Shown piece after piece: positions 1 to 64,000 of a DNA stretch of 64,000 bases (position 1 is the first letter of the stretch; each line of letters opens with the position of its first letter). The translations under genes and the position numbers were made by a program. The stretch lies in contig CT868085.1 in NCBI GenBank assembly GCA_000165425.1, forward strand, positions 186,001-250,000, given 5' to 3'. This stretch comes from Paramecium tetraurelia (taxonomy: Eukaryota). The notes beneath the pieces were generated by a model that saw nothing but the letters and a program-made list of their open reading frames with translations, had not been told where the DNA came from and did no database searches.

Positions 1-216
1 ATTTGATAAAAATATAGATGAAAAATAATAATGATAGTTTTAAATTTTTAAATTCTATTTCTATCTTTTTTAATAGTTGCCATAATATTTACTGATAAAT
101 TTAAAGATTGAATCTTCTCTCAAAAATGAAGATGGGATGAATTAATAAATGAATAGCTAAGGAGTAATAATAAATATTAATATGTAAAATCTATTTCTAT
201 TTATTTTATTAATATT

Positions 217-2337
217 TCAATTCTAAAATAATTTTTATACTTTTAAAAAGAATTCTTTGGTTGTTTCAATGTTCTCTTAGTGATGCTCAACTTAGGATTC
301 AATAATTCCAGCAAATGTAGATTCGTATTCTTTAAGCTTGACTGATCCATCCTCTAGAATTATGTTTGGTTGCAATTCCAATCTTCTTGGGAACTTATTT
401 TAAATAAAAATGCTTCTATAATTGAGGAACTAGTCATTAACATCAGCCAAATTACTGAAGAATTGAACACCTTCATTTCCTGCTCCTATGGACTTGAAGA
501 CCTGCAAGTGTAATATTAAGTTAGAAATGGCTTTCTTACCAGTTGTGTATAATTTAGATTAATCAAATTTAACGTGCAGATATGGTTTACCGTTTAATTG
601 AGTTTCTGTGATTTTGATAATGTCTGGGTCCTCTCTAATTAGAGATTACAAGATGACATTTCTAGATAATGAATGTGCTTAGCCCCATTTCTTTTATTCT
701 GGATTATAAAATTCCAATCCTTAAATAGCTCTATAAACTATAGAGATCCACCCTGCAAAAACAATTTCCTTTCTTTCTTCTTCTGATCTGTTTGGTAACA
801 TCAATTTCACTACATCATCATAAGTTGTCAAATATAATGCAGTAGCATCAGCCTTACATTCTTCCATGGCTCCTGAGAATTCTCCAAATTTGCCATGCCA
901 TTATTCTCCAGGATTGTAGTATGAATCAACTTTCTTGTTTGTCAATGGATTGACTGTATTTTCAAGATTGAAATTTAAATTTCCCTCCTTATCTTTCATG
1001 AAGACTTTACCTGCACCATGACCTATCAATTCATGAAGAGCAATAACTAAGAAAATAGCTTCTGTTTAATATTTATAGAATATCTCTTATTCCGCTTGAT
1101 CCAAGAAGTTCATGGATTCCTTTGACAATTTTCCTAATGCATTGCCTATATTAACATTCTTAAACCCTTCTGTTTATCTAATATCATCATAATTAGGTAT
1201 GTTGATACCCGAAGGTGTACCAGAAGTAGCAAAGGCCAGAACTTCTAATGAAGTGAAATCTGGTCTTTTATATACATCAACTTCAAATTCTTTTGGCCAT
1301 GGTAAATACTTAATGATATCTTCAGCCTTGTCAACTAATCCATTTAAGAGAGCACTTTCTTCTTTGTTAACTACAGCCACAAAGCCTTCCCATTCAGCAC
1401 GAACTTTAAGTGGATCCAAATAGGTCTCAATGAACCCAATGTTAGTTTCAATGGCAGGTCCTTTATCCTTGATCCAATGTCTCTATGATTATTTATGCAA
1501 TTCGACATCTCCACTCTTGAAATGTTCAATGTATGCCTATATCATGTTCTTTTGATTATCATTCGAAGCATATTGGAGAGCAGCTGTCAGATGAGTTACG
1601 ACGCTATTAAGAAAAGGAGCGAAATCTCCATAAACCAATTTGACTTTGTGGTGATGTACTTCTCCTAGATCCTTCTCACCTTCATTAACGGAGGCTACTA
1701 ACACATGGATTTCATCTCCAACCTTAACAACTCTTGTGTTTAATTCAGATACTCCCTAAGCAATCAAGTATTTGTCGACAGCCTCCAACAATTCCCCACT
1801 CAAATTATTACTATAATATGAATTTGAACCGTTCTTATCTTATAAATCAATCAATCCATATGGTTTTTCGTAATTGTAGATATATTTACGAATACTATCC
1901 CAAACTTAATCAACTTAATATCCTGGAGATGTTGTAATGAATTGTTCAAACTTCTCCTAACTTACCTCAGGTACGAATTTGGAATCTCCAAAATTTTTGA
2001 AGTTGCCACAATTTTATAGAACAGCAGCAATATAGACAAATAATTATTGAACTTCGTCTTCACTCCACCCATTCTATAATAAACGCACTCTCACAGCTTA
2101 GGGTTTCTCAGTTGAAAAGATCTTATGGAAAATGTAGAACAAACCTGGTGACTCATAAGATCTTTGGAAGAAACAAATTTTTGCTCCTTCCCAAGAGGCT
2201 CTTGCAAAATGATATGCATAGAGTTTTTCGTCTTCATTAAGGCCCTATTGGATTCTTGATATATTTCATACCTTAAAACCTGGACTAACAAACTAATTAA
2301 TTGGGGAGTTCACTTAAATGACAGGAGCTTGATTCAT
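217..2337 (-). CDS. DPP3: Dipeptidyl peptidase III (M49 zinc metallopeptidase)
   Basis: Code-6 translation [32 protein letters not shown]; zinc motif [10 protein letters not shown] (~1010-1035) and EECKAD (~850-865); [18 protein letters not shown]; short GT..AG introns; TGA at 217-219. Confidence 0.95.
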
Positions 2338-2423
2338 AATTTATTTTTTTCACTTTAAGATTCAGTCGTAGTGATATATATAAAAACAAAAAAAATACAT
2401 AAGTATAATTAATTAATATATTT

Positions 2424-2852
2424 ATGTCGGAGGAATAGGCAGTTGATTTTACCTTTAGTAGTTTGCTACCTACAGCAGAGAAGTTAATGACATGGCTTAC
2501 ATACTCAACTGTAATTGGTTTAATATCGTTTCCCTTGATTGCATTGACCATTGACCAATAATTGTATTAAAAGTGATCTATATGCAGTGCTATTCATTTT
2601 TGGATCTTGACTTTACTTAATGCAGGATTGTTATTCACTTTGCTTTATTTGAAGGGCCAACTTAGTTAAATTGAAAGAGAGAAAAAAGAATTCACCTAAG
2701 ATGAATCCAAAAAGCCTTAAAAGAAGAAGAAGTCTCTGGAAAATGAAAAGGATAAGGTTGCTTAGAAGGCAAAGAAGGAATCATAAAAAAATAATACAAA
2801 GAATTTTAATAAATCATTAGGAAAGTAGAAATCATTCCAATAAAGAAAATGA
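2424..2852 (+). CDS. Small hypothetical membrane protein (2 TM segments, Lys-rich C-terminus)
   Basis: MSEEQAVDFTFSSLLPTAEKLMTWLTYSTVIGLISFPLIALT..; a 24-nt intron gtattaaaagtgatctatatgcag removes an in-frame TGA; ends ..QQRK TGA. Confidence 0.7.
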
Positions 2853-2883
2853 CTTAGTTGTTGTAAATAACATTATAATAAAA

Positions 2884-4003
2884 TCAATTAGGATGTACAA
2901 TTTTTTCAATAATTTATGAATCTTCTACTTAAAGACAATCAACCTCTGCAATTGTTTTAACTTCGCCTTCATCTTTTTAGTCCCTTTATATATTTATACT
3001 AATAATTATACTTGTCCTCCAAATTATCCACTTCAGGCATCAATCTCACAGGTTTCTTACATTTAATTTAATCTGGGACACTTCCTGTATGAAGCACAGT
3101 GACACCAAAGGTTCTATTAGCAAATAGTTTCTCAAATGATTGGATTTCAAAGATATCATCATAAAATTAGGTTGATTCCAAAAGGGCTGGTTAAACCAAC
3201 ACAATGGGATCAGTGATGTTTGAGGAAGCTAGATAGTAAAGTAGGCCTTGAGATTTGTCCTAGAAGGCAACATAATTCTTTTTGATTGATTTTCCATCAA
3301 GCAATGTGTTCTCTATAAATGATTAAAAATCTTTAAAAGCAGGATGGAATTCTTGGTTGTGTAATAAGAAGTAGTCTTCAAATTTGACCACTGTATAGTT
3401 GAGATTTAGGAATGGTTCTAATTTAAACAGGTTATCATCAGAAACATACAGTATTCCTGCAGAGTCTGGATGATGAATCAAAATGTAGGGTATTTCAAAC
3501 TGGGAATGGGAACTATTTTTTGGTTTATAGATGTTTGAGACTATGGTATTATTCTTAGATGTGCAAAATTGGCCATTTGATTCTTTGCATTCCTCCACAC
3601 AAGTTCCATTGAGGGAGAGATGGTAAGTTGGTTCACAAACAGAACAATAGGACGATTTTTCAACACTTAAGTAGCATCCAATGGGATTAGGTTCGCAGCC
3701 TTATTTAGTCCATGAGTGTTGTCGGTTGCATCCGAATGTAGTTTTGGTAGCATATTCAGCATGGATGGTGATTGGTGATTCATATGTAAGGTAGAAATAA
3801 AATAAGCCTGCAAAGAAGCAAAAGACTGCGAAGTAGAGGGACTTTTTGGTTGGCTGATCTTTTTGTTTACGATTCTATAAGCCTGTAGTTTCTAAACCTG
3901 GTCTCATATAGTTGTCGTCATCATCTAAGTCATCTAAATATATAGAATGGGTACCTGGCCCTTCAACTTCGAGTGGACCACGAAATTAAATGGATTCTGT
4001 CAT
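2884..4003 (-). CDS. Type II membrane protein with Cys-rich (furin/EGF-like) luminal segment, function unknown
   Basis: MTESIQFRGPLEVEGP..KKSLYFAVFCFFAGLFYFYL (TM), then CEPNPIGC..CSVCEPTYHLSLNGTCVEECK; long open code-6 frame; TGA at 2884-2886. Confidence 0.75.
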
Positions 4004-4014
4004 TAATTTATTTA

Positions 4015-4750
4015 ATGTCAAATCAATAGCAACTGAAAGAAGAGTTACAGTTGTATAGATCTTAATTAAGCAAATTGAGTGTGGAGAGAGATTAGGTATT
4101 GATCATATTGTCTAAATAGACAGTGTTTGAACTAAATAAAGTGATTAGATTAGTCGAGAGATTGCAGATTAAAATTACAGAAAAGGATGCCGAGATATTG
4201 ATGCTGCATACCTAATTGGATGAGTAGGAAAAATATCATTAAATACAATTGGAATAAGTCAAGTAAGTAATCTGTAAGATGAAATAAAAGATAGCATTAT
4301 GAGTATTTGAAGGAAAGTGCAATTGTTAGACTCAAGTCTGAAATGAATTTTGATTCTGAGATCATGACCAAGGAAATTCAGGAGACTAAGCAGTTGTACT
4401 AAGAAATCTTGGTAATGGAAGCCAAGCGGAAGTCATCCTGTTCTTAGGAGGAGACTCATTGTCAATCCATTAATGATTACTAGAAACTCTTTACTGAGAA
4501 ATAAGAATTATAGCAATTGGTTGATAAACTGTAGAGGGTGAAGGATAGTTAGGAATGTGATCAATCTGATGAGCTCATCTAGGAGATACAATATTTACGT
4601 GAATAACTGTAGAAATTGTACAACTTTATCCTTATATCTAGAACCATTGAATTAGAAACTGCCAAATAGACCATAAATGTTCTCCAAGTTCAAATTCTTA
4701 AATAGTAAGATTTATTGAAAGAATACTACTCTAACGACTTTCAGGGGTGA
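4015..4750 (+). CDS. Coiled-coil protein, unknown function
   Basis: MSNQQQLKEELQLYRSQLSKLSVERDQ..; two introns (24 and 28 nt) restore the frame; heptad-like E/Q/K/L composition; TGA 4748-4750. Confidence 0.75.
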
Positions 4751-4801
4751 TTCATCTGAATTAATTTTCCCATTTCTATAATAAAAATTTAATTTGAGAT
4801 T

Positions 4802-6896
4802 ATGAGCCAATTACAAGACTTAATTGATTTTTCTAATGAGGGTTTACCTTAAGAATATTTGAAAAAAGCATGCGAAGAATTTGAAAAGGCAAACAAAGAT
4901 GTCTTGGTTGACTAACCTAAATCAAATTTTATTTCCAATCTTAGTATCCTTCTCATTGGATTGCCAAAAGTCAAAGATGAAATGAAACAAAAACTTATTA
5001 CAGCACTCAAAGGATTTCTTAAGAAGAATAATTACATCTAATTTGTTGACATTGAACTGAATAATTTGGGTCAGGCTCTCCTATCATATGATAATGAAGA
5101 TCAAGCTCAATAGGCAGTAGAACAAATTAACAATCAAAATTTTGATGCAAAACATTAATTGCTAGCTTTTACTTAGAAATAAATTAATACTATTAATGAA
5201 ACTAAAGAATATATCCCAATTATTTTGAAATCCAGATAAGAATTGTTAGCATTTCATAAGGATCCAAGAGCAGCAGTCACAATCATTTAAGAAAAGTCCA
5301 AACTCTCACTCAAATGGTTGAATCCCCTGGAGAAGAAGTTAGAAGATAATGTCAATGAAAAGAAATTGCCACCATATGACAAATTGCAATGGTCACCTCT
5401 AGGATAATATTTGGTTTTATTCACAGAAAATGAATTCAGTCTCTACGGTGCCTAAGATATGGAATTATTACACAAATTTGAACACAAGAGAGTATCTGAA
5501 TTGTTATTCAGTCCAGATGAACTATATGTGATAAGTTATGATGGATTATAAGTAAAAATAGTTAATTTATATTTAAGCAATTTATTATTTGGAATATTAG
5601 AGAAGAGAGACAATTGAGATAGATTGTATAGGAACAATCCTCCATCAATTCTTTCAAGTTTAGAAAAGATAATAAGTTGTTAGCCTTCTAAGCACAAGAC
5701 GAGATTCAATTTTATGAAGCCCCAGAGTTCTATCAAAAAACTCAATTAAATCGTAAAGCTGTTGGAGTTAAACAAATTGAATGGGTTCCATAGACTAACT
5801 ATTTAGCTGTTGTTTGCTATGGTAAAGATATTAAAACTCAAATCTACTTGCATGATTATTAAAGGAATATTGATGTCAAGTGGAGAAATATTGCATTCGA
5901 AATTGAAAGTATTCAAATATTTGTACATACTTATGGCAAATGGGTTGCTACTTTGATTAAAAAGAAGTAGAAAAATAAGGTGTTTGCAACTACTCTTCAA
6001 GTTGGTAATTTGAGTAAAACTGATCCATTTGAAATTGATGAACATACTGTTAATGAGGATGTTGAAAATATATTCACAGAACTCAATACTGGAAAATTTG
6101 CATTATCTTACAGAGAAAAAGATAAACAATAAAAACCAACTTAACAATTCACTTTCCATCTCTACTCAGTTTTAGAAGATCCAAAAAAAGGAATCAAATT
6201 ATGTCAACTTGGAGATCAGAAAGGAAAAGACACAAACGAGTTGTTATGGGCATCCAATGGAGTAATAAATAATATATACTTAGAGTTATTTTGCCATGGT
6301 CAATAAAACCAAAAATTCCCCTGATCAAGGAAAAGTTGAATTTGGGCAAATTTCTAAAAAGAATGAATAATTAGTAACTGAAATCACTAAATCTACAAAT
6401 CATTTTTATATGAGTCATGCTTAATGGGATCCAACAGGAATTGTAATCTAAATTTCTTATTTTAAGCACTTTATAACAATGAGTGATTTATGGCATAGTG
6501 TTAACATTTGGAGTTCTATAGGAGAATAATTAGTCAAAGATACTATCACCAAGGTTACAGATATCCACTGGAGAAATAAACCAATCCATATTTTACCATA
6601 TAAGGAAGAATAAGAACTATAAAATAACTCTAAATAATTTACCAAGAAGTATGAGAATGAAGATGATAAAATTCTCAATAAAGCTAAACATGAAAAAGAA
6701 CAAAAGAAAAAGGAAATGTTAAATCAAGTATCCATTTTAATAACCATTTTAGTTCACTCAATATCTCAACGAAAAGAGAAAAATTTATGATGACAAAAAA
6801 GAAATAAGAAAGAAGTTGCAAGGTTGGGATGAAGAGGATCCAAATAGCTATGTTTCTTATAAAAAAGTAATTAAAGAAGAAGTAGTAAATTCATGA
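4802..6896 (+). CDS. EIF3B: Translation initiation factor 3 subunit B
   Basis: N-terminal RRM (ILLIGLPKV..QALLSYDNEDQAQQAVEQINN), then eIF2A-type propeller motifs QWSPLGQYL, FSPDELYVISY, QWDPTG, IHWRNKP, and a C-terminal helix KKYENED. Confidence 0.88.
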
Positions 6897-7158
6897 TGTA
6901 TATCTTAAATAAGAATAATATTATTTATGTTTCTTAAATCAATTAAAATATATTGAAAAACTAATAGTTTTAGCTAATTTAATCTGAAGTTTTGAATTAA
7001 TCAATCTTTACAAATAAATTATATTTAAAAATAATATTGAAGAAGAAATTGGATTAATAAGGACTTTCTTTTTAAGATAATGATTATATGATACAAAGCG
7101 TAATATCAAAAAAAATAACTTAAAATAGTATAAAAATTAATATAAATTATCTGCACAA

Positions 7159-7850
7159 ATGTTGGGAAAAATTTTAGAATAATTAAAATTGTTTGTTGAA
7201 TCAAAAATTGATGCTAACTCAACATAATATGGATTTTAAGTAACATGGAAAATTTAAATTCAGGAATTCTAATAAACTCGATTTTACCTATAAGTTCTAA
7301 TTAATTAAATTTAGACCAAATGACATTGACTTTTTTTTTTACGTTGAGCCATTTACCAATAGATTTTTTAAAACTAATTGATTCTTGATTTCAATATTTT
7401 AGATAAAAAAGAAATTAGAAATTTTAAAGAATTTCTTGGTAGTTCTTAATTGACTAAATAGTTTTCAGATAACAATATCTACACCAAAAATATATCTGTA
7501 GAGGATTATCTCAACACTTTTTCCTGCATAAATACTTCAAAATTAGACTTTTTTAACCTATGATGCAGTAGATAATACATTTAAGAAATTTACTTATTGG
7601 CATGATATGCAAACAATTATTAAATTAGTATAATACACTTTTTTCCAAATGCATTCTTAATTAGGTATCTTGTCACGTGTTGAGGGAACTAATGGATTAG
7701 AATGTTTTTTGATAGTGATTCAAAAAGAAATTATTTCAAGTTTGGATTTACGTAATTAGTAATATGCAAAAACAAGTTTACCCTCTAGATTTCTTGACAA
7801 TTGGCACCTCCAAAGTTTTTGGTATATAAATTAAATTAAATCTTCTGAAA
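7159..7850 (+). CDS. Possible hypothetical protein or gene relic (boundaries uncertain)
   Basis: MLGKILEQLKLFVESKIDANSTQYGFQVTW.. open in code 6 with a candidate tiny intron; no recognisable domain. Confidence 0.3.
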
Positions 7851-7881
7851 GAGATATTATTAAACTTAAATCAAATTATTA

Positions 7882-8682
7882 ATGATAAAAATATTCTTCA
7901 TATATCTTATTTTGGTTTAAGTATTTGGAGATGTGATTATTAATTTGGATCTTCAATATTAGTGTGATTGCGAATCATTATTGTATGCATCAGAATGTAA
8001 AATGAAGAAATGTGAATGGACTAATGATGGGAAATGTACAACTATTGCATGTGAAGAGCATTTAGATAGAAATTCGTGTAAATCAAATCTAAATTGTGCT
8101 TGGTATTAAGATAAATGTAGTACTTTCACATAATGTTCTTCATATAAAGTTGATTCCTCAATAGATTGTGAAAATTTGAGTAGTACTTGTCATTGGAGTA
8201 CATTTAACACATGTGTAGATCATGAGCCAAGTTTAACTTGTTAAGAACTTTAACATTTAAATTGTGATGTTGGTAAATAAGGAAAGTGTATAGAAATTTA
8301 AGGCATATGCAAAGAATTTACAACATGTGAAGATGCTGCGAAGAATGAAGCATTGTGTAAATAAGCATCTCCAGCTTGTTATAGTACTTTTATTGATGGA
8401 AATCATTATTGTCCATCCATTATGACATGTAAAGATTAGTTGTAATTTGGTTGTGTTAAGGCAAAAAACAGAATAAATGGTTACGAATACACTGTTTGTG
8501 AAAAAGAATCAGAAGAATAGTGCAAGAATTGGGATATAGCAACTGCAAATTTGGAATCATGCGTAACCAAAACTAATTATAATTATCATTGGGTTGATAA
8601 TGAATGTAAAAAATGTGAATAGTCTCCTCCATTAGCAGGCTTCCTAATTTCTTCTTTCCTAATTTGGATTTTAATGGAATGA
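7882..8682 (+). CDS. Cys-periodic surface 'mini-antigen'-type protein, predicted GPI-anchored
   Basis: Signal peptide MIKIFFIYLILVQVFG; periodic Cys with CxW motifs (CEW, CAW, CHW); C-terminal hydrophobic tail AGFLISSFLIWILME*. Confidence 0.85.
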
Positions 8683-9062
8683 TATCGAATATAAATATAC
8701 ATTATTAATAAAATTGTTAATAGATATAGAGATATCGATTAGATTAATACGTAAGTATTATTATCAAATTTTAAAAATTTAATTAGAATTCTTGTTAAAT
8801 GGAGAACAAACAACCTAAATAGAACCTGTTTAATCTAGTTATATCACTATTATAATATTCTATCAGAAGAACTTACCAATTTTTATTTTTACATTGTAGG
8901 TCCAACGGTATAACATTATTTATGCAATCGTCTTAAATAAGGCTTTTGAAATCGTTATAAATAATAAGGGTTGTAATTTAATTTTCTTTATCATTCAGTT
9001 GAGAATAAACTCTTAAATTATAAATTTATTGATAACTAATTTGATTATATTCATAATTATCA

Positions 9063-11178
9063 TCAATTGATTTGATTTCCTCCGACTATTCTTTTTGGAT
9101 GTACAAAATTTAAATACTATTTCTTTTATGACCTCATACTCAACAATCCTGATATTTATAAATTCTTTTTCATTCTATGCTCATTTGATAATGGTTGAAT
9201 TTCTGTTAAATGATGTTATTTAGGTTAAAATCGATTTTATACATTTCTATACGACGCTTAAATTACTTGCTGAATTTCTTTAGCCTTCTTAGCAGGATTC
9301 TCAGCTTTGTAGGCTTATTAATACATCAATGATAACACTAAATTATCCTTTGGAACTCGAGGCAATTTACTAATAGATTCTAACACTGTGTTCAGAGATT
9401 AAGGTTAAGGTCCTACTAGATGTAAGGAAGGATGCAGAGATGGAAGAGTAATCTTTTGCTAACTCTCCCTTTTGATTATGACAGATGATCTATTCGAGCT
9501 TAATTTAAGATCAACGCTATTTTCATTTAAAGGACTTGTAGTCGAATTGTTGTCATAGTTAATACTTGTGTTTGTTGGTTATTTATTTTGATTTTGGTTT
9601 CTTATGCATTATGAGTCCTATTCACAAATAACCATTTAAGGTTTCTTTAATAATTTAGCTTAGTATTGTTGGAGTGTGTTACTATACACTCTTTACAGAA
9701 GATTATGACTATCATTATTAGAGTTTTTTAAATCCTTTAGATTCGAATCAGTCAGATTTTAAAATACTTTGATTTGACTTAATTTCTAACCTTGAGACTC
9801 TATCAGCTTCTTATTTAAAATGGATTTTGCAAGTAAATTAGGTTTATTTGCATTATCATCTTAAGCAGCTTCATAAACCTAATGAATATTAATTGTATTG
9901 TACTTCATCTCTTGGATTAATTGATTTTTAAACAGCATTACAAATTAATTACCAATGCTTATAAATAACACCTGAGTGTTTTTTCATATTTTCATAAGTT
10001 CCATAACTACCTAAATTATCAAAAAATATTCGTTTTCTGATCCTATAACAGTTGACTCTTGGTGAAATCACTTTGGCTTTTGTGTACCTATTAATTTTCA
10101 TCATGATCTCCACCTCTCCAAAATTTTGGAATTCCCCATATGAAGACAAAATTATGGACTTCTTTTTTACTTATTTCAACAACTCAATTTCCCCACTGAT
10201 TATAAAGTATATATATTTAGTTTTCTCCCCCTCTTCATAGACTACCTCTCCTGCCTTCATGGTGACCAATTTGCTCTCCAATACTATACCCATATAATCC
10301 TCTGGGTCGATATTTTGAAAGAGTGGAGTCTATCCAAAATATTAAATTTTCTTATCTAAAGCAATACTTAAATAGGGACTTAAATATTCTAGATAAGCAG
10401 TCTCATTTAAGTAGAGTAAGTGAGTATCTTCTAATGTAAACACTGTCGATGATCTTGCTGTGTCCAATTTTATGGCTGCTTCTCCAAAAGAACTAAAATT
10501 TAATATAGTTATGCATACTCTCCTTAAAATAGGATTTTTAAAATTATGTAATCTGGAAAGAGAATCTTTAGGCCAAATGGATCATCATCGTTTTTTCCCT
10601 GAGATTTTTATTACAAATTATCATCAAATTCTATTTTACTGGACCCCACCATCTTTAATTTCGGTTTCATCACTACTACCTTCCCTTCTAGTATAATATA
10701 AAACTTTTTGTTCTGATCTCCCTATCGATACACTGGATTTAAGGCTGGCACAAATTCATATCTCATAATTGTTTATGAAAAATTACCTGAGTTCTGAGTA
10801 AATTCTTCCCATCAATTCTGGAGGCACTTCCGAACGTATCTCCTTTATTTTCTTCAAGTTTCCTAATTGGTCAATCAAAATTGGAGATGTGGGAATAATT
10901 AGATCATTAAGAGAACGGACACTTTTAATTTTAGAAATTTTTTTCTTTTAAATTGAACTTAATTTCATTTCAACATTGGGTCTATTTTTCAATTCTTCCT
11001 TCACCAAATCTATATCAACTAATTTCTTAAATTTTTTGTGTTCTTTTTAATTTTCATGTATTTATTATAATCTCTATTTCTATTCTTCATTATCTGAATC
11101 AGACTCTATCTAATTCTACAAAAATTCAAAATTCGGCTTTGCAGATATTGCAAATGTTGATTAAACGAAGGATGTCAT
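9063..11178 (-). CDS. Tandem cyclic-nucleotide-binding domain protein
   Basis: Phosphate-binding-cassette-like motifs SFGEAAIKLDTARSSTV and NFGEVEIMMKINRYTKAKV; YIYLIISGEVE; low-complexity C-terminus; TGA 9063-9065. Confidence 0.85.
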
Positions 11179-11399
11179 ATGCTAGACCTATTATAATTAT
11201 TTTTGGATAATAATATTTATAGATTTAAAATGTATTTTTTGTCTGATAAATAACTTAAGAAAATAAGTATTTTAAATCAAAATTTCGTAATTCTTAGTAG
11301 ATAGTATCAGATGTTTAAGTTTCTATGATCAATGATTCTCTACATCATTGCTAATTTGAATTAACAACAATGAATTTAACAACTATAAAAAATTAATAT

Positions 11400-11407
11400 A
11401 AAAAAAA
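11400..11407 (-). terminator. Pol III oligo-T terminator of 5S copy 1
   Basis: T8 run on the minus strand immediately after the 5S 3' end. Confidence 0.85.
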
Positions 11408-11527
11408 GGGTTGTCAACACGAGGACTTCCCAAGCGGTCCCCCACCTTAGTACTAACCTCGCCTTAAGCCGCTTAACTTCGGAGTTCGAATGGGATCCGG
11501 TGCTTTAGGCTTAGTATGGCCGACAAC
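11408..11527 (-). rRNA. 5S rRNA (copy 1)
   Basis: Reverse complement GTTGTCGGCCATACTAAGCC..GATCCCATTCGAACTCCGAAGTTAAGC..GTTAGTACTAAGGTGGGGGACCGCTTGGGAAGTCCTCGTGTTGACAACCC; 120 nt, paired termini, box A/C-like sequences. Confidence 0.97.
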
Positions 11528-11563
11528 GATATTTACTATATGCTTCTCCTTTTAAACCCAAGG
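11528..11563 (-). promoter_or_regulatory. Conserved 5' flank of 5S gene (candidate Pol III upstream element)
   Basis: 36 nt identical to 13242-13277 (sense CCTTGGGTTTAAAAGGAGAAGCATATAGTAAATATC); identity stops beyond it. Confidence 0.55.
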
Positions 11564-11619
11564 GTTATCCAATCAGAATAAAGAATTTATAAACCAAATT
11601 TTATTCAATTAATAAATAT

Positions 11620-12045
11620 ATGAAATTGAGGTAAATTCAATATTTGTTTTCTTAATACCATATTGGAAAATTATTCAAATTGGAAAGAATATTTACAGAA
11701 GAAGATGTTAGAAATTACGCCAATCTCATTAAAGATTTCAATCCTATTCATCTTGATAAATATGCTGCTTCTTAATCCATCTTTAAAGAACGCGTTGTTC
11801 ATGGAATGTTATCAGCAAGCCTTTTCTCTACGTTGGTGGGTACTAATTTTCCTGGGTGCATTTATTTAGAGCAATCTATAAATTTTAAAGCTCCTATATT
11901 TCTTGATGAACAAATATTAGCTTAAGTGCTAATACAAGATATCAAACATACAAAAGGTAGATAGATTTTGAAATTGAATACTACTATTGAAAAAATGGAT
12001 TAGAAAATTGCAGTAACAGGATAAGCAACAATTTTAATTAATTGA
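11620..12045 (+). CDS. MaoC-like hotdog (R)-specific enoyl-CoA hydratase / HTD2-like dehydratase
   Basis: Intronless; FTEEDVRNYANLIKDFNPIHLD..VVHGMLSASLFSTLVGTNFPG..QSINFKAPIF carries the hydratase-2 D-x-N-P-I-H motif. Confidence 0.9.
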
Positions 12046-13121
12046 TTTAATTAGTTCTATAAAACATATTTACAATATTATTTACATTTATAACTTAAAT
12101 AATAAAGTTCATAATATGCTGTTTCTCTTAATGAGCAACAAAAATGTCACATCATCTAATTTACAAAGTCTAAAGCTCAACGTGCAAATGCATCTATCTT
12201 CATTAATTAGTAATCTAATATTTTATAAAGCTAATAAAAAGTATCATTAGAAAATAATCATATCTTTGTTATTAAATTACTTCGACTTAGAAATTCTTAT
12301 AAAATTCCTGATTTAATAAATATTTAATATATAACAGAAGTTTTTACTTATTTATAATTCAAAAAAAAGTAGCAATAATCATGATTAATTATTAAACTCT
12401 TTATCTTCTAAATCTTAAAGAAAATGTTAGTATTGCTTGTAATTTCTATCATCGGAGAATGGATTAAAAATAATTAATGGTTTTATTCTGATACGTGATT
12501 ATTGAGCAGGAAGAATGTTAGCAATTTTGTATTCTCTCTTAAAAGATTTGAGTCTCGCTTTTTGTAAGAGATAATTTTGCTTACTAAAGTAGTTTACTTA
12601 ACCACTATAAATTCAAGCCAGTCTACTCATTATAATATGACAAAGGATAATTTGACTTTTTATTTGATACAATTGGTTATAAAATTCTGAAAATCTTAAT
12701 TGGCAGATGTCAAAGCAGTAAGTGTTTGGAAATTCACCAATTAACCCTAAATGAATATAAGATCTTCAATCTTCTGCTTTAGGTTATAATAGATAATTTT
12801 TTTGATAAAATAGAATAATAAATTTATTATTTGAAGATATATTAATAATCTTAATGAGCTTGCTTTAAATATATGACATTTTGTTAAAGCTTCCTTAAAG
12901 AAACTGTAATTTGAGTTGAATAATTTAAAGATATTAATTATTATTTAGGAAAGATACGAGAAACTATAACAACTAAATAGGTTATAAGAAAATTAAAATA
13001 TATAACTAATACTGCATCTTTGTAAATTGTTTATTATGATAGGATTAGAGTTTTTGACAAGAATTATAATATATTTTTAATTAAAAATATAATTATGTAT
13101 TATAATTTAATATAAAAAAAA

Positions 13122-13241
13122 GGGTTGTCAACACGAGGACTTCCCAAGCGGTCCCCCACCTTAGTACTAACCTCGCCTTAAGCCGCTTAACTTCGGAGTT
13201 CGAATGGGATCCGGTGCTTTAGGCTTAGTATGGCCGACAAC
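13122..13241 (-). rRNA. 5S rRNA (copy 2)
   Basis: Identical to copy 1, 1714 nt away; followed by a T8 terminator at 13114-13121. Confidence 0.97.
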
Positions 13242-13370
13242 GATATTTACTATATGCTTCTCCTTTTAAACCCAAGGCTATTTAATAGAAGAAGAAAAAT
13301 TTATACAAAAAAAATTACAATTAATATAAGCAATTTCTGCAAAAATTTAAGACAACAAACATAAAAATTA

Positions 13371-13752
13371 TCATTCCTTAAAATCCTTGTTAGTATCCAT
13401 AACTCCCATATACAAATCCTTAAAAAGTTAAATATTTAATAATTACCAGATTGATCATTTTTTATTATCTTCCGGTTCTTCTACAATACTTTCTTAATTT
13501 AGGATCTGGTATTAGATCTTTTATGTTTCTTCTAATTAATGCATTTTAATCGTCAATTTAGAATTGTTTTAAATTATCAGTATTTTCAAGCTGTTCATTT
13601 GCTTTTTTAAATTCTGGTAAAAAATGCTGGATTTTTTCTAACATTGATGATTAGAAGAACTCAAACTTTGGTTTAGGGTTCAATAATTTTGTGATTGCGA
13701 GTTCACTAGGGTTAATTTCGATTTCACATCTTAATAAGTCTTTTTTTGACAT
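13371..13752 (-). CDS. DUF4598 / NOPCHAP1-like protein (box C/D snoRNP assembly chaperone)
   Basis: SSMLEKIQHFLPEFKKANEQL and C-terminal INLDLYMGVMD resemble the family's FLPxxxxANxxL and IEMNLxLGV motifs; one intron. Confidence 0.55.
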
Positions 13753-13974
13753 ATATTATAAAATAATTAATTTTTAACAATGAACTAGAATAAAGAGATA
13801 TAAGTAAATAGTATATTAATAAAGTTTTAAGTTGTTCAAAATTTGAGTTAGAAATATTAATTGTTGAATAGGGATGAGTCATTCATTAGGAAAATATGAT
13901 TGATTGCTCTAAATGTGAATAATATAAAAGAGAAGCAATTTATAAAATTTGAATTTTAAATATAATAAGTCAAA

Positions 13975-15831
13975 ATGTCAATTCAAAAAAAAGTGACAAA
14001 ATTAACAAAACAATAGAGTGAACAGGGGAAATTTTAAAATATGTATTATGAAGTGCAATTACCATATTTCAATCCTCAATCCAACTCATTATTTGCAACA
14101 TCATTATTGAATAATCCTTCATTATTGAATATTTATCAGTAAGCAATGAGCAGTTATTTGCAAGGATATTATAAACAAGCGATCTTTTTTGCAGAAAAAT
14201 TGCTATGTTTAAGCTAAGATTCAACAGCATTGCCATATTTAGTATTTTTGCTTGGAATGGTATTAATTATTACATAAAATTAGTGCCATTTTGCTAATTA
14301 GGAATTCTCAGGAGTGTATAATCTGTTTTTAAAGCATAAATTAACATAAGGAGATTTTGCAGTATTAGGGGCTAGAGCTTTATATTCAAATAGACAATAT
14401 GAGATGGGAATCGAAATTCTTTAAGAAGAGACTAGCTCATAAAGCGATTGGGTAAGAGGATAATGTTATGAAGCCTTAGAGAATAAGTAGTTAGCAGTTT
14501 CTAATTATTTTGAATGCTTATAGAAAACACCAACAAATGTTCGAGTGTTTTAGCAACTAGTTGATTCATATTTGATTTCTTCAGATGAAAAGGAAAATTT
14601 AGTCTAACAAATTTAATTATCTTCTGATGAAGCCTGGCTAAAGGATTACTATTTAAGCAAAACAATAAATTATGACATAGTGAATTCAAAATTAGCTGAT
14701 CATTTGCAAGAGGAGAAAAGGAAAATTGTGTAATAGTTACAAATTGTTGATAAAGTTGAAACTCAATAATTGAAACCATCCCCAGTACGAAGTCCATATA
14801 TAAGAAAAGAAGAAATTCCAATTCAAAATGACTTAATTTATGTAGCTTTGGAGAAGAAGAACAACATAGACATCTTAAATGTTAAGGCGAAGAAAGCATA
14901 TTACAATTATGATATAGCATCTGCTTATGATTGGTCATTGAAGGCAATTAAGTAGGACCCTTTGTATTTTGAAGTGATCCCTACATATGTTTCATGCTTG
15001 TTGGAATTGGAATAGATAGCCGAACTTTATTATTGTGCTCACAATCTAATTGAGAACTATGCTCAGAATGCCTTAAGTTGGTTTGTAGTAGGAGTGTATT
15101 ACTTTTCAACCAAAAAGTATGAAGTAGCAAGAAAACAATTTTAAAAGTCCATTTAGTTAGACTAGCACCTAATATACAGCTGGATTGGATTAGCACATTC
15201 TTATGCGATATAAGATGAGTCTGATTAAGCAATGTCAATATATAGATCAATAACAAGACAATTTCCAGGATGCTATTAAGCACATGTGTATATTGGTATG
15301 GAATACTTGAGAACTAATAATTTGCAAACTGCTATTTTATCATTATAATAAGCCAAAGATATCAATCCAACAGATCCTATGATTTAGAATGAATTAGGAG
15401 TTATAGCTTATAAACAAAAGAAATATAATGAAGCCAAAGATGTATGTTTATCAATCTTATTATAATAGTATTTCTTAAATGCCTTAGTATTTTGTTAAAA
15501 TTCTAATCATAAAATTAGGGAATCTGCTTTATAGAATCTTGGACATACATTTAGAAAGTAGAAGGATTACAAAAATGCTATTTAGATATTTGAAAAATGT
15601 ATATAAGTAATAATATCATATTACAATTAGTTGAATTCAGTTTCTCCATAGATATTCTTTGGATTGGCATTCTCTTATCATTTAAGCGAATTACCAAACA
15701 GTTTAAGCAAAGCCATTCATTATTATCATAAGTCGCTCTCATTAAAATCTGATTAAACTTTTGTTTAGGATATGCTAAGCAAGGCACTTTAGGAAGCTGC
15801 TGATATGGGATTATCAGAATATATAAATTGA
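13975..15831 (+). CDS. CDC16: Anaphase-promoting complex subunit 6 (TPR protein)
   Basis: QAIFFAEKL, LSWFVVGVYY, WIGLAHSYAIQDESDQAMSIYRS..FPGCYQAHVYIGMEY, DPMIQNELGVIAY, NLGHTFRK; several tiny introns. Confidence 0.92.
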
Positions 15832-16196
15832 ATATATATATCTATTTAAAGAAAAGTAATTTCTTGATATTATCAATAATAAAATAATTTTGTAGAGTCC
15901 AAAATTAAACATAAATAAGTTTCTACAAATAATATTCAATATTACGACCATTCTGAAATATCATTAATGTCCTTTTAATTGTTTATATTTCTTGAATTAA
16001 ATTGATCTCTAGCAAAAATTTATGAGATTCCAAATCAATATACATAATATTAGAGATTAAAAATAATTTAAGAATTATATACTCATAATAAGTCTAAAAC
16101 TGTATTAAATATAAATATAACAGAATCTGTGTAAGACTCAAAGAGAAAAATACTTTAATTTAATAGCTATTATATTTTATTTGAATGTATTGCAGC

Positions 16197-16972
16197 TCAA
16201 TGAGTAGCTGATTAATTGTTTGGAGCTGTAAATGGTCTTCTCTACTCTAAGAAATCATCAAATTCGCCATCTGCACGTCTTATATTAGAATAACTTTGAT
16301 TACCTATTATTAAGATTTGGCCTTTATTATGCAGCTCTCAATTACCTCATAACATTCATCACTATTTCTGCAGTTCGTTCAATACTTAATTATTTGCCTG
16401 CTCCCAACTTAGCTTTCTCATCCTTTACTAATTCACTTAAATTTACATTAATTTTCATACCTGATGTGATCAATGACTTGATCTTCAATAGCTTAACCAC
16501 CATTCTTTCTTTATTCATAAGCTTCTTATTGATTTGCCAAATATTGATTCCAGACACTGTAGGTGAACAATTAATAAGGATGTGAATTGTAGGATACCAA
16601 TTCAAAGTCTCTGTCAATCTAATCGACCATTCTTCTTTCACCACCATGTTTGATTTAAGTGACTTGGCATTCAGCGATGTGAGGTACAATGAAAAATGTT
16701 CTCAAACCCATCTAAAATAATTCTTCCAACTCTTTGTTGCCAAAGAAATATTACTTGCAATGTCTGGAGATCTTTCTGTATGAATGATAAGCTATTCAAT
16801 ATGCATTTGATTTCAAACCTCTCAAAAATGAATTATGGTCGTAACGACATCTAATACCAATAGTGAATTCTGAGCTTGATGGACGTGGGGCATTGAAATT
16901 TTTAGGATGCCAGTTATTTTTCCAACCTGCTCTAGTCCAGAAGAATGACTTATTTCTGATTTTGTAAACCAT
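16197..16972 (-). CDS. Ciliate mitochondrial ATP synthase accessory subunit, ATPTT4-like
   Basis: MVYKIRNKSFFWTRAGWKNNWHPKNFNAPRPS..IKHGGERRMVDQIDRDFELVSYNSHPYQLF..DDFLEQRRPF; resembles my recollection of Tetrahymena ATPTT4 (not verified by search). Confidence 0.65.
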
Positions 16973-17786
16973 AAATTAATTAATATCTTTTATTATTTGC
17001 AAATCAATTACATTAAATTCATTCTTCTTTAATATATACTTTATTTTCAGAAGACTAGACACATCACATAGCATTGAGATTCATTAAACAATTATTTCAA
17101 TATTAAAATCAATCAAACAACATTCATGATGATTTTATTTATTTTAGTCATAAAATTGGAAACATGTGAATCTTTAAGGATTTTGAATTATACAATTAAT
17201 TTAATTATAGCAGAAGTACTTTGTTAATTGAAAAGTCTATCCTCTTAAAGAAAATGATTTTTGAAAAAAATAAAAATAGGCTTTTGTCGATTTTAAACTT
17301 TTATGCAACATAAAAGGAAAAACCTAGCTTAAACTGTTTCAGGAGATTCAATATTAAAGATAATTCAAATAAGTTCACTCCTTCTCAAATTTTAGTAGAG
17401 TCTGAGATCTAATATAAATTGACTGCTTATCCTGAATAATATTCAATACTACAATTAGCTTATTCTAATGCTCAATTCAATAATAGTGTGTGTAAGATAA
17501 GATAGAATTTGTAATTACAGTCTATCTTGAAAAAAAGTAATAATAATTTTGTCTAAAAGTTCTTAAGGTTAATAATAATGTGAAATGAAGAATGATATTA
17601 TTAATCATAATGTGATCAATTGATGCTTACTTGTATAATTGCATAGGAATTGATGTTGATGGACAGCACTATGCCATAAGGAGTTCCATAAATACTGAAT
17701 TTGGTCATTTAAGGCAAATGCAAACAAGGATAAGTTTGTAGTGCGATCGAATAACTTTTAAAAATATTTTTAAAGATTTTTAATTT

Positions 17787-18169
17787 ATGGGAAAGAAGGA
17801 AAAAGGAAAGCCTAATCCATTAGGTGAAGTTAGTAGAGATTACACCATCAATCTCCATAAGGCAGTTCACAAAGAAACTTTTAAAAGAAAGGCACCTAGA
17901 GCTGTCAGTCACATTGTCAGATTTGGTATTAAATCATGCACTATTTAGCCTAAAAAAACATGTTAACTGAGGATGTTAGAGTAGATCCACAATTAAATGA
18001 GGCAGTTTGGGCAAGAGGAATTCGTAACTTGCCTAGAAGAATTAGAGTAAGATTATAAAGAAAGAAGAAGGAGGAAGATGATGGTAAAGGTAAGTACTAT
18101 ACCCTTGCTCAATATGTTCCAGTCGATTCCTTTGATAACCTTAAGACTGAAATTACAAAATAATAATGA
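17787..18169 (+). CDS. RPL31: 60S ribosomal protein L31 (eL31)
   Basis: [54 protein letters not shown]; 23-nt intron 17926-17948. Confidence 0.97.
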
Positions 18170-18209
18170 TATATTTTATGTACAATATATAGACAGACAT
18201 ATAATCAGC

Positions 18210-18771
18210 TCATTTGAAACTTAATTACCATAAGGCATCGCCAAGATGATGTACTAATTAAATTGCATGACCTTTTGGGTCTTTTTTAATATCATCAGAA
18301 TTTGCAGTCATTATTCCTATTCCCATTGCATTTTCCTTGCCTTCTCCATAGATGCCTACAACCTATCCTTTTTAAGCCTAAGGAATATATAAATTAACTT
18401 ACTGGATTAAGTTGTCCTCCTTAAGAAATGAGTCCTGGAGCCAAGACATCAGAACCACTTAAAATATGCTTGATTGCTCCTGCATCAACCTATTATTTGA
18501 TTAATAGATCTGGGAATTTGTGGACTAATTTCAAATGCGGAATGACTAAATCTTCTTTAGTAAAACAAATATAATCTTTGTCAACTTAGACAATTTCGAC
18601 TTTGTATTCACTTCTTAATTTAAATGATTAGATATTGGCTTTCTTAGGAAATACCTCATCCTCTATTTCTTTGAAAAAAGGGTACTAATCATTGAATGAT
18701 TGCTTCAATTCCTTGACTCCAGTCTTGGAAAGTAATGTTGGTTTGGAAAGATCCTCTAGTTTCTTGAACAT
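18210..18771 (-). CDS. MCTS1: MCT-1/Tma20 translation re-initiation factor (PUA domain)
   Basis: MFKK..IPHLKLVHKFPDLL..VDAGAIKHILSGSDVLAPGL..GKENAMGIGI..KGHAI..YLGDALW. Confidence 0.92.
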
Positions 18772-18808
18772 AATTTAATTAAATATTCAAATAAATAAAT
18801 ATCATAAT

Positions 18809-20394
18809 ATGTAATCCTGGTAAACTTGTGCTCTATCTGGAGAGTTGATAGAAACTCCAGTCATATCTAAAGTGAGCGGACACATTTATGAAAAGAGATT
18901 AATCGAAAAACACATAGAGAGCACAGGCACATGTCCAATAACTGGAAGACCATTGAATATCGAAGATCTCATCGAAGTATGAATTGTATCAGAACAATAG
19001 GTGAAAGTATCTAGAGTTTAGAAACCAAGGCCAGTGACAGCCACATCAATACCGTCGTTATTGTCATTGCTATAAAATGAATGGGATGCATTATTATTGG
19101 AATAATTTTAATTAAAATAACATTTAGAATAAGTGAGACATGAATTAACACATGCATTGTATTAGCATGATGCAGCTTGTCGAGTGATTGCTAAATTAAT
19201 TAAAGAAAGAGACCAAGCTAGAATAGAATTGTCATAATTATAGCACAAATTAAATCATAAAATTGAAGTAGAAGCAAATAATGCCCCTGAGAAGTTATCA
19301 TCAAATTAAATTGCTGAAATTGAAGAAAATGCGATTAAATTAACAAATCAAAGAAAAGCCTAAAGAAAGTAATAGTCGTACTTCGATTAATTCCCAGGCC
19401 CTGAAGTAATAGATCCTAATTATAATAGATTCTATCAAATTATGATGTAAAATAAGAATACCAACAAACATAAGGAGGTACCTCCTTGGATACAAAAGAC
19501 AATTATGTGTTAGTAGGTGGATAGGCTGGATTAATCTAATTGTACTCTCATGAAAAATTAGTTTATTCTGCTTAAGAACATACATAGTCTATTACTTAAG
19601 TGAATTTCTTTACTTATGATGAGCATCTTAGGTTTGTGTCGTCTTCATAAGATGGAAATCTCAAATTATACTAATTTAATTCTCAAAGTTAGGAAGGTTA
19701 GGTTACTTAAACTATTAATATCGGATAAAGTGTTACAGGAGTTGCAATCCATCCATTAGGATATGTTGCTATTATAGTAACCACTAATGGAGTATTGGCA
19801 TATTATAATTTAAAAAATGGATAGCAATTGAGTAGAGTTACTGACTTTGAAGGTTAATGTTAATTCACTTCAATATCTGTTCATCCTGATGGATTATTAT
19901 TGGCTATTGGATAGGCAGATTCCTAAATTAAGGTTTGGAGTATTGTGAAAAGTCAATTGCTGGCCCAATTGGAAGGATAAGAGGTATTAATAAGTTATAC
20001 CTATATAGGGAGCTGTCACGAACCTATCATTTTCTGAAAGCGGAGCAAATTTGGCTTCAAGTAGTAGCAGTGAAGTTAAAGAATGGGATTTAAGACGTCC
20101 TGGTTAATTCTCAAAGATTTATCAAGGCCAAAAGATCGGTAACTTATGATCCTAAGTTGTTTTAGGTGGTTTATCTTATGATCCATCAGGATAATTTTTA
20201 GCTGTCGGTAGTAATAAGAGTATTCACTTTTTTGATGTTAAGAAAAAGTAGGAATTCTGCAAAATTGACAGTCATAGAGACCTTGTCACTGGCATTAGGT
20301 ATACAAATAATTATAGGATTATAGATTTGGGCAATTAAGCAAGAATATCTATAGCTGCAGTGTTGATAAATCAGTAAATATCTATGGTAACTGA
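18809..20394 (+). CDS. PRP19: Pre-mRNA processing factor 19 (U-box, coiled coil, WD40)
   Basis: CALSGELIETPVISKVSGHIYEKRLIEKHI..CPITG; SIPSLLSLLQNEWDALLLE..LTHALYQHDAACRVIAKL; WD40 motifs HPDGL and FSESG. Confidence 0.96.
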
Positions 20395-20433
20395 GTAGAT
20401 TTTTTAATTATATAAATAATCAGTTAATTAAAT

Positions 20434-21813
20434 ATGTATTAAAGGACATCGATCTCTCATTGCTAATTGTGTAAGATGCAAGCCATGAAACCTATCTCAT
20501 TAATTTGCTCTCATACACTTTGTTTCAAATGCGCATAAAATATATCTATTTAGGAAAATACAAGGTAAGAGAAAATTTGAATTTGTATTTTAGTTAAATA
20601 CAGAATAAGTTCAGAATTTAGTGTCCATTATGCCGTAGAGTTACTCATACCTATGATATCAATAATCTCTTAATGGAAAATAATGAACTGAATCTGATTA
20701 CAGATTCAAGTGAAATGGATAGGGAGATTCTAAATGAGGTATTTACTTAATTACATGTAGAGTTAATTATAAAATGATTCATAACATTGCAGAAGGTATT
20801 CTAATTTTGATATTCCAAACAAAGCTCAAAATACAGCTCAATAAAAAATGTCAGAATTATTAACATAAACTAACAACGCTATGAAATTGATGAATGAAAA
20901 ACCTAAACAAAATAATACAACAGTTGGACACATCCACAAATAATCAGCCACTGTTGCCGTTATCCCTGATGACAGTATTTTTTTATTTGAATTATTAGAT
21001 CGTTCCAAAGTTCAACTCAATTAGCAACCATATGGATCCTAATTTTAATCTCAGATCTAAAAAACCTTAATCTAATATCAACAACAACAATAAGAACTTC
21101 AATTACAAACTTAACTAGTTAATAAAGATATCTTAAAGCCTAATAATAACACTCCTAATGCTAGTCCTTATTCAACTCCACTTGCATCCCAATTTCACAT
21201 CAATTTCCAAAATACCGATAATAAAAAACAAGCACAGAATCCTCTTCAATTCTAACCCTTAAAGGATAAACCTTATTATTTCGATGATAAAAAATACACT
21301 TAGGAAGTTAAAGAAAATTAATTTCAAAAAGATATACAGAAAGAAATTACAGAACCATCTCGACACAAAAGAAGTGCTACTGGAGTTCCTAATAAATAAT
21401 TAACCAATAATAATATATCAATCATTAATAATGTACCTCAAAATAATAGCAATACTGAAAGTTCTGAATAAATTATTACTTAATATTTCTAAATTATACA
21501 AAAAGGGCTATAAAAATTAGAAAAAGACACTTTAATGATCATTAAAAACAAAAATGTTCACCCACAAGCTCTATATTAAAAAATGAAATAATTAAATCAA
21601 ACAAAAGATCAAGATGGAGAACTCATTTAATCAATCAAAATAATACTCAAATTACAAACTGAATTAAATGGGCTATCAACACCATCTTGTCATAGAAAAA
21701 CAAGTTCTCATGCAAGTCATAGATATTCTAATAATACAACCAATACAAAAAGTGATCATAGTTCTACTTCAATTTTGCAATAAGAATTTAAAAACTTAAA
21801 GAAGTTGTTTTGA
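20434..21813 (+). CDS. RING-finger protein with Q/N-rich low-complexity tail
   Basis: CQLC..PISLICSHTLCFKC..CPLCR (C3HC4 pattern); Gln-rich body. Confidence 0.82.
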
Positions 21814-23014
21814 TAAATATATCATTTTTTTTAATTAAATGTATTTCCGCATCTAACAAAACTTAATTCAATTTACTTAGTTTAATAGATAATCAATTTG
21901 ATAAAGGCTAATGCAAATTCTTTTCAAATTTAATCGCAATTTCACGATATTCCATGTTAATTAAAGCCTAAATATTTTAGTTATAATAACTCTTAATAAG
22001 ATATTGAGTAGCTTAACTCTTTTTAAATTAAATTCTATCTTCAAGAATGCATCATATTTTTAAATCAGGAACATTTTAATTTTGATATAAAAGTTTTCAA
22101 CAAAGCAAAACCCTAAGATAAGTTAATCCTTTGACTAAAGACTATCTAATTTATTCAATGAACAGGTTTATCTTGTAATTTTATTTCAGAAGGAGCAATT
22201 TTAGTTTAGATTAATTTGGTTCCTTTTTTTGACAATATTTAAGGTCATTGCTATAGAGATACAATTTCCATACGTTAGATTCATCTTTGAAAAATGGAGG
22301 CTATTCGGATCATTTTGTATAGAAATCAAACTTTTGGTAATGACTGATAAAGAAATTTTACGAATATATATAATAAGCTTCATTATTTTTCTTTTAAACA
22401 AATAATAACAGATTGCAGATCCCTGTTCTAGACAACTTAATAAAGGTTTTAAAAGGAATCCCTTTTTTAAATAAATCATTAATTTTATTTGTTCTGTGAA
22501 GTATTTGTAAATTAAGAGTAAGAATGAAAAAATTTTTAAAGATATATTCTCAAATAAAGTTTATTTTTAGTTTAACATTTATTTTTAATACAAATATCAA
22601 TAAATTAATAGGAGTAATCTGGATATATTTATTAATCTGTGTGACCTTTGTGCAATTACAAATCATTATTTGTTAATTATTTATGATATGATGGAAAATA
22701 AGAAAAATATACTATTTAATACATTAATTTTATTGGCAATTGAAAAAATTAATCCATAACAAGATTTAATTTAATTAAATTGAGATGATGTTTATCAAAA
22801 TAAGTAATATTCAGAATTCTATTACCTAAATATAAGATATATAGAATTTTGCAACTTATATTAATTCTGTCATGGAATTCATTGAATAGAATAAAGATGG
22901 ATGAAAGCAAAGTGAGATTTTGACCCAAAAGGATATTAAAATGACTAGAAGAATAAGGTGATAATATTCAGATATATATTTTATTATGTATGTGCTATAC
23001 AATTATAATTTTAA

Positions 23015-23312
23015 TCATTGTTGAGTATTAAATTAAGAAAGAGTAGATTACTAGTTATTCAGTGTCATTTAGGATTCAGCTGCTTCCATACTGGATTCCC
23101 TAATGCTAGATTTACTGAAATACCTTTCAAACAAATGCTTTTCTGAATCTGAGGAGATGCTACTCTTAAAATCAGAACCGCTTTCAGATAAATAATGCTC
23201 GTTTTAAATTTCTGCAAGAATAAAATTAATTATTACTTTCACATTCTTTTATTGCTCTAGCAAATATAACCGATCGAAGACTGTCATAGCCAAATGATGA
23301 ATGAAGAGACAT
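23015..23312 (-). CDS. Small (~90 aa) Ser-rich hypothetical protein
   Basis: MSLHSSFGYDSLRSVIFARAIKECE, 25-nt intron gtaataattaattttattcttgcag, KIQNEHYLSESGSDFKSSISSDSE..TQQ TGA. Confidence 0.6.
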
Positions 23313-24402
23313 ATTTTGAACGTTCAAATAATTAGAAATTTATTTATTGAATTTCGTTTTTAACTTCTATAAATATACTTAATTAATGCGAATAAAAAAT
23401 GCGTAAGTGATAAAATAATTGCTCAGCAGAATTATTTATTTAACTGGCTAGATAATTCTTGTAACTATATGGCAAGAGTGTAGATCTTCAAAGGAAAGAC
23501 ACGATTAGAAAAATTAATTGAATTTAAATATAAATAAAAAATTATTTTGGATATTCAATTATTGGTTATTAGAGTTATTCAGAGACTTTATTGAAAATAA
23601 AACTTAATATATGCTTTCCTGACTGGTACATTAACTTGGTTTAGAAGCAGTAATGAAACTAATAAGTACTTATTACAGATTGCAGGTATTTGAGTTATCT
23701 AACAGTTATATTTAAAATTTGAATTAAATTAGGTTTGTTTTAATATCTGACATAAAGGGTAAAATTTATTATTTTTTATCTAATTTTAAGTTAAAATTAA
23801 TATTAAACAAATTTTGGTTCTCATAATTGAAGAAAAAATATGTGAGTATTTCTCACTTTACTTGCATATTTATAAAATACAAATTTTTTGAATTAATTAG
23901 AAGGCAAAAAAAATGTATTACTTATTATTAATAATAAATATTTTTAAATGATATTTTATTTCAAACTAAATTTATGACTTTTGGTATATTTATATTATAT
24001 ATAAAAATAGACTTCATGGTATTAAATGATAGTTTTAAAAGTCCTGTTAACGTAATTTGAAATCATATTAATTAAAAGTAGTCCTATATAGTATCTCAAC
24101 ATTAATCCACTTGCTTATTTAACTTAAAAATTAATAAGAGAGAATTTCATGTGAGATGCAAATATTTTGATATTGTGAAGATAGTCATTAAAAAGGAAAG
24201 GTCAATAAAAATCTAATTTAACCTGTCTTTTATTAATATATCTTTGTTCTTGTTTCTTAGATTAAAAAGAAATTAAATTGAAGATCACTATTTTTAAATA
24301 AGAAATTTTAAGTTTTGTATTGATAGAGATAATAGGTGATCTATGATCTATAGTTTTAGCTTTAATAGATATAATTGAAAGTAATTAAATACTGGAGTCT
24401 AT

Positions 24403-25974
24403 TCATGTGTAATTTAATATCAAATTCGGGAGTGATCTTGGTATGGGTATACTATTTCTGCGTCTATCATTAAGTTGACTATCTGTTTTCCATCGGTGAA
24501 AGCATTTCATGGCAGAATGAGTGAAGATTTCAATTGGATTTGCATAAATAGGTTTAGAAAAGGTTTCTGGTGTTTCGAGATTTAAAAAACCATCCATATC
24601 ATTGGTATAAAAGTTCAAGTGACTCCTTTGGGATTCTTCAAATTCTTCTATCATACTCAAAGTAGATTTGAAATTGTGGAATCCGGAATCAAAGATGTGC
24701 AATTCACTTTTTATTCTATCAAACTGCTCTTTAAATTAATTTTGTTTTTATTGATTAATTTCATGAAATTATACTAGAGTCTCATTGGTGCAGAAGTAAA
24801 TGATATTTTTATTAACATTCACTAAACAAGGTATTAATTCTTGAATATTATACTCCTATTCGATATTTCCGATAGTATATGAGACAGTAGGCTAATTTCG
24901 TTATTTAAATGCCTATTTAGATTATTGTTGCTCTGATATTTCGATTGATTATTTGCGATTGCTTTTATTTTGAGTTTCGGCACTTCTCCACTTGAGCTTA
25001 GCCAAAACAGCATCAATAGCCTGTCTTTATAAATCTGTAATTTCTGGCCCGTTGCAACCTGACAATAAATCATCCAAGTTAGTAGCTGATCCATTATACG
25101 TTTACCTGTAAAAAAGAATATATAATAAATACTACAGATAAGGCAAATCTTTTTCTCTTTTGATCAAACTATTAAATCGATTTTTTAGATTATTTTCACT
25201 TCTTCTTCCATCCATAATTTTTGATATTTCTGACCATCTTCGACCAATTTCTTTAACCGTCTATAACAACTTTATATCTTCATCGTCTGTCCAAGGTTCT
25301 CTACATAAAATGCAAAATTAATAATACTTTGATATTTTTGGATTGAGGTGATTTAACCATCTTTCTCTACATTATTTACTAGATCTATAGGCCGAAGAAT
25401 TTTGATTTAATTCTTATGAAATTAGACTCCACTTTTGACCCTGATCAGCAGATTAATACTTCATAATGATTTCATACAATTTTTAATCCTCTTCTGGTCT
25501 AAAAGGTTACTACTACAAAGCAACCTTTTACATTTAAGCCCACTTTTATTTGCATTGTTCTTTATCTCTGCGACATATCATCTTTGAAACTTCTTCGAAA
25601 AGTTCAGTTGACAAATCCCTCAGATCTTCATTTCTTATTTAACTTAGTTTCCCTATAAGCCAAATTAGCACTTTCTTTTCATTGAGAGTCCAATTTTTCT
25701 TGAGATTAGAATTCCATCCACTTGTAGTCAGAATCTCCAGTTATATTTAATTAATTTCTTCGTCAGTTGGAAATTAGGTGAGTCCTAAATTGAAAAATTC
25801 TTTCATGTATTCGAATTTAGTAAAAGTAGTGTTCTAAGCTTGAGAGTAGAAATTTTAGAATTCCTAATAGAAATTATTATCATATGAATCCGAATTTTTT
25901 CTTTAAGATATCGCTGTCTTTAATTTACTTTTAGATTTCTTTCTCTCTACCAAGCTATTATTTCTTTTACTCAT
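24403..25974 (-). CDS. Myb-family transcription factor (one divergent plus two canonical Myb repeats)
   Basis: NWTLNEKKVL..; FRPEEDQKL..KWSLIS..RSSKQCRERWLNHLNPKISKEPWTDDED..GRRWSEIS..RSENNLKNRF. Confidence 0.93.
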
Positions 25975-26012
25975 ATAATAAATATTAATGAAAATAACAA
26001 ACTATAAACACT

Positions 26013-27602
26013 TCATTTACTCTTCGCCTTTAATCTACTTAATTTCTTGCTCCCATTTTTATCAAAAACGTATAAACTTATGGCAATCACAAAATTAAAA
26101 CAACTTACACCAACAAAGAAATAAGATTGATAAACATACCTAAATAATAATGATTTCATAATGTTACCCTTGAAAAGGATCTACTTGTCCTTCTTCATTG
26201 ATTAAATGGCTATTATATAAACTTCCAGTAATGAGAGGAAACAAGGCCAAAGCTGTGTTTTACATAACTCCCAACAAACCAAAGGCAGTCCCTATTATTG
26301 TATGTTTATGAGTACCTATCATCTGCGATTTAACAACCAAAGGGATGGATGGGATTAAAATGGCTGAGTAAAAAGAATAGCAAATTCCCAATGACAATAA
26401 TGGTAGAGCTGACACTCCACAGGCAGTCTAATTTAGAATATATCTTATAGATTTACATCACAATAGATAAGGAGAAGACACAAATGAGTGATGATAAATA
26501 TCACTGTAGTAAGAACTATCAATAAGGAACGTTAACGAATCTTGTCACTGTAAATACCGACAAAGGGAGTCACACATGCTGCAAACACATAGGGAATTGT
26601 GAGTAAAACACCTGCTGATTATTAACTAAACCCAAATTTGACTTAAAAAAATGCATTTCCATTGTCCAAAAATGGTACAAAAAGTGCTTCACTCAACATA
26701 ATAATGCATGATAAAATCCAATATGATCCATCCAAATGCTTCAAATCTGATAACTTAATCTCTTCCTTTGCTTCATGAGCTTCCGCTTCTTCTTTTTCTT
26801 CCTCTTCATCATCGTCATCCTCCTCCTCTAATAATGATACTGATCGATCACTTTCCGTTGATTCGCTTTTTCTAATCTATAAACTCATCTCTTAAGCAGA
26901 AGGCTATGCTTCTTTATGCTCAGGATTTCCATCCTCTGGATTGAGCTCTCTCCAAATTATCATTAATTCTTCGTTTTTCTTGTCTAAATAGATTAATGCC
27001 AATCCACATCCCCATGAAAATATTACTATAAAAAGTCCCACTAAGAATGTGAATCCCAATTCCCCATGATTTGCTTAAATCTGAGGACTAACTACACTAT
27101 TTAAAGCACTTCCTAATTTGGGTATCGATAAACACAAACCCAATGCCAAACTTACTTACCCTCCTTAAAACCATTACGACATTATGGCTGCTTATGCTGC
27201 ATTCAGACTTTCAGAGCCAATGCCAAATATGCATCTACCAGCCAACATTGTACCATAAGAGAAAGAGTATCCACCAATAACTACAATAGTCTAACCCAAA
27301 ATAAGAATAGATGAGAATATCAATATACTCACTCTCACTCCTATCTTGTCAATAAGGATTCCTCCAAAAAATGGCAAGATGATATTTGGTGCAGAATATA
27401 TTGAATAAAGCATGTTGAATTAAACATTGTTTAGGTTCATCTCTGTTTAGATCGTGGATTGTAAAGCCATAGGATTATCGAAAGCATAAGCATCTCCAAA
27501 TAATAGAAAACAAGCTAAAGCAAGTGCCAACCATAATACCCATGTCTTTTGTAATGGTAATTAGTAGAGAAACGACTGCTTGCTTTCTTTTTCTAATTAC
27601 AT
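26013..27602 (-). CDS. Major facilitator superfamily transporter, MFSD1-like
   Basis: GDAYAFDNPMALQ, FNMLYSIYSAPNIILPFFGGILIDKIGVR, MLAGRCIFGIGSESL, IGTAFGL; acidic central loop. Confidence 0.9.
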
Positions 27603-28371
27603 AATTAATTATTTTTATAATTCATTTATTTTAGTTCGTACTACTCTTTCAATAAGATAGTATCTCATCTCGCTTACTTTATCTAATTAAATTGGATCAA
27701 CCCATGTAGCTTACTTATTGATTTATTTTAACTTTATCATTCTCTCAAATGTCAGAAAGTAAATTATATAATGTGAGTAAACAGATTTTGTTTAGAATAA
27801 AAATATGCATATTTAGAAATTACAACAATAACATTTTTGTTAAAGCCTAATTAAAAAATAACAATAAAGAAATTTGAGCGTTGCAACTATTTTGAAAGTC
27901 TCCCTATTTATAATTATCATTTGAATTACGGATTGTTTCCCAAATAAAGTCACGCTATCTAATATCACCTTACAAGGAATACTTTAAGTAAAGCTACAAA
28001 AAAGACATTAGGTAAACGACTTAATTGAACTAATTCCAAAATGGTTTTAAGATAGAATTCCACCAGATTTACATAAGCAAAAATCCAACTCAGCCTCTCA
28101 TTAATCCAGATGTAATTAATAGATCACTTTATCTTCCGTGTGAATTTTATCAGATATATCTGATGTCAATGATTCCCTACTATCCCTGTAAAAAGAACAA
28201 GATGGCATTCTCTTAAACATTTTGACAATAGTCTGCATTCTCATATTAAAGCTTAAATTTATAATTATTTTTGTCTTATTTCATTTTTTTATAATTATTT
28301 TTCCTCTCTTTTATTTCATTTTATTATCAATAATATACAAAACTTAGAATAAAAATATCCATATTCAAAAT

Positions 28372-29586
28372 ATGCAAAATTTCATACCTCGCTACTTCTA
28401 TTATCAAAAATTAAGTCAACATATGGTATTATTAAATTTAACTAGAAAATTAGAAAAACTTTGGATCGTGAAAATAGAAAACCTAAGAAATGGCTATAAA
28501 ATTACTTTGTTCCATTTATTCCAAAATGGACTCAGAGAATTGTTGACAACAAAAAGAAATCTATCTTTTTTCTTCTTTGTTTGGGATTGTTCACTTATTA
28601 CGAAGGATTCTAATGTAAAATCGCATTTTTATTATTTTCAGATCTGCACCATAAAATACTTTATCGAGAGCCTTTTAAAAGCAAATTGGATAGATGGATT
28701 TTCAAAGTTAAAAATCTACCAAAGTAATCCTTAGTAGAATTCTAACCAATTACAACTCTGAACCAGAATACTATAGAGTAATTGAAAGAGATATATTTAA
28801 AATATGAATCGGAAATGAAATATGGAATGTCTCGTAAATTAATGTTTGAGGTTTATGAATCTCTTAATTTGTTCTAAAAGGATGAGGAGAGAATCGGATT
28901 CTATAGACAATCAGGATATTATAAAAAGGTAATTTCTACCTTATATAAAATTAATAGAGAAATTAAAAGGTTTCAAGCGTGCATTTCCAATAATTTGTGA
29001 AAATATTCGAGGATGCTTTGAAAAAATTGAATAAAAAAGGGAATACAATTACAGAATCAGAATTAGTTTCCTAATTTATTTAATTATGTTCAGATAAACA
29101 GAGTGAAGTAAGAATTCATCAAATTATTATTATAGATTTAGAAATGGGAGAACAAAATCTAATAGAAGCGAGCAGAGTTTGTAAAATTGCTTCCTGAGTT
29201 GCAAGATTAAAAATAGGCGTTAATTAGGTAGATGCTAAGTGAGAATCCATATGTAACTGAAGAGCACATTCAATAGGAAGTAAGGTCTTATAGTGATTTC
29301 ATTTTAGCTTGAGAACAAGGGACTCTATGGTTTGGGAACGAAGGATAAACTATAGATTTATGATCTTCAGTTGTCACTTCATAAAGTTCTGTTGGATAGC
29401 AAAAAGGCAAAATTATACAATAGCATGCTTTTCGGGTAGTCGACTTTGAGTGCGCAAAAGGAGAAAAAGTTGAGGGACAAGATAATGATTGAGGAGGAGA
29501 AGGTGAATCAACTTCAAGCCAAGAGAAATGAAGTTGCTGAAAAGTTTAAGGTGTTATTTAAGAAATAAGAGATATTTGATATTTGA
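28372..29586 (+). CDS. Hypothetical single-TM protein, possibly mitochondrial
   Basis: MQNFIPRYFYYQKLSQHM, 20-nt intron, KIRKTLDRE..KKSIFFLLCLGLFTYYEGF; frame open through several tiny introns to TGA 29584-29586. Confidence 0.65.
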
Positions 29587-29609
29587 TTAATAAAATAATA
29601 AAAAATTAA

Positions 29610-30522
29610 ATGTCTGAGGAACAGTAAGAATTCGAGGGTTAGGAAGGATAAGAAGGATAAGAGGGATAAGAGGGATAGAATGAGGGATAACATGAATAAT
29701 AATAACAATAATAACAATAATAAAGTCAAACATAACAAAAATAAAAGCCTGTTGTCCCTAAAAGTGATCCTCCTCCTGAAGGGGCAATCATAATTGATTT
29801 TGAGGTTTGTATGGATTGTGCTTCTCATGCTTGGTGTACTCATCATGACGAAAATAAATACACTTAATTGTATTTGGATTGCATGGCAGGTATTCAATAC
29901 ACAATTAAATCTAGAAATTCATGCATAAATTCCAAATTCCTATTGCACTTATAATGCTAAGAAAAAACCCTCAACAGGAGCTTTTGAAATTTCTCATAAA
30001 GGTAAACAGTTATATAAATTATTAGGGGTTATTATTTTTTCAAAGAGAAATTCTTAGCTGTTTCCTTAACCTAAGTTGCTACCAGAAAGAATTAGACAAT
30101 TCTTAGATGATGTGGAAAATAAAAGAGATGTCACTAAATGGGCTACAAAAAAAGAAATAAAATAAGAGTAACCAAGACAAATCAAGGAAAGACCAACTTT
30201 CTAAACATACATGAAACAAAGAGAAGAGTAGGAGAGATTGGCAAAAGAATAAAAGCAAAGATAGGACGAAGAAATCAGGTTGAAATAAGAACAAGATGAA
30301 AGAGATAAGTAAGAAAGAGAAAGATAGGAGGAGGAACAAAGGAAAATAGAGGAAGAAAAAAGAAGATAGGAAGAATAGAGATTGGCTGAGGAAAAGGCAG
30401 CTGCTGAGGAAAAGGCTAGATAGGAATAAGAGTAAAGAGAACTTGAATAGTAATAAGAAGAAGCTAATAAATAAAACCAAGAGTAGGAGTAACAATAAGA
30501 AGGAGAAAAGTAACCAGAATGA
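29610..30522 (+). CDS. Rdx (SelW/SelT/SelH-like thioredoxin fold) domain protein with E/Q/K coiled-coil tail
   Basis: IIIDFEVCMDCASHAWCTHHDENKY..KPSTGAFEISHK..IIFSKRNSQLFP matches the Rdx GxFEV/FSK/FP signature; EGQ repeats at the N-terminus. Confidence 0.75.
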
Positions 30523-30770
30523 ACACATTCAAAGTAAGCAGAATGAGATTATAACATTAAATAAAACTATTTGTTAATTCTTTTTAGTATCATGGAATCC
30601 AAGTGCTATTTCTGAGTGTGGATGGCATGGATGGAGTTTTAATTAAAGACAAAGTAAAATTTAAAGTATAAATAATAAGAGAGACTATTGCTTAATTATT
30701 GGATACTTTAATTATCAATCTTCATTTTAAACATAATTGATTTAAAAATATTATTATTTTTAAGTTTTAC

Positions 30771-33322
30771 ATGTAGTAGTAGAAACTTCAATCTACTTGT
30801 CCTCATTTTCAGAGGATTTTACTTTAAAGAAGCATTCCTCAAGTTCATAAATCTCTCTCTAAATTATTGGTATTGCTTATTAATGAATTTAGGTGTTATT
30901 CAAGAATAAGTAAGTTAAATGTGATGTTTGTCAAAGAAAACAAGATTATCTGAATATTTGTTTGAAATGCGAAAAGCCATTGTGTGACATAGAAAAAATA
31001 TGTTCTGCAGAGCATCTAAGATGTAAAAATTTTGATTATATTATTAGTAAATAGTCCTGAACATTGTGTGATAATTAATATCCACTCAAATTTAATTGCA
31101 TGTCTGATGTGTAAAATAGAAATTTATGATTTTGAGCAAACCTTATAAAGTGAAGAAGATCAATTTATTGAAGAAATCATTAATCCTTAAAAAATACGAA
31201 TGGAATATCACAAGTTCTTTTATAAGTAAGAAGCTCAAAATATATAATTTAAAAATCAATAAAATGTTCAGCATGCAGGAATGTTAAACATCTGCAATAA
31301 TAGCCATTTGAACTGTGTTCTATAAATATTACTAAACTATCCTGTCATTTAGTAGATACTTTAAAAAATTAACTCTGAATATGAAATAAATGAATATAGT
31401 TTGAAATCTAATCGCAAATAGATTCTTAGAGAATTAAGTGCCATGGCCTCAATCTATTCATAACATCAGTATAGAATCATAAATCCCTCCAAAGTTATCA
31501 AGAACCTTGCCCAGATAGACTCCAAAATTATTGGATATTCCAGAAAAGATGCTTATGTATTCATCATTTAAATTCAATTAGGATGCTTTCAAGACAGTTA
31601 TCAACTTTTTAAATGAAGAATTCAAATTTTCAAATTTGAAAGGATACTTTAAAAGTAACTTGATCTACACAAAACAAGCTCTAGGACATGATTGGAACAT
31701 AATGTACACTCTAAAAAGTAGTTAGTGCTGATCCTAGTTTATATATGGAATATTCCTTTATTCAAAGTATATTCTCTGGAGAGCTTATTTCTAACCTACA
31801 ATGCTTGAATTGTAAGAAAATTACAAAGTCTGTTGAATAATTTTCAGCGTTATCCCTAGAGCTCCCAGAAATAAAGCAACAAGGATTCTTTAAATAATTT
31901 GTCAATAATCAGAAACAATCTATTTCCTTATAAGAGTGTCTTGATTATTTTTATGAGCCAGTGATCGATTCATTAACTCTTTGCAGTTGTGGTGCAAGAT
32001 CAGGTAAGAGACAATATAGTTTTTAATAATAATCCAATTTGTTATGTATTCATCTACAAAGGTTTCTGAATAAAAATTAAAAGGACACCAAACATGTATC
32101 ATTTCCAATTAAGGATCATAACTTTTAAGAATACTTTAACGTATCATTTCATTTAATAAATAATAGTTGGATAGTGAATAGAATTATCGACTTTTCGGTA
32201 TTATTGTGCATTTACACGATTAAGGAGGTGATCATTTTGAGACCATATTGAAATATCAAAACTCACAATTTCTTAGCATCAAGGATGAAATTATTGAAAT
32301 AGTATCATAAAAATATGTAGAAGAATGTGAAGCTTTATTATTATTTTATGAAAAGGTAGATAATTAGGTAGATCTATTTAAAACAAGTCTTCGAAAAAAT
32401 CTGCAAAACTAGCATAATATGATAGCCAATCAGGAGTTATAATTGAAAGATGAAGACCAATGCTATTTACCCCATTTCTGGTTTGAGTAATTTTTGCATC
32501 TTGCTAAACCACCTTCAATTATAACATCTCATTTAATTTGCCCTCATAACCTCTTAAAGCCAGATTATTGGGATTTTAGAATAGAATACGAAGTAACATT
32601 GCATATTTATATAAGAATGCTAAATCAGCTTAGTACAATTCTCAATTAGATACTAATACAAGTTTCATTACTATAGGAGAAGTGTAAAACTCTAATTCTC
32701 CTGCTTATATCTAGGAAAGTTCTGCCTAAAAATAACTCTAACTCACATCAATCATAATCCCAAAAGCAGTTTGCGAATTTTTAATTGAAAAATATGGTGG
32801 AGGTCCAATCATTCAGAAGAATATCAAAACGTGTAGTACTTGTATAGAATATGCATAATAAATGAGTAGAAGAAGGAAATTAGAAAGACAATTAATAATT
32901 AAATATGAAAGCCTTCAAGGATATGACAGAATATTTGTTGTTCATGAGGAATGGTTAAAGAAATGGCAAACATATCTTTATAATTCAAAATAGATTTTAC
33001 AAAGAAATAATTTATTTGGTTATCCTCCTCCAGGAGAAATAACTAATTACTTATTGTTAGATAAAGATTAATAGATCATCTAATAAAAAAAGGAAGGCTA
33101 ACATTTCCATATGATCACTGCTCCTATATGGCATATATTATAAGAAATTTACGGAGGAGGTTAGATATTTAATTTAAGTTAGGACCCACAATTTCTATTA
33201 ATCCTCATTAATAATAATATGAACCTTTTAAACTATAAACAGATGATCTATTTTAGATAAAAGAGATCAAAACGTTATATCAAAATTGTATCAATCAGTA
33301 CAAATAGGAAATTTAGCAATGA
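30771..33322 (+). CDS. USP20/USP33-like ubiquitin-specific protease (zf-UBP, USP, 2 DUSP domains); catalytic Cys apparently replaced by Ser
   Basis: CPH..CDVC..ICLKC zf-UBP; Cys box GMLNICNNSHLNCVLQ; His box YRLFGIIVH..GDHF; DUSP motifs KYGGGP, PPGEITN, IYGGGP. Confidence 0.85.
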
Positions 33323-33803
33323 TACAAATGTTTATGAATTTTATAAATTATATAAGATAAAAATAAATCAAATCTATAAAATAAAGCAATGTATTTAAAA
33401 TTGTTATTTCCCGAATAATTTATTATTTTTACATAATTCTTTTGTAAATCCTAATACTATATACTTTAGATTTTGTTTTAGAAAATGGCTATTGTATTGA
33501 ATTTATAAATTTTTATATAAAAAACGATCAGATTTTTTGTTTAAATAAATTACACTTGTGTTTGTTAATTTTATTAAAATCTTCTGATTTATACTAAATG
33601 GGATCTACCGCATTGATTTATGTAATTAAATCTAGTTTTTAGACATTACTCTTTAATGTATTTATTGGCTAATTTAATTTTAAATTATAAAACTTTTAGA
33701 ATCCTTTTAGGAATATTATTATGGCTTAGTTTTCATAATTTTATTATTTGATGCCAATTCATTAATTTTATTAAATCAAATATTTTCAGGTAATATCAAA
33801 GCG

Positions 33804-35141
33804 ATGGGGAATTGTTGCAATGGTGGAGGATAAGTTATGGAAAGAAATGTGTAGATAGATGTAGGTTAAAATATCTCGGAGAAAACAGCAAATTAGGATA
33901 TACTTAATAAAAAGGCTATAATAATATAAGGTATTTTTGATATGCAAGTCAAGCTCATTGTAGAGGTCATTTAGTTAGAAAGAAAGTGAAAAAAATATAG
34001 GAATAGGACAAAACTGGGAATAAAAAGTCCTAAAATAGTTAAAGTAAGGGAAAGAACATTAACAATAATCAAAATCTATAAAATAATAGAAGTGCTCATG
34101 AATCTAAAGAGGAAAACTATTAAAATTAGTCTGATTAAACTAGAATTCATGCTCCAAGCGAAAAATGTAAGAAACTAGATAGAATGCCAGATTATTTGAC
34201 TTCTAAAACTAAATCAGTATTTAAAGTATTTAGGTTAGGTTTTAAGTTCAATCGAAGCCTTTGTATATGATTAGGACAAGGATGAATTTAAAGAATTACC
34301 ATTTTTAGAACCTTATGAATTAGACGGTGGTAGTGTTTATAAAGGATAATGGAAGAATGGGTAAGTTTTAAATTGAAAGTAATTTTAGACTTCGACATGG
34401 TAGAGGAATCTAAATTTGGCAAGATGGCTCAATGTATGAAGGATATTGGTACCAGAATGTTGCTTGTGGAAAGGGAAGATTGATTCATGCTGATGGAGAT
34501 AAATATGAGGGAGATTGGAGAAATGACAAAGCACATGGATTCGTAAATATACGAATCAATATTATAGGGTATATATGTGCATATGGATGGAGCCTAATAT
34601 GTGGGATATTGGGAAGAAGATAAATAGAATGGACATGGGAAAGAAATATGGCCAGATGGTGCTTGCTATGAAGGATAATATAAGAATGGGAAGAAACATG
34701 GCAAGGGAACATTTAAATGGGCTGATGGATCTGTATATGTTGGTGAATTCGATTAAAATAATATTCATGGAAAAGGAGAATACTAATGGGAGGACAACAG
34801 GAAGTATGTTGGAGAATGGAAAAATAATAAAATGGATGGAAAAGGAGTAAACATTTAAATTATAATAAGGTGTTCACTTGGTTGGATGGTAGGAAATATG
34901 AAGGAGAATATAAAGACGATAAGAAGCATGGATACGGGGAGTTTCAATGGCCTGATGGAAGGGTAATTGCATTTCATTATATCACTAGATGTATAAAGGA
35001 TAATGGGCGAATGGGAAATAACATGGTATCGGAATTTATATTGGCTCTTCGAAAGTTGAAAAGGAAGGAGAGTGGTAAGATGGGAAGAGAATACGTTGGA
35101 TTAAGAAAGGGGGATAACCCACTAAAGAGGAAGGAAATTGA
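33804..35141 (+). CDS. MORN-repeat protein with IQ motif and N-terminal acylation signal
   Basis: MGNCC start; [13 protein letters not shown]; about 9-10 YxGxWxxxxxHGxG repeats; multiple tiny introns. Confidence 0.92.
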
Positions 35142-35408
35142 AATTCACTAAGTTTATTATCATTTTTATTGTTCAATTAACTTATATAAATGTAAATTTA
35201 TAAATCCATGATTTAGAATTGCAATGTCATATTGAAAGAAATTAACTAAGAAATTGAATGCAGTTAATATATATAATTTAATAATAGAACCCCCTTGTAT
35301 TTACAACTATTCAACTTCATTTTTTAATCTCTTATATGCAAATTATTTAATAATACATTATGAAAAAAAATGAAAAAGTTGAACTACTGTTGTGTAATTT
35401 TTAAACTG

Positions 35409-36944
35409 ATGTTGTACAATAGGAAAAGCTCAATTATCAAAATCAGACAACTCATCTCTAATCACAAGAAAATTATGTTCTATAAACCATTTTGAGAATC
35501 GAAAATAACACCCAAGTCCCTACAAATAACGAATCTCACTGTAAGGTGACTGTTAAATGTATGACATTGCTTTGATATCATAAGAATCTTAATAAGAAAA
35601 TAAAGAAGCCTATTTAGAAAATCATAAGAAGTTCTCAGAATAATCTTCATTGAAAACTGATTATCTATCATCAGATTGTCATTAGTAAAAAAACTAATAA
35701 TGGATGCATAAATCCTCCTCGTTGACTCAAATCTATCCTTCTTTGGACGATAACTTAACTTGTATTTCATAAACGTCATCAGTGTATTTGATTATTATAA
35801 TTTTTCAGTATTTCAGTGAAAGAACCAAAGATACCAATTGAAACAAACAAGAAAATTAAGAAACGAAAGAACCATGCTCATAGAAATCTTAAAACAGCTG
35901 TCAGTAGAAAATAGATTGAAATGAAATGTCAAACCGAAAAAAGACCAGAAAAATCGACTGGGTAGCTTTTACACTATTTACATGAGAAAGATGTAAAAAT
36001 TCCAATTCCATCAATTGAAACCATTATACAATAAGAAGCTCTTTTGAGTGAATAAAGTAAATATTAGTTTCATTCTTTATTTTAGTTCTTTCCTATTCAA
36101 ACTATTAATACTATATGCACAATTTGATTGGCTATCTAATGGGATCTTTGAAAGACTCTTTTATGGCTTAAATGTACATAAACCATTTCTCTCAATTATA
36201 CAGTAATCTGTAAAAATCAAAATTAATTGTGTGCCCATAACAATATTCATTTTCCATCAAAATTTAGCCATAAAAAAGTATATATAATTTAAATAAATTA
36301 AGAAATATAGAAGACTTTGATAATAGATTTAGATGAAACATTAGTACATTGTAATGAATTTAGTTGTTTAAAGAGTGATTTTTTCATTCCATTAGTTTAT
36401 GGTGATAAAAGCTTTTAGGTATATCTCAAATCGATTTTAGGTTGGCATAAGCATAAGACCTCACGCATAATAATTCTTAAGGAATATGGCTAAGGTCTAT
36501 GAGATCATAGTATTCACTGCATCAAATCCAGACTATGCGAACAAAATTATTGACTATCTAGATCCAGAACAAAACCTTGTATCCTATAGGTTGTTTCGAG
36601 ACGATTGCATTCAAATATCAAATAATTGTCACATTAAAGACCTAAGAATTCTTAATAGGAATATGTAAGATATTGTCTTAGTTGATAATTCTGCTTACTC
36701 CTTTGCTTTTTAAATTGATAATGGAATTCCAATCATACCATATCTTGATAACAAGAATGACAAAGTATGAATAAGGCTTATTATTCAATAGGAATTATTA
36801 CATTTGGAAAATTACCTCCATTATGTGAATCAATTTGATGATGTTCGTAGTTAAAACAATAAGATGTTTAATTTGAAAATAGTGTAAAATTGCATTTCAA
36901 TAGCAGAGGCTATTAAATGCTTAGCAGCCTCAATCTCAAAGTGA
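35409..36944 (+). CDS. CTD small phosphatase-like (FCP1/SCP/NIF, HAD family) phosphatase
   Basis: KTLIIDLDETLVHC, IRPH, YEIIVFTASNPDYA, YRLFRDDC, IKDLRILNR, IVLVDNS..NGIPI. Confidence 0.92.
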
Positions 36945-37026
36945 TAAATTGTATGAAGAAAATCATTGATAATTAATTATTATTATGTTTATTATTCCAG
37001 TTAGGGATTAAATATATATATATAAT

Positions 37027-37860
37027 ATGAAAAAAAATCAAATATATTCTAAAAGTATAAACATCATAAGAGATCGTTAATAAGATTATAAACCTTCCTA
37101 ACATTCAGCATCAAAGTCTAAATAAGAATCAGATGAGGAGAATAGAAAAATGTACTCCTCCTAAATAATGAAATAGGATATCAGGAAATAGGTGATTAAA
37201 ATTCAGAATCATGGTCATCAATAATATTGAGCCAATACATAAGTGCATCCATAATAGCCAAAGAAGAATGGTATTTTAAATATACGCAGAAAAGGTATAT
37301 CGCTATCCTTCATTATCTTTTAGATTAATAATAATAACATCAATAAGCAGGATCATTTCCTTTATACATTAGAAATATTAGAGAAGGATCCACTTCAAGC
37401 GACTTAAAATAATTAATAAATGACGATGGCAATATATTGGGAGTCTAAGTAAGGCAATCTAGTAATTTAGGTTAATGCTAAATTAGCCACCATCACATTT
37501 TCGAATTAATAATCAGCTGATTAAGCAATTTGGATTTTATATTTGATATTGTTTGCTTAGAACTTATAAATAATTACAAAGACAAAGGATATCAAATGAG
37601 TGCTGTCCCAAATTATTAACAATCTAGCAAAGTCATCGTATTGGGATAGTACTAATCAGGAAGAGGATTCAAAGAGGAGGGAAGACTTAGAATGGATGCC
37701 AAAGAATCAATATTTGAACGAATACAAATAAATAGTAGTGAGGCATTCAGTCGAGTTCAATTTATTTCTATAAATAAAAACAATATTTAAATGGACAACT
37801 TATTCTAAATGGAAGTAGACTCAATTCCATTTGTTAGGATTGCTGAGGAACGAAGACAGC
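37027..37860 (+). pseudogene. RRM-like gene, apparently disrupted (or with unusual splicing)
   Basis: LATITFSNQQSADQAI..LINNYKDKGYQMSAV is RRM-like, but joining it needs an intron starting GG rather than GT; I could not build a clean frame elsewhere either. Confidence 0.35.
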
Positions 37861-37909
37861 AAACTATAAAAATAATATTATATTACAAATATTTATATAT
37901 ATTTAAATT

Positions 37910-39285
37910 ATGATATAATAGTAACGATAGGTGTTGAATGATAATGATTTGCATACAATAATATACAAGGGCGAAATTGGTATCAATCAATTACTCATTT
38001 CTAGATTGTCAGGTATGCATATATTGGATGCACTCTCTGTTGCCAATTTCCATAGTCCTGATGCCTAGATCAAAGAACATTTGTATAAAACTGCCAAATA
38101 GAATTACAAGTCAGATTAAGAACTCCCAAAGTTAATGTAGAGATATGAACTATCTTTGGCAATAATAGAAAATGATTCGCTTAATGCAAAAGTAATTTTC
38201 ATCACAAATTAATTTTTAGTAATATATATCCCTTTATGCAACAATCATGAAAACTAAGATTAAAGAGTTCTACACAAATTAGAAGAACCAGCTATTTAGT
38301 AATGTTTATGTTCCTCCAAAATATTCCAGAACTTTAAATATATTCTGTTATAGTCCTAAATCAACAGGTTATTTGGCCTTGGTTTCAACAGTGTAGATGA
38401 ATACATTAATTGCAATGGAGGAAATGATGGCCTAGCTAGACTAATTGCAATAAGATTAGTTCTACACATTCGATTTGATATTTGAAGATGTAAATCTACC
38501 CTTTAAGCTTTAGAATGTAATACCTTCGATTAATTTTACTCCAGAGAAGGAATAGTAAAAATTGGTTAGAAGACATAAGAAATCGGTATCAGAACATTAA
38601 ATTTTTGATTTTTAGAGGGAATAAAAAGAATAATCAATTATTAACTAAATTTAATCTCTTCCACAAGACAAAGCACGTAACAATATGTATTTATTTTAGT
38701 GTTTTTTTCATAAACAAAATAGCAGTCATTCCTCTAAGATGATTATCAGTTTCCATCATTAGACTAGATTAATTCATTTAAGCCGTTTCCAATTTAAGAA
38801 GATAAGAAAAAAACTGAATAACCCTAATATTAATAATTATCTTTCGATTAGTAGAGATACGAGGAAGGAATTCCCAACATCGATGATTTAGAATTCTTTC
38901 CACCTTTAGATTTGGTATCAACTGCTAGTTGTCCTTCATTGAACAATAAATTGCAGATGACAGATTAAAAGAAACAACCAGCCAATCCTATTTACACTGG
39001 AAGACTTAAATTTTTCGATGAATAAAAGAATTATGGATTTATTGTTATGGATGAAGATAAATCAGATATATTTGTTCATTTAGATGATTTATAAAAGGCG
39101 GGTGTAACTAAAGAGGTTTTGAAAACATCTAAATAAGGCTTATTATTAAGGTATTCTAAATGATACAAAGTAGGTTTTAATTTAATTGTATGGTTTATGT
39201 GGGGAAATACAAAAAATCAAGAAAAGCTGTTGAATTGAAATTACTAGCGAACTAATAAGTGAATAATTTGAAGGGAATTGCCTGA
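37910..39285 (+). CDS. Protein with C-terminal cold-shock domain (RNA-binding)
   Basis: MIQQQRQVLND..; YTGRLKFFDEQKNYGFIVMDEDKSDIFVHLDDL (RNP1 YGFI, RNP2 IFVH); TGA 39283-39285. Confidence 0.82.
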
Positions 39286-39537
39286 TTTAAATAATCAAAT
39301 ATATAGGCATATCAATAAAATTATTAATTTTAGAATCTATTATTATATTATTCACTGATATCTTTCAATGTATCAATCGAAGTATATAACTGACTACTCT
39401 ATCAATCATGATGATATTTTTTAGAATATTATAAATTTATAGATTAAATTAGGATGATTGAAGAAAGAAATGCAAACTAATAATAATGAATCGTTCCTAA
39501 ATAAACATAATTTATCTGATTATAATACTATATTATC

Positions 39538-39889
39538 TCATTTAGCATTCTTCTTGGCCTCTTATTATTTTTTGAGCTAATTAGCATCAACAAAGACAAT
39601 AGTCTTGCATCTCTTAATAACTTTCAACCACTTTAATTTACACTTGACACATTCAAGCCTATTTTCCAAAAAATATATATACTTTAAAGCCACTTTTTTT
39701 GTTGTCTTTGCTTTCTTTCTGAAAATTGGCTTTGTTTATCCACCATACCCAGATTTGTTTCATGTCGTACCTTCTTCTGCCTTAAGCAAATGGGCTTTCC
39801 TTGCTCTTTTTGTATTGAGACACTTTGCAACTTTAATGGCTTCCACATTTTCTGCAATATGTCTTTCTGTTTTTAGGTACGTTCACCAT
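39538..39889 (-). CDS. RPL36A: 60S ribosomal protein L36a/L44 (eL42)
   Basis: [55 protein letters not shown]; 24-nt intron 39659-39682. Confidence 0.97.
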
Positions 39890-40032
39890 TTAATATTTTT
39901 TAAATAAAATTTAATCATTTTTTAAATTACTTTAAGAATAATTAGTGAATGTTAAGCCAATATCCCTATATTAAGGTGACTCATATAGTAATATTTCTAT
40001 AATTACTATGAAATAATATTGTAAGTTCATCA

Positions 40033-40700
40033 TCAATTGATATCCTTCAATAAATTGTGTATTTCTTCAGCAGAATAATCTGGATGCTGTGGTTTAATAA
40101 ATGGCTATGAATTCGATCTCTTTAAAGGATGGGATGACTCCTGCTTTTTCAAATCATCAGCTGACTTATTCCTAAAAAGCATAAAAATTATAAAAACACT
40201 CGTTCTTCATAAATTATGGATCCTATGATAGTCGACACCAATGGGAGAGGGGATTGCTCTTTCCCGATGATTGAATCTGTTAATATTACTACATTCTGTT
40301 CCTAATATTTTTGCACCATCCTCTTTGGGTTTTGCTTCCTATTCTTAATGTTTCTATCTTCAGACTTAACCATCAAGTAAAAGGCAAAACAAATAAAGCA
40401 CACCAAAAAAATTCCAATCTATTGTTATTTTGACAAAAATATTTCGAAGTAATTATAAAAGGATGAGAGTTGCTCAATTAGAGTGCTTTTAGCTGCAGCC
40501 CAATTTGTTATTTCTGATTTCAGATGGTTTTTCTGCCCATCCTATTGAACATCAGTTTGATAAAGGGCTAAATCTACATCACTTAATTTAATTTCTTATG
40601 CATTAATTGGTTAATTGGATTTTGTTCTAAGTTATATTTACTTTTTTGGAATAGCAATAACTGTTGAACAAAGGAGTAAAATGCAAACAACTAATCTCAT
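40033..40700 (-). CDS. Hypothetical type I membrane protein
   Basis: Signal peptide MRLVVCILLLCSTVIA; TM IGIFLVCFICFAFYLMV; one intron; TGA 40033-40035. Confidence 0.7.
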
Positions 40701-40927
40701 ATAAAACGGAATATTAATAAAATTATTATATATAAATTATTAATACTAATTGAGTATTATACAAGTTTCAAATATTATTTTATTTTGGCATTTTATTTTC
40801 TATCCTTAAGGTTTTAAGGCCTTGTAATCCTTAAATATTTAGTTTAATGATTCTGTAACATGTATATCAGATGGTAGATTAATATTGTACATTACTATTA
40901 TTGAAGATATTAAAATTAATAATTGAA

Positions 40928-42403
40928 ATGTTAATAATTGGAGCAATCCTCATCTCAGTTGAACTAACATTAGGAAAATTGACGGTTATAGCTCCATAGG
41001 AATTAAAATAAGAATTGGATCAAAGGAGTGGAGATATATAATATAGCATAGCTAACTTTGGGTAAGTGTTAAATATAAAGAACAATATAGAAATATACCT
41101 TGGGGTCGTAGATTAAGTGGGACTCTTGATATTGCAAATCCTTTAGAAGCTTGCACAGAACTTAATTAAACTGTGAAGAGCCACTTTGTATTAATAAAAA
41201 GAGGAAATTGCTCTTTCGTGAAAAAAGTTAGACAGGCATAAAATGCAGGATATTAATTAGCAATAATAGAGGATGATAAGGGTGAATTAAATCATACCAT
41301 AACAATGTTTGATGACGGGACAGGATATGGAGTATTTGTTACAATAGTATATAGTTATAAATCCCTAGCATTTTTATATCGAAACAAGACGGAGAAATAT
41401 TAACAAAATATTTGAGGATGCCAAAATCAAACTTGGAGACTGAATAAATTCAATTACTCATCAAATTTGATGTTCGTAAAAAAAATAACGTAACTGCTTT
41501 GTTTGCCTTGAATATAACATCAGAAGAAACATATAAATTTTTGAGAGAATTTCAACCTTATTATCAAAAATTGAAAAATGAATAAAGTATTGTTTTTGGT
41601 AATATTGCTTTATTAGTTTAATACATTGTAATGTATCCATTGTATCAAATTGTTCCAAATCCGGATAAACCGATTGAGTATTAAAATTGTATATCATATG
41701 GTAAATACTGTTCACGAGATCCTGATGGATCAGGAATAGCAACAGGCAGGATGGTTGTGGAAGAGATACTTAGATAATTATGTATCTTTGAACAAAATTC
41801 TGAGAAATGGTTGGCTTATATGGTATATACTAATCAAAACTTTAGATATCATTCAGAGATAATTGCACATCAGCATAATAATATGAAAGTTGTTCACCTC
41901 TAGTCTAAGAAGAAGTTGGAATCAATTAATAAAAGGTAGAAAAATGCATAAGAGATTAATAAGAAAGTCATTCATTTTCAATAAAGAATGAAACCAGTAA
42001 TTACAAGTAGCACAATATTTTGGAGAATTAATTATATTTATGGTAGGCTTCTGGTGTATAATAACTGCCAGGAATCATAATTAATTAATAGGATTATTTA
42101 GGACAAATCACTGGCGCTAATGTTTTTCTTGACATTTGTTATAGCTTTACAACAACGCCTGCATCTTGTGGCGAATATATTGATGGATAAACTAAGTAAC
42201 AAGATTCATCATCAAATCTTTATTTGACTATAGGTATTATTATATTCGTCATGCTCATATTTTTTATACTTCTCTTTTGTGTTTACACAAGATTAATTCA
42301 AAAAGAATTTAAGGAGAGTAGTTAGGCATAGGTCAATGAAATGGTGACATAATATATATAATTTTATGAATCCAAGGATAAGAAGAGCAAAGAAGCCATA
42401 TGA
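40928..42403 (+). CDS. Vacuolar sorting receptor (BP-80/VSR-like; PA domain, thioredoxin-like region, TM)
   Basis: Signal peptide; IANFG..IPWG; LIKRGNCSFVKKVRQAQNAG; CISYGKYCSRDPDG..GRMVVEEILRQLCI; TM, then VNEMVTQYIQF. Confidence 0.88.
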
Positions 42404-42433
42404 AATATTTTATTTGTTTGTAAAAAAATAACT

Positions 42434-42679
42434 TCATTATTTTTTAATTTTCTTAGACTTTGGTAATTCCGTCTTTGTTTAACTCTTCTATTTGGTTTGT
42501 GTGGTCTTTTTTTGCTTTTTTATTGTTTTCTTTGGTTCGACATTTTTATTATCCTTTGGAACTGATTATTATTCTCCCTATATTTATTTACTATCTAAGC
42601 TCACAATGGCCTTTTTTATAATATCCCTGTGCTTAGGATTTGATTTACTTTTTGTTTATCCATTTAAACCTAGGATCAT
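42434..42679 (-). CDS. Small Lys-rich basic protein (81 aa), linker-histone-like
   Basis: MILGLNGQTKSKSNPKHRDIIKKAIVSL..EPKKTIKKQKKTTQTKQKSQTKTELPKSKKIKKQ TGA; open code-6 frame. Confidence 0.6.
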
Positions 42680-42929
42680 GTTTTATATATTTAAATAATT
42701 ATTAAATTCTATGTTGAAAATTTATTAAAGATGTTAAAAAAATATAATCATTTATTTCAAAGCATCAATGATGGATCATTTGAATTAAACTTCTTAATTA
42801 AACTAACCAAACATAAATGTTAATTTTATGTTATCTAAAGAATAGTATACTTATTCAAGTAAATGAAATCAAAAATCAATATATTTAGAAAAAAAAATAT
42901 TCTCTAAAACAAATTTATCAATCAATTAT

Positions 42930-45900
42930 CAATTCATCATCAATTCATTTATGTTCAAAATTCGAACTTATTTTTACTGTTGAAAGATTCGGTATATTTT
43001 CTCTATTAGAAAAAGTACTTAATATAAATTTTATATAGATACTTTACTCTTGTAGTTATTTATTATGAATTAAATGCATTGTATAGAACAATATTCATAG
43101 ATTATTTTTTTGATGTCTAAAGTTTTTTGTAAGCTGTTTTTAACTTCTAAAAATTTTATTTGGCTCTTTCTCTGCTTTCAGCATTTGTTTTTAGTAATCT
43201 TAAGCACTACCTACTCATTCTAAACCTATATGGTAAATTTTTATGAATAGTCGATTTAACTAAATCAAACGTTTTTTCCATTTCATTCGTGTAGGCATTG
43301 AAAATGTACAACAAGAGCTTGATTAAGAAAAATATATTAATGATAATTAATGTGAAAAAGTATATGACTGAAATATTATAGAATTCTGATTATTAGCCCA
43401 TGTTTAAACCAATTCCTATGATAATTGAAATCTCGCAAATAATTGTTGACTAATAATCTAAATGATTTAATCTAGCAGATTTAAATGGTTGATATTTTAG
43501 ATTCAAAGACCAATAGCTAAAAAGAATAAAGTAGATTAAAGATCCTTTTAATATGATTGAATCTTCATAATAGATTAAAACTAATATTAGCAATTCCTTA
43601 TCAACGATTTTGATGATTTCCCAAAAATATGCATTAGGTTTATACTCATAGTATAAATAACCAAGCAGACTCTTACCTCTTTTATAGATAAGCTTGTTTC
43701 TGATTTTACACAAACTCACAAGCATGCCTAAAGGTATCAATATACCAAATAATGACAAAAAGGGTATACAAAAAGTAAGAACCCACTTTATATGCGTAGA
43801 TGTATTAAATTTAAATGCAACATTAGCTTGAATCCAAGGAACATTAGAAATTGTTCTGGTTGAAATCAGTGCTATAAGTGATCCAATTATACTTGGCTGA
43901 AAATATATGTACATATAAATGATTGCTGTCATTACAATAGGTCCTCTATAATTGAGTTACTTGGTCGAAATTAAGATTGAATAAACGATTGAAAGAATAC
44001 TAAAATAAAAACAAGGGATTAATAATTGCCAGATCAACCTTAAATAGTGAATATCCAAAGTTGACATATCAGCTAATATAAATGAATATATTGATTACTT
44101 AAATAGCAGTCTAGAGAATAAGATATTCTTTGGATTGGATTGCCAATTCCATTTAAAAAGTAAAACAAATCTACTGGCAACCTTAATTTGAAAGAAGTCA
44201 AAGAACTAATTATTTATAAGTAATTTGTAAGAATTTTGATCAAATAAGGTGATTCAAGTTAATAGTTTTAAGCAGAATTAGCCCCTTTAACACTTAAAAC
44301 TATAGTAATTAAAGACCTAAAAATAATAATTATTATTGATTACCAAATACTGAATCCTATGATTTAAACTAAATTGTAACTAACATTGTCACATGAACCA
44401 CAGGAGTACTATTGAGATGTAGAAAAGGACCCGCCTCCTCTGATATTCTATATGTCACACTATTCACACAATGCCCCTATGTGGCCTTCATAACAAGAAA
44501 TATCTCCATAATTCCATCCTCCTAAGCAGTTCTCTTCTAAATTTAAACATTCTTCTACAATATTGTTTTCAAAGTAAGGTCTCCAATATCCCTATTAAAA
44601 ACTTAAAATAAATGAATACAGAACGTAAGTTCAATCCAAAAGATGTTACGTTAATTGTTGATTATTCATCTCTGATATAACATTTATTCAAATTAAGTTG
44701 ATTTGAATATTAATCTAGACTTGGATCACATTCATGGCATGAATTATCTTGAATAGATTTTATCTAGCCCACACGACATTTGAAAGTGTTAATATTTACA
44801 TATAACTTATAATTGTTGTGAAATGACTAAATTATTACATTGTTTTCATCATATTAAGGTATTTTTATGCAAGAGCAGGAGATGACTAATTATAAATATG
44901 TTTTATTGGTATTTTCACTATCAAAATAAATGATCAAATCATCTAGATTATAATCATTTGTATTAGAATCAAAAGAAACAGACTTTTTATTAATTAATCC
45001 CTAATTTGAGCTTTCCTGTACTTAGTTCTTTTCTAAATCAAAAACAAATGTCTCAAGAGTGCAATATGAATTAGTTAAATTATTTAATTTTGAATAATGA
45101 TCATCCAAAGCTACTACTCTAAATGTGAAATTCATGGGCTCTAATTACTCTGATAACTAATTAAATTTTTGGTATTCTTTTATTGGTGTTCCACTTGGTA
45201 AATAAATAACATTGTCCTGTGATTCTAATGAATTACCTATAGATTCTATCAGACTATTTCTAGTATCTTATTCAATTATCGTGTTATAAATGTACTGATA
45301 ATTATTTAAAGTAATTGATAAATGAGTCGGAGCTTAAACCTCATTTTGACCATAATACGATGCCTGATTATCAAAAACAAAAGTATTATACTGTTTCATC
45401 TCTTACCTAACACTGTTATCAAAGTATACAGCTCCAGCTATACTTGCATTATTATTAATAATCTGACTGTCAACTAAAAATAAAAATGATTGATTTCCAC
45501 TAAAATAAATTGCCCCACCAGCAACTTAGGCTTGGTTTTTAATAAATATAGAATTTAATATTATTATATTAGTTTGATTAGACAATAGGCAAGTTCCAAA
45601 AGTTGCAACATTTTCTTAACATTTATAATTTTTAATGATTATGTCATGATTAACTAACTCCAAAATCTTTTCGCTATTAGATGCAAGCAACCTATTTTAT
45701 GTTGACTTTACGGCTGTTACATCAAAAACATCATTATTTATATACAAGCAACCCGCTTAGCCACAAAAGTTTTTCAATATTATCAAATCTTTAATTACAA
45801 TTTAGTATGCATCAAGGGTCTATTTATTAATATAAAGATTAACTAAACCACTTAAGGAGTTTGAATAATAATTATTGGAAAGATTTATGTCGAACATTTA

Positions 45901-48900
45901 GATCAGATCATTGCTTTTAATTTTGGAGATAGAAATAGCTGATAATTAGATAGCAGTATCTGAAAATAGCAATTTTTAGTTTAAGCATTCATTTTCCTCA
46001 ACATTATCCTCTTCATCCTCCTTTATAAAACTTGGAATGTCTGAAATGGCTTTTGAATTGCACTACATGTAAATTATTTTTTGAGAGATTGTATTCTAAA
46101 CAATCTCACATAGCCCATTTTATTTTTCAACCTACATAACATTATTGAAAGAGATAATTTTAATTAAAATTACTGTAGACAGATCTAATTAGATTAAATA
46201 ATAAATATACCTTCCCTTGGCTATATTAGAATAATATTATTTTAAGGAGCAGTGCCTCCTAAAATTGTGATTTTATTCAAAATTACATCCCCTTAATCTA
46301 CACCTTCCAAAATAGATTCTCTAAAGATGTTGTCAATAAGAATGTCTTTTAAGATTAGAACTGTATTTTCAACATAGATAGACACAAAATTATTGATATC
46401 CAATAATGCTTTCTAATTATTTATTAAATGTTTCATGTAATTAAAAAGAGCATCTTTTTGATTTTTAATAATTATCTTTTAAAGTTATATCACATTTTAT
46501 AATGAGTTTTTTTAGAAAGCTGCATGAATAACAGAACCTTTTCTAGATATACATTCTGATAGAGTCAAGTTATTAATTGACAAGTTTAGTTGATCTTAAT
46601 TAGAAGAGACAAATAAAAAGCTTCCGTAATCTTTCGCCAAAATATTTTATGCCACTATGTCTTAGATTTCTACTTTACATCCACTAATTGGGATCTTAAT
46701 AAAGATGCACCCTCCATTTTCTTCATTGTATTTAAAGAATGTAGTTAAATTCTTGAATGTTATATTGAACAATTTAATAATTTATCCACTAATGTACAAT
46801 CCAATTCCATTCAACCCTTATGAATTCTCCACTTGACTATTTTGTACAACTACAACATCGGCTTCAAGGTAGGAATTTCCGTATGCATTCTAAAAATCAA
46901 AGATGGATTTTAAGTCATTCTGATATATAATCTAACTTAGAGGGTATTGCCAATCAATATTGTTTATAAGGATTTCGATATTCTAATAGGAATTATTAAC
47001 GAATTAAACTTAATCTAACATAATTTATTCAGAAATAATATTTATGACACTGTCAGTAGTGTTGGTTGCAAAATTATCATAAATTTAGTTGTTTTTTAAA
47101 TTAATTATTCCTGATGGACAATAGATTAGCAAAGCAACAGATGAAGCCTTTAATAAATTTTTTTAATAGTTGTGCAATTGATTTTACTTGATTTCAACCA
47201 TTTCAACATTTACAATAATTTTTTAATTAGATGTGATGGATATTAAAGAAGCACTTGCATCTTTTTATGATGTAATTAATAAGTTATCTTTTATTATAAA
47301 ATATTTGATTGAAAGTGCATCTTAATCTGAGGATGAAGTTTTTGATTGAGTTGTGAATAATAGAAAACCAGAATTAATAAAGTTCATTCGAGTTATAATA
47401 AAATTCTCCAATTTAGTATTCCTAACATCAAATAGTTAAATTAAACTAGGGAATTTATTGTTAGCTTTAATTATACTAGAACAATCATAATACTAGTGTA
47501 ATAACAGTATTTAAGATTAGGTAGCTATCAGGTCTGTAAATATAAGTGATTATAAATTAGTAAATATAAATTCCTATATGCCAAACCCTCTAATGATTTT
47601 GCATGTTGATACTATGGCCTATTGTAATTGAATATATATTAAGTATGATTGCAACTGGTTATATGCTGATTATTATTTCTCGTCTATCATTACTTATTCT
47701 AAAAAGATATTTTTAATTGTGATTTCAGATGTTATTGAATCGAAGGCTTAGAAGTATAAAATTTCAGTTTCATAACTGGAAATCAAATTTTTAACTTTCA
47801 GATTGTCAATTGAGTATATGAAGGTGATTTATTTTGATATTTAATTTTCAACCTAATTACGAATAAATGAGACTGATCCATAAGAGTGACAATCAGATAT
47901 CAATAATTAATTAATTGAGCCTGATCTTTCAAGTTATAAAAATGTTGAATCAATGATTACTAAATCCACTAATTCAATATTTTCAATGTTCGTTGATAAA
48001 GCATAATTTAATAAGAAAAATGGCTCTGAGTTTTCTAACTTTCCTTATATAATAAAATTGGCTACAGTTATTGATTACAATATTTAATCATTTTATGTGT
48101 TCAACAATGAACTATTCTTGAATACAGAGTTAATGCTAATATGTTTAAAATTAATAGATTAAATATCAGTGGATTTGAATTCTAAGATATTAGTATTCTC
48201 AAAAATGCTATGTTCAAATAAAAAATTCTCTATTTAAATAGAGGAGGTTTTTGAAATAGTATCATAAAAAAATGAAAAAAGACTTTTTTGGTTTTTATTT
48301 TTAATATTCATATTTCTAAGGATCACCTAACTAAAGACTATTTCATTCAATTGGGTGCACTAAAAGCTAAAAAAAGTAGAGGTTGTTAAGGAAGTTGTTG
48401 ATATTACTATCTTGTATAATTGCAATTCAATGGATTTAAAGCCATATGCATTGATATTCTTATTATAAATGTTTGATTAAATCATAAATTGTACATTTTC
48501 AAAACGTAATAAAGTAAAATCAATAAAGTGTAATTCTTCAAAAATAGTTATTTACAATTCTTTTTCAATATTAGACTTTATAGTTAATTGAACATCGCTA
48601 GATATAGTAAAATATATTACATAGCTTGAAACACATTTTTAGAGAAGGCTTAAGTTATATAACTTAATTAAGGAACCTAACAAACTTATTCACTTTTGGA
48701 TACAAGAATCAATTTGACTTTCTTAATTATCTTTTTGCTCATAATGCTGTAGATGGCATCAATATCAAACTAAATGGATATCATAAAATATTACTATTTA
48801 AAAGCTGTTTCCCTAAACATTATATTATAATAATTGTGAAAACATAACATTTTCTTTCTTAAATTTATTTTTTAAATCTATGTCTTAGATTAATTCTAAT

Positions 48901-51900
48901 TAAGCAAGGTAATCTTCATCATTACAAAATAAATTTAATTCCAAAGTTACAACATTCTCACATGGCTCTGAATTCTAACATGATATAAATTATCCTAGGA
49001 TACTATCATAAAACAAAGTTTCATCATTCTAATATGGTTTTAAACATTAATAAGTTTAAATAGCATTGATATCAGTTTTAATGAACAGAGAATTAATGCT
49101 TTGAATTTCTTCATTTGTTCTTTCCCTGCAAAGTTCACAGTAACTAGGACAACCAGTACATTAATTTTATACTAGACTTAATAGATTATGATAGATATTC
49201 TGACCACATGTTTAGCATGTATATTGACCATCTAAATAAATGCAACTTTAACAACTGTCATCACAATACTTAATGCATTTGTTATCTCTTAAAATATAAC
49301 CCGTGTAACAAGATGTGCATATTATTTCATAATCATCTAAATTTTAGCTTTAATCCTAGCTCCAGTACTATTAAATAATAAATTTATTTATTTTACAAAA
49401 TAGAAAAGATCAAAGGAAGAGTGTAGAAACTGGACAAGGGATATTAAATTGTTCTTCCATTCATCATTATATCCGATAGTCGAATGATAACATGTTTTAC
49501 AATGTAGATTTTCTGGACATAATTAACATTAACCAGTTAATCGAGTAGAATAATATCCTTATTGACATTTCAAACAGTAGGCATTTGTCTTCTGTTTTTT
49601 AGTATAACACCAAAAACAATTCTACAATTGAGTATTGCAAAAATCTCCTTCAACACTGAAGCCACTTGAATATGGTGATTTAAAACAAATATTTTGGTAG
49701 CCGTAATCAACTCCAAGATAAACAAATTTGTAATAATATGCAATTGAACATTAATAGTCAATTACATCAAAAGGATCACAAGTACTTTACTGATAATTGT
49801 ATATAAAACCGTCTTAACATAATCCACAAATTGGTTTCTCATCTGATAAGTTATTAGAAGGTTAGAAATTATAAATAATAGCATTGTAAAAATAATTAGC
49901 CTAGGAGACTAAAACCACATTTTAGCAATTAGGAATATCTATTATTTTGCAATCCACTCCGTTGAATCGAATAGCCATTATTTTGTTATCAACACATGTT
50001 AAGCACCTTAAAAAATATTCTTAGGTTTGGATATTAAAATCTTCTCTGCAAAATTGACAATAGATTCCACAAGGCTAACATTATCCCAAATGGTTTACAG
50101 TATATTATCTATATAATCAATTGATAAATACGATTGACAAGTTAGACATTAGTATCCTATATTACTATCAGGGTTATTTTAACATGTTTTGCATTCCTTA
50201 GGACATGGCAAACACATCTTCTCTTAAAAATTGAAAAAGTAATTTTCAATACAGGTTAAACAAACGTCTTTAGATTGACATACAATGCATGATTGAATAC
50301 AATTTAAACATTAAAGGTTATCGTAATATCTATTGGTTTTACATTTCATTCTTATTTATACACCTAAATGAAATTCATTACTATATTAACATTCCAAGTT
50401 AAGTTGCTTCACAAAATTCACTGGGCTCCTTCTAATAATTATAAATTTCTAATCTTTATTGATGAANNNNNNNNNNNNNNNNNNNNNNNNNNNNNNNNNN
50501 NNNNNNNNNNNNNNNNNNNNNNNNNNNNNNNNNNNNNNNNNNNNNNNNNNNNNNNNNNNNNNNNNNNNNNNNNNNNNNNNNNNNNNNNNNNNNNNNNNNN
50601 NNNNNNNNNNNNNNNNNNNNNNNNNNNNNNNNNNNNNNNNNNNNNNNNNNNNNNNNNNNNNNNNNNNNNNNNNNNNNNNNNNNNNNNNNNNNNNNNNNNN
50701 NNNNNNNNNNNNNNNNNNNNNNNNNNNNNNNNNNNNNNNNNNNNNNNNNNNNNNNNNNNNNNNNNNNNNNNNNNNNNNNNNNNNNNNNNNNNNNNNNNNN
50801 NNNNNNNNNNNNNNNNNNNNNNNNNNNNNNNNNNNNNNNNNNNNNNNNNNNNNNNNNNNNNNNNNNNNNNNNNNNNNNNNNNNNNNNNNNNNNNNNNNNN
50901 NNNNNNNNNNNNNNNNNNNNNNNNNNNNNNNNNNNNNNNNNNNNNNNNNNNNNNNNNNNNNNNNNNNNNNNNNNNNNNNNNNNNNNNNNNNNNNNNNNNN
51001 NNNNNNNNNNNNNNNNNNNNNNNNNNNNNNNNNNNNNNNNNNNNNNNNNNNNNNNNNNNNNNNNNNNNNNNNNNNNNNNNNNNNNNNNNNNNNNNNNNNN
51101 NNNNNNNNNNNNNNNNNNNNNNNNNNNNNNNNNNNNNNNNNNNNNNNNNNNNNNNNNNNNNNNNNNNNNNNNNNNNNNNNNNNNCATCTTCTATCGGACC
51201 ACTAATATAATAAAACTCTTTTGTTTGTACTCTGCTTCTAGGTATGCCATTTTCAGCTCTCAATTACATGACCAAAATGATTAAATTTCCTGAATATTAA
51301 GTATTATAATTGTATGTTCCTAAATAATAAACTAATGGCTCTTCATTCATAAAATAAAGCCTCAATTACATTAAAGCTCCATCCTTAGGAGTTCTACCTT
51401 AATCAACGACAAAATAGTGCCATTCTTAGGTTTTCTCATAGAAATTATCTTTTTTTATAGACAAAGTATCATATTTTCTCAATTCTTCATCCTAATATAG
51501 TGGAACTCCAAAAGGGATCTTATAAAACTAAGCATTAAGATGAATTACTGTTTCGTTATTGTTTTCAAAGTCAACCTTTTATTTTCATAAATAAATACTG
51601 CATAATAAAAGTCAAGCAATATATCTCCCTATTTTTTATTTGTTACATAAAATAAGTTATACATAATAAAAATTGATTGTTCTAATTGATAATACGACAG
51701 ACCATAATTTTTCTAATAATATGTGAATGCCTATTAATTAATAAATTCATACCTCGAAATAATTTTGCTTGACCCATCCTCTAATTGTATATCTTTAATT
51801 GTAGGAAAATAATTGAAAATTTAAGATTTCAAAATCATTCTTCGACAGATTTGGGTCTAATACTCTGAATAAATCAAAATTAAGTATGGTATTTTTCTAA

Positions 51901-52631
51901 TTCTAAAATGGGCATTTTTAAAATAAATTCTCAAAGAAGTTGTCATCATAAAAGAAAGGATTGTATTCTTATATAGTAGAGAGTAGTCCCTTATAATGTA
52001 GTAAAGGATTCCAATTATATACAAAGTTTTAGGAAAGATCTGTAAGGTATCCTCCTAAAATAATGGTAATTTTTTCTGATAATAACTAATATTCAAAAGT
52101 AAAGAGCTAATCATTGAAGTTTGTGTAAAATCTAATGACATGGTCGACAGATGAATATAGGATTGAAGTATAGAACCAATGATTCTCATATTTACTTGCC
52201 TAAAATTGAACTGATGCATGCTGGATAATATCAGAATTTTATTTAAACAAATAAAAATCGTGAGTTAAGCTAATTGGATTATCATTCATATTTAATATTA
52301 TTGCTGCAAAATTAAATTCATCATCATCAAGCAGCTTTAAAAAGTAGAATCCATTAAATTGACAAACTTCAAATTAACAATTAGGATCGTCAAAAGGTTT
52401 ATAAAAGATTTCTAATTCCGAATTAATCTAGTTAGAAATGTATTTTGACCAAAAGCCAAACCCTCGTGAATTACCAGAGATTGAATCAGTTTATATTTCT
52501 ATCTATTTTATTTAAGGCTTTTATTAGCTTTATTCTAAGTTTGTATCATCATCTTCATAATAACATGTGATATCATTTTGTAATTAGCTCAATGAGATTT
52601 AGGTTATCCAAAGTAAAATGAAGAAAATCAT
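42930..52631 (-). CDS. Giant (~3000 aa) surface/membrane protein: signal peptide, LamG-like region, Cys-rich furin-like repeats, pectin-lyase-like beta-helix, C-terminal multi-TM domain; 3' end approximate, interrupted by an assembly gap
   Basis: MIFFILLWITQISLS start; many CxxxCxxC repeats (~49100-50300); GGAIYF/GGCIFI/FxxN repeats (~45400-46750); GYWRP..CLGGW..CYEGHIGALCEQCD; LGYLYYEYKPNAYFWEIIK TM region. Confidence 0.85.
50467..51184. other. Assembly gap (718 N)
   Basis: Run of N characters. Confidence 1.
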
Positions 52632-53211
52632 AAATTAATTTTTTTAAATATGATGCAATTAAATTATTAGTATTTGAAGTATTAAACTTTCTAACTTTTT
52701 GATTATGTCTTATTTACAGATAAGAGATATAAATCAAGAAGTGAATTAACATAAAGCATTTATAAATAAAGAAATCCAATTCGTTTAATTTTGAACTATT
52801 TAAGTCTACAATATTAATATTTTTGGTTTCTTTTTTAAATATATTAAAATTAGAGAAGAAATTTAATCTTTTTTCTCTTATAGATTCATATTTAAAATTA
52901 TTTTATAGTTCTTATAATAATTTCATAATTTTTAAAACACAGCTTAACTTAGTTAAATTATATCATTAAATGTTAATAATTTACACTACATGACTAATCA
53001 GTTTTCAGTTAATAAATAAAATAGGAATTCATTATTGATTTGTATTTCATTTATCTTATACTTTTAAATATTGTATTTACAATTAAGTATAGTGAATTTC
53101 ATGAAATTAAGAGAAGAAATTAAACAAAAATTTTAGAAGAACTTTTCTATTTTATCATTAAAACTAGAATTACTTTATTTATGTTTAGAAAATAATTTAT
53201 CATAAATATTA

Positions 53212-54612
53212 ATGATGAAAGTAATAAGCAGGATGTCTTCATTAATTCTTAAGAAATCTGATGACATGGTTCTTTTTGCACATGACAATCCAATTAAATT
53301 AGGCGAGACATTAAAGTTCGGAAATTCATTAGGAGTAGTCATGTCAATTTTTGAAAGAAATCAATTAGCATTATTGTTATAACAATCTGAAGTATTAGAG
53401 CCTATCTAGCCTGTTAATTCATTAATGCCATATCCACAAAATGAAATCTGTACGATTGCAGACATAAAGGAATCAAATGAAAATACTGCTGATAGCAAAA
53501 AATTACCAAAAAGAACTCTTCCATAGAGTTAAATTTTATCACATAATGTGTATATCGATCTCTTTCATCCAATAACTTATGGACAAATGCTCATCATTAA
53601 AGATAAGGAACTTTTGAATAAATTGCAAGCCTTTGATCAGATTATTTATTATGGCAAATCTCCAATCAAGTAAGCAACTTGGTTTAAATATGCAGATAAT
53701 TAAGGTTCAAATTACTACTTACCAAGATATGCATTACAATACGCCAAAGAAAAAGCGAAAACTCTTAAAACTTTGTTAGTAATGGATCAAATTTATGATC
53801 ATTGTGTTGCGCATTAAAAATTATAAGAGACAATTCAATCATATGTTTATGAAAGAACCACTAAAACTGTGTACTTGTCTAATCTATTGAAAGATCTCTC
53901 AGAATCCTGTGGATACAGACCAGGACATAGCAATCTTACTGTTGCTGTTTTGCAAAAAGATTCGAAAGATGACTTATTAAACGATGAGTTGGAGAAAGAA
54001 GTATTATTTAAATGTATTTCAACCATTAGCTAGAATCCTTGTAATCTCATACTCCTACACAAAGCATATCTAAGCCAAGTCCATTCAGTTTGTAAATTCA
54101 AAGTCCATTGTATTATCATTTAGCCTAAGAATTATACAATATTATAGCATAACACAACGAAAAAAAATCAGAATACTTATAAAAGCAATAGTTAAAGATT
54201 CATATTGATCCTTGGGACTTTTATCAATATTTTGATTGCAAACCAATAGTGTAAATGATCAACTTATTCAACCAGTAGAATGGCTAAGAACACGAGTTAG
54301 TAATCCTAGTCGATTTCTCGGTTAAGGCATTCAAAGAAGAATTGATTTGTCAACTCAAAGGTATGTCTATGAGTGCCTATATTTTCAGGTTCCCCTAAGG
54401 AAATTTTGGATGATCTTCTCGGATTCTCTTGTTAAATAAAGGAGTTTGATGGAAAGACATTTGCTGAATTTTATTATGAGAAGAAGAATGAATTAGATGG
54501 AACTGAATTCAAGAATGTAATAAATGAAAGCTTAGGAAGATTTTATGAGTTATACATGCTTCATTTAAGAATGACAGATTAATTGTTATAATACAAAAAG
54601 GATTACATATGA
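53212..54612 (+). CDS. Highly divergent F1-ATPase alpha-subunit-like protein lacking Walker A (~447 aa)
   Basis: IDLFHPITYGQMLII vs F1-alpha VDSLVPIGRGQRELII; NYYLPRYA..TLLVMDQIYDH vs QYLAPYS..ALIIYDDLSKQ; introns 54001-54029 and 54361-54388. Confidence 0.7.
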
Positions 54613-54792
54613 GTGAGTATTGGCATGTATTTTTATTAAGACATATAATAATTAAATTCAAATAGAAATTACTCAAAATTATAAAAGTTACATCTGCAGA
54701 ACAATATCAATAAAGATTATCTTTGTTGTTCTGATAACGTATGACCATATGATAAGTTAATTTATATTTATTTATATAAAAATTACCCATAA

Positions 54793-56986
54793 ATGTTTGA
54801 TAATCGTACTTCTTATTTTAATGTTTAAGGGAATAAAGCGAGCTTTAAGTAGAATATCAAGCTGTTTCAATCATTAAGGGCAAAATTATAGTAAGCAAAA
54901 TCAAAATCCAAAGAACCAATTAGGGGATAACTGAAAACATTGAAAAGATTTGAAGATGTTATTGATGAACCCTAGATGCAATAAAGAGCTGTAACAACTT
55001 AAAAGAAATTGACTCATTTAATTGAGGAATAAGAATAAAGACAAGAGGAGATAAACCCAATGAGATACAACCTAATGTAATTACTTGTATTGATGGGAAA
55101 AAAGGAACATTATTTTGATAAATTAGGCAAAGATGAATTCAAATTAATAAGAGTAGGTTAAAGATCAAAGGAGAGTGTGGATGAGCACATTTAAAAAATT
55201 AAAAAATTTTTAAGCAATAAAGTTCGTTATAAGTATAGAACTAGTTTTAAAATGCAATGTATAAAAATAAATATTTTATCAAGTCTAAATTTAACTAGAT
55301 CTTTTGAAGTATGTCCCAAAGAAAAAATCAATGACAATTAAAAATAGTCAAAGAGATTATGAGATAGATGAAGATGAGGACACTTCTAAGAAGAAAAAAA
55401 TAAGTGCAAGAGGTTACTAAGATTTTTCGAATTGGAAGAAAAAGAACAATGTTGCATAAAATCAAAAAGTTTTTATTATAACAAATGGGTATCATGCTTT
55501 ACGAGATTCTTTATTAGAGAGAAATTGGGCAGAGAATGAGGATGCATATAGTCCATTCTTTGATCTAAAATGGACTTGTGGATTAAGAAGTGATGACTTT
55601 TTAAATTTGATGGACTTTTAACAAATCAATCATTTCGATTCCAATCAATGTCTTTGTTCCAAATTTGGTTTGGCTAGAAATATGAGATGTATACCTAATT
55701 GGGAATCATTTTTTCCTAGGTGTTACGATTTAGGTGACTTAGTTGATTTTTCTGACTTTATAGAAGACTTCAAAATTTCGAAAATCCATAGTATATTAAT
55801 GGAATTTGATTAGAATTAATCTATCAATTAGAATAAGAAAGTACTACCAGAACCTCATGAAGAGACCGAACATAAAAATACATTACGATTAAAGGATTTT
55901 AAAAATATTACAATAAGAGCAATGGAAGAGAAACCTTAGACATTCATAATAAATTTTAGAGAAAGATTCAAAATTCGTTTGTGCATAATGATTTTAAATA
56001 GAGTGGTTTGTTCATTAGGTAGTATGGTCAAAAATATACTGAAAGATGAATTTCCATTTGTTCATCCTGGAGAATGGTTGCAATTGATGAGGGATCCTGA
56101 AAATGCTAAAGATGTATAGATTAATGAATAAATTGAAATGATTCTGAAAGCAAATGGATATGAAGACTAAGAAGGAGATAAATTCATATAAAAATATGGT
56201 TCTTAAATTAAAGATTTGTTAAAATAATTAAACAGAAATCCTTAGAATTCATTGCAAGGTACAAGAAATATTTGGATTGTAAAGCCTGAATATTCATCAA
56301 GAGGAAGAGGAATTAAATGTTTAGATGATCTAAATTAGATTCTGGACACTGTAAATAAAGAAACTATGAATTATGTAGCCATGAAGTACATAGAAAACCC
56401 TTTGATAATTAAGAATAGAAAGTTCGATATTCGTCAATGGGTCTTGGTTACTGAGTTGGTTCCACTCAAAATATATTTTTACAATGAATGTTATATAAGA
56501 TTTTCAGCAGAAGAATTTGACATTGATTAATTTCAAAACAAGTTTGCTCATCTTACTAATAATGCTATTGCAAAGCATTCTTAAAAGTTTTATGAATCAG
56601 ACATTAAAGGCAATATGTGGACTTAGGAGGAATTTCAACAATACTTAGTTGAATAATATGGTTGGGATGTCTTTGCAGAGAAAATACAATCTAAACTTAA
56701 GGAGATTGTTGTTAACAGTTTAAAATGCTGTTGTGATTAGATGAAAAATAGGAGAAGATCTTTTGAAGTATATGGTTATGACTTCATGATTGATGAGCAA
56801 TTTAATACTTGGTTGATTGAAGTCAATATGTCACCTTCAAGTGATACGACAACTCCAGTGACAGCTTAAATAATACCTAAAATGTTAGAAGACATTATGA
56901 AAGTAGTTGTAGACAATCAGAGCAAGACAAAAAAGAAAGTTGGAGGATTTCAATTGATTTATAATAGTGATACTAAATTATAATGA
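54793..56986 (+). CDS. TTLL3: Tubulin-tyrosine-ligase-like protein, TTLL3/glycylase type
   Basis: [93 protein letters not shown]. Confidence 0.9.
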
Positions 56987-57018
56987 TGATTTTGTATAAT
57001 TAGATATTTAATTTGATC

Positions 57019-57900
57019 TCAATTCTTTACATGAGTGAAGTGATGAAATGTTTTAACAAACTCATCAGTTTTATGAAATGGTCTAACTTCATTGACTGGC
57101 TTAGATTAGTATATAATTCCTTAAGCTTATTTTTCAGAATAAAATGTAATAGGTTTTGCTGTTAAATATGATTCTTATGGTAATATTGATGCTAATTGTT
57201 GATCAGATGACAATTAAGGTCTAAATTAGAGTAAGTTAAGTAATCATACTTTTAATAAAATCCCATATCGCTCAATAGATCAACATCTTTTTTATCAGCA
57301 TTTATTGCAGTTCCATTTTGTGTCCTCATTACTCTTCTTCCAATAGTATTATTTTCTATTGGTTTCTAATAAAGTAAATATTTGTTAATACCTAAATGAA
57401 TTCAGATTTGCATGTTGTTTCAAAATATCTCTATTATGTTTAACTGAAACTGTCTGCTTCTCGAGAGTCTAATTCTGATTGAATTTATTATAGATATTAT
57501 TATTCAATTAATTAGGCTTTCTTTCCAACTTTAGGTATTAAATCAGCTCTATTGACAGTCCCCCCAACACTAATTATATATGGATCAATTACTTTTGTGA
57601 AGCTGGTTTTGGAATGTCTGGTAAGATTTTACCAAATAACCTAGTTGTTGTATCTAGCTAATTTATTGGTTCCTTATAGAGAGGAATCTCTTCAGGAGGT
57701 TTGAGCATTAAATCTGTATGTTTCTTTTTTATATGTGAAGGAACAGGGGCTCTTCCAAAGCCTGTGTCTTCTTTTAATTGTGCTTCTTCGTGCCAATTGG
57801 ACATCAAAGTTCCAGAAACAAAAGTATTTACTCCTTTGGCTCCGCTATTTGTAGCTTAAGTTTTATTGTAGCAATCCAATTTCGTTTAATTCATATTCAT
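57019..57900 (-). CDS. SPAG8/FAP143-like ciliary microtubule inner protein
   Basis: TLMSNWHEEAQL, IGRRVMRT, QPITFYSEK and PFHKTDEF resemble SPAG8-family NWxEE, xTFWxE and PFxKxxxF motifs. Confidence 0.6.
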
Positions 57901-59330
57901 TATTTTGTAATAATTATTAATTAAATAATTTTCCTTATTTGATTTAATATTAATTTTAAATAATTCAGATTATAATCATTAATTTAGAGATTATTTCTGT
58001 TCCTTTCAAAAACAGTTGTAATCTTAAAAAACCCTTTCCTTTCTCATTAAGTATTACAAAGAGTATTATCATATATTGCTATATTTACAATCTTTTAGCT
58101 ATTAGAATTATATAAAATTTTTGTTTCATCTTTTTTCTGAAACAAAAATAAATCCTTTGTTTTATTTATCACCATTAATTAATTATGAATTTGCAAGTCA
58201 ATTGTATTTTAAAGTAAAAGAATATTAATTAATTTATCAGATGGCCCAAAAAGAATATATATTTATTTATGTTTTTTCAACAGTTCTGCTAAAATTTCCT
58301 TCAAGATAGTCTATGTACTATACTTTTAGAGTGATACTTATTCTTTTCATTCTCAAATTAATTTTATCTTTAAAACATACTGGTTTCTTTTAGCAGCATA
58401 AAATCAGGCTTCGGCTTAAGGAGATAAAAATAAAATGAAAGTAAAAGCACACAAATCAAAGCCAACAAAAAGAATTCAAATAGAAACTATTGTTAATTTG
58501 TTGAAAAATATATTGAAGTGGGATAGACCAAAAGACTATAAAAATTTTTAGTTTTTAAATGTGGTTTGAAATCGATTATAATTATCATTTAGGTTTTTCA
58601 AACAAGTAAAAAAAAAGTATCACTCATCCGGATTAAGGGCGTCAAACAGTATTCCATTTATAATAACTAAATATTATGTTTCTTTTTCTACCAATATTAT
58701 AATATTATACTATTTGGATCATATTACTATGCAACTTCTTCCTTTATTTATAGTGAAGATTCTTTCAGAACTTTCTTGGATTAATGACAACCCATATTTT
58801 TATATTATTTAAAAATATTTCTAAAAATGTTTGTTTCTTAAGCAAATATTTACAATTATTGGATTCTTCAACCAAAATGAATATTTTTTAATAACATTCA
58901 AATTAAATTAGAAAAAGTAGTCATATTGCAAGCATTCTTATTATTTATAAAGCAATATCGCATGATCTTTGACTATGTCTCTAGATTTTATTATAACATC
59001 ATTAGAATTAATAAATTTAACAGTTCATAGATTTTAACCTAAGTGAAAGCATGTAAACTTAATTATAAAAATAATATTTTTATTTATTCTAGAAATTTAG
59101 ACAATATAAAATTTATCCAAATTTTGTCTAGTTTTTCCCTTAATATATATTCAATATAATAAGTCAGGACTATCAGTATAACAAATTTACACAAGTGAAA
59201 CATAAGATACAATACTGAAAGAATAGGCTTACAATTGGGAGAATGTAGAAGAAAATATAAATTTATAAGATATAAGTTAGCTAAAAAATCATTTGAAATT
59301 AATATTAATTGAAAATTAATTAACAATTAT

Positions 59331-61448
59331 TCACTCATCTACTTCTTTTTAAACTAATTTATAAAGTTAAAATAGAATTCTATTATTGCCTTTTATTATT
59401 TATTATTTTTAAGAGTGACAAACATTATTATAGACATTCTAAATTCCTTCAAAATTAGGACTTTTGATTTGGATTCCTGCTCTTTATGTTTTTTCTAAAA
59501 GGTCTTTTCTAACTTGTAAATTGATAGAGATTAACCCTTCTTAGCTATCATTTAATTCTGCTACTTAATGTTTGATGGATTTGACTTTTTAGAGAAATTC
59601 GATTTAGCGATTTAAGTTAAGGGTTTAATTCATTGCATATAACTGCTTTTATTTTTTGAGATAATCATAATCTTGTTTAAATGTTTGTTAAACTTATTCG
59701 TTACTTATGTAATAAATATCATTATTTACATCAAAAGCAACTTCATTGATTAAAATATGTTTTGATATTAAACATGATAGACCACTTTTATTATTGCTTT
59801 AATTAACCATATCCCTTTATGAGCACATCTTACAGTAATATAGTATGTCTAAACTGCTCTCTTTATTAATTCTAGTGGGATTTTTCATTTAACTTAGGAA
59901 TTTGAAATTAATAAGTATATTCTAACACATTTTCTTAGCTTCAGCTAAATCTGACTTAGAATCAAGTTCACAATCATAATGGCATATTTTTTAACAATCT
60001 GTGCAGAACAAAATCTTTTTCCCTGTAGTTGCTTTTAATACTTTTTTTTCATATTGATTTTCGAATGCTATATAATTTGTAGATGTGATGAGGTTCTTAT
60101 TTGGTTTTTGTTGCTTATCTAATTAAGGTTAAACACCTAATGAATGCATATCCATTTCCATTTTCAATAACTTTTTAAAATGATTAAGTTACTAATCTTT
60201 ATCTTAATTTTAAGAATTGAAAATATTATTAATTTTTGATTAAATTTTTAGTAGTTCTTTTCTCATAATTTCATAGTAAAATTATAATATTTATCTTTGA
60301 GTTACTTCAATTTCGTTTTCCTACAATATGAAATTTTCAGATTCTATATATGATTGAGTCAAATCAATTCCAACTTCAACAGATGAGCAATTTTATTTGA
60401 AATCTTAAAAATTAATATTTCTATGATTGATTAATATATTTTCTGACTCTTGATCTAAATCTAAAGCTGGGAAATATAAGTAATTGTTATTGATACCAAA
60501 CCAAAACTTCAATTCCTCATTAGGCATTTATTTTTACTCAATTTGACTTTGATATTGGTTCATTTGATTTTTCAATATTTTAGGAGTGGGTGAGTTATTA
60601 TGTGAATAGACACTAAGAAGTGGGTTATTATCAGTACAAAATGTTAAGATTAAAAATATCCTATTAGAGAATGATTTGTGGAATAATTCAAAAAATCTTT
60701 GTATCGTATACACTTCTTCTTATCCCAATCTATTGATTGAAGCTGAGTTAACAAAAAATGCTGCAATGATTTCTTTATCTTAGACATATTCTAGTAAGAC
60801 TTAAAAAAAATTGATTTTGCTATCCTGAAATATATCTTTTTCTAAATCTCCCATACCTATAAAATCTACAAAAATCAAATGGTCCTGTTTTTTCATTTCA
60901 ACTAGGTATTCATCATAAAATAAGCCACCCTTATTTTTACTTTGCTTTTTCACTCTATATAAGCTATCAACATCAACATCATAGTAAATATTAATTAAAT
61001 TAAATAGAAACGAAGTCTTGCCAGTTTTTTAGGGTCCTAATATTAATACATATTTATATTTCTGGCCTGCTATTGGTTATATGAATGGCACTTTAAATAG
61101 AGCTAGCTGCTTTATGTCTTAATCATAACTCAAGTCTTCAATTTCTTTATTGCTTGGTCTTGGGAAATCATATTTACATTATCCTCCCAGCTCTCTAATT
61201 AAAGTATAAGCTTCTCTCAAAGTAAACCCTTTGTCTAACAAATCTCTAGGAGAGTAGCGCAAGAATATTTCTATAGATGAAATGCCTCCAGAAAATAATT
61301 TAACAATCAAATTAAGTAATTATATTTCTCTCTTTTAATCAAATCTCCTTCTATCAATATTAGCAGATACTATATTAATCAACTATGATATCTAATTTTA
61401 CATTTAACTTGGCAATTAATCCAAAATTTGACTAGATCCCTGATTCAT
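59331..61448 (-). CDS. P-loop GTPase (septin/AIG1-like G domain) with Cys/His cluster and coiled coil; 3' end approximate
   Basis: VLILGPQKTGKTSFL (G1, ~61014-61040), LIFVDFIGMGD (G3-like), then CQKICHYDC..C..CKMC..C..H and an E/K/Q-rich coiled coil. Confidence 0.75.
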
Positions 61449-61664
61449 ACTATACCTGAAATTAAAACAATAAAAATTATTATGACTAATATGAATTTCT
61501 TTAGGTAAAACCTTATTTTTCCAAATTCTTCAAGGGAATACCAAAACTATTCATCTTAGAATTCAGGAAAAAAAGAGAAAACTCAAATTTAATTTAACCC
61601 AACTTTTATCTATTCAATTTTTGCTTGATTAATTATCATTAAACTAAAATAGTTTTTATATTTT

Positions 61665-63274
61665 ATGCAAAATCCTTAGATTACAAGCTCTGTATATTTT
61701 CCAAAACAATCTTACTTGAGCAAATACAAAGGATTTTAGGAAATGAAATAATAGAAATTTCATAGTCCACAGGAACGGAAATTTAAAGAATGGAATCAAA
61801 AAAATAATTAAACATCTGATTTTGAAGAAACAATAGTAATAACTAATTCAGCCAAATAAATAATTTCAAAACGAAGGATTACTTTTGAAAATTAAATTAA
61901 TAGTGATGAGGAGTCGTATTTCTAAAAAAATGAAGGTTCACTTTCTCATCGATACTTAGCAAATAGCTAAATGTTGAAATAATAGAAATAATTATTACCT
62001 TCACTTCCATGCTAAACTAATCTTAACTATATCAAACCTTAAGCAAGATAGTTATTTGCCAAACCATTTATTAAAAAACAAAAAAGTCTTGATCATGTAG
62101 TTTAAATATGCTATTCAAATAAATAATTTGCTTAATTAAAAGAAGGTGCGAGTTTAAAATGCTTGTTCAAAACTTTAGTTTTTAAGGAAGAGAATTATGA
62201 TAAAATATTAATAATTTAATTTGAAAGTAATAAATTATCTATAAATTTAGATCTTTTATTAAAAAGATCATGTTCTTTTTGGGAAAACCAGAATGAAGTA
62301 ACTAATTGTGGTATCAATTTAGGAACAAACAATTAAGAATAATGTGAGAATTCCTATTGCATTTGTAATTTAAGGAGAGAATTCAAAAATACATTAAAAA
62401 TGTACATCCATTATATTAAAAAAGATTGTCAAAGGCTTTCATAATAATTTTCTTGGTATAAAATGCTAATTTTATGATAAAATGGCATAAATATCTGTAG
62501 GAATAAAATTATTACTATGATGCATTATACTAAATTAGAATAGCAAAAGATGTTCACATTGGTGGCATATAATTGAATAAAGTTTTTAATGATTTCTAGA
62601 AATTTAAATTATCTAAAATAATTTACTTTGATTCAATTGATATATCAAATTCATCCAAATTGCATCCCGAAGACTTATAGTATAAAATACCAATAACTAA
62701 TTTCAACTTAGAAACATCGATTTTTCTATTTAAGAAAAATATACAATAAAAGTAGTTTGATTCGAATTTGCTATATAACTTATCCATGGCATTTTTTTAA
62801 GGCAAGGAACATGTAATAAGCAAAAAATAAGTTTATTTTGAAAATATCGATTTACATTTTGTATTTGAATATTATTCTTCCTAAAATTAAATTAAGAAAA
62901 CTATCTAATTAAGAAAACTTAATGAGTTAAAACAAAAATATTAGAGCATATTACATACATTAAATTAATCTCAAAATATACAAATTGAAAAGGATGAATA
63001 TTTAATTTAGTGGATATCAGCAACAAGGAATGATTTTATAAACGATTTTAAAATGAAAAAGAATGAAAGAGTTCCTCAATTCTATTTTACAATAGGAGAT
63101 GTTATTGTTAGGAATTAAAAATTAAAATGGTAACATTTTAGTTATAAGAGTGAAAAATTATAAATTGGATACGAACATCTTTGTAAATAGATAACTAAAC
63201 TAAATTAGGATCATGAAAATTTTGAAAAGCATTAACATTCAATAAAAATTAATTGTATTCTTTGTATTGAATGA
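61665..63274 (+). CDS. Hypothetical protein
   Basis: MQNPQITSSVYFPKQSYLSK.. long code-6 frame with candidate tiny introns, ending ..NCILCIE TGA; no recognisable domain. Confidence 0.6.
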
Positions 63275-63399
63275 TATTTCTATATACTTTAGCTATATTA
63301 ATTGTACAATTAATATTATTTGCCTTATTTTAATAAATAAATCAAAATAATTTCTTTTAAAATTTTTAGAAATAAACATTCGGGAAGAGCAAATAGGGC

Positions 63400-64000
63400 A
63401 TAAATTTAGAAATTATGTCGTCCCTACTTCTTAAATTTGCTACATATATCATTTTATCATCATTATGTTCTGGATAGTAATCTGTATATGATTTCTTTTA
63501 CTCAAAATTTTTCAACTCTTTTTTCTCAAACTTTTTGAAATTTTTGTATTTCATGATCAAAAATGATATTGCCTCTCTGTCTTTTGGAGGCAGATTCTTA
63601 TAATTCTTTAATTAATAGTATCTTTATTTCAATTAATCTTCAATTGCATCGTTAATTATGTTATCTTATTCAGGATCATAATTAATAATCTACTGGTTAT
63701 TTTATCTCACATAATCGATTGGATTTTAAGGTCTTCCTATTATACTTATTGAATGCTTTAAGCCTTGCACTTAATTGAAATTAAACGGATCATTAATATT
63801 CATTTAAGAGTTTTTTCGAGACGGTGCTGCAGGTGAGGAATGCTATATGATAATTTTAGGGATTTAAATAAGAGTTTTATCTTCGCTTTATGGTTTTTCT
63901 TAAAAGTCAAAATGATATTTCTTGTAATATTCATTTTAAATCTTCTTCAAAATTTCTAGATCTAAAGTATTATTACACTTTCTGGTTTTTCTTGTAAATT
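63400..64000 (-). CDS. 3' part of a hypothetical protein continuing beyond the window
   Basis: Open code-6 frame ..HSSPAAPSRKNSQ..YKNLPPKDREAISFLIMKYK.. with candidate introns; end approximate. Confidence 0.5.

Follow-up and report, generated by a model that had tools for sequence, protein, structure and literature searches.

Gene Structure and Expression

The window analysed here is a 64,000-nucleotide stretch of Paramecium tetraurelia DNA, and positions 53212–54612 of its plus strand hold a two-intron gene that encodes a 447-aa product when translated with ciliate code 6. Exon 1 (53212–54000), which is open in code 6, encodes residues 1–263, comprising the N-terminal domain and most of a degenerate nucleotide-binding domain (NBD). 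It is overlain by RNA reads, and its 263-aa product shares 93% identity with the P. octaurelia protein P0001, itself 447 aa long. Intron 1 (54001–54029; 29 nt, GTA..TAG) is seen both in the 447-aa orthologue models and in three RNA reads in which the 9 bases that end exon 1 (GAGAAAGAA) run straight into position 54030. Exon 2 (54030–54360) encodes residues 264–373 and the first base of codon 374, covering a linker and the first half of the C-terminal helical domain. Intron 2 (54361–54388; 28 nt, GT..AG) must be removed to maintain the frame; whereas intron 1 is defined by spliced reads, the support for intron 2 consists of a dip in RNA depth (about 1.5 in the bin 54348–54406 versus 5–7 alongside) and the 447-aa orthologue models, in which the junction reads ..QLKGSPKE.. 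at the protein level. Exon 3 (54389–54612) encodes residues 374–447 and the TGA stop codon, which constitute the second half of the C-terminal domain with the conserved LLQYKKDYI at its end.

The spliced coding sequence of 1344 nt corresponds to 447 aa plus the stop codon, and uses 16 TAA and 4 TAG triplets in frame as sense codons, whereas TGA does not occur internally. Over its whole length of 447 aa the product is 100% identical to residues 38–484 of the P. tetraurelia protein P0007 (GSPATT00007749001). Stranded poly(A) RNA contributes 155 and 184 reads in two runs, in all of which the first mate lies on the minus strand, indicating transcription from the strand of the gene, and RNA depth is restricted to 53168–54642. 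A first-pass annotation, made from the DNA letters, had described an intact two-intron gene of about 447 aa, and this is borne out by the code-6 frame, the RNA, and the 447-aa orthologues. Lack of expression, which that annotation had named as a mark of a pseudogene, is contradicted by the stranded, spliced poly(A) RNA that covers the gene.

Conservation in Paramecium

Nine 447-aa proteins from five aurelia species align over 447 columns with no gaps and a mean column identity of 92%; counting P. tetraurelia P0007, 447-aa copies without indels occur in six aurelia species. The P. tetraurelia ohnologue P0011 shares 87.7% identity, and the ohnologue pair (GSPATT00007749001 and GSPATT00021459001 in P. 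tetraurelia) is retained in several aurelia species. The database label is ‘uncharacterized’ with no domain assigned. Because the protein is expressed and conserved, the conclusion that it is neither a pseudogene nor the working alpha subunit of F1-ATPase is supported. That it cannot be the working F1 alpha had been claimed from the start.

Searches With the Paramecium Sequence Alone

Pfam scans of the window exons and of P0001, P0003, and P0007 give no PF00006 match at E ≤ 10 (gathering cut-off 29.5 bits), and scans of the Paramecium proteins and their relatives give no match to PF02874, PF00306, or PF22919. P0001 has no NCBIfam match at E ≤ 1, no ATPase is present among the matches of a single-sequence phmmer search of the PDB, and the Paramecium-only profile (A1) has 0 PDB matches at E ≤ 10. 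A Pfam match to chimallin (E 0.03–0.09) was set aside as chance-level, and eight weak PDB phmmer matches, all to IL-6 receptor chains (E 0.01–0.46), were also taken as chance. Comparison of the Paramecium-only profile with E. coli AtpA by hhalign gives E 0.051, with residues 108–153 aligned on 146–192. In an ESM Atlas feature search with P0001, the first match is a bacterial cluster at 0.84, followed by ATP-synt_ab clusters at 0.79–0.82 (lead level 0.9). The by-eye alignment to F1 alpha from which the first-pass annotation had started is therefore insignificant by itself, because the Paramecium protein has no Pfam or PDB match, but it becomes significant via intermediate homologues and the structure model. 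As far as sequence comparison goes, the link from Paramecium to the ATPases is transitive.

A Ciliate Family Linked to Rotary ATPases

The Paramecium-only profile has 23 matches at E ≤ 1e-3 among 1.84 billion proteins. Ten of these matches were scanned with Pfam: P0022 carries PF00006 at 1.7e-14 (54.4 bits, cut-off 29.5), P0015 has a weak match (0.048), and PF00006 is absent from the other eight. The chain of BLASTP matches runs from P0001 (residues 168–446) to P0015 at 6e-21, and from P0015 (51–344) to P0022 (246–549) at 1e-23; P0014 (3–128) also matches P0022 (111–228) at 4e-5. The family profile A2 has 85 PDB matches at E ≤ 1, and the 60 matches listed are all rotary-ATPase subunits, of which NeqB is the best (9.9e-8), followed by F1 alpha (about 1e-4); from solved ATP synthases, only ordinary alpha, beta, or B chains were met among these 60 matches listed. 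The profile search proposed in the first-pass annotation thus finds significant rotary-ATPase matches through the family profile, and the ortholog search proposed alongside it uncovers a ciliate family that the annotation did not have.

A metagenome scan based on alignment A5, with LKIHIDPWD as the pattern, yielded 17 pattern matches, one of which was confirmed: the environmental ciliate gene L002. Exon 3 of L002, which is the NBD exon, matches PF00006 with 22.3 bits (1.1e-4), below the 29.5-bit cut-off; exon 1 has no PDB match at E ≤ 10 and no Pfam match. Word-indexed homologue searches returned only P0022 itself and P0035 when run with P0022, and only Paramecium proteins and short fragments when run with the 26-sequence alignment A4. 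No homologue from Tetrahymena or non-ciliates appeared in the searches run, which by their nature cannot prove absence. Near-duplicates (P0006, P0036, P0037, P0039, P0040), short fragments (P0013, P0019, P0020, P0024, P0027, P0029–P0034), and L002 exon 1 are omitted from alignment A7, the last because MAFFT misplaced it in A6. Searches of article text turned up neither the GSPATT nor the UniProt identifiers and no account of an alpha-like paralogue in ciliates, a search on Paramecium ATP synthase cryo-EM included. Judged from these searches, the gene is a member of a small family that is undescribed and has so far been met in ciliates alone. ESM Atlas gave, as leads only, alpha-named clusters (0.90–0.93) for the relative P0035, among them divergent green-algal and diatom ‘alpha’ clusters that carry PF00006 only (0.91–0.93).

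Homology to the rotary-ATPase alpha/beta family is shown by these comparisons, and, by profile and structure searches, the nearest subfamily appears to be F1 alpha. L002 exon 3 has 48 PDB matches at E ≤ 10 (best 2.5e-4), 47 of which are alpha-type and one unrelated, and profile A8, which excludes the P0022 group, has three PDB matches at E ≤ 10, all alpha-type. Against this ranking, NeqB comes ahead of F1 alpha with profile A2, and hhalign with single E. coli sequences does not separate alpha from beta or FliI: the values are 5.4e-4 for AtpA, 1.4e-4 for AtpD, and 2.8e-3 for FliI with A7, and 7e-5 for FliI and 3.5e-4 for AtpA with A3. In NCBIfam, P0022 likewise gives a mixed picture, with matches to V-type B, T3SS ATPase, and F1 alpha models that are all far below the cut-offs. 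For TIGR00962 (atpA, cut-off 484 bits), P0022, P0035, and P0015 score 17.4, 16.6, and 18.6 bits, respectively, and none pass; for the V-type B model (cut-off 349 bits), P0022 scores 27.1 and P0035 18.1 bits, and P0001 has no match.

The Degenerate Nucleotide-Binding Domain

Three segments of the NBD have counterparts at or around the nucleotide site of F1 alpha. IDLFHPITYGQ (residues 115–125; 53554–53586, plus strand) corresponds to the VDsmiPIGRGQ strand-loop that precedes the F1 alpha Walker A motif, according to hhalign with AtpA and the family profile. KDKELLNK (residues 130–137; 53599–53622, plus strand) occupies the Walker A (P-loop) position in the AtpA alignment and lacks GxxxxGK[ST]. 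TLLVMDQIYDH (residues 187–197; 53770–53802, plus strand) is the counterpart of the alpha Walker B strand together with the DDLSKQ segment that comes after it; profile A8 aligns it to alpha subunits only, and BLASTP ties this stretch to P0015. The segments RRPPGREA.PGD after Walker B and ..SVSRVG around the arginine finger define alpha subunits. In the alignment, RRPPGRE.. of AtpA faces QETIQSYVYERTTK and ..SVSRVG faces TPTQCLSKPSPFS, neither of which is a counterpart. The NBD core of Paramecium is shorter by about 25–30 residues and has lost the helix and strand that follow the P-loop. The replacement of Walker A by KDKELLNK and the loss of further alpha motifs had both been read from the DNA beforehand, in strings that are all present in the sequence, and the AtpA alignment agrees on both points.

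GxxxxGK[ST] is missing from 8/8 Paramecium rows of A7. In the same Walker A columns, P0022 has GKSHTGKF and P0035 has GKYGTGKF, which are half-kept forms, and L002 has an intact GEPSTGKS, read as GEPSTG|KS over an inferred intron and dependent on that splice inference. Because the P-loop is intact or half-intact elsewhere in the family, a lineage-specific loss is supported, as far as can be judged from the aligned proteins. An N-terminal ..GAGKS.. in P0015, which may be either a P-loop or the product of a mis-called start, was not counted because two alignments place the motif differently.

The C-Terminal Domain and the Structure Model

The C-terminal helical domain is, by sequence comparison, the part best conserved across the family. 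Its signature motif, LKIHIDPWD (residues 318–326; 54192–54218, plus strand), includes six positions (L318, I320, H321, D323, P324, W325) that are invariant in the 7-sequence alignment A5. Identity to P0022 is 25% in the C domain and 18% in the NBD, and hhalign of the Paramecium profile with the P0022 group aligns 315–447 on 420–550 at E 7.7e-12, which makes this the sole part linked directly. The domain is family-specific and has no Pfam match. A C-terminal di-lysine (KKxx) retrieval signal was rejected, as the lysines are at −4/−5, not −3/−4.

An AlphaFold model built from 24 family sequences and no F1 sequences has a mean pLDDT of 60.2 and a pTM of 0.41; a first model from nine near-identical Paramecium sequences had a mean pLDDT of 34.8. 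In the family-based model, pLDDT is 80–97 for residues 290–440 and 52–77 for most of the NBD, with lower values in three short stretches, and falls below 35 for residues 1–121, in which strands are predicted at residues 12–42. Foldseek returns 75 matches at E ≤ 1e-3, led by the F-type ATP synthase chains 2r9v (4e-5), 8dbs_A, and 1fx0_A, which are alpha chains by their naming in the PDB searches with profile A2 and L002. A second structure search (VIA) also places F1 alpha on top, with an alignment to alpha that reaches model residue 433. The structural comparison suggested in the first-pass annotation therefore identifies F1 alpha chains as the top structural neighbours.

The RecA-like alpha/beta middle domain of the model superposes on rotary and T3SS ATPases. 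TM-scores of the model-to-structure matches are about 0.23, the rmsd is about 20 for two-domain matches, and identity is 12–15%. Because the model is only moderate by pTM, pLDDT, TM-score, and rmsd, it does not show the relative arrangement of the domains or the N-terminal barrel. Since PF00006-bearing relatives were part of the alignment behind the model, the fold does not provide entirely separate evidence from the sequence comparisons. For the N domain, the profile alignment to NeqB starts at position 26 and the predicted strands lie at 12–42, all at pLDDT <35. As for the collinearity with all three F1 alpha domains that had been proposed by eye, the full-length, collinear match stands by profiles, whereas the N-terminal barrel and the domain arrangement are modelled at low confidence.

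The N-Terminus

The N-terminal 15 residues (MMKVISRMSSLILKK; 53212–53256, plus strand) include four basic and no acidic residues and may be a short mitochondrial presequence. P0022, P0035, and the L002 gene have acid-free, basic N-terminal stretches of 23–34 residues, and acid-free, basic, Ser-rich N-termini are common to four family members. From such composition, a mitochondrial location is put forward tentatively, at somewhat below even chances.

Proposed Role and Alternatives

The best overall explanation, which is regarded as probable, is that the protein is an F1-alpha-derived, nucleotide-blind scaffold, possibly mitochondrial. The product of the gene is real and expressed and is probably maintained by purifying selection; its origin would lie in a duplication of the non-catalytic subunit of F1-ATPase, alpha. 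The NBD has decayed in the Paramecium lineage, with Walker A turned into KDKELLNK, about 25–30 core residues lost, and the arginine-finger motifs gone; given these three losses, canonical ATP binding or hydrolysis would hardly be possible for the Paramecium protein. The protein may serve as a scaffold or adaptor that makes protein–protein contacts via its C-terminal domain (LKIHIDPWD ... KKDY at the very end), because this domain stays best conserved, and would possibly do so inside mitochondria rather than by filling an alpha position in the functional F1 head, which has three. A non-catalytic scaffold role, taken by itself, has a better than even chance of being correct, and a link to ATP synthase assembly or regulation is unlikely.

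The nearness of F1 alpha as the closest known subfamily, the basic, acid-free N-termini, and the retention of both ohnologues in several aurelia species would also suit a bona fide part of the Paramecium ATP synthase, such as an alpha isoform, a peripheral F1 subunit, or an alpha-mimicking assembly or holding factor. This is rather improbable: Walker A and the alpha motifs of the catalytic interface are gone, the NBD is shortened, the 60 matches listed for profile A2 include only ordinary alpha, beta, and B chains, and F1 alpha has a single entry in the accessible part of a list of Tetrahymena ATP synthase proteins identified by mass spectrometry (PMC2903591). A structural protein of F1-alpha-like descent outside mitochondria (cytosolic, cortical, or ciliary) is unlikely, if less so; the Paramecium basic stretch extends for just 15 residues, and the green-algal and diatom PF00006-only ‘alpha’ clusters, as ESM Atlas leads, hint at wider alpha-like paralogues, but four family members have acid-free, basic, Ser-rich N-termini and the protein from which the family presumably descends resides in the matrix.

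An NTPase or nucleotide sensor with a non-canonical site is very unlikely, as the glycine-rich loop and GK[ST] are missing in 8/8 Paramecium rows, the P-loop is no longer followed by its helix and strand, and the arginine-finger segment is missing; set against these are the Walker-B-like strand with its Asp (TLLVMDQ), which is kept, the GxxxxGK that relatives retain, and the precedent of V/A-type B subunits, which bind nucleotide without a canonical P-loop. The B-subunit P-loop is described as truncated in the accessible text of one report (10.64898/2026.10.01.756066). A decaying relic, a mis-annotated pseudogene, or a chance likeness to F1 alpha could explain why no family is matched significantly when the Paramecium sequence is searched by itself and why the first AlphaFold model was so poor (mean pLDDT 34.8), but is largely refuted by the strand-specific, spliced expression, by a 447-aa frame that is intact and indel-free in nine proteins of five further species, by the homology chain (E 1e-23 to 4e-5) with a PF00006-bearing relative at 1.7e-14, and by two structure searches (Foldseek and VIA) that both rank F1 alpha first.

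The scaffold reading may be extended: ciliates might possess a second F1-alpha-derived family outside ATP synthase, in a different, probably mitochondrial assembly, in which the P-loop decays stepwise from GEPSTGKS via GKSHTGKF to KDKELLNK and Paramecium stands at the pure-scaffold end point, having retained just the C-terminal interaction domain specific to the family. This extension is speculative and on balance doubtful.

To our knowledge, F1 and V1 are the only rotary-ATPase alpha/beta proteins that eukaryotes are usually said to have. A further paralogue, derived from alpha, which is expressed, has survived as a pair since the whole-genome duplications of Paramecium, and is deprived of its nucleotide site would be a new pseudo-enzyme case in one of the most conserved protein families. 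New relative to the first-pass annotation are the membership of a ciliate family, the lineage-specific loss of the P-loop, and the C-terminal domain as the best-conserved part. Intact, half-intact, and erased P-loops provide a comparative series for the role of an alpha-type protein once nucleotide binding is dispensable, and a family profile from a handful of ciliate sequences would mend the ‘uncharacterized’, domain-less database labels. Should the protein turn out to affect ATP synthase assembly or crista architecture, it would bear on how the unusual ciliate ATP synthases are built, and if the green-algal and diatom clusters are kin, an overlooked, widespread eukaryotic alpha-like paralogue would exist.

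Comparison With Known Systems

As in F1 alpha (AtpA / ATP5F1A-Atp1; PF02874 + PF00006 + PF00306), a putative strand-rich N-terminus, a RecA-like middle, and a helical C-terminus appear to follow one another in order. Collinear with alpha are also the segment TG..ID...PI..GQ, the helix Y.lP..AL..A, and the strand (L/V)L(V/I).D. Unlike F1 alpha, the Paramecium protein lacks the Walker A, RRPPGRE, and arginine-finger segments, remains far below the cut-off of every alpha model, and is shorter, with 447 aa versus 513 aa for E. coli AtpA and, according to the accessible part of its source, 546 aa for Tetrahymena alpha (PMC2903591).

A/V-type B subunits, such as NeqB (NEQ263) of Nanoarchaeum equitans (PDB 5bn3_B), are stoichiometric in a working A3B3 head, whereas the ciliate protein has no known rotor or catalytic partner. 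The F1-like ATPases of mycoplasmas (MSC_0618/0619; the gliding G1-ATPase of Mycoplasma mobile, PDB 9io5) have been recruited to other jobs, but differ from the ciliate protein in that they are bacterial, are encoded in operons, retain catalytic activity, and work with a catalytic partner that resembles beta; scores against these models are far below the cut-offs. Psy3-Csm2 (PDB 3vu9) are nucleotide-blind RecA-fold paralogues and serve as a mechanistic analogy only, because, unlike the ciliate protein, they belong to the Rad51-paralogue branch of the RecA superfamily and have no N- or C-terminal F1-type domains.

Gene Structure and Transcription

The window is AT-rich, and the frame of the gene is open only under the ciliate code (table 6), with which three frames unite as one plus-strand gene at 53212–54612. 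Exon 1 (53212–54000) and exon 2 (54030–54360), both open under table 6, flank intron 1 (54001–54029; 29 nt, GTA..TAG), and intron 2 (54361–54388; 28 nt, GT..AG) precedes exon 3 (54389–54612), which ends in TGA. When the exons are joined by script, the spliced coding sequence is 1344 nt and encodes 447 residues, with TAA (16) and TAG (4) as in-frame sense codons; internal TGA is absent. The complete 447-residue sequence is identical to residues 38–484 of the P. tetraurelia protein P0007 (GSPATT00007749001/XP_001438011.1/A0CIJ7), which bears out the intact two-intron gene of about 447 residues proposed in the first-pass annotation.

Two stranded oligo-dT RNA-seq runs under the same organism label yielded 155 and 184 reads on 53050–54800. 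The first mate lies on the minus strand in all reads, indicating RNA of the plus strand, and depth is restricted to 53168–54642, with zero in the flanking bins on either side. The database model of P0007 (484 aa) starts at an ATG at 53101, 37 codons upstream of 53212. Because no RNA covers this upstream ATG region in the two runs (depth zero in 53050–53167) and the 447-aa orthologues begin at the position equivalent to 53212, the annotated N-terminal extension (53101–53211) is probably wrong. Three reads starting at 54030 are preceded by the final nine bases of exon 1, and intron 1 is therefore spliced; the support for intron 2 consists only of a dip in depth and the orthologue models. Many reads mismatch the window at 53528, 53539, 54107, 54225, and 54248, and are most simply cross-mapped transcripts of a second copy (GSPATT00021459001 type). 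Loose read ends at 54075 (7 and 19 reads) match the sequence of the P. tetraurelia ohnologue, which is thus also transcribed.

Around the gene, an assembly gap (a run of N of roughly 700 bases at about 50466–51170) accounts for the very low GC of the 50001–52000 bin. The downstream neighbor (55094–56983, plus strand) encodes a domain of the tubulin-tyrosine ligase family (PF03133, 2.1e-70) and has no evident link to the F1-alpha-like gene. Upstream, large open frames lie on the minus strand at 48485–50116 and 45906–48689, one of them with abundant Cys-x-x-Cys repeats; Pfam gives no match at E ≤ 1e-3 for either.

Conservation in Paramecium

Of 363 candidates in a search with exon 1, four reached E ≤ 0.01, and each is a 447-aa Paramecium protein (identity 83–93%). 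Their clusters contain full-length 447-aa copies from five other aurelia sources, usually two per species (P. octaurelia, P. primaurelia, P. pentaurelia, P. sonneborni, and the P. tetraurelia ohnologue), as well as the 484-aa P0007 and two short fragments. Nine 447-aa proteins align in 447 columns with zero gaps and a mean column identity of 92%; the ohnologue is 87.7% identical to the window protein. Lack of expression together with dN/dS near 1 had been named as a sign of a pseudogene, but stranded, intron-1-spliced reads cover the gene, and full-length copies occur in several aurelia species. Given expression and an intact, indel-free frame in many copies, a pseudogene is ruled out for practical purposes.

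Relationship to Rotary ATPases

Taken alone, the Paramecium protein matches no family in Pfam or NCBIfam scans, and phmmer against PDB gives weak IL-6 receptor matches only; a Paramecium-only profile has no PDB match at E ≤ 10. In hhalign, this profile places residues 108–153 on 146–192 of E. coli AtpA, the expected place, with E 0.051. The earlier by-eye alignment with F1 alpha was thus right in its placement, but is not separable from chance by itself.

The connection is made through ciliate relatives. When 1.84 billion representatives were searched exhaustively by HMMER with the Paramecium profile, 23 proteins reached E ≤ 1e-3, and 10 of the 23 were scanned against Pfam. P0022 (549 aa) matches PF00006 (ATP-synt_ab) at 1.7e-14 (54.4 bits; cut-off 29.5), P0015 matches it weakly (E 0.048), and the remaining eight are fragments without a PF00006 match. 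Pairwise BLASTP completes the chain from the Paramecium protein to P0022: residues 168–446 of the P. octaurelia protein match P0015 (6e-21), and P0015 51–344 matches P0022 246–549 (1e-23), overlapping its PF00006 match. P0014, a close relative of the Paramecium protein's N-terminal half, matches P0022 across the P-loop region (3–128 on 111–228, 4e-5). In hhalign, the Paramecium profile is linked directly to the P0022 group in the C-terminal domain only (315–447 on 420–550, E 7.7e-12).

A 13-sequence family profile gave 85 PDB matches at E ≤ 1, and the 60 listed are rotary-ATPase subunits without exception. Among those listed, the best, N. equitans NeqB (9.9e-8), is aligned from profile position 26, and the N-terminal domain is therefore included; F1 alpha comes next (about 1e-4). 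Without the P0022 group, the profile gave three matches at E ≤ 10 (G1-ATPase alpha, 0.025; F1 alpha, 0.25 and 0.39), each alpha-type and located on the Walker-B stretch. L002, an intron-bearing, code-6 environmental homologue on a metagenome contig (tblastn 2e-10, 42% identity over residues 287–447), points the same way: its exon 3 alone has 48 PDB matches at E ≤ 10, of which 47 are alpha-type (best, 2.5e-4) and the remaining one, a diterpene synthase, is unrelated; the exon scores 22.3 bits on PF00006.

At 1280–1590, L002 has one long intron taken up by a tandemly repeated unit of about 10 bases (tttttattga). The L002 frame continues through TAA codons beyond the conserved ..KRDYF end, so stop usage in that organism may differ from that in Paramecium.

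Pseudomicrothorax dubius, a nassophorean ciliate, is the source of one family member, and the searches run here found no named non-ciliate source. The ESM Atlas clusters nearest by features (0.91–0.93) to another relative, P0035, are eukaryotic and carry the name "putative F0F1 ATP synthase subunit alpha" (548–728 aa; green algae and diatoms), nearly all members having PF00006; no other Pfam domain is common in two of the three, and PF00306 occurs in about half of the third cluster's members. These clusters may represent additional alpha-like paralogues beyond the ciliates.

Predicted Structure and Subfamily

AlphaFold was given 24 family sequences, none of them from F1, V1, or FliI. The model (mean pLDDT 60.2, pTM 0.41) is confident at residues 290–440 (80–97; final block 441–447, mean 71) and intermediate at 121–250 (52–77, except 210–222 and 235–239, <50); the N-terminal barrel is absent from the confident part (residues 1–121, <35). 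Foldseek gave 75 PDB matches at E ≤ 1e-3, headed by F-type ATP synthase chains as the first-pass annotation anticipated, including 2r9v (4e-5, probability 1.00, 376 columns), 8dbs_A, and 1fx0_A, which are named alpha in the profile and exon searches of PDB; the Tetrahymena ATP synthase entry 6yny also matches (3.2e-4). The model does not pack its domains as F1 does, which leaves TM-scores low, at about 0.23, and gives an rmsd of about 20 Å. The middle domain is thus modeled as RecA/F1-like, and the predicted alpha match runs on through the helical C domain. The structure comparison also names SsaN, Rho, FliI, and G1-ATPase.

Comparisons of family profiles with single E. coli proteins are not decisive for alpha identity: hhalign ranks AtpD (1.4e-4), AtpA (5.4e-4), FliI (2.8e-3), and Rho (0.19) with alignment A7, and FliI (7e-5) and AtpA (3.5e-4) with alignment A3. 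The NCBIfam matches of P0022, mixed and each far under its cut-off, are likewise not decisive. Classed from profile, structure-search, and L002 matches, the protein is an alpha/beta superfamily member with alpha as its nearest known subfamily; it is not classed as F1 alpha itself.

Loss of the P-Loop

The Walker A columns read K(D/N)KELL(N/K)K in all eight Paramecium rows, as expected from the erased motif first reported, and TKDESLLRH, FHNRTYLKK, and MENEDLLGR in close relatives. P0022 and P0035 have GKSHTGKF and GKYGTGKF. In L002, an exon ending ..GEPSTG and a next exon beginning KS.. are joined across an inferred 47-nt GT..AG intron; because this splice gives a canonical GEPSTGKS, the loss appears confined to the family's Paramecium branch. 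About 25–30 residues between the P-loop helix and the following strands are kept in P0022 and L002 and missing in Paramecium. The proposed loss of further alpha motifs also holds, as nothing in the Paramecium protein faces RRPPGRE or SVSRVG in the alignment to AtpA. Homology and P-loop loss are both solid. Identity between Paramecium and P0022 is 25% in the C domain, 18% in the nucleotide-binding domain, and 20% in the N-terminal part. The C domain, which carries the LKIHIDPWD signature and ends in a conserved ..KKDY, is the best-kept region family-wide.

Possible Role and Known Systems

The observed features most likely fit a non-catalytic protein in which an F1-alpha-shaped body would be kept as a scaffold, with the conserved C-terminal helical domain as its acting part. 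Ancestry and acid-free basic N-termini (15 residues in Paramecium, 34 in P0022 and P0035, 23 in L002) suggest a possible mitochondrial location. The part of the Tetrahymena ATP synthase mass-spectrometry list consulted has one alpha only (PMC2903591), and among the listed matches of the family profile and Foldseek in PDB, the chains of solved ciliate complexes are ordinary alpha only. The protein is labeled uncharacterized, with no domain, in the databases; literature searches turned up no account of this protein or of any alpha-like paralogue in ciliates, nor did a search on Paramecium ATP synthase structures list one.

F1 alpha and the P-loop-poor A/V-ATPase B subunits are the nearest known proteins. 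For alpha/beta paralogues acting outside ATP synthase, the closest precedents are the mycoplasma F1-like ATPases, and nucleotide-blind scaffolds with a RecA fold, Psy3-Csm2 for example, offer an analogy of mechanism.
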